Shown in pieces: positions 1 to 64,000 of a DNA stretch of 64,000 nt. Positions within the stretch are counted from its first letter, which is position 1. Each line of letters opens with the position of its first letter. The notes under the pieces are model-generated. The model worked only from the letters and a program-made list of their open reading frames with translations, ran no database searches and was not told the origin of the DNA. The translations under genes were made by a program, and so were the position numbers. This DNA comes from Euprymna scolopes (Eukaryota): the NCBI GenBank assembly GCA_053919585.1, contig CM132787.1; one strand, written 5' to 3'.

Positions 1-152
1 TGCGATCATTTTCCAGAACTACAAGTCAGTATTATGAGGCATTATCTACGTCGTTTTTTAAGTCTCATCTTATGAGAGGACGGTTTTCATGAATTTACTT
101 GATATGCGTGTATCAGCTTTCGGTTTTTGCAAGAGTTTACATGTTTCTATTA

Positions 153-209
153 TTTACATCTTAAACGTAATTTCACATCTTAAACGTAATTTCACATCTT
201 AAACGTAAT
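153..209. repeat. 19-bp tandem repeat, 3 copies
   Basis: Unit TT(T/C)ACATCTTAAACGTAAT repeated three times. Confidence 0.9.
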
Positions 210-913
210 GCCAGCTTTTGATTGATATATTTTCATTTTCGTTATGTTTTTCGTGATATGAAAAATGATTCATCTGCTTTAAAAAACACGGGTAAGCTGT
301 AATATAATTGACGTTTGTGCATCTGGTTGTAAAAAAATGCAAAACCAGAAAAAACAATATAAACATACAAGCAAAGCTCACAGGTTTCGATTAATTTCAT
401 ATTTTAGCATGCATGATTAACAGGAATTTACAGAGTTTCTAATTTATGAATTACTGTTATGTGTTTTTTTTTTCAAATTATTTCCACTTTATTTCATTTA
501 GACATGTAAAAATGTGAAAAAATAGTATATTTTACACTAAATAATATTTTACCGGTTTAAGTATTTACCAATTTCATACAGTTTTCCAGTGAAATATTTC
601 CGCATACCTGAGAGGAAACTAATTGGATTTTTTCCTTAATCTGGAAAGACTATGATTAAGACTGTAAAGCTCTTTTTCTTTAGTAAAGCTAACAGTGATG
701 AGCTAGCAATTTACCATTGCTGTTTCAATTTTAAAAGGCATGAAAAAATGTTATAAATATTACCCCGACGACGAAATGTAATTTATTAAAGTGGATAGTG
801 TTATTCAATAAAATATCGATATATCGTATACGCTGTTTAATTTTGATTTAAATATATATGCTGTATAAAGAAACGAAATATCTAAAAAACCCTTTCTTTT
901 AGCACATACACAC

Positions 914-915
<2 letters not shown>

Positions 916-967
<52 letters not shown>
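916..967. repeat. (TA)n microsatellite
   Basis: Pure TA run. Similar runs at ~1257-1307, 17814-17900 (with (GA)n), 22662-22720, 23071-23135, 24045-24111, 25048-25095, 36462-36525 and 63615-63690. Confidence 0.95.
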
Positions 968-975
<8 letters not shown>

Positions 976-1253
976 ATGTATATAAGGATAAATTGTAAGA
1001 CCATATAAATTTATTTGTGTCGTAATATGTGTTGTACTACTCCCTATTCTTAAGATAATATTAACTGAAATCCGCACTTGTATTTTTTTCAGAAACTGAA
1101 AATTTAAGCTAAATTTAATGTAACTGTTTAAAAACCTCTACCTCATTTGATTTGCCTTTTATACTTCTATCATTTTACCTGTTCATATCCGAATTTTAAT
1201 TGAAATATTCTAGTTTTCACGTCAATTTAAAACTATAACTTCAAATATATATT

Positions 1254-1311
<58 letters not shown>

Positions 1312-1583
1312 TATAATTCAAATATTTATCAGGTTATATATTCTGAGATATTATTACTATTTTCCCAACTAAATATCAATCTGGAACACATTTATTTTAT
1401 CGCGTTTTTAAGAATTTACATTACATGTTGCATTCGAATAAACGCTTAAGGAATGTGTACTAGTTAAAGTTTAAGGTTAGCGACAATATAATTATAAAAT
1501 TCTGACCTTACATTTTGAGAACGATGTGTTATTATGCCACCCTCGTCAATTGGGCACTGGTGGTCGTTGAAAGAGAGGGAAGT

Positions 1584-1788
1584 NNNNNNNNNNNNNNNNN
1601 NNNNNNNNNNNNNNNNNNNNNNNNNNNNNNNNNNNNNNNNNNNNNNNNNNNNNNNNNNNNNNNNNNNNNNNNNNNNNNNNNNNNNNNNNNNNNNNNNNNN
1701 NNNNNNNNNNNNNNNNNNNNNNNNNNNNNNNNNNNNNNNNNNNNNNNNNNNNNNNNNNNNNNNNNNNNNNNNNNNNNNNNNNNNNNNN
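1584..1788. other. assembly gap (N run)
   Basis: Run of N. Confidence 1.
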
Positions 1789-2416
1789 AATTAGAGAATG
1801 GAGCATAGCTTTCTAATCCATGCAACATATTGTCTTTTTTGTTGTTTATGCAATCATTGAACACGTCTGTGTGATGGATTTCCGTTCTTAAGCAGTTTGA
1901 AGCCTTCGGGAATAAAGCAGTTTCGTTTTTTGTTATTTTAGTAACAAGAGGCCAGTTCAATTGTCTGTACGTCGTTCAAAATAATTGGCTTCTGTAACAA
2001 GGGAAACCCAGCTAAGATATCTCAGAAAATTGCAAGTGAACTCTCGCAAGTTTCATTTATATACTTACTTATTGAAAATAGGTAAAGAAAATCAATCTTC
2101 TGGTCATTAGACGCTGGAATTTTACCAACTTAAATATATTGTTTTATTATTCCTTGTAGACATGATTTTATCAAATCAAATATATCAGAAACTTTTATTT
2201 TAGTTCGCTTTTTAATATTTACTCTGCATAAAGTATTTTAGATAAGCACAGCATTTTAACAATAATATTTTATTAATTTATGGTCCTAAACCCCCTCTAA
2301 ATACATCGATTATCTTCTGCTATTCCCTAAATAACTTGTTATTCTAGGTAATATTTCCTACAATTAGCACGGCAATTGCTGTATTATCTAATTAGTTTTA
2401 TTTGTCAAATGAATAG

Positions 2417-2533
2417 TATGTTTGTATTATGGCTATCAAATGTTGCAAAACTAGAGGCTAATTATGGCGATTTTGAAAAGATTAAAAAACTTGCAAAACA
2501 ATATTTATCGATATCAGCCGAACCTATACACAG
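2417..2533 (+). CDS. candidate internal coding exon of an unidentified host gene
   Basis: Bounded by ...gaatag| and CAG|gtgagt. 117 nt, phase 2/2, open frame MFVLWLSNVAKLEANYGDFEKIKKLAKQYLSISAEPIH. No recognisable homology. Confidence 0.3.
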
Positions 2534-2878
2534 GTGAGTATATATTTATTTTCTCTTTGATCACAACCCAAAGTAATTATATTTGATGACAACTGAGATA
2601 ATGCGTTTCATGATTGATGAGAACATTTGTCAAAGTACATATGATATTAATAAATTAAATGTCTTTACAGCGAAATAAAAAATAAGTTATACCTTTATTG
2701 CTGCATTATGCATCTTCCTGTAAACATCTGTCTATTATGATAATTACATATTCAGTGCTGCAAATATTGAAAGTTATTTTGAATTTGTTTATTTTATAAT
2801 AAGATCCAACTGAAAAAAACATGTAGTAATTTTCTATATGTTATATATTATTCTTAACATACACACACAAACACCCGC

Positions 2879-2912
<34 letters not shown>

Positions 2913-3029
2913 GTATATATATATACATGCATATATAAACATATACATACATATGAAAATTCCTTTCCTTTACATACGATAGCTATCACAGCAATACATC
3001 AGCGTTGCTGCTGACACCAACATCACGTT

Positions 3030-5400
3030 TGTTGGCCCAAATACAATTTTCTAGGGGAGAAGTTTACTTGCACAACCTGTCATATGACAGACAAAGTTAA
3101 ATGTTGAAACTCGTTTCACTTTTGCCTCCGCTTTTCTGTTACTTCTGCCTACAATATGTGTTTTTCTTTAATCTTAGCAGATCTCGATACTATCATCCAA
3201 CCACATGCCTTATTGTGCAAGGCATTTGTCAAAACCAACACGTTCATTTTTCTTAGATTTTATTTAGCTTATCATGATCGATTTGTTCCCTTGCTAAAAT
3301 TTTAAATCCACCTTCAATTCGTCTCCTTCATTCAGGCCGGCATACTGCGATGGTTTTTTGTTCAGTTCCGGAATCTCGAAGGCTTAAAGATTGCTTCGGA
3401 CCATGTTTAGGAATAATCTCTGTCTTAAGTTCTCCGAAAAAGAAAACCACATGACCTTCCCTGCGCAACCGGTTCCTTATAATCTTCTGTACAACACTCA
3501 AACACTCAGCATTCTTGAGAATGCCCGTGTCAGGTGTCAATGACTGCAATTTTATATTTAGAATCCGTTGGACATTTCTAATAAAATCTAGAAAGTTGCT
3601 TTCAGTGTCAACGCTGTGCTATCCAGCATTCTGATTAGTAAAGTAAAACCGAATGTACACAGCTCGAACAAACAACATAACGTCATTGGTAGAGATGACG
3701 TGACTATACAAAAGCTACTTTTTGTGTTCCAAATACCGTGCTAGTCCTCTGAATGCGAAGACTTGTCTCTGTATCTAGAGAGCCATGCCTGAGGCTTGTG
3801 CTACCTACGGGGTTCCTCAAATATGGGTAATTTTATTGATAATACCTACAAAAACATCGAGTCCCCTTCGAAGTAATCTCCTCTGTATTTTATTTGTAAC
3901 ATCGTTTTTACAGCTTCTGGAAAACTCAACGGTAGTCTTCTTGTGTGAGCGTGTCAATGACCTTCGTTATAGCTTCTTTGATCTCGAGACTTGCATCAAA
4001 ACGACAGTTTCTAAGATTTTCCCTGAGCACAACGGTACAAGCGGGCAAGGGCTCGACTATAGGGAGTGTGGGGGACTGTCTTGGTGCTTATCTTTGTCAA
4101 ATAATCTATGACAAGGATGCCGTTGCGAACTGATGAGTGTATGCACATCTTCTGTGGCTTCCGTTCATCGTGATTAATTGTGTGTACTGTTCCCACGGTG
4201 ACATCAACTGTGCATTTATTTTCTCTGTTGAAACACCATGGTGCTTATCCATGAAATTCTTTTTGGGGCCAATAAACTCTAGTGTTTTGATGCCCTTACT
4301 TCTTCTCTATCTCTCATTATCTATCACATACTCCTTTACTTCCTTGGATCTCTTATACTACGGTGCATGTAAGACAGCCCAAATACAGTCGGAAGCATTC
4401 CGTACACTTCTGTTGCATTTTATCAAGTTTAAAAAAGAATTTTATTGGATATCATTATTTTAGTGTCCTCACGTTTAGATTGCATTTCTGAAATTTACAA
4501 GTTGTGACAATTACACTTTTGTATGATGTATACCAATTCATTTTATAGATGTGTATTTGAATCTGAAATCAGAAAAATTAGGCAGACGTCTTATAGGATT
4601 TATAGCAATAACATACGTAATATTAAAGGGTCTACAAACAATGTAAATGCCTGTACAGAAAAAGTCTGAGAAGTACACAAATGTGTCTAGTAATGTTGGC
4701 TTTTCCCCTCACACATAATTTTGTTTCTATGTAGCTAGCACCAGTTACTACCGTTTTCTTAATGTTGATAGTTTAGCCAAAGGCGTCACATGCTACTGAA
4801 AATTATACCTTGAACAGGGCATTCTTAATGAGACACAATACTAGCATTATCGGTTTAATGTAGTTTTATACGTAAGCGTTCACATGCGTGTGATTTTGTG
4901 TTAAATACTTTTAGATTGTCACTAGGCCTAAAGCAAAGAAAATACATTTACGGCATGTGTATGTAAAGAAGAATTGCGAAGTAAATCGAAAACAGGGTTG
5001 CGGCGAGAATGCCCCCCGTTTCAGGCCTTTGCCAACGGCAAGCTCCTCAAGTAATTGCACGTTTAATGCAACAAAAGCTTTTATGTTTCTGTGGAGTTTT
5101 TGATACACAATGACAAACGTATGAAGAAATCCACTCTTTAAAATAATTACTCACATTTTCTATTTGTTTTCAGTGTCAACCGCCTCTGTAACGTCCACAA
5201 ATACTTGATAAAGTGAAGTCAGATTTGCTATACATTTCCCCTTAAAATGCCTTAAAGTAAATATCATATACACAATGCCCTTACCCTTTGTGAACCCACA
5301 TTTCCCATTCTGGAATACTAAAACCCATGTGACTTCGATGAACCTATCCCACAATACTCGCATCATCATGTTCTTTCTCGATTCAAAAATAGTTTTCTCA
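3030..5400 (-). mobile_element. degenerate RTE (BovB-like) LINE, RT and C-terminal region, interrupted by a mariner
   Basis: 5160-5369 gives KCGFTKGKGIVYMIFTLR...YQVFVDVTEAVDT (RTE consensus QCGFRxGRGTxDMIFTLR...LYxxFVDLxKAFDT). 4911-5108 gives KGLKRGAFSP (GVKQGCxLxP). 3328-3549 gives QSLTPDTGIL...IIRNRLRREGHVV...FGELK, an RTE C-terminus. Many stops and frameshifts. Confidence 0.8.
3806..4619 (-). mobile_element. internally deleted mariner DNA transposon
   Basis: Minus-strand frames give NATEVYGMLPTVFG (N-terminal HTH), GTVHTINHDE, KTVPHTPYSRALA (decayed HPPYSPDLAP) and GDYFEGD. Ends are TACG.../...CGTA with TA on both sides. Confidence 0.8.
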
Positions 5401-7112
5401 CGATGGTTACCACAATCAGAAGTTGTTTCTTTAGTTTTGGAGAATCATTTGCCATTTATTTAATCTTGTGGAACTGGGGAATCCAGCTAAGTGCTAATTT
5501 ACTTTAATAATCACAGTTCAGTTTGAGAAACACATCGTTTTCCATAAGTTTAATAGTGATTATAATTGACCATTAGGAGGAAAAATTAAAGAAACTGTGA
5601 TTTATACTCGCACTACATCGGAGAAACAATAATCTGTATAGTGTAACTCGAGCATTAGTGAGCACAAAACTTCTATTAACAATAAATTAGAATTTCCCCC
5701 TCCCCCAATAAAGTGAATGAATCACACCCGCCAAAACACGGTTAATTTCTTTACAGAAATCTTATATAGGTCCCCAGTGCAAATCTTACCATCGATCACC
5801 TTATCGCGATTTCTGTCTCACTAGCATTGGTTGATCTTTGTTTTGTAAAGTTCCTTTTAAAGTTAAAATTCGACTTGTACATACAAACGTAGCGTTCTAA
5901 TGCTCTGTATAGGATCGCCTGTTTTCGATTAATTAAATTATATGATAAATAAATCTAAGAAAAAACATAAAAATCCAAATACTTTCAGTTAAGAAAGTAA
6001 CCCATACTATAGCGATTTCCCAATTATGATTTATGTCATGACAAATCGTATTAGTGGAAGCAAGTAAACGTATATAAGACTACAAGGTTAAACAAATATC
6101 AAAAGGAAATACACTTTTTTCCTTCTGAAAACAATATTCGATCTATAAATTTTAGAGTAAATTAAATTATAAAATTATCCATTTGTTACGATTAAACATA
6201 GTTACATATTATTATACGATAAGTGAGTAAACCGATACGTGTTTTACGATAGATTATGATATCTGACATACATTACATATGATCTGAACTAGTTATTTAA
6301 AATATACTTCAATAGTTAAGTCTTCTAGTCCATAATGTTAAGTTAACTTAACTACTTATCTCTCTCCCAAATTCTGAATATTTTTTATAAATTTCTATGA
6401 CATTATGTTTACCCGATCTGTCTTCATCGTAGCTTTTAATTATATTATGTATGTATTCCGTTCTTGCTTCAACAAGTGACACAAATAAAATAGTAAATGA
6501 TGATTTGATTTGAACAGTGGATCATCAACAAACCCTAGCAACAACAGTAGTAATAAAATTAACTCGTTCCTGGAAGGGGAATAGAAAAGGTGAAGACGAA
6601 AGAGAAAGTGAAGGCGGAGTTTAGCTTCAATGAAACGAGTTAGGGATATTTTTAATATTTAATTATTAACGTTCATAAGAAACTCCTCTTTTCATGATTC
6701 ATGAAATATAACTTCAATCAATTTATTAGCTAAACGTTATAATTTTCACCAGTCGAAATATATGATCGTCATGCAAGTATTATGATCGACCAACATGTAA
6801 TTCTGATTGAAAATTTTATTATGCGATACAAAATTTCAAGTCTGGATAAAAATTACAGTATACACGCTGAATAAACATATTACATGATTTTTACAAATAA
6901 TGAAATTGCATTAATTCATTTTAGCACAAAACTAAAACATATGGATTGCTCTACTAGTATGCGAAAGATATACCTATCGGTATATTCATATCATTGTGAA
7001 GCGTTCATATATTGTGTTTTGATTAGCCCCTACAACAAATATTGGATCTATTTGTTTATTTTAATCCGAGTAAAAAACTGTAAACTGCTCGAAATTTCTA
7101 CTATCATAGGAA

Positions 7113-8391
7113 CTAGCGAGGGGTACTCGGCGTTGCCCGTGTGTTTGTAGGGGTGTGTGATGTAAAATAGAAAAGAAACCGGGGGGTAGGATCGAAGCCG
7201 AACCACTGAGGCGAAGTTTGAAAATACAATCGGCCAGCCAGAAGTGAAAAGTGTTTGAAAGTCTTTGAGCGTTACGACGACGACGATGACGATGTAAGCA
7301 TTGTTATAAGCGAAGTAAGAAAAGAAAACAACGTTTTAATTAAGCGGGGGGGGGGTAAAACAACAAAAACGTAAGGCAAACGAACGATTAAAATAGATAA
7401 AACGAACGAACGTTACGTGATAAATTGCTTAAATAATACAGGGTTCAATATTTAAATTTTAAAATATCGAAAAAAAACCTCACACCACGATTCGAACCCA
7501 AAACGTTTAGATAATGAACCAACGCCTTAACTACCTGCACTAAAGCGGCGTATATTAAGCCTGTTCGGTTTATCAACTATTTAAAGTAAATCAGGTCACG
7601 ACGTCATGACGTCATCTGACGCATGCGTTGTTGACCCTCCCCCCTGTCGATTTCGGGGTGAAAAAGTTAACGTTTTTCTCGTTTTCTGTCTAGACATCTC
7701 CCTCTCTCTCTCTGTTTGCGTCTCTCTCACTCACTCTCTCTCTCTCTCACTTCGTCTTCCTTACTCTAAAGACTGGAAAATGGCGTCTGGCTGTTTTTAT
7801 TTTTCAAAACTTCGTTAATATTTTTTGTAAGCGTATTTTTTTTTTTACTTCACATGTTTGTCTTGTTATTTTTCGTTTAACTATCGTATCTACCTATTTT
7901 GAATGTGGTAATAACTTTGGTAACGTTTCCATAGCGTAGAAGTTCATATTTTAGCTTTAATTAATTTTTTTTTACCGATAACAACATTTTTTAATTGTAA
8001 ATTCAGACCGCCATTAGAGCTTGCTGACGTCAAGATCACATGACTCAGCGGGTTTTAAATACAAGTTGACCCAAAATAAACGGCCGCGTGTATAGTTTAT
8101 GTAGAAGAGTTGGCGGCCGTATTTTGGGGGGCAGTTATTAATCGATTTAAAAATATGTAATGTTTAACATTAAAATGTCACTTTTTGCCCCCCCCTCTGC
8201 AGAAAATCGATCAGTTGACACACTTCTGATGGTCACTTTGGGCCAATATTTCGATATTTGTCGTCCGGAAGGTAAGGCTTTTACATGAGATCAATTTATG
8301 AATTTTTGTCGTGTGTGTCGAAAGTTTTTAGCAGACACACACACATACACACAAACAAACACACATACATTTTCGCTTTTATATATATAGA
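7113..8391 (-). mobile_element. non-autonomous Helitron (~1.28 kb)
   Basis: On the minus strand it starts 5'-TCTATATATATAAAAG and ends with the GC hairpin CGGGCAACGCCGAG followed by CTAG-3'. Inserted between A and T with no TSD. CA-rich microsatellite near the 5' end. Confidence 0.8.
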
Positions 8392-9939
8392 TGTCACTTT
8401 GCAGGTGTGAGTTTCTTCCACATAGGTTCCGAAACAGCTAAGCGTATCGTGTGAGAATTTTACTCACAGTAGTTTATATTTCATGCAGTGTCCTTAGATA
8501 TGTTTTGTACAAACTTTCATCCGATAACTATCGAAAATAAAAAAAAGCAATCTTAAAAATAGTCTTTCTTCCCTCATAGGAAAATACGAGGGGATATTTT
8601 ACGTTACACCGGTGTAATACTTGCCACTGTAACGTAAATGTTCCCCTGTATTGTTTTTTATATCTATAACAGGAGAAAGCCTGTTTTTAAAATCGCCAAG
8701 CCTAAATATCAACTGACATGATATTGTAAACAAACACAGACTGAATTCGATGAATGACAATTTTATTATTTTGTTTTCTTTATTTTGCAAATTATTTCTG
8801 GTATTATATGTTTATTCAATGGAGGATTTATTATATCATAATACATTCGAAATGTAACATACTAAAATATCATGTTTAAGCATATTGTATTATCAGGCAA
8901 TGCCGGGCGTCCAAATAGATATATACTTGAGATTGTGTTTAAGTATTTTTTTTGTTTTTTTCTTTTTTTACTTTTTATGCGTTAAGAAACCTTGTCGGTG
9001 TATGTGCCAAACACTCTTGTTTTGACTGTGTCGGTGTCTCTAACAAACTCCTCTCTAAATGTTGGGCTACATTGTGAAAACCTTATAAATAGGATATTTG
9101 GAAATCTTACACATTTCCGATTTGAGTTTTAGCCAGAAAACTTTGATGCTAAGAGGTCAAAAGTTTACGATAATCGCATTAATCATTGCTTCTGCTGTTA
9201 CTCTTGTGCAAACGAATCTTTAAACTCGCATAGCTCATTTTCGCTTATTTTTAACCTTTCGTATCCATCTAACGGTAGCTCACACGTTAAAGACGCGCGA
9301 GAGAGGAATAACAATCCAATCTGGAACGCTTAACCTACTTGTTCTTATACTAGCGTATAGTAGCAACACATATTTTGATAACTATTGCAATCATTAGTAT
9401 ATATTGGATAATAATCCGTTGAAAATTGCCTCTATAATGATGAATTATAAATCCGTATTTTACGATTGGGCAATGACTCGTGCCCTACTTGTAGTAGATG
9501 AATGTTTAAGCTTATGAGATTATAATAATTCTGTTTAATGGTAGAAAATAGAGTTAACATGTATCGAAATTGAATGAAGCGGAACACATATTTGCAAATT
9601 TGATAAATACTAAAAATGCAAGTGAAACAAAGAATATAACCATTTATTCTTTCCTTCACTTCAGGGAATAAAAAAACTTCAGAAAAAACGCGTATACTAT
9701 ACGATATTCATGTGAATTAACTTTACCGTTAGTGAATATAAAGTAATACTCACAGAAAAATCCTTATTGATATTTAAAAGGAAACATCGAAATGTATCTA
9801 GCGGGGCCCATGTATCTACGTTGCCCAGTGGAAGTATGACAGATCCAGCACTGTATCGTTAAAACAACCCCCTTGAATACAATTCAAACTACGATTGTTG
9901 CTGTTGGCCACTGCCGTCCCGGGCAAATAAAATTTGTTA

Positions 9940-10680
9940 TGTTTTGTGTGTCAAATAATTGACCCCGTTAATATTAAATGAGTTTTATTAACTTTGCAAA
10001 AACATGAAGTGTCCAACAAGAATGTAATCAATTACCATGCCCTAGCTGATGGGAAAATAGAGCGATTCTTCACAAACATTTCAGTATTTATCCATACGAT
10101 GAGCATAGAAGAAAAAGATTAGAGAAAACATCTAGAAAAGTCTTAATGTATTATCAAAATAGGCGTCATGACATGACAATTGAAACTCCATTTAGGTGTC
10201 CTATTATTATCGAAGTGACCATGAATATCCTCTGTTCAAAAAGTGACTTGAAAACAAAGCTTTGAGAACAGCACAAAATTGCAAAATATGACAAATTTAA
10301 AGTCGCATTGACTTTTAAAAATAAAGCTAAACAAACAAACATAGCAACTGGATATGTTATATCACTTAAGCAAAGTAAACGCAAACTAATAGAGTTTACC
10401 ACTCAACCCCACGAAATGTAAAAGAATACACATGCATCTCTGCAAGTATAACACAACGTGATACCTAATTTTGCTGCACACTTCACAAATAAAAAATAAA
10501 ACTAAAGACAAGAGTCGCCAAATAACCAAGTGATGATAACTTGCTTTTAACCGACAAACTTGGGGTTATAAAACATGAGAGAAAATGAGACAACTGAGAA
10601 GGAAGAAGCAGATCTATCTATTGCCCTAAGACGACAACACACCAGATTAAATAAACGTTGAAGGTATGCAAACGTTCGTA
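9940..10680 (+). mobile_element. highly degenerate Gypsy integrase remnant
   Basis: NYHALADGKIERFF (cf. PYHPQANGxVERF), IHTMSIEEKD*RKHL and ATGYVISLKQSK (cf. GDxVLLKQ). Many stops. Confidence 0.5.
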
Positions 10681-11499
10681 AAAAGAAAGGAATCTGAATA
10701 CAATGGGGGAAAACTTTAATACATGTATGTACAAACAATAGTTTTATATTGATTATACATATAAAAGACAAGACAAATATTAAACAGTGAGGTGCGTCCA
10801 GATAATGTGAAATTTTAATAAAGATTTTACATAATATATTGCAGAGAGTATGTACAAAAGTAGATATTAAGGCAAACACAAACAGATGTTCTACCTATAT
10901 ATCTAGGAGTTCACAATCAACAGTTTGATAGGCGTTATATAAGGCGTCATAAATATCCAACAGGTTATCTTATATCATGAAAGTGTTGACATTGTGTTTA
11001 ATGTCTAATGCAATCATGTTTCATAAATCTTTCTTGCATATACCGATTTCTTTTATGTACATATTTTTAACGGCCCAGATGATAAAATTTAACACATGAA
11101 GTTTACATCACATACATATAGTAAAAATAATATATGACGTGAGTTATGTGACGTCTGAGTGAGTGTACTATTAAAGTATATCGGATGTTTAGTTAAACTA
11201 ACTATAATAGCTTCTAATTAATAGCGTTAGTCACTAATATCATCACCTACTTGATGTATTACAAGTTTAATGCGCTTATCTATAAAACAGTGATTTATTT
11301 CATCATCTTACAAAAATATTACTTTCTATTTCTTCAAAGTAGCACAGCAAACTTTTACTCTCCTACCAAGATCTATTCTCATATAATTCACATTACCATA
11401 TTATTTTCATTAAAATAGCTAATACATCTTAAGCCTACGTTATTATATTTATTAATGCAATTTACTATTCCCAACATAATAAAACTAATTTCGCAGAAA

Positions 11500-12800
11500 A
11501 AGTGTCACTCTTTCGGATGAAAAAAAGGTCTTATAAGCACATCGATTTACAGCAAATCTAGCGAACAAGATGTAATAAGTAAACACAAAATAAAATAAAC
11601 AGCTAAGTGGAAAACAATCTAATTTACAATATACATGTACAATTTCGAATTAACGGCAAAGAAAATATACTCGAATTCAACGACGCAAATTACACACTTC
11701 ACTAACAACAAAATATTTCTAAAGAAATGTATATCCCTATGGGAACAATGAAACATCTAAAATGCATGACTTCAACGCGAAGGTATCGTGGAGAGAGTGT
11801 AGTGGACATATCAGTGACGCATTTACAATGTTTGATATAACAGATGATAAACGACGACAACAAAAATTCTTTCGACTTTATTGGAAAAATAAACGGAAAG
11901 ATATCATCAAAACGTTTATTGGGAAGATAACAACAAGCGAATAAAGTTTACATATAAAAAAATACAAATTAGCACTGGATGAATATTTGATATGAACAAA
12001 TAAATCCTTCAAATTGTAATTTAATTTCAAGATGCCTTGTTAAGAAATGGAGAGTCAACACATGACTATGTGATCCGTCTAAGAATACAAGAAGCAGAAC
12101 GCAACTGGCGCAGTCAACGTGGACAAGTCTATAGTGTAGTAATGAATAAAATAATGTTCGTCATGCGATTACTTGAAAAAAATGATTAAAGAACTTTGAT
12201 ATTTGCATTTACTGAAATATTAAGTGAATGAAGAAGATCAAAAATTATAACTAATTACAAGCATCAATGGCAACTAGATAATTGGGGATATAAGAAAAGT
12301 CCATGGACAATAATCCATAAAAATAGTTATACAATTATACAGATGCTATGGCTCCTACAAAATACACGATCGAAAAATTCCCAGCATTTAAGCAAAATGT
12401 AATTACTGTGTAGTAAAAATAACCTTAAAAGAACATGCTTAAAAATAAACAGTAGCAAAGGAAAGACAATGCGAGACGGTCACAATTGATTCTCAATAAT
12501 TATCGATCAATCCGAATAAAGCAGCATATAGCGAAATTGTCCTTATATGGAATATTTATTGCCTCTGAGCCAGATATCCACATTATTGACTGCCAAACAT
12601 TCAAAAGAAATAATTGTATTACGTGGAAACTGTACATTAAAAGAAACAAATTGTAAAGCAAAAGTGAATTGAAATACTGGCATAGCTCTTGGACTAAAAT
12701 TTTGTGCAACACTAATAATAATACGAGTAAAATTGCTCATGTAATATTCGTTACAAATGCATATTTATGTGGCAAACTATCAAGCACGCGGGCCAGTATC
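11500..12800 (+). mobile_element. very degenerate LINE remnant (APE endonuclease region)
   Basis: MHDFNAKV (cf. MGDFNAKV) and FDITDDKR (cf. SDHR motif) in an A-rich strand-biased tract. Boundaries approximate. Confidence 0.35.
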
Positions 12801-14565
12801 GAACAATGGTTTATCTCTAGGCAACAGATAGAATAAAATAAACAAAGAGGATTTCCAAATCAAGAAAAATAAATTAAATCGCACGTACTTTTGTTTGGAG
12901 GATTAAGAAAAATGAAAAGTTTCCAAGTATTAATTCGCCAAACCGGCAACGTTACACATGTAGTATAACGGTAAAAATTGAAATTATTTCATACTTAACA
13001 CGCAGTAAAGGAAATATTAATATATATTAACAAATTAAACAGAGGAGGAGCCCATTCCCTGGACACTATTGTTAGTTGCCTTTTATTGTTAGAAATTAGT
13101 CTATGTGTCGACTTACGCTTGGCAACTAAAAGATTGGATATACGTTCGTAAGAAGGAAGGCCTGTGAATTCAAAGGAGGGCAGAGGTCATGTTTGCGATA
13201 GTATAAATAAGACCCGTTCGGTTAAGGTGTGTAATCATAACCCAATGCTTTGGAAATTGTCACAATTTTCATAAGATTGTCTACTTTATACATAGTGTAA
13301 TATTTCAATATATACTAATCGATTAAAATTATAACAATATTAGGCTCTCGTTTCTGAAAACTTTACAATAATACCTCTCGATTATTAGGTTCCAACAAGA
13401 TTTGTATTTACTAATGAATGTGCTACTGCGACATTTCATTTTTTCTTTCCGCAGTAATAATTAAAGACGAAAATCTACTCATAAGTTTTAACGCATGTTT
13501 TTACTTTATTAATAAGAATTTTCAATGCTGTGATCGAATTTAATTTATGTAAGTAATCAGGTCCATCCAGCGCGGAGGCAGCCGTGATTGAACTCACTAC
13601 ACGATTTTTTTTTAGTGTAATTCAAATCTTGACTGTAGCTGAATACTTGATGATTCACCAGTGCTATCAAGGGTGTTTTTATCCTGAGTCCATCCGTAGA
13701 TGGGTGCCTAACACGGCTTAAGAGAGTCCCATCTACCCTTGAGAGAAGCATAGACCGCGCTATTTTCTCAACCTCCTAGTTTATCTCGCGAAATCGGGTC
13801 ATTACATTTAATGCACAATGTTTAATAATGAACAGCCAAATATTTTATTTTAATTGCTTAGGCTGCATTAAATCAGTAATATTTCTTATATCTTTGTTTA
13901 ACTGCATGTTTATAATTGAAAATAAAACTAACAATGCTGCATTAAATATCCGCATTCATTGATTAGAACACACTTGTGTTATAACACATGTTTTAACCAT
14001 AAGTTATTTAATAATGTAATACATATGAAAAAGATCACTTATTACATTTAGGCGCATTGTTTTCGTACTAATTAACAACTTGATATTTTTCTTATTATTG
14101 CGAACCGCATTCAAATAAAATGAATAGAAAGTTAAAAGGATATGTTTTATTTGTTAAACGTTTCTACTAAAAAATCAGTCTAATATTACAACTGTGTGAT
14201 TTGTTTAATTTGATAATCACAAACCAAATTATCTCTTATTAGGTTTAACAATATTCTTCTTCACGGATAAGGTCTATTATTGCAGACATGGATGATCAAG
14301 GCTCTCCAGTACCCTCATTATTCGGCCATTCTAATGAGATCTATAGTCGGGTTTTCTGTGGCTCTGTTGTGAGTGACAATGCATTTTTTCTTTGTATTTC
14401 TCTGCACCTTTTTCTGCGATTTTCATAACATCCATCTCTATTGCAAGCATTAAATGAGCAAATAACTTTAACTGTCTGACTTGGCCGGTACTGAGTAGTG
14501 ATCTACTCTACTCTGTCTTACGCATAGCTTCTCCGTCTGTATTCTTTTCTATCCATGCGATTTGT

Positions 14566-17510
14566 ATCATCATCATCATCATCAATATCATCATCATCAT
14601 CATCATCATCATCATGGCGGGTTCATTCCTCACCAGAGTTTCTTGTCTTCCATCATTGCCTCAGATCTTCAGGTTCACGGTTGGCGTCGTGTGGTGTTTG
14701 TTGGATGTACGTGGACATAGGTCGTCCTCTGCTTGCGCACCACTCACCAATTCATGCTTGCTCCTCAGACCATGATCGGCACATCGTAGATGGTATTAGA
14801 TATGACAGGTTGGTTGCCATGAAGTTGCTATTTCGTGGGATGATTTTGCCCAGATATATTTAATATTGTTTTTAGCATACGGGTATATATTCCGTCTAGA
14901 TTTCTTTCCAATCTTTTGTTGAGTGTCCAGGTTGTAGCACCGTAAACAAGGGAAGACTCTACCACTGCCTTGAAGAACTGCCTTTTCAGTTTGTCAGCCA
15001 GTCCCGGAGTCCAAAGTGAATGTAGCCCATCCAATGCGGTCCATGCTTTTGAGATGCGAATTCCGATATCTCTCTCTGTGGAAACTATGTTGCTGCCCAG
15101 ATACGTAAACTCAGCGACTTCTTTCAGTGTTGATCCATACAAAGCCCTGATCCCCCTTTCACATTGAAAGTCATAAATTTCTCTTATCCGCATTTATGTG
15201 GAGACCAATGCCATTTGCAGACTTTTCTAGCTCACGTAACAGTGTTCGCGAACAAAGAAATATTGTCTGCGTAATCTGCATCAGTTTTGTGTACTGATTG
15301 ATGGCGTGTGTTTGTGGATTCATTCTATCATGTTGTGAATAGCAACAGAGGTGCGAAGTACAAAGTCAAGACCGACAATGAAAAGAAAAGAGGCAAGACT
15401 ATCTCCTTGTAGAACCCCAGTGCGGATGTCGAAAAATTCAGTGTCCCCATCTGGGGACCTGACCATTGCGAGAGTGTGCTCATATAGCATCATGATAACA
15501 TTAATGACTTCATTTGGAATTCCAAATTTTTCCTCTATGTACGGCATCGAATGCTTTGGAGAAATCTGCAATGATCATGACTGCCTCAATGTGTTTTGCT
15601 TTGACTACTTCAATCAGTCTCCTAGCAGTAAGTATTTGACTAGTAGTATCGATTCTTTCTAAATCCATTTTGCTTCTACATGAGCACTTCTTCGATCTTT
15701 GGTTTGATACGCTTGAGAAGAATGGCCTTGTAAATTTTTGCTGCAAATGGAGTGAGCGTTATTCCTCTGTAATTCCTTGGTGTGCTTACCCTTCTTGGGG
15801 AAGGGAAGTATACATCCTTCCATCCATATATTAATAATTTTTTGATTATATACAGAATTGCATGAATTAATAAGTATGTCATTGGAACCACCTGTCTTCC
15901 ATACTTCAGGAGGTATGTTATCTAAGCCTGTAGCTTTACGATGCTTGGTCTTCTTTAGTACATTTAGAAGTACCTCCATTGTAAAATCGCCCTTCTCAAT
16001 ATCTAGTTCCTGTACAACAATCGGCTGAATTGGTTGGTCTGTCACTTTTGGTTTGTTTTCGAGTCGCTTTTCAAAATGTGCTTTCCATTTCGAGCATGCC
16101 TTTCCAGAGTGTTTGCCATTAACTTAGCTTTGACAGGTCGTTTGCGCCCAGATATCTCATTTACTACTTGCCAAGCCAGATAGAATTGGTTGTTATCTGT
16201 CGCATTCTGGATTCGACCTATTTGTTCTTGAACATACTTGTTCTGATAGGTACATCATACTAAGCTCTTGAAGCGCCTGCTTCCTTAATTTTGTATTCTG
16301 TCGAGTGAGGTATTTATGTTGCTTTTTGATTATGTTTTTTTTTTAACTTTTCTCGTTTTAATATTATTTTGTAAGTTTTCATAGGTGGTATTAGCAGTTG
16401 GTTCCTTCCCTTGTGCTTGTAAAGCATCACATCTGTTTCGCAGTTCGAATATGAATCTCTGTTTGATCTGATTGTCCTGTGACAACGTTGACCATTTGTA
16501 TGGCTGTCTAGATGATTTTTTAGTTTTGTTCATTCGTAGGCTTAACTTCAACTTGGAGGTTACAATCCTATGATCAGTAGACACACCATAGAAACTACTA
16601 TAAGCTTCACAGTTATGGCAGCTATTTATCCACTTCTTATTCATAAAAAAGTTAGTACAGTTGTGCCTTGTCTCCATTTGGGGATTGATGGGTCAAGAGC
16701 TTACTGGATCTTTTATGAAAACGGGTATTCATGCATTGTATGTTCTTTTCAAGGAGAAAAGTTAATAGATACTCTCCATTTCGGTTTGTTCCATCATGGA
16801 AAGAGAACTTATGCTTGTTGCCTTCCCGTCCTATATGTGAATTCAGGTCACCCTCGATAACCAATTAATTATGTTTGGGGATTGAGCGCACTATTGTTGA
16901 GAGTTTATCGTAGAAATTCAGGATCTCTTGCTTGTCACTGACGTTGGTAGGGCTGTATCAACAAATAACAGTAGTAGTAGGATTAACACTGAATATAGCA
17001 AAAATTATCCTTTGTGTTATCTTATCAGCACTGTTCAATGATTTCAATGCTCGAGGACTAAGCAGAAGTCCTACTCGCCCAATGGTACGATTTATCGAAT
17101 TTTTCCATGCTGACGTAGATACTAGTGTCCAGCTGTTACCAATTTCATGGTACTTTATGTCCATGTCGTTGTGGATAAGACGGTGCTCTTGCATACACAC
17201 AATATCGATATCGTGTTCTTTGGATGAAGGAACAAGTTCTGATACTTGAGATGTGCGTTGAAGTATCCGGACATTAAATGTGAATATTTTTATGGTATGT
17301 CTACATTCTGCTAGCCTAGGTTTTGGTACTGTAGTACACTTGTCGATAGCTGTGGTCAGTGCCGGCACACCAAGTAGTGAACCTTGGTTACCCATGTGGC
17401 GGTCGATGCGGTATAGATTTCCGGTTTGATTTAGAGTTATATTGAATCCCTCGATAACTCGGATAATGTCACCATGGTGAGCTACGTCCACGGAGGCGAC
17501 CTGTATAATT
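14566..17510 (-). mobile_element. near full-length RTE-clade LINE (APE + RT), frameshifted
   Basis: APE motifs TFNVR, CMQEHR, GDLNSH and STDHRIV. RT motifs GLDNIPPEVWK, NYRGITL, ADFSKAFD, GVLQGDSLA and ADYAD. C-terminal LDGIYTRMLKTILN. 3' (GAT)n tail at 14566-14613. Confidence 0.92.
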
Positions 17511-17820
17511 ATCTTTAAAAATATCGATTCGCTAGGTCCAAAGGATTCCAGCTGTCTTCGTTACTGTACTACATTCACAACTGCAAAAGAGAATGTACCA
17601 TATGTATGTATTTTGTTTTTACTTTTATGTTTCTTGATTGTAAAATGCACTCTGTGTTCTAGAAGATGGATTGTACCATTTCAATCTTTTCTTTATTTTG
17701 TGCCAATCCTATCACCAGATGTAATAATACATATTAGTTTAGTGTATGCACATGTCTAATGACCTCACGTTTACATTTGTTATCGCATCAAATACCTATA
17801 TCTCTAATGTTAATATATAC

Positions 17821-17903
<83 letters not shown>

Positions 17904-18006
17904 TTTTTATTTGTTTTTGTTAGCGATACTCTTTGAACGAATTCAATTATTTATACGAAAGTGCATTTTTACCTCAATGCGAGTTAGGAATAATTTTCCC
18001 TTCAGC

Positions 18007-18144
18007 NNNNNNNNNNNNNNNNNNNNNNNNNNNNNNNNNNNNNNNNNNNNNNNNNNNNNNNNNNNNNNNNNNNNNNNNNNNNNNNNNNNNNNNNNNNNNN
18101 NNNNNNNNNNNNNNNNNNNNNNNNNNNNNNNNNNNNNNNNNNNN
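18007..18144. other. assembly gap (N run)
   Basis: Run of N. Confidence 1.
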
Positions 18145-18764
18145 TATCGGTGTATTACTATAAAATCAGCAGATAAATATATATAGTTTGTTTTGTAGAT
18201 TTAATTGATTTCAATAATATGTAATCCCTTTACCTTACACTTACAAAGTTAGTTACGATACTTATATAAAGTAAACCCAATCACTTATTAAGAATATTTT
18301 CAAATCAGAGTATTTTAATTTAAAATAGAATATTTAAGTTAATTTACAATGAAACAGTTTATAAAACTATACACTTTATTTTAACAGTATATTAAAACTT
18401 TTCCTATTTGCTTTTAATTTATTTAAAACCATTTAAAATGAATATTAAAATATAATTTGTGTATAAATAGTTTTAATATAAAAAAAGATTGTTTGAAATA
18501 ATTTTCATAAAACAGGAAAACAGCAATGGCCACCAATGTTTCAAAAAAGTTAAATGAATTCGGTACTCCAAACTTAATAAATTAAATTAAAATGTTAGAC
18601 GGGAAAAAGAATAAATGATATTGAATGTTATTCTTGTTTTGAAAGAAAGCAGTAAAACGTGTGCTCTTCAAGGTACAATTGTTAAAGAAAAGTTGTAACA
18701 TCTTTAAACCCAAGTTATTGTATTTAAATCCTTCTATTACCATCAGCATAATGAAAAACATTCT

Positions 18765-18765
<1 letters not shown>

Positions 18766-18825
<60 letters not shown>

Positions 18826-18860
18826 TAATAATAATAATAACTTTGATAATATTAATATTT
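18766..18860. repeat. (TAA)n microsatellite at the 5' junction of an R4/Dong element
   Basis: Long TAA run immediately upstream of the LINE sequence. Confidence 0.95.
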
Positions 18861-18889
18861 ATTATTAATAATGCTGTTGTTATTGTAAT

Positions 18890-20500
18890 GATAATGACGC
18901 AACTGATCATCTTCCTGAAGATAGATGAGCTGGGGTATAACTTTGGATCTGGTGGCAGACACCTCAAAGATATACTGCTTACGGATACGTTGAATATATT
19001 CGGTAGAAATCAGCAGGACAAAGAGAAAGAGAGACTGGTAGAGTACGTCGAGACATACTCAGAACACATCGGGATGGATGTTACGAATAATAAACGCGCA
19101 ATGCTGATGATCAAAAGGGGAGTAAAGCTTCATTCGAAAGGGAATAGAACTGCCAACTTGAGAAATTATTTAAAAAAAACAGAAGATACAGTGTATAAGT
19201 ATTTGGGAGTGCAGGAGGGTGTAGGCATCATGAATAGAGAGATGAAAGAGAAAGTCAGGAAGGTTTATCTTAAAAGAGTGAAACTAATTGCGAAGTCGAA
19301 ATTGTATGGAGGAAACCTAATGAAACCGGCGAATGCTCGGGCAGTGCTGGAAATTTAGGAATGGTTATATAAGCAGTGTCATGCAATGTATATCAATACA
19401 AGAAAAGTTTTAGCAATGTTTGGTATATTCGACATTAGAAGTAGCATAGCGAGACTGTATCAGAAGAGGAAAGATAGAGGGAAATAATTGTAAAAGACTG
19501 TGTTAGAACTGAGGAGATTTCGTTGAGGAGCATGTGGTTATAAATGAGGAGTCAATGCTCAAGTTTATGGCCAATGAAGTGAAGTATGTGATACCAAGGT
19601 TTAGTACGAGACACCTATTACAGAGAAAAGAAAGAGGAACTGGCCAAGAAGAAAATGCACAGAAAGTCTTTCAAGGATGTAGCAGATGTTGCTGATAAAA
19701 GATCATGGCAATGACTTAGAGCTGGGTGTCTGGCTAAAAGTAATGAAGCTTTTGTTTGTGCAGCAGAAGAGCAGGCATTGGAACACGACTATTTAAAATG
19801 GTTCTAGAAGAGGATGTTGCTTCAGAATTCCGGATTTATGGTAAGGCCTCATACTCAATTGCGCACCTTTAAGCAGGGTGTGGAGGATTGGCCAAGAGAG
19901 TGCCGCAAAAAACATGAGCGACTGGGTTTCCGTATATATTGGGAAGTTTGTAAAACGTTGGGGTGAAGTGTGTTGGAAAGTCGTTTGAGGAGGTGCATGA
20001 TAAGTGATAACAAGTGAGGATGTCAATGTAGAGATATAGTGGGACAACAGCTTCAAAACGACCAAGCAATTGGAACATAATCGTTGGGAGTTAGTCGTCA
20101 TTGACAAAGTCTAAAAAAAACTGGCAATTGTTGACTTCTCAGTACCCTAGGAGAGAATGTGAGAGATAAGAAGAAGAGGAAGTGGGGCAATTATGCCTCA
20201 TTGGACTTGGAGATAAGGCGGATACACAGTGTTAAAAACACAAATTATTCCAGTCCTAGTTGGTACGCTAGGAGTTGTATCAAGTCGTCTCGAAGGACAA
20301 TTGAAAAAATCAAACAAACTACGAATCAGCGATGTTTTAGCGGGGTATCAGACCTCTGCTGTTGTAGGTGTCACCAACATCCTTAGGAAAAGCCTTGATC
20401 ATTGAAGCTCCTGGTTTTGAGCCGGGATTGAAGGAAGTCTACTGGAAATTTATTCCATCTCTTTTTAGAAAGATGCCGATAAACGAAATGAGAATTATTG
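18890..20500 (+). mobile_element. 5'-truncated R4/Dong-clade non-LTR retrotransposon (RT C-terminus + restriction-like endonuclease)
   Basis: YKYLGVQEGVGIMNREMKEKVRKVYLKRVKLIAKSKLYGGNL, KHERLGFRIYWEVC (RHD motif), and HNRWELVVIDK...IVDFSVP (decayed PD-(D/E) RLE motif). Confidence 0.85.
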
Positions 20501-21123
20501 TTATAGTAATTCAAAGACTTACCTTGCATTTTTTTTTTGTTTTTGTTTTAAATGTTCTAAATTTTCAATGGCAGACAAACCTAATTATTTTTACTAGTTT
20601 TTTTCTATTTCTTTTATTTAAATATGTTTATATAAATGTTTATTATACATAAATATTTCCCTGCGAGCTTCTTGTAGGAAAAAATATACGTGATTTAACG
20701 AATTTAAATAAAAAATGAAAAATTAAGTTAGTATTTATTTAATATCACAAATGCTATTTTATTTGACACAAAACTCTACATTTACGTTAATTATATATTA
20801 AATTTTTTACACTGAAAAGAATTCGTAAAGACAAACAAATGCACACGCAACACTCAAACAAATATCAAAGACGATGTTTTTTTCTAGAATGACACAATTA
20901 TTCATTATTAAGTCGTACATATTATGAACTAAGTATATTTTCTAGTGAAGATACTGGTTACAAATACTCTTTTGGGACAAAGGTCTAAAAGTGTTTCTTT
21001 GTTTTAAAAATAACATATTAATAGAAGTAAGATCCATTTTCCAAATTATAATAAATTATCATGCCAAATTATCAAATTGTGCTATATATTAGAAATCCGA
21101 AAATGAATAGAAACTTTTTACAG

Positions 21124-21250
21124 GTACAGATTAAATTCAAATCTATACCATAAGGAACTCAGTAAAAATGCAACCGAGAATTGGAGATTATCGTTCGAAA
21201 CGAATCCAGAAATAAATGCCCATGTCAACGAGATCGCTATGAAGTTTAAC
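21124..21250 (+). CDS. candidate coding exon, phase-compatible with 2417-2533
   Basis: Acceptor aaactttttacag|, open frame YRLNSNLYHKELSKNATENWRLSFETNPEINAHVNEIAMKFN, possible donor AAC|gtgtgt. No recognisable homology. Confidence 0.2.
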
Positions 21251-22337
21251 GTGTGTTTATATGAAAGAACATGTAAATACACAACGTATTTTTTATATAT
21301 AATAGAAATGTTTAAAACACATATGAGGATATACATGTTTTCATTATTATCGTATGATGTGTAATTAAACTTAGAAATAGGGTAGGATGAGACATTTTGC
21401 ATCCATATTTTAAATGCGTTTAAAAAGTTACAATATGAAAGCCATTACCAGCATATAACATCAGAAATAGCACTTTAAAAATCGTGTAATTTTATGTTAG
21501 CATTTGTTTGTTATATGCCTTTGATTAAATACCCGTCTAACACCATTCAGTCTTACTCTAATACTTCTACACAATTTAACACTAATACTTAATACAGGGA
21601 ACTTTTACTACATACGCATTATTTTAATTATTCAAACAACATATCTGGATTTTAACTGATTCGCATAAATTTCCATCGATCAAAACATCAATCTTCTCCA
21701 GGGATGCCTCGTCCTAAAAAATGCGTAATTGTTATGAATTTAAGCAGATAAATACAAGTCTTCACTGTTAAAAGTAAGAGCGGAACAATCAAATTTAGAA
21801 GCAGATGTCAGAGGATTGTTGTTGAATCTCTAAAATTTAATAATCCGACTCATAAAACAAAGTTGAAACTGTCACAGACTTATTCTTATAACGTCATTGT
21901 GATGTGAGCTGAGAGACTACTGACACTTATTTGTGTTAGTATGAGTGATCACAGTAGAATTAATGTCCAGAGATCGATTCAATATTGTCTCCAGAACTGG
22001 CCAACGTGTAAATGTAATAATGCGAAGAAATGGCATTATTATTCACATCACTGCTGCTTAAACGTTGCGGCAATGTGTTGATGACACATCCGTCACATCG
22101 ATGATGTTAGAACTTTACACAAACATGCAGATTCTTATTGTCTAGCTATAACATTTACGATGTATGCCAAACATATTAAGAAATTAGCGTTTCTAGATTT
22201 GATGGTAAATCATACTAACTTTAATGGTCATCTGTATATTAAACACCAATTTTCATTTTAAAATATCTAGACTTGAACACACGCTATCTCTAAAATTAAA
22301 CGAAAAGACTAGTCCATTGCGTACAATAAGGAACAAC

Positions 22338-22465
22338 NNNNNNNNNNNNNNNNNNNNNNNNNNNNNNNNNNNNNNNNNNNNNNNNNNNNNNNNNNNNNNN
22401 NNNNNNNNNNNNNNNNNNNNNNNNNNNNNNNNNNNNNNNNNNNNNNNNNNNNNNNNNNNNNNNNN
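22338..22465. other. assembly gap (N run)
   Basis: Run of N. Confidence 1.
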
Positions 22466-22665
22466 AACGGGGCCAAAGTCTAATTAGGCCTGTTTCTTAG
22501 TGTTTTGTCCGAATGAAATGAAACTTTTGTCATAACTAGAGTATTATATTCAAAACATAACATCAGGACACTAGGGTCGTTGGCCTTTTATCCCCGTTCT
22601 ACAGTATATGTTCTAGATATACTTTTTATGTTTTTTGGGGTTTTTTTTGGGGGGGTCACCGTATA

Positions 22666-22721
<56 letters not shown>

Positions 22722-22746
22722 ATGTGTATTTAGACAGCAAGTTTTC

Positions 22747-23066
22747 ATTCAGACATATTGTTAAATAGCACGGAGTGGTCTTGCTTTCATTGTAGTGTTT
22801 CAATTTTTCTAATTATCTTACTTGTTTCTCAGTTGATTCCGTGTAAAAATGTTGCATAGCCGTTTTGGTACAGTTTTTGTGTTCTGTCTTCTTTGCCAGT
22901 AGTTTTGACTGAGTTTTTCCACAGTTGTCTTCAGGCATTTTTTATTATTGTTTGTTTAAAATCTTGATGCTTTTATATGCTTCAGTTAAAATTATATTTA
23001 AATTTCTTGAACTACAGGCAAAGCTTATAAAGCAGGAACACTCCGTGCTATTTAACAATACATGTC

Positions 23067-23071
<5 letters not shown>
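22747..23071. mobile_element. MITE-like element with ~40-bp terminal inverted repeats
   Basis: Left ATTCAGACATATTGTTAAATAGCACGGAGTG. The right end reverse-complements to ATTCAGACATGTATTGTTAAATAGCACGGAGTG. Confidence 0.7.
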
Positions 23072-23138
<67 letters not shown>

Positions 23139-23152
23139 CATGGGTAGAAGGA

Positions 23153-24018
23153 AACAGTTGTCGCCCAAAATAAAGGAACACTACATTTTTATTTTACAAA
23201 TTTCTTGAAAAGATTGATTTAGGTTGCTTGATTGTGTTATAGAGCTTACATCCATTCAATGTAAACATATTCAGTCTCACTCACCGCCTCAATAAGGATC
23301 CGGAACTAGGCGTATGCTTTTTCCAAACACGCCGGAATAGTGGCAAAAAGGCTGGCTTTGGTTGTGTTAGAGGTCCTGTTTGTGATATTCACGACGTATG
23401 GCCAAACAGAGTAGTCTAGTGGGTTAATTTCGGGTAGAAATAGGCCAATGAAGTAGGGTCCAGAGTCGTATCACTACTTATGAATTAAGCGTTGGTGTCT
23501 TTGGAATTTTAATACGGTGAGGAGTTCTGCTACAGCACCCAGGGTCTCAAAGTGACCACCTTGTTGCAGCAGAGGATTACAACGCTCTTCAGCACATCCC
23601 GGCAAACATTGCTGTTGAATGTCTAGCTTACTTCGAAAATATAATATTTCATGATGTGGCCCCCACTTTTAACAACACAAAAGAACATTAGTGTGGCAGC
23701 AAACTTCGTTGAGATGTGCCCTCCAGCGGTAACCTGTATAGATTTTTATTTTGAGGGCGCTAGCCATTGTCCTGCTGTAATAACTTAGATCGGTAGAGAG
23801 CATGTGTTCTACAGCGGCGCACTTCCGATTTTGCTCAGTAAACATTGCGTAAATAGCAGACATGAGATAATGCTACTATCGCTCTTGGAATTTGTACATA
23901 ACTAGCCAACTAGTAGTGTTTCTGCACCAACAAAAAAAGTAAGAAAAACCGGTTTTCTTCAAACTCAAACGGAAACGTGTATTTTGTAGGCTTGCAATTT
24001 TATTGTTCCACCCTTTAT
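23153..24018 (-). mobile_element. degenerate Tc1/mariner-superfamily transposon
   Basis: Minus strand near 23400-23450 reads ...PEINPLDYSVW (cf. SPDLNPLDYxVW transposase motif). Flanked by TA runs. Ends approximate. Confidence 0.6.
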
Positions 24019-24041
24019 ACACCCCCACACAAACACCCCCC

Positions 24042-24112
<71 letters not shown>

Positions 24113-24409
24113 TAGGGTGTGTATGCACTAGATGAAAGTATTGTGGGAAAATATCGGATAGTATATAATTTTTATGATATCAGGGCATATTTTTAAGCAT
24201 TTCAGTCTCTGCAAGCATGTTTTGGCAAAGAAAGAACTTAACAGGGAATAACATAACTAAGCAATGTGTCCATTAGATTCGATGTGTGTGTGTGTTTGTG
24301 GAAATTTATATAAACATTAGACTGGTATTCATCAGAATGTTACAAGAACATCCTAAACAGTAAAACTTTATAATATTGAACATCTGATATAGTTGACCAC
24401 ATATAGAAA

Positions 24410-24705
24410 TAGAAATGACACATTCTAAATTGATATAACGAAGTAAAATTATAAATCTCGCAAAACTTCGACCTCTCATTGTATAACACTCGCAAAAATT
24501 CGACCTCTCACTGTATAAAACCGCTCAGTTTAAGGTGGGGAAATTAATGTTTTGAGACAATTTTTCGATAATGCTCGTCCGAGATGTCGAGCTCAAAATG
24601 ATACCGATCTCATATAAATCCGTCGCCTCCATCGAAAGCTTTAGTCTGACATATACATACATACATACATACATTTAAATAGAGGTGAGATTTATATTAT
24701 ATAAA
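24410..24705. repeat. short non-autonomous element with an internal ~32-bp duplication and (CATA)n
   Basis: CTCGCAAAA(C/A)TTCGACCTCTCA(T/C)TGTATAA occurs twice, with (ACAT)n near the right end. Layout resembles the Helitron-N copies but the termini are not clean. Confidence 0.4.
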
Positions 24706-25046
24706 ATGAACACACCATGCAGTCATTCAATATATCTCTTATGTAAACGAAATACACTAAATAATCCCTTAAAAATCTAAACACGCGTCTTCCCTTGATG
24801 TTAGTGTGTACTTTTAATGAATAACATGTATCAGTAATTAATTTCATCATTAATACGACAATGAAAATTTATATAACGAAATGTACATTAAAATGTCAGC
24901 GATTGCATTTAAAATAACACATTCTGTTAGGTTTCAGAAATAGCTACATGAGTTAATACTTTAATAAAACAAGTAATATATACAGAATGTGTTATTATAA
25001 ATGCAATCGCTGACATTAAAAAAGAACGCTTGCATATTATATACAT

Positions 25047-25100
<54 letters not shown>

Positions 25101-27729
25101 GCAGACATTTTTTTTATTCATATGGATTTAATATTTTCAAGGCAGCAAATATCCAGAAGCCATAATCATATACTTACAAATATCAATATGTTTGTTTTAC
25201 ATTTCTGAAAATTGTATGTATTCAGAGTGAACTCCCTCAAGAAATTATCAACGCATATGATTTTCATTTGAAGTAGTCCTCGTAATTTTGCAGAGAATCA
25301 TGCAACCAATACTGGCCGACATCATGCCAGGCTGTGTTTTCGAGCATTAGTCTGAAAACACTTAAAACTATCGGCGATCGATAATGCTTTTCGTAAAGTA
25401 TTTCTGTAGGAATCCGGTGTTTTCCATTTTGAATCACACACCCTCCTATCTTCATTGAACAAGGCAGCGAAGCAATCAACTTTTCTAGCTATCGAATATA
25501 ACATAAAACAAGCGTCGCAAGCCATGGCCGAACAGTGAGCTGACACACATTTTTGCCGACCATTTTAGAAAGATTCTGCCATACGAATAAAACATTCCAC
25601 TCCAGCTTTTAATATGGCACAAGGCTTATGTGGACTTAACGGAACAAAATTAAAGTAATATGAAATAAAGTATAGAATCAAGAAAAACTGCTTTATTTAT
25701 ATTACAATGCAATAATGTTTTTTTAGTGTAAAATAATTGAAACGTATCAAATTGTAATGCAGCACTAGTGTTACGTTTCTGAATTTTGTATATAAGGATT
25801 GATTATCACTATTATGGTGACCTTTCAAACTATTGCTTACTTCTCAAGTATTATTTTTATAATATTTCGAGTTCGACCTGTTTCTAATGAACATTGCCGC
25901 TATTACGTGTCTTTCGCTGTAACTCGGGATTTTTTCTGTCGAACTCGGGAACCTAAAAAATGTTTTACAATACTCTCCATTTAATTCACAGAAATAGCAT
26001 TCTCCTGTTGCGTCATTCCTAACTTAAATAGTTGGAAAGTGCATTCTAAGTGACGCTACATTGAGAATTTAAATTTCAACTTTCAGATCGGTTGAGATTT
26101 AAAACTATTTCATTTACAATATTTTATCAACTAAGCCACTTCTCCTCAAGGAAAATTCTTTAATAATTTTAGAAACCGACTTCGATAAGACACTTCTGAA
26201 AGATGTCGAATCAAACAATTAATCAAAATTAGAATTATAGTCCATTAATACGAAACAAAAATGCGGTTGCTACATATTAATGCATAAATAAAATATGTAA
26301 CTAACAATATAATCAATATAAAATTTGGATAAATACGCGACATATTAAGTGCAATTAAGTGAAAGATAAAGTATAGTATAACATGATAAAGGCATAATGT
26401 TTGAAAATTTGGTCGTATTAAAATCATGCCTCTATATATCGTAATTATTTTTACTAATCAACTCAGTGAACAAAACAATACGAAATGTTCCACTAATCTT
26501 TTTGAATAGTCAGTAAATGAATAAGTGCATGTTTTTATGTAACATTCATCCTCTTAATTATTTATATATATATATATATATCTATGGATTTTTACAAAAT
26601 ATTGGCTTCAACGACCTCGTTAATAATAGAATAACCAAGTAGATGTAGACATTTTTTCTTGATTTCAAAACGATAATACGGTTAATAACGTGTTAAACCT
26701 TTACGATTTTTACTTAGCAAATAAATCATATGTTTAAACGTAAATATGTATTTATTTATTATTTTTATTTTTATTACTTTTATTTATTTTTATTATTTTA
26801 TTTAAGTAGATTACCGTGTTACAATTAAAAGAAAATTAATGAACAAAATAAGTGGATAGTATGGATGAAGTGCAGAATTTCTGTGTGGAAATCTACTTTT
26901 ACATGATACGAGCGGACATCATATCACAGTAATTTCTACTTATGACATTTCACTGGTATAAGTCCCTTCCTAATTTACACACCGAATTTAACCAAGTAAT
27001 TGCATTAGAATATGTATTACGAAAGCAGTGAATGTGGCCTCAGGGAAAGCGTATTAAAAATTGGCTAATTCTACTATCTCATCTAAAGAATTCACTATAG
27101 ACACAAACACTAAAAACTAGTCATTATGAACGTTTTTGATAATAGTAGGTGAATACGTGTTCGAGTCATTTGTATTGCCAACGAAAACAAGCAGATAGTA
27201 GGTTTCCTCGATGCATACAATGGAAAAATACATAACATATGGCAATATTAAGTAACACAAATATTTATTAAGAAGAACTGAGCAATCGATGAAAACTCCT
27301 CTTTCAAATAAGGATTCAGCCAGTATGGCATGAGCTAGAGCTATATTGGTAAAACGTTTGGGGCATAACCAGCAATCCCATCACAACATTCTCTACAATA
27401 CGGGAGAAGTGTTTTTTTTTTTTTTAAATAGTAAAAAAAATGTGGATCACGTAATATCAGGACAATTTCCATGAACTATTTAACCTCTTTTAAACATATC
27501 CCCATGTTAAGTATACTATGAATACACGTCCATAAACTGTGTTGGTTCGCTTTAATGTAACTTGTATACCAGATTGTAAGATTTGACTCAGATTAAAAAG
27601 GTTATGATAATTGAGAATAAGAATATTTGCAGAAATTGAGAAATCCTACATTGTTAAACACAGGATAGGAATTGAGGATGTGTTATTAGTATTATTAATA
27701 TTTTTCGGGATACAGTTCATATCTTAATT

Positions 27730-27800
27730 GCCATTTTCACAGCGTTTCGATTAGAATTTACCTTCGACGTTTTTCAGGTGTATCTTGGCGAACGGTGGAA
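27730..27800 (-). mobile_element. Penelope pLTR-like remnant with a decayed hammerhead motif
   Basis: Minus strand CAC-CTGAAAA...GAAACGCT-GTG, similar to the Penelope 3' end at 40306-40344 and to 28900-28956. Confidence 0.5.
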
Positions 27801-28479
27801 TATTTCTTTCGCTATCAGTAACTAGTAAGAATTCTCATAGAAGCAGCATCTATATTGGGCAACAATCAATTACTAAGTATACCTAGTATATAATTTAACA
27901 CAATATGGGAATCGTTTGTTATAAATATTAGACAATATGTACAATAATAAGTAAACAATGGCATAACTAAATCTATATAAAGCTAATTTATTATTCTCAC
28001 CATATCTATCTGATTTTCTGTCTCCATAATTTTAAACGTTATCTCTTGCGAAATAAAAAGCGGTTCGAGGGATCACAAATGACTGGATTTTTATGTGTTT
28101 TTATGAGTCTCTAGCCGGTAAATATAGTTTTAAGAGGTCAAGTAAGTGAACATTTTTTAGAAATGGTTATACATTTTGAATATTAATCTTAATTTATTTT
28201 AATCAGTTTATATGAATGTAACGTTATTACAGTGGTAATGTTACCAATTTCGAATGCTGCAGTTTTGTTCCGATTACGATTCTAGCTGATGGCACTCAAT
28301 ACATTTTTATCTTTGAAAACATTACTCTATAATAATATATACGAAATTCGGGCAAATTAAAATATTATATTTATGCGTATTTTACGACAGGGAAATGTCC
28401 CCCTCCCCAAGATAGTAATAAATTCCAAATCTAGGCAAATGAAAATATATTTTAAGTGTATTGTACGATTGCATGTATA

Positions 28480-28558
28480 CAGCAACAACAACGATATGAA
28501 CAACAAGAAGATCAACATGAAGAAGAAGAACAACAACAATATTAATATTATTATTATT

Positions 28559-28601
<43 letters not shown>

Positions 28602-28625
28602 GATAGATAGATAAATAGATAGATA
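28480..28625. repeat. compound microsatellite (AAC)(AAG)(ATT)(AAT)(AGAT)
   Basis: Direct inspection. Confidence 0.9.
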
Positions 28626-28681
28626 GTGATATTTACAACTGGAAATAAAATAGGTTTATGTTCCTAATATCGGTTCTAAAA

Positions 28682-29000
28682 GTACCCGTGGCGCATTTGT
28701 TAAGTACTTGGTTTTGTAAAGGTGATGTAAGAATGAAAGTTGAAGGTCCAATTCTCAGTGTGCGCAACCTAAAATACAATTGCTAATTACTTAGAGCATC
28801 TATCCAGTCCTGGTTTACTGGGCAATAACATACTGCCCCCGTGAAGTAAATAAAGGGTCTTGTTCGAAATTCCGTTCGAATTCTTGAGTTCGACAGAAAC
28901 GTTCGCCAAGACACTCCTAAAGAAGGTAGGGGGTTACATCGACCTAGACATTGTGGAAATTAAGATAAAGATTAACTCGGCTGTCCGGAAAATCTACATA
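28682..29000 (+). mobile_element. short element: decayed tRNA-like head joined to a Penelope-type 3' tail
   Basis: Head has TGGCGCATTTG (A-box-like) and GGTCCAATTCT (weak B-box). Tail CCCCCGTGAAGTAAATAAAGGGTCTTGTTCGAAA...CCTAAAGAAGG...CATTGTGG...GTCCGGAAAATC aligns by eye with the reverse complement of 40268-40420. Confidence 0.45.
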
Positions 29001-29190
29001 ATACGAGCATGAGAAGAGACGACGAAATAATCTGAAAAATTATAGGTTTTTTGACAGAACAGAACATATGTTTGGCTGTAATGCCTCGTTCATTTTGCCT
29101 CGTAAATAATTGAATGCATTATGTGAAGCAATAATTATAGATACTTAATCATGACACTAATATGGAACTCCCTATATGAGTATAAACATT

Positions 29191-29232
<42 letters not shown>

Positions 29233-30601
29233 GAGTACTACGACTCTATAAAGTATTAGCAAAGATAGCTCACATTGCTTAATAAGGAATGCGTGTCAAC
29301 GAATGTTTCACCCTCCACATTCATTTAATGTCATTGAAATTAATGAGATCGGTTATTTTCAATCAAATTTATCGATTAACTGGTCTACTCGAAGGTACAC
29401 GGGGGTACACCGGATTGAACTTCACATGACTGCCTGCAGTGAATTAGACCACAATATACATTGTTGTTTATATTGCACCTTAGAAAGCCTACTGTTCATT
29501 TTCTAACATACATTTTTTAAAGCTTGCAAAAATATTTAAAACAGAAAAGTCAAGTGTAATTAGCCAATTGTGTTCTAAACCAAAAATATTCATTTTGAAC
29601 CCTTGTGTTATTAAATAACTTACTTTTGATTTTATACGTTGGATTTTTATGCTTGTGTTCTGAAAAGATTTTCAAATGCAGTGGGAAAATAAGACTAAAT
29701 ACGGCCGTTAACTTAACAAAACTGAACTGCTTTTTCTAAGATTTCGGTCGATTATCAATAGGTGATATTATCATATGTATTTGATACACATGTAATATAG
29801 CAACAGTCCTAAACGCATAAAGTGCACTGATGAAATATCAAAGGAATCTACCTAGACATTTCGTAGTCCATAAGGAACAAATCTACACACATATACAAAT
29901 CCCGTTTTTAAATCTGTAGAGATTAGGTTAACGACATAACAAACTCATATCAAAAGGTCCACATTGAAAATAAATGTGTGTCCTAAGCATCTAACGGTCT
30001 AATGTACAGTTTATGTTAAGAATTCTTTATTTAACTGTTTCCGCAAAACAAATATAATCAGATAGAGATATACACATCTTGTACGATTATGACTAACCAA
30101 TTATGAAAAATAAACGTCTTCAACAAGTTACGGAATGCACCTCTTAACCTCACTTTAAAATGGCTGAACTTCAAATGTAAAATGATCATCGCATGAAACA
30201 TCTCACAATCCAATTAACAATATTATTTCTAATTTAATAAAATAAACATAAAATTCAAAATAATTTTTAAATCGGCATATAATGCGCACACGATATTAAC
30301 TAATATAAAGATAACAATTTTTTCTCTAATCAAATTAGTAATATTTTTATCTGTGCAGTATTGTGCTCGATCTGGAGAATTAGTAATTGTGGATCTCTCC
30401 ACATTTCTGGCGAATATGTTTTAAATCGTTTTTACGTGAGAATTTTCCAACGACGAAATAAAACAGGGAACAAGAGATAACACTGAATGATTTCTAAATT
30501 TCTTTTAAGATGTACTAATTAGAATGTTAGGTCTTGTTTTATTTTAAGATGGTTTGCCAAATGAGCAGAATATGATGTTCAAAACGTATTTTATATGAAG
30601 A

Positions 30602-31217
30602 CTAGCACGTATACTCAGCGTTTCCCGGGTAGACATTGTCTTGTTAAGACATAGCTGCTATACCAATGGTATTGAGCACCCCCCACCGGAAAAAATAGGG
30701 AATATATAGATGACAACTTCTCCACCACATATTTCGGTATACCGTGCGCTGAAACTCCCTTATAAATAAATAAATCAAAACAACTTTGCTTTCAATCAAA
30801 ATAGCAGCGGCTGCAGAGGCGACTGAAAAAAAATAACCGCGGTAGGCAGGCTCGAACCATAAACGAGAAAGTGAGAAAGAAGAGAAAAACGTTGCGCGCA
30901 AACGCTTATACCCACCAGACCACAGCGACTTATGGCGTCATACCTTTTCTATATACTTTCAGTTTGATGTGCGTGCGTGACTTGTGAAAATAGCAACGTG
31001 AAAAGTGACCCTCCTTGCAAGGAATCGTTGAGCTGACCACCATAGAATTATTTTTTATTTCTGACTTTCGCATATCATAAGCCGAGGGGTCGCTTCTTCA
31101 GATGGTATCAGTTTTTACACGGTCAGATGCGGGTGATGGAAGTTTATAACGGACATAGAAACACACAACCACGCACACAAACACACAAAAACCGACGTTC
31201 GAGATGTATATAATAGT
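30602..31217 (-). mobile_element. non-autonomous Helitron (second, shorter element)
   Basis: Plus strand A|CTAG followed by CTCAGCGTTTCCCGGG (3' hairpin on the minus strand). The other end ...TATATAATAG is preceded by a CA-rich microsatellite. Same architecture as 7113-8391. Confidence 0.65.
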
Positions 31218-33249
31218 TACATCCAATATGCTCTAAGACAATCATAGAAAAGAATATTTATTGAATTACACCAAATACGATTAAGCGAAATGATTAAATA
31301 CTTAAACCATATAATCTAGTATTTATATAAATTTATATTTATTTTGTAATTGTATAGCATTACTTGTAGTTTCTTCCTGTTGTTATATGGTTCACATTCC
31401 AAGAATATTTTTCCAAGATAAATAAGCTATTCATAATGCACAAACATATGATTTTGTTTGCACTTACGTCAGTCATTATATTTTAACAGTATACCGAGTA
31501 TGTTGAAAAAGAAGAATATCAGCTGTTGAGATTTTGCTCTAAATTGTAAAGTTTTTCTGTTCGCGTGTCAATGTTATTTTAAGAATGTGATCTGATTACA
31601 AAACCGATGATGAGTTCATTCTTACTTTTCAATATCTATTAATTACCATATTGGCTCCATGCTTTGGTTTTGTTAATTAAGCGGCTTGCGAAAATAACAC
31701 AGTCACATGAAATCAGATACATTTTACTAAGATACTAATAATATAGCAGGGATAAGATCAAGCACGAATAGTTTTGACATGTAAAGATTTTCTTCTTATA
31801 TCCTCTTTTCTTATTATGTCCGCATGAGAAAAACGAGTAGATGACAATATGTAGCTTCTCTCCTGAGTTGAAATTTTTGGATTGTGCTGGTATGTGGAAG
31901 TCACAATTGAGTTCAAGCCAAATCGCTGCGCAAACAAGTCAACTTTATCTGTTGTCATGTAAACAACATGGTCGTTGTTGAAATGTGGGCGCAATGTTTT
32001 TTCCTCATTTTTGGCAACACTGTTACATATTTGTATTACATTCTTCCTAATTATTGCGTTGTATTTTAATTCTTGCTATAATCATTTAGTTACGACTATT
32101 ACACGCTTACAATAGTGGCATAATTATATGAAAGTACTATGATAGATTACATTTGGCTTCGTCATCGGTCGGAAAGATTCCTGCTAATGTTCAATACCTT
32201 CCGCTTCGAATGACCGATTGGGATGGGTTGGAATTTTCGCGTGTGGGCATATGTTTTTATACCGTCCTAAACCATTTTTTAGGCATTCTTAAGCTATCGA
32301 ACAAACGTATTATTTCATAGAATATCCATGATTCGATCTGATATGTATTCCGATGAACTTGTTGATGATGTTTCGTCCTTTTGAGTAAGGGCGTTTCAGG
32401 ATTCTAGTCGGTTATATCAACACTTACTTTCGATGGTGGACTATTGATATCTGTATTACAAGCTCCTGACTGTGTAATCTTGAAAATATGTATAGTTAGA
32501 CCATTGGAAGGCAAGTAAAGGATGTGCTTCATGTGAAAAAGAGAATACTTTTTAATCCATCGTGTATGTGTAGTTTATAAAATGTTGCTCAGCAGAACAC
32601 GCTTAGACACACATTAGTATGCATATAGGCGAGCAGGGTAAATGTCTGGATCAGGGGAAGACTGTAGAGGGAATAAACGTAACTACATCACAGGCATGTC
32701 GTTTTTTTAGTTAAAGACAATGTTCTATGATGTAAAAGATGTATAAATCCAGCCAATCCAATGTTTGTTTAAGATTTTACGTCAAGGTAAGTGCTATCGC
32801 TTAATGAAAACCTGGATTTGTCATCTTATTTGATCATTAAAAGTCAGTAATTATTTTGTGTAGAAAATTACTGCTATTGTAGATCAAAATTTTATCCATT
32901 TTATAAATAAATGTTTTTCAACAAAGTCATTTTTTTACTCTATCGAAGCAAGATAATATAGCAACACGTTTGTATTTGACTTTTAAAAGTTAAGAGTGTG
33001 GATAATTGGTTAGATAAATTTTGGAATAGTAAAGTGACCAAAAACTTTGGAATATATAATACAACCGAAACCGTAATAAAATAACAATATCTACCGCCCT
33101 ACCTATAGACAAATGTTGATATCTTTAAATCATATTTTTCATATTATTTTTAATATGTCAACCCATTTAAAAAATCGTTTGTTTTCTCATTTATATGTGA
33201 CCTGAAAACTATTGATTAAAACACGAACCAAAACTTTTACCATATTTTT

Positions 33250-34305
33250 ATTATAATGGGCTAGTTAATTAAATTGCTGCTCACATCAGCAATATTTGGC
33301 AGAAGCCCTGAAAAGTTGGGATCTAAAGCAGGCTTCCCTAAAGAAGGTGCACTCTTGCAATTGCACAAATTGCCTGAGTAAACCTCTCGGCATTCCCCGG
33401 CCGGGGCGCTTCAGCCGACCAGCAATAAACTTGCCCCACCCGAAAGCCGGGTAGCAAGGCCTGGGAGGGTGGACATGCTGGGTATTACCCAGGCGATGTA
33501 CCTCAGTTCGACAGGTGCTGGACCGTTTCCCTGCCCCTCAACTGCCGGACTAAGTGTCAAGAACGGATCCTTGACGTGTACTACTACCTTGTCTTCCTGC
33601 AGTCGAAGCCGTTCGGAGACGCCTCCCATCATAAACATTATAATGGGATAGATATTTATTTGCTGTCCAGCGCAGCAAAATGTGCCACAAAACCGGAAGG
33701 TGGAGAAGAGGCAAGGTTCCCTAAAGAAGGTGCACTCTTGCCCAACAAAAATTGCCTGGACACGTCGGCATTCCCCCGTAGTTGTGCCTCAGGCGACACG
33801 CAATAAACTTGCCCCATGGGAAAGCCTGGTGGGAAGGCCTTTGAGGGTGGGACTCTAAGGTGATACTCAAGCGGTGTACCTCAGCCCGACAGGTGCTGGG
33901 CCGGTTTCCGGCCCCTCACCTTTCGGATTGAGTGTCAAGAACGGATCCTTGCCGAGTACTTCTACCCTGTCTTCTTGCAGCCGAAGCCGCTAGGAGACAC
34001 ATCCCATCATAAAAAGATTATAATGGGGTTATTTAAATTGCTCCTCAAATCAGCAATATTTGGCACAAGGCCGCACTCCTGCAACTGCAAAGGAGCACTC
34101 CTGCAACTGCAAATATTGCCAGAGTAACCCAATCGGCGTTCCCCTATAGGGGTGCCTCAGCAATAAACGTGGCCTACCGGAAAGTCCGGTGGCAATTATT
34201 ACCCAAGCGGTTTACTTAAGTCCGACACGTGCTTGGTCGGTTCTCGGCCCCTCACCTGTTGGGCTGTCCGGCCCCTCACCTGTCGGGCTGAGTGCCAAGA
34301 AATTG
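33250..34305 (-). repeat. head-to-tail trimer of a ~370-nt GC-rich structured non-coding element
   Basis: Monomers ~33261-33636, 33648-34016 and 34028-34305 (third is rearranged and truncated). Each is a reverse-complement homologue of 57558-57926. ATTATAATGGG at 33250-33260, 33637-33647 and 34017-34027. Confidence 0.9.
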
Positions 34306-35666
34306 ACGAATCTAATTAATTCCTGTTCTGCTACCAACCTATCAGAAACCAGAATTGCTCTATAAATGTTAAACCTTTCTGTATCAATTCCGCATATGCT
34401 TTTTTTTTCTTCGTGTCAACACGGACCGATTCTTTTGCTCTGTATTCCAACTCCAGAAATGTGTACTGCAAAACAATCACCTCCCAGGACTTGTACAGAA
34501 CACGAACGACCGGGAACTGTTCTGAAATTAAACATGGCTTACCATTCTAGAATCATATGTTCAGTTTTTCAATTCGCCATCGCAATTCAATAACGAAACA
34601 GTATATGCTAAAGGGTCATTCGGATTGAACTCCCTATTATCATATGATCATGATATATTAAAGCAAGCGAATAGCTACAAAAAAATTGAATTTACTGTAT
34701 ATAAGTATGAATTATCATTTAAACTTAAATAAGGAAACCGGCATTGTACATTAGCGCCTATAAACCGCATCAATTAATTTCAAACGAACCTTTCAAAAGG
34801 TAGTTTTACTAATTCATCATCATAATTACAGGCTAAAGAGTATGGTCAATCATATGCATATATTCCTAGTTCAATAATACAAAAACTCATAACACACGCG
34901 TTTCTTATATACTATAACAAACATATGCATATTACTCCCTTCAACAAAATCCCATTACAAAATCGACACTATTTATTACATTGCTATTACTGCGAAAAGT
35001 CAAATACGGTAGATTTCTAACTGATGACATTCAATAATTTATACGTCTGATAATTTAATATATTTGTATTGTTGAATAAGCTCTATGTGAATTTAACTCC
35101 TCTCATAATATTTAACATAACTCAACAGCTAATTGAGATATAACATTCTATTTCTTTTGCACTTTGGATTGGATAGTTTCTAAATCATTAGTGAATACAT
35201 TTTTATTATTAAATCATTTCATGTATTTACCAGGACGCTTAAAATGGGGTGAAAATATCACAAAAGTAACCATATAGCATTAAAATAGCATTAAAATATT
35301 ATATCTCGGTTATAAATAAAAAGTACTGAATAAAAGTGATTACTTTCTAAGTATTATTAGCATCATTTGACCTCCTCGTCCTGTTTCAATATAAAAAGAA
35401 TACACCTTGAAGCAATGAACTTTCTAAGCACATTCGATAAGGGATTATATGAACTTTAGAAAAATTACAATAAGTATACGTTCGTTGTGAGTCTGGCTTC
35501 GAACATAGAAATATAATACGTTATTCACATAAATATGGCGTATGTTATTAAGTCCGTTTGGATCGAACCCCGAAAAAATCATTAAGGCAGAAAATAACTT
35601 ATATATGTGTCTGTATTATTTTTACTTTTCGTCATGTTTTCTTATTTTTGTTCATTTTACTTACAT

Positions 35667-35960
35667 TTTTGGTACCCCGATTCATTTAAAAGGGACCTAT
35701 GTTTACAGTGGCGTTCATGCGCCCGTGCATCTCTTCGACCCTGCGTCCGTGCCTCCGTTAGTCCGAAGGATTGCCAGATGACCATACATTATTTTTTCCT
35801 AAAATTTTGCCACCACTTTTATTTCATCAAATAGATGTGCACACTAAAAAAAAAATGCGAAAAATCCCGTTGCGTCCCCAGCGGCTGAAAAAAGTTTAAA
35901 AAATGCCCCCAAATTGCCCAAAATTACATGTTTTTCCCAATAACTTTTCATACATTTATT
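35667..35960 (+). mobile_element. possible Helentron/DINE-like non-autonomous element
   Basis: Begins in a T run with a short inverted repeat (GGTACCCC...GGGACC) followed by decayed (GTCC)n-like repeats. Confidence 0.35.
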
Positions 35961-35983
35961 ATACTTTTCTGAAAGTTACTTAC

Positions 35984-36052
35984 CTTAGCACGTATCATAA
36001 GCTCGCTTGCCATGGAGAAATTGCAGGAAGAATTCGACTTATATTAATGATG
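35984..36052 (-). CDS. candidate first coding exon (MASELMIRAK), unidentified
   Basis: Acceptor gaacttttcag|, donor AAG|gtaagt, and ccATGG start at 36013-36011 giving 10 codons in phase 0. Confidence 0.2.
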
Positions 36053-36460
36053 CTGAAAAGTTCGATATAAAGTTTTTAGTTCAGTCTAGTGTTCCAGAAT
36101 ATATTTAAATACTTACGTTAAAATCACTTTTTTATGAATGAAATAGAAAGTAAGTGTGAATAATACATCTCGGAAAGTGTCAGGTAATACATTTATTTCT
36201 TGTCGTTACAGGGTACAAATTGCTTCCAAGCTATAGTAGAGAATTGCATCCTCTCTTTAATTACAGGCTTCCCACCATAGAAAAATTGTTAATTTTTCTC
36301 CTGCTTTTTAGAAATGGACATACGTTTTAAGTTCAGCTCTAATATATAGTTCACAATTAATAAAAAAGTAAGAAAGTTTTGCGAAGGTGCAACTAGTATT
36401 ACACATTTTCATGATATTTATGTGTACCTTTAACTAAATAGAACTTCCATAAGCGATACA

Positions 36461-36509
<49 letters not shown>

Positions 36510-37999
36510 CATATATATATATATATATTAGTATTATTATTACAGTATATATACATTATATTACCGTATATATATATATATATGTATATATATATTAGTA
36601 TAATATCACCGTATATATGTATATATATATATATTATATATGTAACAGTTGACGTCAAGATCAATTGTCACATACTTTTGATAAGTTGTTCCTTTACATA
36701 ATAAATTTTACAAAGTGTCCATTATCAGAAATAATTATCCAGATTTTACCACATCATTTCACTTTGAAGTCGAATTAATCATTAGTCTTGAGTAGTTTTT
36801 GTGCTTTGAGAAAAGTTACTTCATTAATACACTAACAGCTCTATATTTGTTAATCCTTGTTGTCGTTTTTAACATAAAATGTTAACAATTACAAGCATGG
36901 CCAACTAGCAATTATATCCGATCCAGATTACTAATGGTAAACACCTGTTTGTGTTTTTATTTTAAATTATTAGTCAGAATTCTACGTGTGAGTCAAAGGA
37001 TATATAATAATCTATAAGATGCAGATTGACTTGAAGAATGGGGAGACAGAGAAATACAACATTTATTACTAACATTGCATTTAATCAAAACAATTTTTAT
37101 AAAAGAAAAAAAATAAAACGAAAACACTTCCAGGACTTTTAATTCGTATGACTAAAACTATTATTTTCTTTTATGAAAATGCATATTTTTAAGCATTCTA
37201 ATCTGTTGCCGCTTTTTGTATAGACAATCTTAGTCAAAAAGTAATTTGATTTTTATCAAATCGATAGATCTATATTAAGAATACATTAGTCTATGCTGAA
37301 CAAAACACCTTTTTACAAAATATTTACATACGTAATTAACATTTGCTTATTCGCTAGAATGCACTTATTTAAAAAAAAAGTGTATATCATAACATTACAC
37401 AATATTCTACAATCCAAATCTTTAAATATTAAAAAATGATAGCGTGTTTAATTTTATAATTAGTTAATTTTATCGTATATATTTTTAGGTGGACCTATTA
37501 TTTAGCAAATAACATTCGGATAGCGTACGTACAGTTTTAGCAGTAATGCATAATATTCACATCAGCATAAAAATCGTTATTTTTTTAAAGCCGCTCAAAT
37601 GATTAGCAATGCTTGCTGTTTGCGGTGTTGTTGCGTAGTATGTGTATTTGCTTGTTACTACACGTAGATAAATATATTCTGAGTGTTTATTAATACATAT
37701 CAACACTTATTTTAAATAATAGGTGAAGTATCGTTCCATTCTGCTGTTTCCTTATAAATATGTGTGCATACAATGAACACAATACGTGCCTCGACGATAC
37801 ATTGTTTTTTTTTATCAGTAATAAAAATATATCCGTAATATATGAAATAATGTGTAGATGGTAATATATTCACACTTGTATTAAACCTTTCAAGATGTTT
37901 GGATTCTGATGCATCCTTTAATATAAGGTTATCCATATGTTTAACAGATCATTGAAAAATTACTGCATGTAGTGTATAAATATGAACGTAGCATAAAGA

Positions 38000-40260
38000 C
38001 CACATTGCGCAATACATGTATGCGATGTTTGGTTGTGCAATACATGTATGCAATGTTTGGTTGTGCAACACATGTATAAAATGTATTGTTGTGCAATACA
38101 CGTATGCAACGATTTGTTGTGCAACATATGTATTCGATGGATTAGTGTGCAATACATGCATACAATATATTGTATGACCTGTATCGTTGTACAATACATG
38201 TATGCAATGTAGTGTTGCGCCATACATGTATGCACTGTATTGTTGTACAATATTTGTATGAACTGCATTGTTGTGCAATACATGTTTGCAATGCAGTGCT
38301 GTACAATACATGTATGCTATATATTTTGTGCAATACATGTATGCAAGTCATTGTTGTGCAATACATGTATGCAAAATATTGTTGTGCAATATATGTATGC
38401 AATATATTTTAGGGCAATGCATGCATGCATCCCATTGTTGTGCAGTACATGTATGCAATGCATTGTTGCGCAATATATTTATGCAATGTATTTTTGGGTC
38501 ATACATGTATGCATTGTATTGTTGTAAAATACGTGTATGCAATGTTGTTGTACAATACATGCATACAATATATTGTTGTGCCATAGTTGTATACAATGCA
38601 TTGTTGCACAATACATGTATTCAATATATTCGTGTACAATACGTGTATAGAATGCGTTGTTGAACAATACATGTATGCAATCCATTGTTGTGCAATATAG
38701 GTGTACAACTCATTGTTGCACAATACATGTACACAATATAGTGTTGTACAATACATGTTTGCACTGTATTGTTGTGCAATACATGTTTGCAATATATTGT
38801 TGGGCAATACATGTATCCACTGGATTGTTGTGCAATACATGTATGCAATATATTATTGTACAATATATATATATATATATATATATATGTAATATATTGT
38901 TGGGTAATACATGTATGCAATATATTGTTTCGCAATACATGTTTGCACTGAACTGTTTTACAATACATGTATGCAATATATTGTTGGGCAATACATGTAT
39001 GCACTGTATTGTTGTACAATAGATGTATGCAATATATTGTTGGGCAATACATGTTTGCAATACATGGTGGGGCAATACATGTATGCAATGCATTGTTGTA
39101 CAATACATATATGTAATATATAGTTGGGCAATACATGCCTGCACTATATTGTTGTATAACTCATGTTTGCTATCTATTGTTGGGCAATAGATGTGTGCAC
39201 TCTATTGTTGGAAAGTACATGTTATCAATATATTGTTGGTCAATACATGCTTGCAATATATTGTTGGGCAATACATGCATGCACTGTCTTGTTGGGCAAT
39301 ACATGTATGCACTGTATTGTTGTGCAATACATGTATGCAAGGCATTGTTGTACAATACATATATGTAATATATTGTTGGGCAATACATGTATGCACTGTA
39401 TTGTTTTACAGTACATGTAGCAATATATTGTTGGGCAATATATGTATGAACTGTATTGTTGTACAATATATGTGTGGAATATATTGTTGTGCAATACATT
39501 TATGCACTGTATTCGTGTGATCTACATGTGTCCAATGAATTGTTGTACCATACATGGTTGCAATATATTTTGTGTAATACATGTATGTAATCAATTGTTG
39601 TACAATACATATATGTAATATATTGTTGGGCAATATATGTATGCAATGTATTGTTGAACAATACATGTTTGTACTATATTGTTGAGCAATACGTGTATGT
39701 ACTGTATTGTTTTACAATACATATATGCAATATATTGTTGGGTAATACATCTATGCACTGTATAGTTGTGCAATACATGTATTCAATGCATTGTTGTACA
39801 ATACACGTTTGCAAAATATTGTTGGACAATAGATGTATGCACTGTATTGTTGTACAATACATGTTTGCAATATATTGTTGGGCAATACATGTATGCACTG
39901 TATAGTTGTGCAATACATGTATGCAATGCATTGTTGTACAATACATGTTTGCAATATATTGTTGTGCAGTAGATGTATGCAATGCATTGTTGTACAATAC
40001 ATATATGCAATATATTGTTGGCAATACATGTATGCCCTGTATCGTTGTACAATACATGTTTGCAATATACTGTTGTGCAATACATATATACACTGTATTG
40101 TTGTGCAATACATGTATGCAATGCGTGTTGTAAAATACATGTTTTCAATATATTGTTGTGCAATACATGTTTACAATATACTGTTGCACATACATCGTTG
40201 CAATATATTGTTGTGGAATACATGTAGTCACTGTAGTATTGTACAACACATGCATGCAAT
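38000..40260. repeat. 28-bp minisatellite array, left arm
   Basis: Unit ~GCAAT(A/G)TATTGTTG(T/G)GCAATACATGTAT, about 80 diverged copies. Confidence 0.97.
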
Positions 40261-40264
40261 TGAT

Positions 40265-41810
40265 TTCGATTGTCGGACTTACTTACTCATCTTGATTGTA
40301 ATAGTCACAACGTTTCGGCCGTTTCACCCTCTGGCCTTCATCAGTTTTTTTTTATTGAACTGGGGAACCATTTGTTATAAGTCTCGAACCAAACCCTTTA
40401 TTATTATTACGGGGATACCGTGTTTGGACTCCAGCTGTTTAAAATGTTGCTTTTCGCTGCCTTCGTCCAGGATTGAAGTCAGAACTTTGGGTAACTGTAA
40501 AATTTGATACAACGTCTAGGACCACTCGGCCATATGTCACTAGGACGATTCTTAGTGTGTTGTTGTTAATGTTAGACCTATGTTGTTATTCAAGGTTTTC
40601 TCTCTCTATCAGAGGTGTCCACATTGCATTCAGCTCTATGCTTGGTTTTCTCAGTAGGTTTATATATCCGAACATATGAGCTGTTTCTTTAAGTTTTCTC
40701 ACTTTCCAGTGGGTCTCTGTTTAATGTATTTACTTCATCCCATAGAAGGCGATGGTCCCCCCTCTCTACCCAGACATGGTTTGTTATACCCGATTTTGCC
40801 GTCTCCAATTTGGTTACTGCTTTTCGGTGTTTTCCACCCTTACTTAAAGGGGGTTGCATGGTTCACCTTGTAACCCTTTCTGCAACTGCATGGGATCGAG
40901 TATATGCAGTTTTTTGTCATGTTCTCTTCCCTGCGGGGCTTCACTCGTACCAGGTGTTGTCCGAGCGTTGACTCGCTCTTGAATACCGTTCTGATGTTGT
41001 AGGGGCCACATATTCTCTGAATCTTTTCGGAGATGCTCCGTATGTATAGTAGGCAGACCGTTGGGGGTTTTTGGGTTTCAGTCTCCTCTCTGATACTATT
41101 AACATGTCTGGTGGATAGTATGTTATCGGGGTAGTTGTTACGTCGGAGGGTATACAACCTGACCATGTTTGGTGGTTTGTAATTGTGTCGCTACTGTGGT
41201 GGTATGTAATTGTGTCTCTGGGCGATGTTGTAAGCAGCGTGCGATTGCATGTTTGATACTGTAAGGGTGATGGGAATTGAAGTTAAGGTATTGTCCAGTG
41301 AAGGTAGGCTTGCGATATACGGATGTCTTAAATTCACAGACTGTGTGTGATATGAGCATGTCAAGGAAGGCGGTTCGTTATCTTTTTCTTTCTCCATTGT
41401 GAACTGTATCGATGGTGTTATTGAGTTCACATGGTCTAACAGAGTCTGGATGTCTTCCTGATGGGGCCATAGTATGTAGGTGTCATCAACGTATCTTAGC
41501 CACATGGTTGGAGTTAAGGGAGCTGAACCTTAGGCCATGTCTTCGAAGTATTCCATGTATATGTTCGCCAGCACTGGTGATAATGGGGAGCCCATAGCTA
41601 GCACCTCCTCTTGTCGATATAGGTGAGTACCCATTCTTAGGTAGGTAGGTTTCTATACAGAATATCAGCATTTCCATTAAGTTTGACAATAATACACATG
41701 TGCACTAATCTATAGAGAGGTCCGCAGCTAGTTTGTCTTGAATTACTGCTAGTGCATTACTAGTTGGGACTTTAGTGAACAGGCTAACCACATCTAGGCT
41801 TACCATTTCG
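40265..41810 (-). mobile_element. 5'-truncated Penelope-like retroelement (RT + GIY-YIG endonuclease)
   Basis: MVSLDVVSLFTKVP, LAMGSPLSPVLANIYMEYFE, WLRYVDDT, TSVYRKPTFTGQYLNFNSHHP, and KNCIYSIPCSCRKGYK (GIY-YIG). 3' pLTR-like tail with AATAAA. Confidence 0.95.
40306..40344 (-). ncRNA. minimal hammerhead ribozyme motif in the Penelope tail
   Basis: Minus strand CTGATGA-A-GGCC[AGAGGGTGAAAC]GGCC-GAAA-CGTT. Both core boxes, a 4-bp stem II and a palindromic AACGTT helix III are present. The helix I partner is replaced by an A run in this copy. Confidence 0.65.
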
Positions 41811-41811
41811 T

Positions 41812-43400
41812 AATACAGATAATGTAATGTATTGTTGTTCCAAAAAGTATGCAATTTATTGTTTTGCAATACATCTATTCAATGTATTATGGGTTAATAC
41901 ATATATGCAAAAATATTGTGGGGTAATACATGTATGCAATATATTGTTGGGCAATACATGTATGAAATGTATTGGTGTGCAATACTTATAAGCAATATAG
42001 TGTTGTGCAATATATATGCAATGTATTTTGGGCAATACATGTGTGCAATGTATTGTTGTGCAATACATGTGTGCAATATATTTGTGGGCAATACATGTGT
42101 GTAATGTATTGTTGTGCAATACATGTGGGCAATGTATGTTTGGGCAATACATGTGTGCAATGTATTATTGTGCAATGTATTGTTGTGCAATACATGTGTG
42201 CAATGTATTGTTGTGCAATGTATGTGTGCAATGTATTTTTGTACAATACATGTGTGCAACGTATTGTTGTGAAATACATGCGTTCAATATATTGTTGTGC
42301 AATACATGTGTGCAATGTATTGTTATGCAATATATGTGTGCAATATATTGTTGTGCAATACATGTGTGCAATGTACTTTTGGGCAATACATATGTACAAT
42401 TTATTTTGGGCAATACACGTATGCAATATATTCTTTGGCAATACACGTATGCAATGTATTGTGGTGCAATACATGTATGCAATGGATCGTTGTGCAATAC
42501 ATGTGTGCAATGTATTGTTAGGTCATGCACGTATGGAATATATTGTTGTGCAATACACGCGTGCAATATATTGTTGTGCAATACATCTATGCAATGTATT
42601 GTTGGGCAATACATGTGTGCAATATATTGTTGAGTAATACACGTATGCAATATATTGTTGTGCAATATATTGTTGGGCAATAAATGTATGCAATGTATGT
42701 GTGTGCAATACATGTATGCAATGCATTGATGTGCAATGTATTGTTGGAAAATACATATGTGCAATGTAGTGTTGTGCAATACATGAATGCAATGTATTGT
42801 TGTGCAATACGTGTATGCAATATATTGTTGTACAATACATGTTTGCAACATATTGTTGGGCAATACATGTATGCAATGTATTGTTTGGCAATACATGTTA
42901 ACAATATATTGTTTGGCAATACGTATATACAATTTATTTTGGGCAAAACACGCATGCAATATATTGTTGGGCAATATACGTATGCAATGTATTGTTGTGC
43001 AATACATGTATGCAATGTATCGTTGTGCAATACATGTATGCAATGTATTATTGTACAATGTATTGGTGTACAATACATCTATGCAATGTATGTTTTGCAA
43101 TACATGTGTGCAATGTATTGTTGTACAATACATGTTTACAATATATTGTTGGGAAATACATGTATACAATGTGTTAGGCAATACACGTATGCAATATATT
43201 GTTGGGCAATAAATGTATGCAACGTATTGTTGGGTAATACACGTATGCAACGTATTGTTGTGTAATACCCGTATGCAACTTATTGTTGGGTAATACATGT
43301 GTGCAATATATTGTTGTGCAATACACGTATGCAATGTATTGTTTCACAGTACACGTATGCAATGTATTGTTTGGGTAATACGTTTATTACACATGTAATT
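41812..43400. repeat. 28-bp minisatellite array, right arm
   Basis: Same unit and orientation as 38000-40260. Confidence 0.97.
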
Positions 43401-44834
43401 GATCTCAGAGAAGAATAGACCAAATACTTTAATGTAATGGGCACTGAAATGTCGTAATAATGTTACAAATGTGTTTCATAGCTGGAAGGGATTCACAATG
43501 GTTGGATTAATCCTCTTCTGTGTTAGATATATTATAATTAATTTGATCTTATATAACCATGTTGCTTTGTTAACAATATCTTTCCTTTATTGATATAACT
43601 ATTTTTATGGCGCAATAATCGTTTATTTTAAGGAATTTTACACTGTTTCGGTTATGGCCCACTCGTAATCTATGTAGTGTATTTGTCTATTGTTTGGAGG
43701 CGATATATTGTGGAACATATTGATTGCAGAATATATAAATCTAAAGATGTTGACAGTTTTATAAAATGCTTTCTTTTACAAGTGGGACACAATATATAAA
43801 TTTATGTATGTTTTAACTGCATACATCTATCTGTAGATGATCTCGCTAATGAGATTTGATAGTATTAATTTATAGTCCCTGTAATATTATTAGGAATTTT
43901 AGTCTGGGAATTGCGACAGCTGCTGTGTATATAATATGGAACAAAATTGAAGACACAAAGATTTCTTTCCTTTTCAGTTAAGGTAAGTGATTCTTTTCAT
44001 CATTTTTTATGGTTTAAGTAGCAACAGTTAAAGAAATATGTCAAATAAATAATATTATTCATTACTGTTAGATACTGGCAGGCAATTCCGGAGAGAAAAC
44101 ATTATATTGGTTCCACAGACGCGAATGCTTCTAATGGGATGAATGCGGAGTTTTCCACAATTTTCGTAATTTAACCAATAAATATGTAATTGGATATCAA
44201 TCTACCAATAGATGTATTGGACAAAAGAACTATTACACCTTCTAATATGGAAGAAGGTTTATATAAAAAAAAAACTGTCACTAAGAAAAAGACAGCTAAT
44301 CGGTCAAACAGAGCGAGGCTTTTACATTCTCGATCCCATGACATCCGACACAGTCACAACTTTCCGCGTCTTCTAGAAACGTCAAAACACCGGTAATAAT
44401 TTACAATCAAAAGCTAATTTATCGTTGTGAAATAAAATCTATATAGTTTTTATAGATCAACTTTGTTGTACTTTTACAAGCTGTCAATGGGTGTGTATCG
44501 TGTACTAGCGACACGAGTAGATATTGATAATTATATATACTAGATGAACGCATTAAAAATAAAATTGCCGCAGCGAATGCGTAACACTACAGCATTTCAA
44601 AAGGTATTATATTAATGTCAAGCTTAATAAATAGGTATAGCCTAAGGCTTTTTTTTGGTGTCGTAATAATATCTTCACATTTTATTATCGAAATTATTTT
44701 AATGTGTTTACATTTCCCTTTAAATCATGTTTTCATCAACATTTTATATGCTTTCTATTTTTTCATTGTTATGTGTATGTAATTACTACAAGGGAATTCA
44801 ACTAAAAGGTGATACATATATACATATATATATG

Positions 44835-44876
<42 letters not shown>

Positions 44877-45129
44877 GTTGTGTGTGTGTTAGTGTGTGGC
44901 AAAAAAGTTATATAGCTTACTTTTAAAACCAGAATAATAGTTATTAAACTGTTCTATTTTTCATGAGAATCAGTAGGCGTCGAAATGTAAAAATAGCAAT
45001 AATCACCCCTTCTCCCATTAGAATGTTTGTATTTTACTGACAAATAAATTCACATATATCAATATATATTTATATTTATATATACACACATATATAAATA
45101 TATATATATATATACACATGCAGATACTA

Positions 45130-45262
45130 NNNNNNNNNNNNNNNNNNNNNNNNNNNNNNNNNNNNNNNNNNNNNNNNNNNNNNNNNNNNNNNNNNNNNNN
45201 NNNNNNNNNNNNNNNNNNNNNNNNNNNNNNNNNNNNNNNNNNNNNNNNNNNNNNNNNNNNNN
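45130..45262. other. assembly gap (N run)
   Basis: Run of N. Confidence 1.
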
Positions 45263-45269
45263 GACGACC

Positions 45270-45690
45270 ATTTCTTCCTCTTTCCTTTCCTCATTCCGTC
45301 GCTTGACAAAACAATGTTAGGAGCGCCTGTTTGCGTAAGTCACTTTCTTCATAAATGCTACCATGTAATCAGATTCCCTAATATTTTTGTTCAATTCCGC
45401 TTCCGCCTTCCCTGATTTTATGATCACATAGATGACCACTCGCATATGGTCTTCTTCGTCTAGTACTTCTCCGCGGTTATGGTTCGTCTTCTTCATAAAA
45501 CTCGCCTGGGGTAGTGTTATTTCGAGCGGAAACGTTGTCTTCTTCTGAAACATTGATGCGTGCCTCGGTGATAATGTAACGTAATCCCCCCATTGAGGAG
45601 CGGTTCATTCGGGCACGGTGCATTTCTAGATACGTGCCCATTCGGACATGCTGCCTGGGAGGACGCTGGGGGCGTGTGGATAACTCCCTG
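45270..45690 (-). mobile_element. possible LTR-retrotransposon pol 3' remnant
   Basis: Minus-strand frame ends ...EEDEP*PRRSTRRRRP, like the RRSTR motif at the C-terminus of Gypsy integrases. This is the only support. Confidence 0.3.
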
Positions 45691-45696
45691 CAGTTG

Positions 45697-46047
45697 TTTA
45701 TTAATCGTCCATAAGGAGACAGATGTTGAAATTGCGGTCGTTTTCTGCACGAGCGTGTGTGTGACACACGGAGAGAGAAGTTTATCATGTTAACCGTTCA
45801 TAAACAAACGTCTTAATTATGTCGAAATTGAGGTCGTTGTCTGCACGAGCGTGTGTGTAAAGTGTATCATATTAATCGTCCATGGGGAAACAGATTAATT
45901 ATGCCGAAATTGAGTTGTGCACGAGCGTTTGTGTGTAACGCGGAGAGAGAAGAAATGTATCATATTAATCGCCCATGGGGAGACATATTAATTATGCCGA
46001 AATTAAGGTTGGTGTGTGAACGAGCGTGTGTGCGTCGCACGGATTAA
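45697..46047. repeat. four diverged ~80-95-bp tandem units
   Basis: TTAATCG(T/C)CCAT...TTAATTATG(C/T)CGAAATT...GCACGAGCGTGTGTG recurs at ~45700, 45790, 45871 and 45965. Confidence 0.85.
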
Positions 46048-46519
46048 AGAGTTATTATGAGAACGTGTTTGGGAATATCGAGGAGAGTTCAATAAATTAT
46101 GGGGCTTATCTAGCTTCCTGTAGTTTTCTACTATTATTTTGACTATCCACGAGGGTACGGAGTAATTTTATTTAAACTGAATTGGTTGTTTAAACAGCCT
46201 TTGACAAAAAGGTGCGTAACTTTTTGTAATTAGTTGTGTACTAACAGACAGAATTTTCCTTGCTTTGTTTCGGGGATGGGCTTGATCAAGCTGGTGTATC
46301 TGTGGAGACCAGGAGAGATAGTCTGTTAGCAGAGCAGCGAGTGGTAGTGACAGAAGGAGGGAACTGTGTAACGCGACGTGGACAGAATCGCGAATTGTTG
46401 ACACTCGGTGGCCCTGCTTGTGGTTATGAAAAAATAGCATTGATGAACGCTCCGCCTGGAGGACGGTTGGGGAGACCGATGCTTGTCAGTCATAGCTGCG
46501 TTAATGAATACAAGAGATA

Positions 46520-47684
46520 ATTGACGAGTAGAATAATATACCCGAATATTAAACTCTTGTAGGATAAAACATTAGTGTTTATGTTTGAAGTATCGAAGAG
46601 GATTCGATAGAGCGAGGAACCAAATATAAGGTTTATCAAGTTGTATCCTATCATTGGGCACACCCTAGTTAGGGTTGGTAGCCAGTTACAGAGTGGAGTC
46701 AGAATATGTAGCGCTTAATATGGCAAGAGACAGATTTATGTTGTTGAATCAGCGAGAGTAATATGCCGAAATAATGGTCTTGAAAATTGCCGGTCACAGA
46801 GTCCGTTTTATGTCGCGGGAGATCATGAGTTGTGTATGTTGAGATTATTTCAGGGGGATGAGAGAGTGATAAATAGCGTTTGCAAGGTTGAAGTGACAAG
46901 TGAAGGTCTTTTGCTACTAGCTATACGAGTAGCTGAAGGCACCGGGGTGGTATCCACGCAACAGAAGATTGAATTGTCTAAGGTATGCGGTAATACGGCT
47001 GGTTGAATAATCAAGGTAGGATCACCTTTAACTATGGTAGAGCTGGACTAGGGTTGTGAAGCCCGGGAAAGGGGCATAGGATTACCTGCATATTATCGGG
47101 TTGAGGAACGGTATTTGTTAAAAGCACATGAGGTTGAGTGGGCGAATGACCAATTGACTAACTACACTGACCTCTGGGACCCTCTGATCTATCGTTCACC
47201 GCCACATACCCGACTTATGCTACCAAAAGCTATGGGAAGAGTTAGACGAATAGATTTGAATGAATTACAGGCCCGACAAAACGGTCTGGAGAATACAGAA
47301 GCTAGGGATGTGGTTCATAAGGTAGTGGTTACAGGAGCAGGAGTGAGCATGCTAGTAACGATAATTGTGTTGTTGTTGGTGGTTGTATGGTGCGTGAAGA
47401 GAGCGAATATGGGAAGAGATAAAGGTGGTGAGCATTTAGCGACAGATTGCCCGGATGACGGAAGAGTTCCTGGTTCGAAACCGCGTGTGGTTCTGGAAGA
47501 TGCAGCGTCTGGTGCTGACGAAAACGAAGTGCAACCCAAGAACTTCCCTGATGCTGAAATCCAGAAGAACTTAAGAGGACTTGATCTTCTTTCGTTTTTT
47601 TTTTCTTTTCTTTTCTCTCTGTTTTATATAAAATTTTTGCACGGCGCTGAGCTGAGAATCGCCGAAAGAAAGTCCCAACGATAA
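46520..47684 (+). pseudogene. decayed envelope glycoprotein gene (baculovirus F / errantivirus env-like, C-terminal half)
   Basis: Joined frames give LVASYRVESEYVALNMARDRFMLL / ICRNNGLENCRSQSPFY...LCMLRLFQGDERVINSVCKVEV...LSKVCG...VGSPLTMVELD*GCEARERGIGLPAYY, then a single TM helix (VSMLVTIIVLLLVVVWCV) and a cytoplasmic tail. Cys spacing matches F-type fusion proteins from memory. Stops and frameshifts present. Confidence 0.7.
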
Positions 47685-49149
47685 ATTGAATGACCGTCTA
47701 TTGAGGTGAGAAGAAGTCCTTAGTAAAAGAAAATCTTACAAAGTGCTTATAAAGAAATCATGAACTTTGAAATAAAAGGTGAAGGTTCAGCTACAGCTGC
47801 TTAAGGTGAGACAAAATCACCTAGCTTAAAAACCGGGTCCTTCGATAACCCTGATTAAGGGCTGCATACCCTGTATTACGAGACTGTGCTGGTGATAGAA
47901 GCGAAGTGAAAAGAAAAAAATTGAAAAAAAAGAACTCTTGTAAATTGTGACTGTGACTCTGTGGAAAACAAGTTTGAACTATGATAAAATTGATGAAAAT
48001 AAATTGAAAATAGGGGAATAACTCTTATAAAGCATTGAAATAAGTCGAGTAATGTTATTTTGAAAAAAGGGGGCACCACTTTTAAACAAGGGAAGTACCT
48101 CTTCTGAACTACTTGATGAACTGAATGCGTTTCATGGAGTGACAATTTTTCAAATGATGATTATCTTATCTTTGAATTATTAATGTGAATCGAAAAAAAT
48201 GAATATATAACCAACGAAAATATGGCATGTGGAAAAAATTGACGAACTTTGACCTTTTTTACATTTTTGATGATTTTACGAACTATTTTTAATTGACTTT
48301 CTTAGGGACTTTTGAATGAAAAGGGGGAGAACCCTGCATAAAAGGGTTAATATGGAATTGTGTATATATTATATTGTTGATGGACAATTTGAGGATGGAG
48401 AGAGGGATCTGTGAAAAAACATCTGACGGCGAACTGTAAAAATGGATGGAATGGTGTGTTAAGAAATTATACTCCATTGGTTCTACGAACAATATAGGCT
48501 AATGGGGGCGAATGTAAAGTAATCCTTCATCGAGGAGCGTTAGAACTACGCGGAAGTAGCTTTGTATTCCCGAGTGACGCCAGAAAACCCAAGGATTTAA
48601 GATAGAGAAGACGAATATATATTTTTTATTTTATGTCAAATAGTTATTGTTTGAAACCAGAGAAATATATGTTTACAGCTAAAAGTTGATAATAGGAGAT
48701 TTCACTTATAACATTGTCAGGCCTTAAATGAACTCAAGGTCGGATGTCAGAATTGACATCTGAACTTGGAAATCGTGAGAATGATTAATTCAGATTTCAG
48801 GTGTGGGAATCGTACCCACGCAACACCCTAAAGCGTTCGATTTCGTGGCTAAATCTTATTGACTGGCAAGAACTTCCATCCGACCCACATACCTTACTAT
48901 ATATAGGACTGTCGTGCAAAAATTAGTTGGAGTTAGAGTTAGGAGTTGAGCAGATTGCTTGTTGAATCCGAGAAGAGACGTGACCTATCCCCAACTAATC
49001 CATCCGTTTGTCGCTGTCTGTGAAGAGATTTGAAACTTTTAAAAGAACTTACAAAATCTTAATGAGAATTGTAAAAACATTTCTACATAATTCTGCCAAA
49101 TTCAGCTTCTGTAGATAGACTACATGAGTTTTCCTTTCTTCCTGTTTGC

Positions 49150-50290
49150 TGCTTTGGTATTCGCTTTCAGCATACTGGATTCCATGTAACATCATCAGAG
49201 ACGACTAGATGACACGTGCCGAGAATTCTAGAGTAATAATAGTCCTCAACCACCTTCTTAAATGAGGAGTTACATAGAAGTGAACCTTGCACTCTGGTTT
49301 AACGACTCGCTGTCCATATTATCGAGCCCCACATGTGAACGCCGATCCCTTGCATAGTGTGGTATTTCGACGGCAAGAACATTACGTCCAATTTAGCTCT
49401 TAACTAAGACAGAATCGCCCCCATTTTATCTAATCTGCTTCTGCTGTTCGTGCTTGATTAGAGAGGGTTATGTCGATAAATTTCAGTCAAACGAAGTAGC
49501 AATAAATTAGGTAAGTTTTTGCAGTCAGTGGTGGCAGATTGTCCTTATTTGTAGCATTGTAGTAATAGACTGCTTTCAATATGAAACACTATTTCCTTGC
49601 CGCAATTAACTTCACACTCTTATGACACCGCTCAACAATGCAATTGTCACAGGCCAATATGCACACAAACGTGCAACCGGCCCCCATTCACTAAGAAAGT
49701 TCTCACAGATCTTGCTGTGGGATGCTGCATCGTTGTCGACGAGAATTTTAGCCGGCGTTCTACGCTTGCAAAAAATATTTATAAGTGGGTGATGATGCTT
49801 GTCGCATACTGTCGTCTAAAATTAAGTCGGATTGAAAATAACGTGGATCCGCAGTCAATGAGCGACAGATACTGTGTGCCTTGGTAATAGGTGGCCTTTA
49901 TTTTCACTCGAAACTGAGCGTCGTTTACGCACAGGTTTTTATTGGCCAACTTGCGAGTGGTGGGTCAATGAACTGGAAGTTTCGCAATTTCTGAACACAG
50001 CTTTAACCATCAACTTAAGAATTGTGAGGCCAATTTTTTTAATAAAGTACATCGTTCGCCTTACGCTGGAGTTGTCACTTTGGTGATGCACCGACTTCAG
50101 GCAGTCAATATCGTACTTACCTGACGACGATTCTCCTGCACAGTACAGATGTTTACACATTTTTTTACGAGATCAAGCCATCGCCGTAGTACACGCGTTA
50201 GAGCCTGCCCTCTTTTACCTTCTGACCTCACTACGAACAGTTCTTATTCTACGGACAGTTTTTTTTTTCGCGACAAAATTAGGAAGCGAT
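49150..50290 (-). mobile_element. degenerate Gypsy integrase
   Basis: HQSDNSSVRRTMYFIK...FRNCETS (decayed HHCC zinc finger), QYLSLIDCGS, ILVDNDAA, FLSEWG, and NCIVERCHKSVKLIAARK (DDE core). Confidence 0.75.
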
Positions 50291-50299
50291 TAAATCCAG

Positions 50300-51340
50300 C
50301 GCCTGATAAACGCCTTGCTTAAATGTAGGTATGAACAGAGCATTTTTTAGAATACAGTTACAGATTTCGCCTTTATTATTGTTTAGGTATATTTTAGCAT
50401 CGCCTCTTTTCAAGACTATATCATTTATTTGACTACCGTCGGTAAGTTCGACAAAATGACTTTGAGGATTAAAGTTTGAATCAAAATTAATAACATCAGA
50501 TTCCTTGGTGATAACGTGCGCTGTACCACCACACTATACAAGGAGATTTTTACCGTTTGTGGTATTGCCAAAGTTAGATGTGAATAGAAATGTATGTTCT
50601 TCCTCAAAGTTCTCAACATTTTTTACGGAGTCCGTTTTAGAGCGTTTATATAGACATTTGATTTTTTTGTGGTTGGATCGTCAACAATTATAGCAGATAC
50701 TTTTATTCTTTTCTTGGGAAAATTACTTTTAGAGAATACGTTACGGTGATGTGCGTAATTTGGTGGTGGCTGTTTTCAAGAAGCATTTTTGAACTTCATA
50801 ATATTGCTGGTGTTATTATTTTCCACGAGCATACGATTAGTCTCTTCGTAACTGCGCGATGCCACTTTAAATTCGCTGAAATTTATGGGTTTGTTTTTCT
50901 GAGTTTTAACAGTTGTCAATAGTTTTAAATAAACTGGAAGTCCCTTGAGGGTCTTTGATATCAACAAGCTATCGCTTATTATTTAACCTGAGAGTTTTAA
51001 GGCATTGGCGGTTGTTTCTGCCCTTATAACGTATGCGGTAATCGTTTCATCCTCGTTACGTTTCAAAGACGTTAATTCTGCATATAGGGATATTATTTTC
51101 GGTTTCCCTTTTGATAAATAATTTTCTCGTAATATGTTCAATGCTTTCCTGCCATCATCCAATGCGTCCCTTATAATACGAGACAGACTTCTATCGTCTA
51201 AACATTGAATCAGTTCTGCAAAAATAGTCGCGTTATTTTTTGAAGAAGTTCGGGGTCGTTTGGATTCTCTGTTGTAGATTGTATGGCTTTGTGTAGTTTT
51301 GGAATTCTTAGATATCCCAGAACTTTTACTTGCCACAACC
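50300..51340 (-). mobile_element. degenerate Copia gag-protease
   Basis: IFAELIQCLDDRSLSRIIRDALDDGRKALNILRENYLSKGKPKIISLYAELTSLK (gag), TLKGLP...FSEFKVASRSYEE, CYNC*RSNHKKIKC zinc knuckle, and LLV*CGGTAHVI...HFVELTDGS...LKNALFIP (protease). Confidence 0.85.
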
Positions 51341-51367
51341 TCTTAAGTTCTGAGATAGTGTGTTGAA

Positions 51368-51441
51368 CAAAGATGGCGGCGTAGTTCAGATCAGTAACCA
51401 AGATGGCGGCGTAGTTCAGATCAGTAACCAAGATGGCGGCC
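51368..51441 (+). promoter_or_regulatory. 30-bp tandem repeat carrying three YY1-type motifs
   Basis: AAGATGGCGGC at 51370, 51400 and 51430 (unit CAAGATGGCGGCGTAGTTCAGATCAGTAAC). Confidence 0.6.
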
Positions 51442-51774
51442 AAGAATTAAATGCGGTCCGTGACGCAGTAAACGGCGAACTGATTGAATCCAAAATTCGA
51501 CAATTTTTATAATAATTTTAGGACGTTTTCATTGGTTGTTTAGCACAGCCGTTGGTTATAAATTTTTTTTGCGAATCCATTCGTTGCATACCCCCATCAC
51601 TGCGTCTTTTGATTCTGTGTTGTATACAAAAAGCGATTTCTCTCCTTTCTGTCATTTTTCTGTTATTTTCATTAACGTCGGATTTTTTTTCCACACGACG
51701 CCTTTTTTCCCTGCTTTTTACTGTTATTTTTAACAGTTTTGGGGCTTTTTTAACCGTTTTTAAACGGTCCGGCT

Positions 51775-53536
51775 ATGGCTGCTTCTGCGAGCCAGACGCC
51801 CATTATCATAGATACGATGGAGTCGGAAAATGCTACACCTTCTATGCCTAACATCTGGTCTAAAACCCCAAAGATGGACATCAACGTCAAAGACTTCGTC
51901 GAAAAGGCAAAACAATGCCTGGAGCTCGTCACCGATACAGGTTTAATCGTAAACCTACCAAAGTTGGAGGAAATCCGAAAAAAAGTGTATTGCACTATTT
52001 GTAGTTGACCGTAGAAAACAAATTAAAAGGTGATAAGAGAAAGTGCTGACATCGTTATTAACCTTTTGACCTCAGCAGGGGTATGACCCTTACGCATTGT
52101 AAAATGTAAGGGTTATAACACATGGAGTGTGCTTCTTAATTCACCGGAAGAATGCATAACTATTTCACAGAAAGAAATCATTACATCACAATATATTTTA
52201 AGGACTAAATACATGGGGAAACGTCAAACTACGGTTTCCGTTTTTAATGTTCCGCATCACATCCAAGGAGAGCATCTTGGCGCCTTCTTCCAAAAATTCG
52301 GCGAGATGGTAACAGTACAAGTTGAGGAGTTCCATGGTATATGGCCCTTCGACATCCTCCTTGATAAGGAAAATTTGTAAAAATCCCTTACTTCCTGAAG
52401 GTAGGAGAGGAAAAACTGCCCATAATAGTTGCTGGCAGAAGACCGACTTGTTGGAACTGCAGCAAGATTTGACACCTTACATTTGAGTGCCCCTTAAAGA
52501 AACCTTCACCAAACCCCAAAAGTCTCACAGGACAACACTTGGGAAGCACAACTTCTACAAGCTTACCCAAGCCTCTCACCGAAGAAACGACCAAAAACGC
52601 AGACGAAATACTCAGAGGAGAACCCTGGTAGATCGCTCCTGGAAAGAAAACCCCTGGACGCCTGAGCCTCGACCAGATGAAAGAGCAAGTCATTCTCCAA
52701 AACGATCCGGGTAAGGAAAAGTATATAGCGATCATTAATTTAAAAAAGAAACTGGACACTCAACCGCAACTACCCAAATACCAACGTAAACCCCCTTCTC
52801 CGAAAACAAGTCCCAGTCTTATAACCGCCCCTATCACTCAGTCTCCTACAAAGCCCAAAACTCCCCCTCTTTCAGAATGCCTCTTCCAGTCACAACTCCC
52901 GGTCCCTCACAAACAGCCCAAACTAACACCCCTAAGCCCTTTAAAAAAACACAAACCTTCCGCTCCTATTCCATCTACCTCTGCGACCGACATCACCGAA
53001 AAAAAACCCTTCTAACGCACATAGTGCAATGGACATTACTCCCTCACTCGAACACAAGAAAAAGGCCCTCTACCTCCCTGGCACAGACATCTGCATACTA
53101 AATCAAACAGCAATAAACAATCATAAAAACTTCAAAGGGACAGATCTCACAAAGCTAATAGAGTTCAGGGAGGTAGGGGGAAACTAATAGACACCCCTAC
53201 TAACTTTCCAAACGGTAAAAGAATACTAAGAATCATCTGTAAAAAAGAAGAGGCAAAAGAACTTTTGCAAAGGCTGGAAGAGGCCAACAAATCTTTCAAT
53301 CCCCCCCCAATTGTTATATTTAAAGACCAAGATATAAAAAGCCTTAAGAAATGTTGTGTTGGGAGGGTCCCGATAAACACCCCTCCCTGTATAGGATAAC
53401 AAAACTAACCTATCCTCTGCATGTCGGCGGTATCCCTCGTGAGGGACTCATCGATACTGTGATGGGTACCTATTCCCTCACGAGAGCTGTCGGCATGTTC
53501 ACGACCGCGATGTTCGTTTCTGGTTCTCAACCTTAA
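51775..53536 (+). pseudogene. Tx1 ORF1 (nucleic-acid binding protein), disrupted
   Basis: RTKYMGKRQTTVSVFNVP...LGAFFQKFGEM (RRM-like), VAGRRPTCWNCSKI*HLTFEC (CX2CX4HX4C), and a Pro/Lys/Thr-rich linker. Multiple stops and frameshifts. Confidence 0.8.
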
Positions 53537-53545
53537 GGGACACTC

Positions 53546-56500
53546 ATGGATCTAAAGCTTACTAGTGTTAATATCCGAGGACTAAGTGCCGACTCGCGAA
53601 AATGGCGGTTGAGTTTGGACCTGCAGCACATCGGAGTGGATATTTGCTGTGTGCAGGACACCCATTTTATTCCCGGTGACCATTTACGTGCGCTCTAAGA
53701 CATTTAAGGATAATTCAGCGTACTTTAATTCTCACTCTAGAGTGGTCTCCTGGCTAGTTAAAAGGTCCCTAAATGCATCGTGTGACCCGTGCTACATGGA
53801 TCCGGAGGAAGACTATGCGTTTTTGATGTTACCATAAAGGGCAGGGCATTTCGTCTTATTGGGGTTTATGCGCGCAATAGCCAGGTTAAGCTGTTTTTTC
53901 GGCGCATTGAGCAGTTCATGGATACTTCTCGAACCGTTATCTTAGCGGGAGACTGGAACGCGGTCCTGGATCCCGATTTAGATCGATTTGATCGACAAAT
54001 ACCGAAATGAAAAGCCCCGTAACTTAGTGTGGACTAAGACAGGTAGACGCGACTCCGGTCCGGTACAGCTCTCGAACTATATCGACCGGTTCTTAGTTAG
54101 GAGAGTCGATGTAGGAGTATTGAATGTTCAAGTTTCCACAACATAGTTTACTCGGATGACAGACTTGTCCGTGTACGGGTAAACTTAGATAGATCTAAGC
54201 TTAGATTAGCCGGTTACTGGAAACTCAACATGTGAAGGGCTTCCGGGAAGGGCTATTACTAACCATACAGCGGGAATTGCCGGGGGTAATTATTGGGAAT
54301 AAGTGGAGGGTAAAAATTAAGGAAGCCATTAGGTCCTTTTCTGCCAACTTTAGTAAAAGACTCAATCTAGATTCTAGGGCAGCTAAAGCGACACTAGATT
54401 CTAGATTAGTCGGGCGGTGGAGGAGAGGGATAGTGCTAGCGTTAATGTAATTAAGGCTCAGCTACCCTCCCTTGCTGAAAAGGTGCACAACGTTTTAGCG
54501 ATTAGGGCTAGGTTAAAAAGAATGCCCCAGGAAGCAACAAACATGGCCGTTGAACTGCATGCAGAGGAGCTGAGGCAATCGGCCGATAGTCACATCGCTC
54601 GTGTCACATTGCCGGACGGGCGTACCGTGACCACAAACCAGGGTGTACTGGAGGCGTTTAGATCTCATTTCCAGGAGCTTTTTTTCCATGGAACCCGGTC
54701 TGTCATTAGAACAGTTCGACACTTATTTGGCTGATTTTTCTAGTCTTACGACGACCGAAGCGGCTAGGTGCGAAAATGGCATAACAGAGGAGATAGTCAT
54801 TGAAGCCTTAAACCGGGTCGGCCTTAATAGGTCTCCGGTGATCGATGGTCTGCCCTACGAAGTGTATTTGAGGTTGTTGCACATCTTTGTCCCTTTGCTG
54901 ACGGTTTTATTTAACTCATGCTTTAGGAACGGCTCAATCCGCAAGTACTTTACCATGGGTGTGATAATTCTTGTCCGTAAAAGCAAAGTTGGTGGGAATG
55001 GGTTAGGTAATTTCAGGCCTTTAACGATGCTTAACGCGGAGTTAAAGATTTTGGCCAAGATTCTCGCAAATCGTCTGCAGCTTGTTCTGGCTCGTCTTAT
55101 TAGCCCCGAGCAAACGTGTGCCGTGAAGGGCAGGACAATTCAGGAGAACTTGCACACGATAAGCCTGATGATAGAAAAAGTCGACACTGAGGCCACGCTG
55201 ATCAATTTAGATCAGTCCAAAGCCTCTGATAGGGTTGACCATCGGTATTTGGGGGTTGTTTCATCGGCGGCCGGTTTTGGCCCGCAATTTCGTTCGTGGG
55301 TTCATCTTCTCTATGCTAACCCCGCGGTGATGGTAGAAGTAAATTGGAGGAGGTCGAGACCCTTCAGTTTGTCACGTTCAATTTGTCAAGGGTATCCGTT
55401 ATCACCCATGCTGTACGTGCTCGCAATAGAGCCATTTTGCTCAAGCTAAGGGTGAATCCGGTCCTACGCGGAATCACTTTGCCAGGTGCGGATCCCCAGG
55501 TAAAGTACTCCTCCTATGCAGACGACGTAACTGTGCTTGTAACAAGCAGTGCTGAGATTAGTGTCGTCAGTGTAGAAATCAGATTGTATGAAACGGTAAC
55601 AGGGGCCAAAATTAGCTGCGACAAGTCTTCGGGTGTGAGCATCGGTCGGTGCCTGGAGAGGTATGCCCCTTCAGGGGCCCTTTAGTTGGAGCGACGGGCC
55701 GTGCAAGATACTCGGAGAAAAATTGGTCGGAGGTTCTGAAAGCTGTCCGATCCGCAGCTGTGCGGTGGATCAGTAGACGCCTTTCATTAAAGGGGAGAAC
55801 GGAGGTGTGTAATACCCACATTTATCTAATCTTCATTTATCGTCTATCAGTGCTTCCAATCCCGTCAGATACACTGCTATATTTGCAGAGGGCTCTTTTC
55901 AACTTTTTATGGCTTGAAGGAGCCCCCATGTTCTGTCGCGATGTCTGGTACCTACATCCTTCTGAAGGCGGTCTAGATATGCCAAATGCTGAGATTCGGC
56001 TCCGCACACTATGCTCTACTACCTAGATCGAATGTGCACACAGGATAGAGAAGACCGTTCCCTCTGGATGGAGGGCACCAAGAAATTCTTTCCGGCTTTG
56101 AGAGGGGTTCACGAGTCTGAGGGGGAGGCACACGGGTTGCCCCGAGGTGAATGCCCCTTCTACCGCGAGTGCTGGCGCGCGTTGAAGTTCCTCTTAAGAG
56201 TTAAGGAAAGCTTCTCCAACGCTCTGCTGTTTTCCCGAAAGGCATTATATCGGGTACTAGTGAGGGGATCCGTAAGGGATGTTATTGATTAGGGGCTCCC
56301 TTTGACGAAGAGACAGCTCCGCTCAATCTGGCCTTGGGCGCCTGGGTCGGGATGCCTCACTAATGATGAGGAATCTTTGACCTGGCTGGTAATTCGGGAT
56401 GCTCTCTGGGTCGGTAAGAGACTTCTCTCAGCTGGCTTGGCGGTTTCGCCTATTTGTAAGCGGTGCGGTGATGAGGTCGAGACTTTATGTCACGCCTTCG

Positions 56501-56888
56501 TCTATTGTCGCATCGTGGTGCCGCTGATTGCGTGTGTTACAGGTCCCATGGTCCGCCCGCATACTGAACACATCGTCGTTAACTTTGGTTCCTCTCAATG
56601 TATGTAGCAATTAGGCTCCGACAACAGATAGGATTAGAAAATAATTTTGTTTGACCTTGCTAGCAGTAATGAGAGGTGTTATTTGGAACACACGTATGTG
56701 TGGTCTACGGATCTGAGGACTTCGCTCCCCTCGACCTTATACGAATCTTCCGTTATCATTTGAAGAGTCGTATCAAGGCCAAGAGAGTTAGACTCTCTTC
56801 GTCAGACTTTGTTGAAAGGTGGGTGTCAGTTGTGCGTGTGTGTCGGGTGAGAGAAGCAAGTCTTGACTGGTTCTTTGACGCCCCTTAG
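53546..56888 (+). pseudogene. Tx1 ORF2 (APE endonuclease, reverse transcriptase, C-terminal zinc finger), disrupted
   Basis: MDLKLTSVNIRGL, IGVYA, LAGDWN, YIDRF, SPVIDGLPYEVY, NFRPLTMLNAELKILAKILANRL, LDQSKASDRVDH, QGYPLSP, YADD, and CKRCGDEVETLCHAFVYC. Confidence 0.92.
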
Positions 56889-57083
56889 GTAAACGAATTT
56901 TTGGTAACAAAAACGAACGTCAGCCCTGACTCGTTTAAAGTCCAGAGTAGGTAACGGTTTAGGCAAGATTAGGACAATTTTCTAGACTCTTATGTTCATA
57001 AACTAACTAGTGTGTGATAGAGACCTTTAGTCCCTTTTTAAGTTTGTCCCGTTTTTTTTAGCCCCATTCCCCTTCCCCAATTT

Positions 57084-57239
57084 AGGTGACAGATCGCTTG
57101 ATTCGCCAGAGATGCGGGTTCCCTTTGGAGGTTTTCGTAAGAGGTGATAAAATAAAGCGTTCGGGCCCGCATCACCTTTTCGACTGGCGAATCAGCGCAC
57201 CTGCCACAGTTTAGCAACAGAGGGGTCTTTTGTTGCTAA
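57084..57239 (+). other. long stem-loop plus a second hairpin in the Tx1 3' UTR
   Basis: Nested pairs AGGTG/CACCT, TGATTCGCCAG/CTGGCGAATCA and GATGCGGG/CCCGCATC, then TTAGCAACA/TGTTGCTAA. Confidence 0.8.
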
Positions 57240-57557
57240 CATTGTATATATTCCATTTTATCTTGTATCATAAAATTTTTATAACCCAAGCCCCCATTTT
57301 TCTTATAAGTTTTAATTAGTTTATCATGGTATGATGTTCTATGGTGAATGACGAAGGATGTATACGCTGATGGATGTATAGTATGAATGTGGTATTGTGG
57401 TGAAAATAGAGTGAATGCAGGAACTAGTTAGGTTAGATTAGTTAGTTTTGGACAGAGAAGACCGCCCTTCCCCCTCCCCCATGTTCGGCCTTGTGCCAAA
57501 TTTTTCTTAAAATATTTTTTAATGTATTGTACGGAAATAAATATTTACCCCCACATC

Positions 57558-57926
57558 TGGGTCTGATGAGGAAGGTCTCCTAGCGACTTCGGCTGCATGG
57601 AGACAGGGTATTACAAGTCAAGGATTCGTCACTTGACACTCAACCCAACAGGTGAGGGACCGGGAACCGGCCCAGCCCCTGTTGGACTTAAGTACGCCGC
57701 CTGGGTAATACCTAGGAGGTCCACCCTCCCAGGCCTTGCCCCCGGGCTTTCCGGTGGGGCAAGTTTATTGCGTGCTGCCTGAGGCGCCCCAACCGGGGAA
57801 TGCCGACGGGGTTACTCAGGCAATTTTTAAAATTGCAGGAGTGTCCCTCCTTTAGGGGAGCCTGCTGGGTTCCCACTTTCCGGCCTTGTGCCACATAATG
57901 CTGATGTGGGCAGCATTTAAATATAT
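57558..57926 (+). mobile_element. ~370-nt structured non-coding SINE-like unit directly behind Tx1
   Basis: Homologous to the three monomers at 33261-34305. Contains multiple hairpins and ends GGCCTTGTGCCA + AATGCTG-7nt-CAGCATT + AT tail, followed by CCCCCATCAC (57928-57937), identical to 51591-51600. Confidence 0.8.
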
Positions 57927-59372
57927 CCCCCCATCACAACTCAAACACATTCTACAGTCTACATTCACTCTTTGTATAACGGCATCGAGACCCTCCCGGT
58001 TTATATGATGCGTATCTTCATTTTATTAACTAGCTTGCATTCTCCACGTTGGCAGAGAGTAAAGCAGAGAAATGAGTAGAATATTTTTTACTGCATACTT
58101 AATTCGTTTATAAAAAATGCGCCATTGAAAACATAATATGATCTATTAATAACTTGGCAATGGAATGTATAGAAACCATTCTAGTTGAAATAGAAGCAAA
58201 ATTAATTTACATTTTAATTTATCACGCTAATATATTGAATATAATAGGAATAATATAATGGTAAGTGTTCCCAAGTAAGGAAATAGAGTTTCCGCGATAT
58301 ACAGCTACTTCGCACAAAATCAGGTCGAAGAAGAATCATTCCCGTGATTACTGAACACTAGTTCAGAAATGCAAATCGCTAATAACTATCGTGAAGTTTT
58401 TACTCTAATTATTCAGCATGCTAGGAATGCTTGTAAACCGCAAACGCCTTATTGTAACTTCAGGTCGAGGAGGATTACTAATCCCTTTATCTAATCCTAA
58501 TCACTTCCAAACTCTTGTAGGATGTCTGGAGAAACACCAATTATATTTTTTCTCAACGTTACTTCCGACAAGATTTTAATCACCAGTAGCATGCAAAATA
58601 ATCTGAAATGACGAATTCGCGGAGAAGATCACAAAGACGTAAGGAATATAATCGGCAAGCGTTAGTTAATACCGATAAAGAAGACAAAGAAAATAATGCT
58701 AAAACTATTAAGAACATTTAATCTAAATCACTGATGAAAATTTTAAAGTATTTTTCATAAAAGCAAACAGGGAGTGTTCATCGAATTTTATATCATTTTA
58801 AGTTCAGCAAAATAATGTAAATGATCTTTAATTTAAAAATAAAACAGGGATGAAAGAATATAAAAAAAATAATATTACAATCTATTTTTCTTAAATGAAA
58901 GAACAAATTATTTTAAAATTGTAAAAAAGAAAACGAACGAGGTACTGCACACGTTATATGAATGCTGCTGTAGTCGCATCGCCAACATGTTGCATCGGAC
59001 GAAAACCGTAAAATATACTGCGTTTTTAGGCATAGATCACTGAAAAATCGAGATGCAGTAAATTATTATTATTTTCAATTAAGACATCACAATAAACCAG
59101 AAAAAAATATTACTTCAGTCACTACTTAATATTCAATGGCTGCTCCCTGTTTCGTATAGTAATAATTAGTGAGAACTTTAGTTTAATGTCCAGACTCATA
59201 TAATGTATGATCAATATATATTCGCTATCTGATAAAACTAGCTAAATATATATATAGTCATGTCATGTAAGGCATATTGCTTCTGAGGCATTAATCACCA
59301 ATTTTTTATTTCAAATACCGATTATGTTTTTTGTTTAAAATTAAACTTTTGTTTAAAATTAAACTTCATTAG

Positions 59373-59638
59373 AATTTAATAAATATTTCTATTGATGAAT
59401 TTAAAAACTATGTATTTTTGCTAGCAAATATACACACTGCATAAGCGTTAGTTATTCAAAAAGAAACTAAAGTGTATGCATATATATTATATTATATTAT
59501 ATTATGTTATATTATGTTATATATAAAAGTTGTTTTCAATTAGTTTATTTTTGAATAAGCAATACTTATACAGTTTGCATATTTGTTAGCAAACATACAC
59601 AATCTTTGAAATTCATTTACACAAATATTTATTAAATT
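59373..59638. repeat. foldback/MITE-like ~97-bp imperfect inverted repeat with a (TATAT)n spacer
   Basis: 59373-59470 matches the reverse complement of 59540-59638 with scattered mismatches. Confidence 0.8.
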
Positions 59639-60399
59639 ATAAAAAATATTATTACATACAAAAAAGAGAGTAAACAATTAAATTTCCTGATAAATTAATC
59701 GCATATATCTTAAGGAAAACAAACGATCAATCTATGGAATTGTTGTATTTCTATGAGCATTCTTTCAGTAAACCAGCACCCCAGAACCCTGCTGCATTTG
59801 CAAAGAATAGAAAAGGATTAATAATCTTTCGATTGTAAATCCTTACTGAAATAGATTAAATATAATAAAAAATTTCCAAAACGTTTCGTCAACGACAATT
59901 ATACCAGATGTGGATTGATCGAAATGACATGAGCAAAAACCAGATATGCTTATTTTCTTAATTCGTACCATACTGAAATTTTGACACCTGATATTAAGGA
60001 AATAATTGTCAGCCGATGACAGTTTTACATGTTCAATACAAAAGTATTATATAAATAAAAAATATAAAAATATTTGAAATATTTGAGAACCTCAGTTAGT
60101 AAATAACTACAGACTAAATGCCCGAGATATTTATAAATGTATTGGTGTGGGGATTCATATAAACTCAATATATGAATTCGTCCGATCAGTATAAAAAAAA
60201 AATTAACCGTTGTGTCATAGCCTGTAGTAAGTAATATTGGTGCTAAGTATTATTTACTTGTACTGTATGTATTCGGTTCTGTTTAAAATATTAATAGCTT
60301 TTTTTCTAAATCATATGGGTGACCGAATCTTTTCTGTGTGATCCGTTCCTGGTGAAACAACTTAGCGACGAGAAAATCATATGTATAAAAGTGCTAGCT

Positions 60400-61600
60400 A
60401 AATCACAAACGGATCTGGCATAAAAAAAGAAACATCAAATTCGTAAAGCAAATACGGATATAACACATGGACGAAGCATGAGAACGGCAACAAATGAGAC
60501 TGATGGAACTATTTTGTATGGCTTCGAAAATGCACATAAACAGAGAAAATGAATTACGAATTACATCCGCAGAAGATAACGCGCTTAGAGAAATATATAT
60601 CATAGGGTACGTCGACAACATAAAACAATAAATGCAGACTCTGTGGACATGAGATGAAATGATGGAAAGCATTGAAAAACTAGCACAAAAACAATGCAAG
60701 CATAGACATGATACGGTGGACGAAGCAGTACACTTGGACTATGCAAACAACTGCACGACCAAATGGTATAAGCACAAAAACTTAGCAGTACTTGTAAGCG
60801 AAAACAATGAAAGCCTAGCGGATATTGACATAAAAAAAAACTATCCGGAAAAAAAAATCAGCTGTAAAAATATTATATGAAAAGGAAAAGTCCTGCTACA
60901 ACGTAAGTTTCGCCGTTTCCGCAGATTACGGATGAATATCATGGAAACGGAGAACTGAAGTGAATGCACTGGCCTAGCCAGAGATCTGACAGTCATATTA
61001 GGGATCAAGAAACTCAACATAACACAAATAATTGAAAGTGAACTGTGAAACAATCGCGGAAAATTTCGAAAAGATGAAAGAACCTTGAATTAGAGATATG
61101 GCCGACATGATATAAAGAAAATTGCTGAAATGTTAAGGAAACCCTTTGAATGCGGAGGTCAATTCACATGAGCTACAAGCAATAGTAAAATGTACCGAAC
61201 ATAATTGAAGTGAAACGGAAAGATATTTAACAAAGAAAACTGAAAATGTATGATCGTAAATTCAATTCCACGTGTCGCCATTATCTTCCACCGTCCCAAA
61301 TAGCGCACGACGATAATGATGGAAAGACGAGAAGTGAAATATAACCAAATCTTCACTGAATAAGAGCGACGTGAACTTGAACCTTGATGGAGGTTTATTG
61401 CAGCACAAATCTCAACGTTATCATAGGTCGTTGACAGCGATAAGTCAATAGCAAGCGGCTCTTGCGATGATGTAATTCTATTTGGAAAGTTGACTGAAAT
61501 AGTCGAAATGTACTAGAAATTCGGGAGATTTGCTGTTACTCGAACTTCAGGGAACACCGTCGGTTTTAGGCAATAAGCAATCTCTGATAATTACTTGTGA
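60400..61600 (+). mobile_element. degenerate R4/Dong LINE 3' fragment
   Basis: EKLAQKQCKHRHDTVDEAVH...TTKWYKH...VLVSEN (cf. SKLAQKEYKxRHD...KWYxHxP..VLEN). Boundaries approximate. Confidence 0.65.
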
Positions 61601-61621
61601 GGTAATTCTTATTGAGTACAG

Positions 61622-61678
61622 ATACTACTACTGCTACTACTGCTACTACTGTTGCTATTAATACTACTACTACTACTA

Positions 61679-61737
<59 letters not shown>
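61622..61737. repeat. (TAC)n/(TAT)n microsatellite
   Basis: Direct inspection. Confidence 0.95.
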
Positions 61738-61738
<1 letters not shown>

Positions 61739-63614
61739 AAGTAATGCTAAATAGAAAAGAAAAATCCCTGGTTATTAGAATGACTGAGCATGTAGAGGAG
61801 AACTTGACTTAGATAATAAGATGTATATATATTGGAGATTCTAATAGTAACTTAAATACCAGCAAAAAAAACTAAAAAACAACAGTTGTTTCTAATGAGA
61901 AATCAATAAATAAAACGATTCTTGTGATTAAGGCTATAAACATAGCGGGGGCTGCCAATATCTCTGAAGATACGTGGGTACTTGGACTCCAGGCAGTATT
62001 AGTTGATATTTAACTAGAAAATTCGACTAAATAGAAAATATCGACATAGGCATAAACAATTAACAATTCGACAAAATCTAATATGACCAGCTACTTTTAC
62101 AACCGAGAAAACAGTATAATAATGGACTAATGTTCTCATACAAATTGTAGGTCTATTGTAAATTTTTCCATATTCAGGAGTTGTTATTGGCACATATATA
62201 TGACAGTGACGTAATTTTCTTACTTTGTTCTTTACAGAGCATTTTTTTCAGTTCCCTATGCTTTACATTATTGTTTTATATAATTCACAATATCAATTCA
62301 CTACCTTACGAAATACTAAAAATCGAAATCCTTACTTTAATCTTTTTATTTGAATAAAATATTGCCCGTATTCATCAGAGAAAGCACATAATTTCAATGT
62401 ACAGTTTGCTTACACTTTCAGAAAGTTCTGTTTTTTTGTCTTATTCATTGATTAAAGGGTTCCATTCATATAAATCCCAGCTAAAGTATTCCATTTCCCA
62501 TGAAATTATATAATAAAATTGATTGAGTGTACGCGGTTATATCCCAGTTTTGTAAGCATGTCTCAAGGTTATATTTTCAATATCAATAACATTTCATATT
62601 GGAAAATACACATTGACTTACATGTTTACATTAAAATATCAAGATAATGACACCCACGCATGCTATTTATTACACATCGACATATATTTTAATTAGGCCT
62701 ATCAATAGGAAATTAGGTTTAGCATTTACTAAAATATTGTGCCACATGTTAAAATACGATTCAGAATAATAAGCAGTTTAAATTAAAGGACACAGAAAAT
62801 AAATAACTATATATTAAGCAGACCTTAATGGAAAATAATTGTCTCTTTGTACATACTTTAATCGAGGGTCTCCTCATGTGCGTATATATGCGTGACCATG
62901 TATGAATAAGTCCGTGCGAAACCTATGGCTTCATAAGTGTGTGCCATTCACGTGCGTCCTATTGTCAAAAAGAGAAAATCAAACTGATTAACATCTGAAG
63001 TTCGTTCCTATCGCAAAGATCGTTATGATTTGATCGAGGTCAACGTTCTGGAAATAGTCAGCGGATATAGTTAAGTGGTTTTCTAGTCAAATTTTTGAAT
63101 TATATACTCATATTTTCCGGTTAAAACTTTTTTTACTTATCTCTGGAGCACTAGTAGAATGGAATTATACTTCAGAAAATATTATTTCGCACGAAAATAA
63201 ACATTTAAGTATAGCAAAATAGGCAGCGTATAATAAAATGCATTTTTAAGAACAGAAGTAAAACGCCGAAATTCACCATTTTGGAATGTGACATGACAAG
63301 AAACAAAAACATAATATGAAATAAAATAACCAAATAATAAGAGTAGAGAAATAAGTGACCTGATACTGTTGTTGTACTACCGCAAAACTGGATTAATGTT
63401 TGGCATAATAATGACAACAGATCGGGATAAATCACTAAGTCCTATAAAATATTATCTTGCAGGACTGATAAATTCTGTTGATTATGCTTCATCCAATTCA
63501 TGTATGTATATTTGTTAAGTAATGTAGCTGTCTGTTTTATTTTATTCTCTTTCTCTTTTCGTCTTTCCCTTTTTCACACTTTGTTACTTTTTTTCTCTGT
63601 TATAATCTCAACAT

Positions 63615-63693
<79 letters not shown>

Positions 63694-63968
63694 ACGCAAT
63701 AATTATGTATCGGTTTTTACAAAAATGTATATTTATCAATATGCAAACTAAAGCATTGTACGATCACACGGATATTCGATTTACTTTTTTCATATCATCT
63801 TATTTTCCATTGTTTCGAAATTGTATTTGACTTCATGAAAGGAATACATAATTTTTCAAACGAATGTAATGTAAGCGATTATATTGACTGCAATGCCGTA
63901 TTTAAAATAATATGTAATTAATAATGATATAAAGACGATACCATTTGAAAATACATCATTTGAAATCA

Positions 63969-64000
<32 letters not shown>

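What the first reader, a model, noticed from the sequence alone, without database searches (positions are those of the whole stretch)
57558..57926. Highly structured ~370-nt non-coding unit sharing its 3' end with a Tx1 LINE: candidate non-tRNA SINE-like partner
Seen in sequence: four copies in this window (here, and three at 33.3-34.3 kb), three sharing the same 5' boundary. The unit is a chain of hairpins: GTCTCC/GGAGAC enclosing a C-UUCG-G loop, GTCAAG/CTTGAC, CCAACAGG/CCTGTTGG enclosing a GGGNCCGG/CCGGCCC hairpin, CTGGGT/ACCYAG, CTTGCCCC/GGGGCAAG and TGCCTGAG/CTCAGGCA. The last hairpin covaries between copies at non-CpG positions: AATGCTG/CAGCATT, ATTGCTG/CAGCAAT, TTTGCTG/CAGCAAA, each with a 7-nt loop. 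Just before it lies GGCCTTGTGCCA, also present at the Tx1 3' end (57487-57498). I see no tRNA A/B boxes and no conserved ORF. Established: SINEs borrow a LINE's RT through a shared 3' stem-loop. Inference: a non-autonomous retroposon or structured RNA mobilised by this Tx1 family, whose fixed 5' end could come from RNA processing. I do not recognise it as a named family.
Basis: partly seen in the sequence, partly recalled or inferred. Interest (0 to 1): 0.8.

Follow-up and report, generated by a model that had tools for sequence, protein, structure and literature searches.

The report
Site-specific SINE-like partner of a LINE
The ~370-base structured unit is a short, non-coding jumping element that borrows the machinery of the neighbouring LINE; both home to one short sequence inside the end repeats (LTRs) of copia-type retrotransposons and pile up head to tail there. 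It is a new variant of a kind already described in crocodilians.

Summary
The unit (window 57557-57927, + strand) is real. It has roughly 7,000-10,000 copies in this 5.9-Gb genome, which is probably a decapod cephalopod. It is not part of the LINE: 17 of the 30 LINE 3' ends examined stop at the equivalent of 57547 and run directly into host sequence with no unit.

The unit and the LINE share four things:
- the same insertion site, ATA|CCCCCATTA;
- target-site duplications of 9-16 bp;
- a 5'-terminal CTGCGTCT(T)GAT;
- a 3' module made of GGCCTTGTGCCA, a hairpin and a TAAATAWNTA tail.

The site lies 17-35 nt inside the 5' edge of the LTRs of two related copia-like families. The LINE and the unit are antisense to those elements. 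About 1,000 empty sites exist. Each insertion regenerates the site, so units and LINEs stack in either order. Short arrays mix subfamilies, which points to serial insertion. Long uniform 383-bp arrays also exist and are unexplained.

Several stems covary, most strongly the 3' hairpin, where 4 of 7 pairs show compensatory changes. No tRNA, snRNA or ribozyme family matches.

The self-cleavage idea is not. The closest known case is SINEU with Tx1-Mar (Kojima 2015). First-reader notes elsewhere in this genome describe what may be the same family (not checked here).

The parts
51337..51590 (-). Bulk of a copia-like LTR (host type B). Its own sense is the minus strand. It contains AAGATGGCGGC subrepeats, ATTGG boxes and a TATA-like box, and ends with ...CATTCGTTGCATA.
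   Evidence: blastn to an empty type-B host, 94.6% over 261 bp. Orientation comes from the pol ORF plus polypurine tract in L038 and L054.
51591..51599 (+). Target copy 1 (CCCCCATCA), immediately 5' of the LINE.
   Evidence: Read directly. The same motif flanks units and LINEs genome-wide.
51600..57547 (+). Degenerate full-length LINE. It begins CTGCGTCTTTTGATTCTG and ends ...GAAATAAATATTTA. Weak APE match at 53789-54010, RT at 54643-55685, zf-RVT at 56302-56607.
   Evidence: Pfam RVT_1 at 3e-16 and zf-RVT at 4.5e-9. Exo_endo_phos at 0.007, below cut-off. 30 genomic copies share the 3' end.
57487..57547 (+). LINE 3' module: GGCCTTGTGCCA, then an AU-rich hairpin, then AATAAA and TAAATATTTA.
   Evidence: Alignment of 30 LINE tails: motif exact in 24 of 30 and within one mismatch in 29 of 30; AATAAA present in 28 of 30.
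57548..57556 (+). Target copy 2 (CCCCCACAT, decayed) between the LINE and the unit.
57557..57927 (+). The unit: a 371-nt, 57% G+C, non-coding SINE-like retroposon. 5' end CTGGGTCT (consensus CTGCGTCT). UUCG-capped hairpin at 57575-57604. T5 run at 57825-57829.
57882..57927 (+). Unit 3' module: GGCCTTGTGCCA (57882-57893), covarying hairpin AATGCTG/CAGCATT (57897-57917, 7-nt loop) and tail TAAATATATC (57918-57927).
57928..57936 (+). Target copy 3 (CCCCCATCA), identical to copy 1. This is the target-site duplication enclosing the LINE plus the unit.
57937..57956 (-). The first ~20 nt of the same LTR (its 5' edge, ...TTCTACA in + strand reading). This is the short 'right arm' of host type B.
34297..34552 (+). 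Remainder of a copia-like LTR of host type A. The units here lie on the minus strand, so the LTR's own sense is the + strand.
   Evidence: blastn to an empty type-A host, 74.8% over 262 bp.
33262..34296 (-). Three old units in tandem: 34030-34296 (5'-truncated), 33649-34015 and 33262-33635. They are separated by copies of CCCATTATAAT(C/G) and followed by the decayed LTR edge at about 33235-33261.
   Evidence: The three copies are only 77-81% identical to each other and carry three different compensated versions of the 3' hairpin.

Best explanation
The unit is a non-autonomous, non-coding retroposon. It works like a SINE but has no Pol III-type head. The site-specific LINE family next to it copies it into DNA.

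Shown:
- The LINE and the unit insert at one and the same sequence, 5'-...TCATA|CCCCCATTA(C/G)AAGTC-3'. This lies 17-35 nt inside the 5' edge of the LTRs of two related copia-like retrotransposon families. Both elements are antisense to those retrotransposons.
- The 3' junction is invariant and the 5' junction varies.
- A 9-16 bp target-site duplication carries locus-specific variants on both sides.
- The two elements share a 5' end, CTGCGTCT(T)GAT, and a 3' module of GGCCTTGTGCCA, a hairpin and TAAATAWNTA.
- Compensatory changes preserve the unit's 3' hairpin.

Inferred:
- The LINE's ORF2 protein recognises this 3' module on the unit RNA.
- It nicks the bottom strand to the left of CCCCC and primes reverse transcription there (target-primed reverse transcription).
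- The top strand is cut 9-16 nt downstream.
- Every insertion leaves an intact site on each side, so further units and LINEs land there. This builds head-to-tail stacks such as the LINE plus unit at 51.6-57.9 kb and the trimer at 33.3-34.3 kb.
- Transcription is probably by Pol II, from or through the host LTR, not by Pol III.
For: Independence from the LINE:
- 17 of 30 LINE tails have no unit after them.
- 0 of 29 other unit loci have the LINE tail next to them.

Same site:
- Every LINE 3' end and almost every unit is followed by CCCC(C)ATTA plus host arm A or B.
- In the window the LINE plus unit sit between two identical CCCCCATCA copies inside one LTR.

Empty sites: 998 type-B and 78 type-A junctions genome-wide, against 0 in the reversed controls.

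Target-site duplication: a locus's own flanks are more alike than shuffled pairs (0.542 vs 0.426 +/- 0.027; 0 of 2000 shuffles reach it). Locus-specific variants are duplicated, for example in L002, L028 and L030.

Shared termini.

Both orders occur. L067 reads LINE, unit, LINE.

Serial insertion:
- Within-array identity is 0.915, against 0.913 between loci.
- Array neighbours belong to different subfamilies.
- A unit's nearest relative is often about 99% identical and lies at another locus.

RNA structure under selection:
- 121 cells changed on both sides of a pair, against 54 +/- 5.5 in shuffles (0 of 500 reach it) and 26-42 in the slid controls.
- In the 3' hairpin, 4 of 7 pairs are compensatory.

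The LINE family is recently active. Dozens of 1157-aa open ORF2 frames exist, many spaced about 6.1 kb apart head to tail.

Host is a copia-like LTR:
- An RVT_2 ORF, a polypurine tract, then TGTTGCAA...CTTACA.
- A partner LTR 7.18 kb away followed by a zf-CCHC ORF.
- The type-B pol is 68% identical to type A.

Against Pol III:
- A T5 run in 65 of 69 units.
- No tRNA-like or other small-RNA head.

Precedent: SINEU with Tx1-Mar shares a transposon target and forms tandem copies sandwiching a TSD (PMC4494074).
Against: - No experiment shows mobilisation. The partner relation rests on shared site and shared termini.
- The shared sequence is short: about 12 nt at the 5' end, and a 12-mer plus a 10-nt tail at the 3' end. 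The hairpins between the 12-mer and the tail differ in sequence.
- No discrete unit RNA was seen. PolyA RNA-seq reads cover the unit on both strands, with no preferred starts or ends, and 64% of the laid reads run on into unlike sequence.
- Long uniform arrays do not fit serial independent insertion and need another process. Examples are 21 and about 34 units at exactly 383-384 bp, all of one subfamily.
- The 5' junction bases are the same within an array although the unit bodies differ. This needs an extra assumption: insertion into the upstream site copy, or joining guided by homology.
- The LINE's Tx1 clade placement is unverified.
Confidence: 0.8

Rival explanations
1. The unit is not mobile by itself. 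It is an internal tandem-repeat module or satellite of a composite element, and it is the LINE's target rather than its partner, like the PTR-1 repeats of Xenopus Tx1D.
For: Tandem arrays with a 381-383 bp period are common. Some are long and uniform. The hosts are themselves transposons.
Against: - Hosts without any unit are common: about 1,000.
- Single units are flanked by duplications of the locus's own site.
- The LINE never sits inside a unit, only at its boundaries, and often has no unit nearby.
- Two unrelated LTR arms, A and B, carry the same unit.
- Short arrays mix subfamilies whose nearest relatives lie at other loci.
Confidence: 0.06
2. The unit is just the LINE's 3' UTR, or sequence carried along by read-through (3' transduction).
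For: In the window the unit follows the LINE directly. 12-13 of 30 LINE tails are followed by a unit.
Against: - A copy of the target site separates the LINE and the unit.
- 17 of 30 LINE tails lack a unit.
- 0 of 29 other unit loci have the LINE tail next to them.
- The order unit then LINE also occurs.
- There are several times more unit copies than LINE tails: about 7,000-10,000 24-mer matches against about 1,070 first-look candidates.
Confidence: 0.02
3. It is a retrozyme-like element. A self-cleaving, possibly circular, structured RNA would be copied by rolling-circle reverse transcription into tandem arrays, and the fixed ends would be cleavage sites.
For: - A highly structured ~370-nt RNA.
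- Tandem arrays, including long uniform ones with an exact 383-bp period.
- Junction bases that are identical within an array.
- A CUGAUGA-like string at the 5' end of some copies.
Against: - No hammerhead, HDV-like, twister, pistol, hatchet or other ribozyme family at E<=1, either in single units or across array junctions.
- The consensus reads CUGAUGG, not CUGAUGA, and no GAAA follows the hairpin that would be helix II (read from the consensus).
- No complement to the 5'-terminal bases for an HDV-like P1.
- Short arrays are mosaics of subfamilies, which a single rolling-circle event cannot produce.
- The spacers carry locus-specific target variants.
Confidence: 0.05
4. It is a host non-coding RNA gene family whose structure is conserved for a cellular function. 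The copies would be pseudogenes made by the LINE.
For: Covarying stems. Unit sequence is present in RNA libraries of at least three species labels.
Against: - No Rfam family matches.
- Thousands of copies sit at one transposon site.
- Both termini are shared with the LINE.
- No locus stands out as a source gene outside the LTR site among the 84 loci read.
- RNA reads lie on both strands without defined ends.
Confidence: 0.03

Closest known systems
SINEU families mobilised by Tx1-Mar LINEs in crocodilians (Kojima 2015, Genome Biol Evol, PMC4494074)
   Same: A short non-autonomous retroposon and a LINE (there Tx1-clade) share a specific target inside another transposon. Tandem copies sandwich a TSD and are explained by sequential insertion. 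Heads are shared between some LINEs and SINEs. Transcription from the flanking target was proposed there. The same paper notes Tx1 families that prefer LTR retrotransposons.
   Different: SINEU heads derive from U1 or U2 snRNA, whereas this unit matches no snRNA, tRNA, 5S or 7SL. The target here is a copia-like LTR, not a Mariner element. The host is a mollusc. The body is a 57% G+C chain of hairpins with compensatory changes. Long uniform arrays exist here.
Xenopus Tx1L LINE inserted in the PTR-1 repeat of Tx1D, and other target-specific Tx1-clade LINEs such as Keno, Kibi, Koshi, Mutsu and Dewa (Kojima and Fujiwara 2004; as summarised in PMC4494074)
   Same: An APE-type LINE homes to one short sequence inside a repeated element and forms head-to-tail stacks.
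   Different: In Xenopus the ~400-bp repeats are the target. Here the ~370-bp unit is a co-inserting passenger and the target is in an LTR. Clade membership of this LINE was not tested.
Stringent LINE/SINE pairs recognised through a shared 3' stem-loop, e.g. eel UnaL2/UnaSINE1 (Kajikawa and Okada 2002; cited from my own knowledge and from PMC4494074)
   Same: A shared 3' module of conserved motif, hairpin and short terminal tail, with no poly(A) at the junction. Compensated stem changes fit recognition of shape rather than sequence.
   Different: Those SINEs have tRNA heads and insert without site specificity.
SIDEs, short internally deleted derivatives of R2 and R1 (Eickbush and Eickbush 2012; own knowledge)
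   Same: Site-specific non-autonomous elements that keep both termini of their LINE and live in the same target.
   Different: SIDE bodies are LINE sequence and keep the 5' ribozyme. Here only about 12 nt at the 5' end and the 3' module are shared, and the body shows no similarity to the LINE.

Membership tests
SINE in the classical sense | Short, non-coding, dispersed in high copy number, flanked by target-site duplications | tested here: met
   371 nt. No ORF of 100 aa or more. 6,997-10,425 matches to two 24-mers. TSDs.
SINE in the classical sense | Head derived from tRNA, 7SL or 5S RNA with an internal Pol III promoter | tested here: not met
   ARAGORN finds nothing. No Rfam family at E<=1. 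A T5 terminator-like run lies inside 65 of 69 copies.
SINE in the classical sense | 3' tail shared with a partner LINE | tested here: met
   GGCCTTGTGCCA plus hairpin plus TAAATAWNTA in both elements.
Target-specific SINE dependent on a Tx1-type LINE (SINEU-like) | Same specific target as a co-resident LINE family; tandem copies separated by the TSD | tested here: met
Target-specific SINE dependent on a Tx1-type LINE (SINEU-like) | snRNA-derived head | tested here: not met
   No U1 or U2 match within the unit. A U2-like hit in L028 lies outside the units.
Tx1 clade (the partner LINE) | RT phylogeny places it in the Tx1 clade | not testable with these tools
   Only the architecture was seen: a weak APE match, RVT_1 and zf-RVT. 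The best named relative is an unnamed cuttlefish protein. The structure model was too poor to use, pLDDT 45.
Tx1 clade (the partner LINE) | Target-specific insertion into a repeated sequence | tested here: met
   All 30 of 30 LINE tails are followed by the CCCC(C)ATTA site.
SIDE (internally deleted LINE) | Body made of LINE sequence | tested here: not met
   blastn of the unit against the LINE finds only the 16-nt 3' motif.
Retrozyme or other ribozyme-bearing tandem repeat | A self-cleaving ribozyme motif in each unit or across the unit junction | tested here: not met
   No ribozyme family in the unit or in four arrays. No HDV-like P1 complement. A new ribozyme class cannot be excluded by sequence alone.
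Retrozyme or other ribozyme-bearing tandem repeat | Circular RNA | not testable with these tools
   'Goes back' joints in the runs are equally explained by genomic tandem arrays.
Satellite DNA | Long uniform head-to-tail arrays | tested here: met
   This holds at some loci only: 21 and about 34 units at 383-384 bp, all of one subfamily. Most sampled loci are single units or short mixed arrays.
Ty1/copia-like LTR (the host of the target) | TG...CA-bounded repeat after pol and a polypurine tract, paired with a second copy a few kb away | tested here: met
   RVT_2 ORF, AAAAAATAGGGAGGA, then TGTTGCAA...GGCTTACA in L038. A partner LTR 7.18 kb away followed by a zf-CCHC ORF. The type-B pol is 68% identical.

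The most novel reading that the evidence does not exclude
The unit RNA may take an active part in its own homing or amplification.
- Its conserved 5' UGAUGGGG is the reverse complement of the target CCCCAUYA (7 or more of 8 pairs in 47 of 69 copies). It could pair with the target strand or with a co-transcribed site copy and so guide 5' joining.
- The long uniform 383-bp arrays could come from multimeric or rolling-circle reverse transcription of a processed, perhaps self-cleaving, RNA of a class not yet in Rfam.
Probability: 0.1. Interest if true: 0.8.

Novelty: new variant of a known kind. Interest (0 to 1): 0.5.

Why it matters
- It adds a second, clearer example, in a different phylum, of a site-specific LINE with a site-specific short passenger. 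The passenger has no small-RNA-derived head, which raises the question of how such an element is transcribed.
- The 3' hairpin covaries beside an invariant 12-mer shared with the LINE. That gives a ready-made, testable recognition signal for a stringent reverse transcriptase.
- The system shows how self-regenerating target sites turn a dispersed element into tandem arrays, one possible route from a SINE to satellite DNA.
- Decapod cephalopod genomes are reported to be almost free of annotated SINEs (PMC8967140). A family of about 10,000 copies that standard pipelines would not call a SINE matters for their repeat annotation.
- A LINE and SINE pair that parasitises LTR retrotransposons at one spot near the LTR edge is also a natural experiment in conflict between transposons.

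Tried and rejected
Ribozymes and known RNAs:
- Rfam at E<=1 on the unit and on four tandem arrays found nothing in the units.
- ARAGORN found nothing.
- A hand scan for an HDV-like P1 complement at the 5' end found nothing convincing.

RNAalifold on the 69-copy alignment gave a poor consensus that missed obvious hairpins.

My first idea was that the conserved flanks were promoters of multicopy genes, or LTRs in the same sense as the LINE. I gave this up once pol ORFs and polypurine tracts fixed the LTR orientation as opposite. The TATA-like box 31-33 nt upstream of the site, in the LINE's sense, remains a lead only.

Clade check of the LINE:
- The Atlas search returned only generic RT clusters.
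- The protein search returned unnamed cephalopod fragments.
- The AlphaFold model of the RT piece had pLDDT 45 and was not used for fold search.

RNA evidence: reads from a polyA library and contigs from three other runs cover the unit on both strands, with no preferred ends. This neither supports nor excludes a discrete unit RNA.

After no more genomic loci could be fetched. The long arrays and the 332-bp-period variant could therefore only be seen through pattern positions.

Full report
**What is at the coordinates**

Window 57557-57927 (+) is a 371-nt stretch of 57% G+C in a window that averages 34%. It folds into a chain of hairpins (-158.9 kcal/mol, z = -3.9 against dinucleotide shuffles). 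The reverse strand scores the same, as a hairpin chain should. Three more copies lie on the minus strand at 33262-34296. Two are full length and one is 5'-truncated. The unit has no ORF of 100 aa or more, no tRNA and no Rfam match at E<=1, whether taken alone or across tandem junctions.

**Abundance and arrangement**

The window's genome is 5.9 Gb in 925 contigs, 46 of them chromosome-sized. A search with the unit gave over 3,000 first-look candidates. Two 24-mers of the unit occur 6,997 and 10,425 times with up to 2 mismatches, and their reversed controls occur 0 times. Copies occur singly and in head-to-tail arrays with a period of about 381-383 bp.

**The unit is not part of the LINE**

- None of the 29 best other unit loci has the window's LINE tail beside it.
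- All 30 of the best LINE 3' ends stop at the equivalent of 57547 (...AAATAAATAT(T/C)TA).
- 17 of those 30 run straight into host sequence, and 12-13 are followed by a unit.

**A shared, specific insertion site**

The flanks of 'single' units turned out to be conserved. There are two kinds of left arm, A and B. Both end in ...TCATACCCCCATTA. The right arms are short: A is (C)AAGTCCAAAATATTGCAACA and B is (G)AAGTCAAAAACATTTTACA. After these the sequence becomes unique.

The arms joined without any insert are common: 998 B junctions and 78 A junctions with up to 3 mismatches, against 0 in controls.

Each unit is bracketed by a direct repeat of (ATA)CCCC(C)ATTA. In one subfamily the repeat extends to about 15 nt. 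Locus-specific variants appear on both sides, for example in L002, L028 and L030. A locus's own flanks are more alike than shuffled pairs (0.542 vs 0.426 +/- 0.027; 0 of 2000 shuffles reach it).

The 3' junction is invariant (...TAAATAWNTA|CCCCC). The 5' junction varies in TSD length and in the first few bases. This is the usual signature of target-primed reverse transcription.

All LINE 3' ends are followed by the same CCCC(C)ATTA plus arm A or B. In the window the layout is:
- LTR arm B, 51337-51590;
- CCCCCATCA, 51591-51599;
- LINE, 51600-57547;
- a decayed site copy, 57548-57556;
- the unit, 57557-57927;
- CCCCCATCA, 57928-57936;
- the 20-nt B edge, 57937-57956.

The trimer at 33.3-34.3 kb sits in an A-type host in the same way.

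**What the hosts are**

Arm A is the LTR of a Ty1/copia-like retrotransposon.
- In L038 an ORF with an RVT_2 domain (4.5e-36) is followed by AAAAAATAGGGAGGA. Directly after that comes TGTTGCAA...GGCTTACA, about 314 bp long.
- A second copy lies 7.18 kb away in the same orientation. An ORF with a zinc knuckle follows it.

The B type has the same layout. Its pol-like ORF is 68% identical to the A-type one.

This fixes the LTR sense as opposite to the LINE and unit sense. It places the site 17-35 nt inside the LTR's 5' edge.

Read in the LINE's sense, a TATA-like box lies 31-33 nt upstream of the site in both LTR families. I can confirm the spacing but not the sense: the insertions are antisense to the copia genes. 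Whether the LTR fires in that direction is untested.

**Termini shared with the LINE**

- 5' end. The LINE starts CTGCGTCT(TT)TGATTCTG (window and L067). Full-length units start CT(G/T)CGTCTGATGGGG.
- 3' end. Both carry GGCCTTGTGCCA. It is exact in 24 of 30 LINE tails and within one mismatch in 29 of 30, and almost invariant in the units. A hairpin follows, AU-rich in the LINE and AATGCTG/CAGCATT in the unit. Both then end in TAAATAWNTA.
- Nothing else in the unit resembles the LINE.

**RNA structure**

- 94.2% of cells are paired.
- 121 cells are changed on both sides of a pair, against 54 +/- 5.5 in shuffles (0 of 500 reach it) and 26-42 when the partners are slid.
- The 3' hairpin carries most of the signal: AU<->UA in 19 and 28 copies, UA<->CG in 9, CG<->GC in 3, with almost no broken pairs.
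- Other stems have one compensated pair each: GC->AU in 5 copies, CG->UA in 8, AU->GC in 7, GC->CG in 3.
- A possible pseudoknot between the loop's GUGGG and an upstream CCCAC has one compensated pair in 5 copies.

G-U cells outnumber A-C cells only mildly (202 vs 150), and there are seven consensus G-U pairs. This fits the + strand but is weak evidence, because the structure was derived from that strand.

**How arrays arise**

In short arrays the units are no more alike than units from different loci (0.915 vs 0.913). Neighbours belong to different hairpin subfamilies. A unit's nearest relative is often about 99% identical and lies at another locus. Units and LINEs interleave in both orders. 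The LINE itself forms arrays spaced about 6.1 kb apart, with many open 1157-aa frames. This is serial insertion into a site that each insertion regenerates.

Two things are left over.
- The few variable bases at the 5' junction are the same within an array. I attribute this to insertion into the upstream site copy, or to joining guided by homology. That is inference only.
- Some arrays are long and uniform: 21 and about 34 units at 383-384 bp with an identical 34-mer. These need local amplification or multimeric copying.

**Transcription**

- A T5 run inside 65 of 69 units argues against Pol III.
- AATAAA lies in the tail of 28 of 30 LINEs and 34 of 69 units.
- RNA libraries contain unit sequence.
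- Reads of a polyA library cover the unit on both strands, with no preferred ends, and most run on into other flanks.

Expression as a discrete RNA is therefore open. No ribozyme is evident.

The upstream site copy CCCCAUYA can pair with the unit's UGAUGGGG (7 or more of 8 pairs in 47 of 69 copies). Its meaning is unknown.

**Comparison with what is known**

Kojima (2015, PMC4494074) described SINEU elements and Tx1-Mar LINEs that share a target in a Mariner transposon. The paper reports tandem SINE copies sandwiching a TSD. It also mentions Tx1 families that prefer LTR retrotransposons.

The present system is of that kind. It differs in lacking any snRNA or tRNA head, in its structured and covarying body, in its LTR target, in its mollusc host and in its long arrays.

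L1-Tx1 LINEs are reported as expanded in coleoids, and SINEs as nearly absent from decapod annotations (PMC8967140).

I could not verify the LINE's clade. The best named relative of its RT is an unnamed protein of the cuttlefish Acanthosepion pharaonis at 66% identity.

First-reader notes elsewhere in this genome (s1-241407, s1-241415) describe what may be the same pair (not checked here). Two notes on this window (s1-295762, s1-295698) agree with the reading given here.

**Verdict**

The interpretation as a SINE-like partner is supported and sharpened to a site-specific LINE and passenger pair homing to copia-like LTRs. The self-cleavage idea has no support. This is a new variant of a known kind, of moderate interest.

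Noticed in passing
L028:401-525 (-), genome C30 near 79.855 Mb: A U2 snRNA match (57.5 bits, E = 2e-9) with large internal deletions lies about 1 kb upstream of a unit array. It may be one of the U2-headed SINE-like elements that other notes of this scan report in this genome.
   Followed up: no
genome C1:10175712-10180025, C1:20301240-20302900, C1:61273478-61277130: Arrays in which a 24-mer of the unit's 3' part recurs every 331-332 bp instead of 381-383 bp. This is presumably a shorter relative of the unit. It would help explain why 3' motif counts (10,425) exceed 5' motif counts (6,997).
   Followed up: no
genome C1:52937307-52944967 and C1:60986436-60999084: Long uniform arrays of 21 and about 34 units, spaced exactly 383-384 bp apart and all with an identical 34-mer of one hairpin subfamily. 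They look like satellite DNA and differ from the short mixed arrays.
   Followed up: partly
genome, e.g. C18:65710830-65729886, C41:37599705-37618806, C46:61910510-61923604: Head-to-tail arrays of the LINE itself, spaced about 6.1 kb apart, many with an uninterrupted 1157-aa frame. The LINE family looks recently active.
   Followed up: no
window 34297-34330 (-): The oldest unit of the trimer is joined to its host LTR at a shared GATTCGTCA. This looks like a deletion between two 9-bp repeats that removed the site copy and the unit's first ~70 nt. The same unit has an internal duplication of about 25 nt.
   Followed up: partly
L066:~1950-2022: A unit truncated to its last ~60 nt sits in the target site directly after a LINE. 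5'-truncated insertions of the unit therefore exist but were rare in the loci sampled.
   Followed up: no
L020:~998-1330 (-): A unit's 3' end is followed by a site copy and then the 5' end of a second, 85% similar LINE subfamily that begins differently (TTTTGTACTGCGCG...). More than one LINE lineage seems to use this site.
   Followed up: no
window 1584-1788, 18007-18144, 22338-22465, 45130-45262: Four runs of N, 604 bases in all. None is near the finding. They were left as they are.
   Followed up: no
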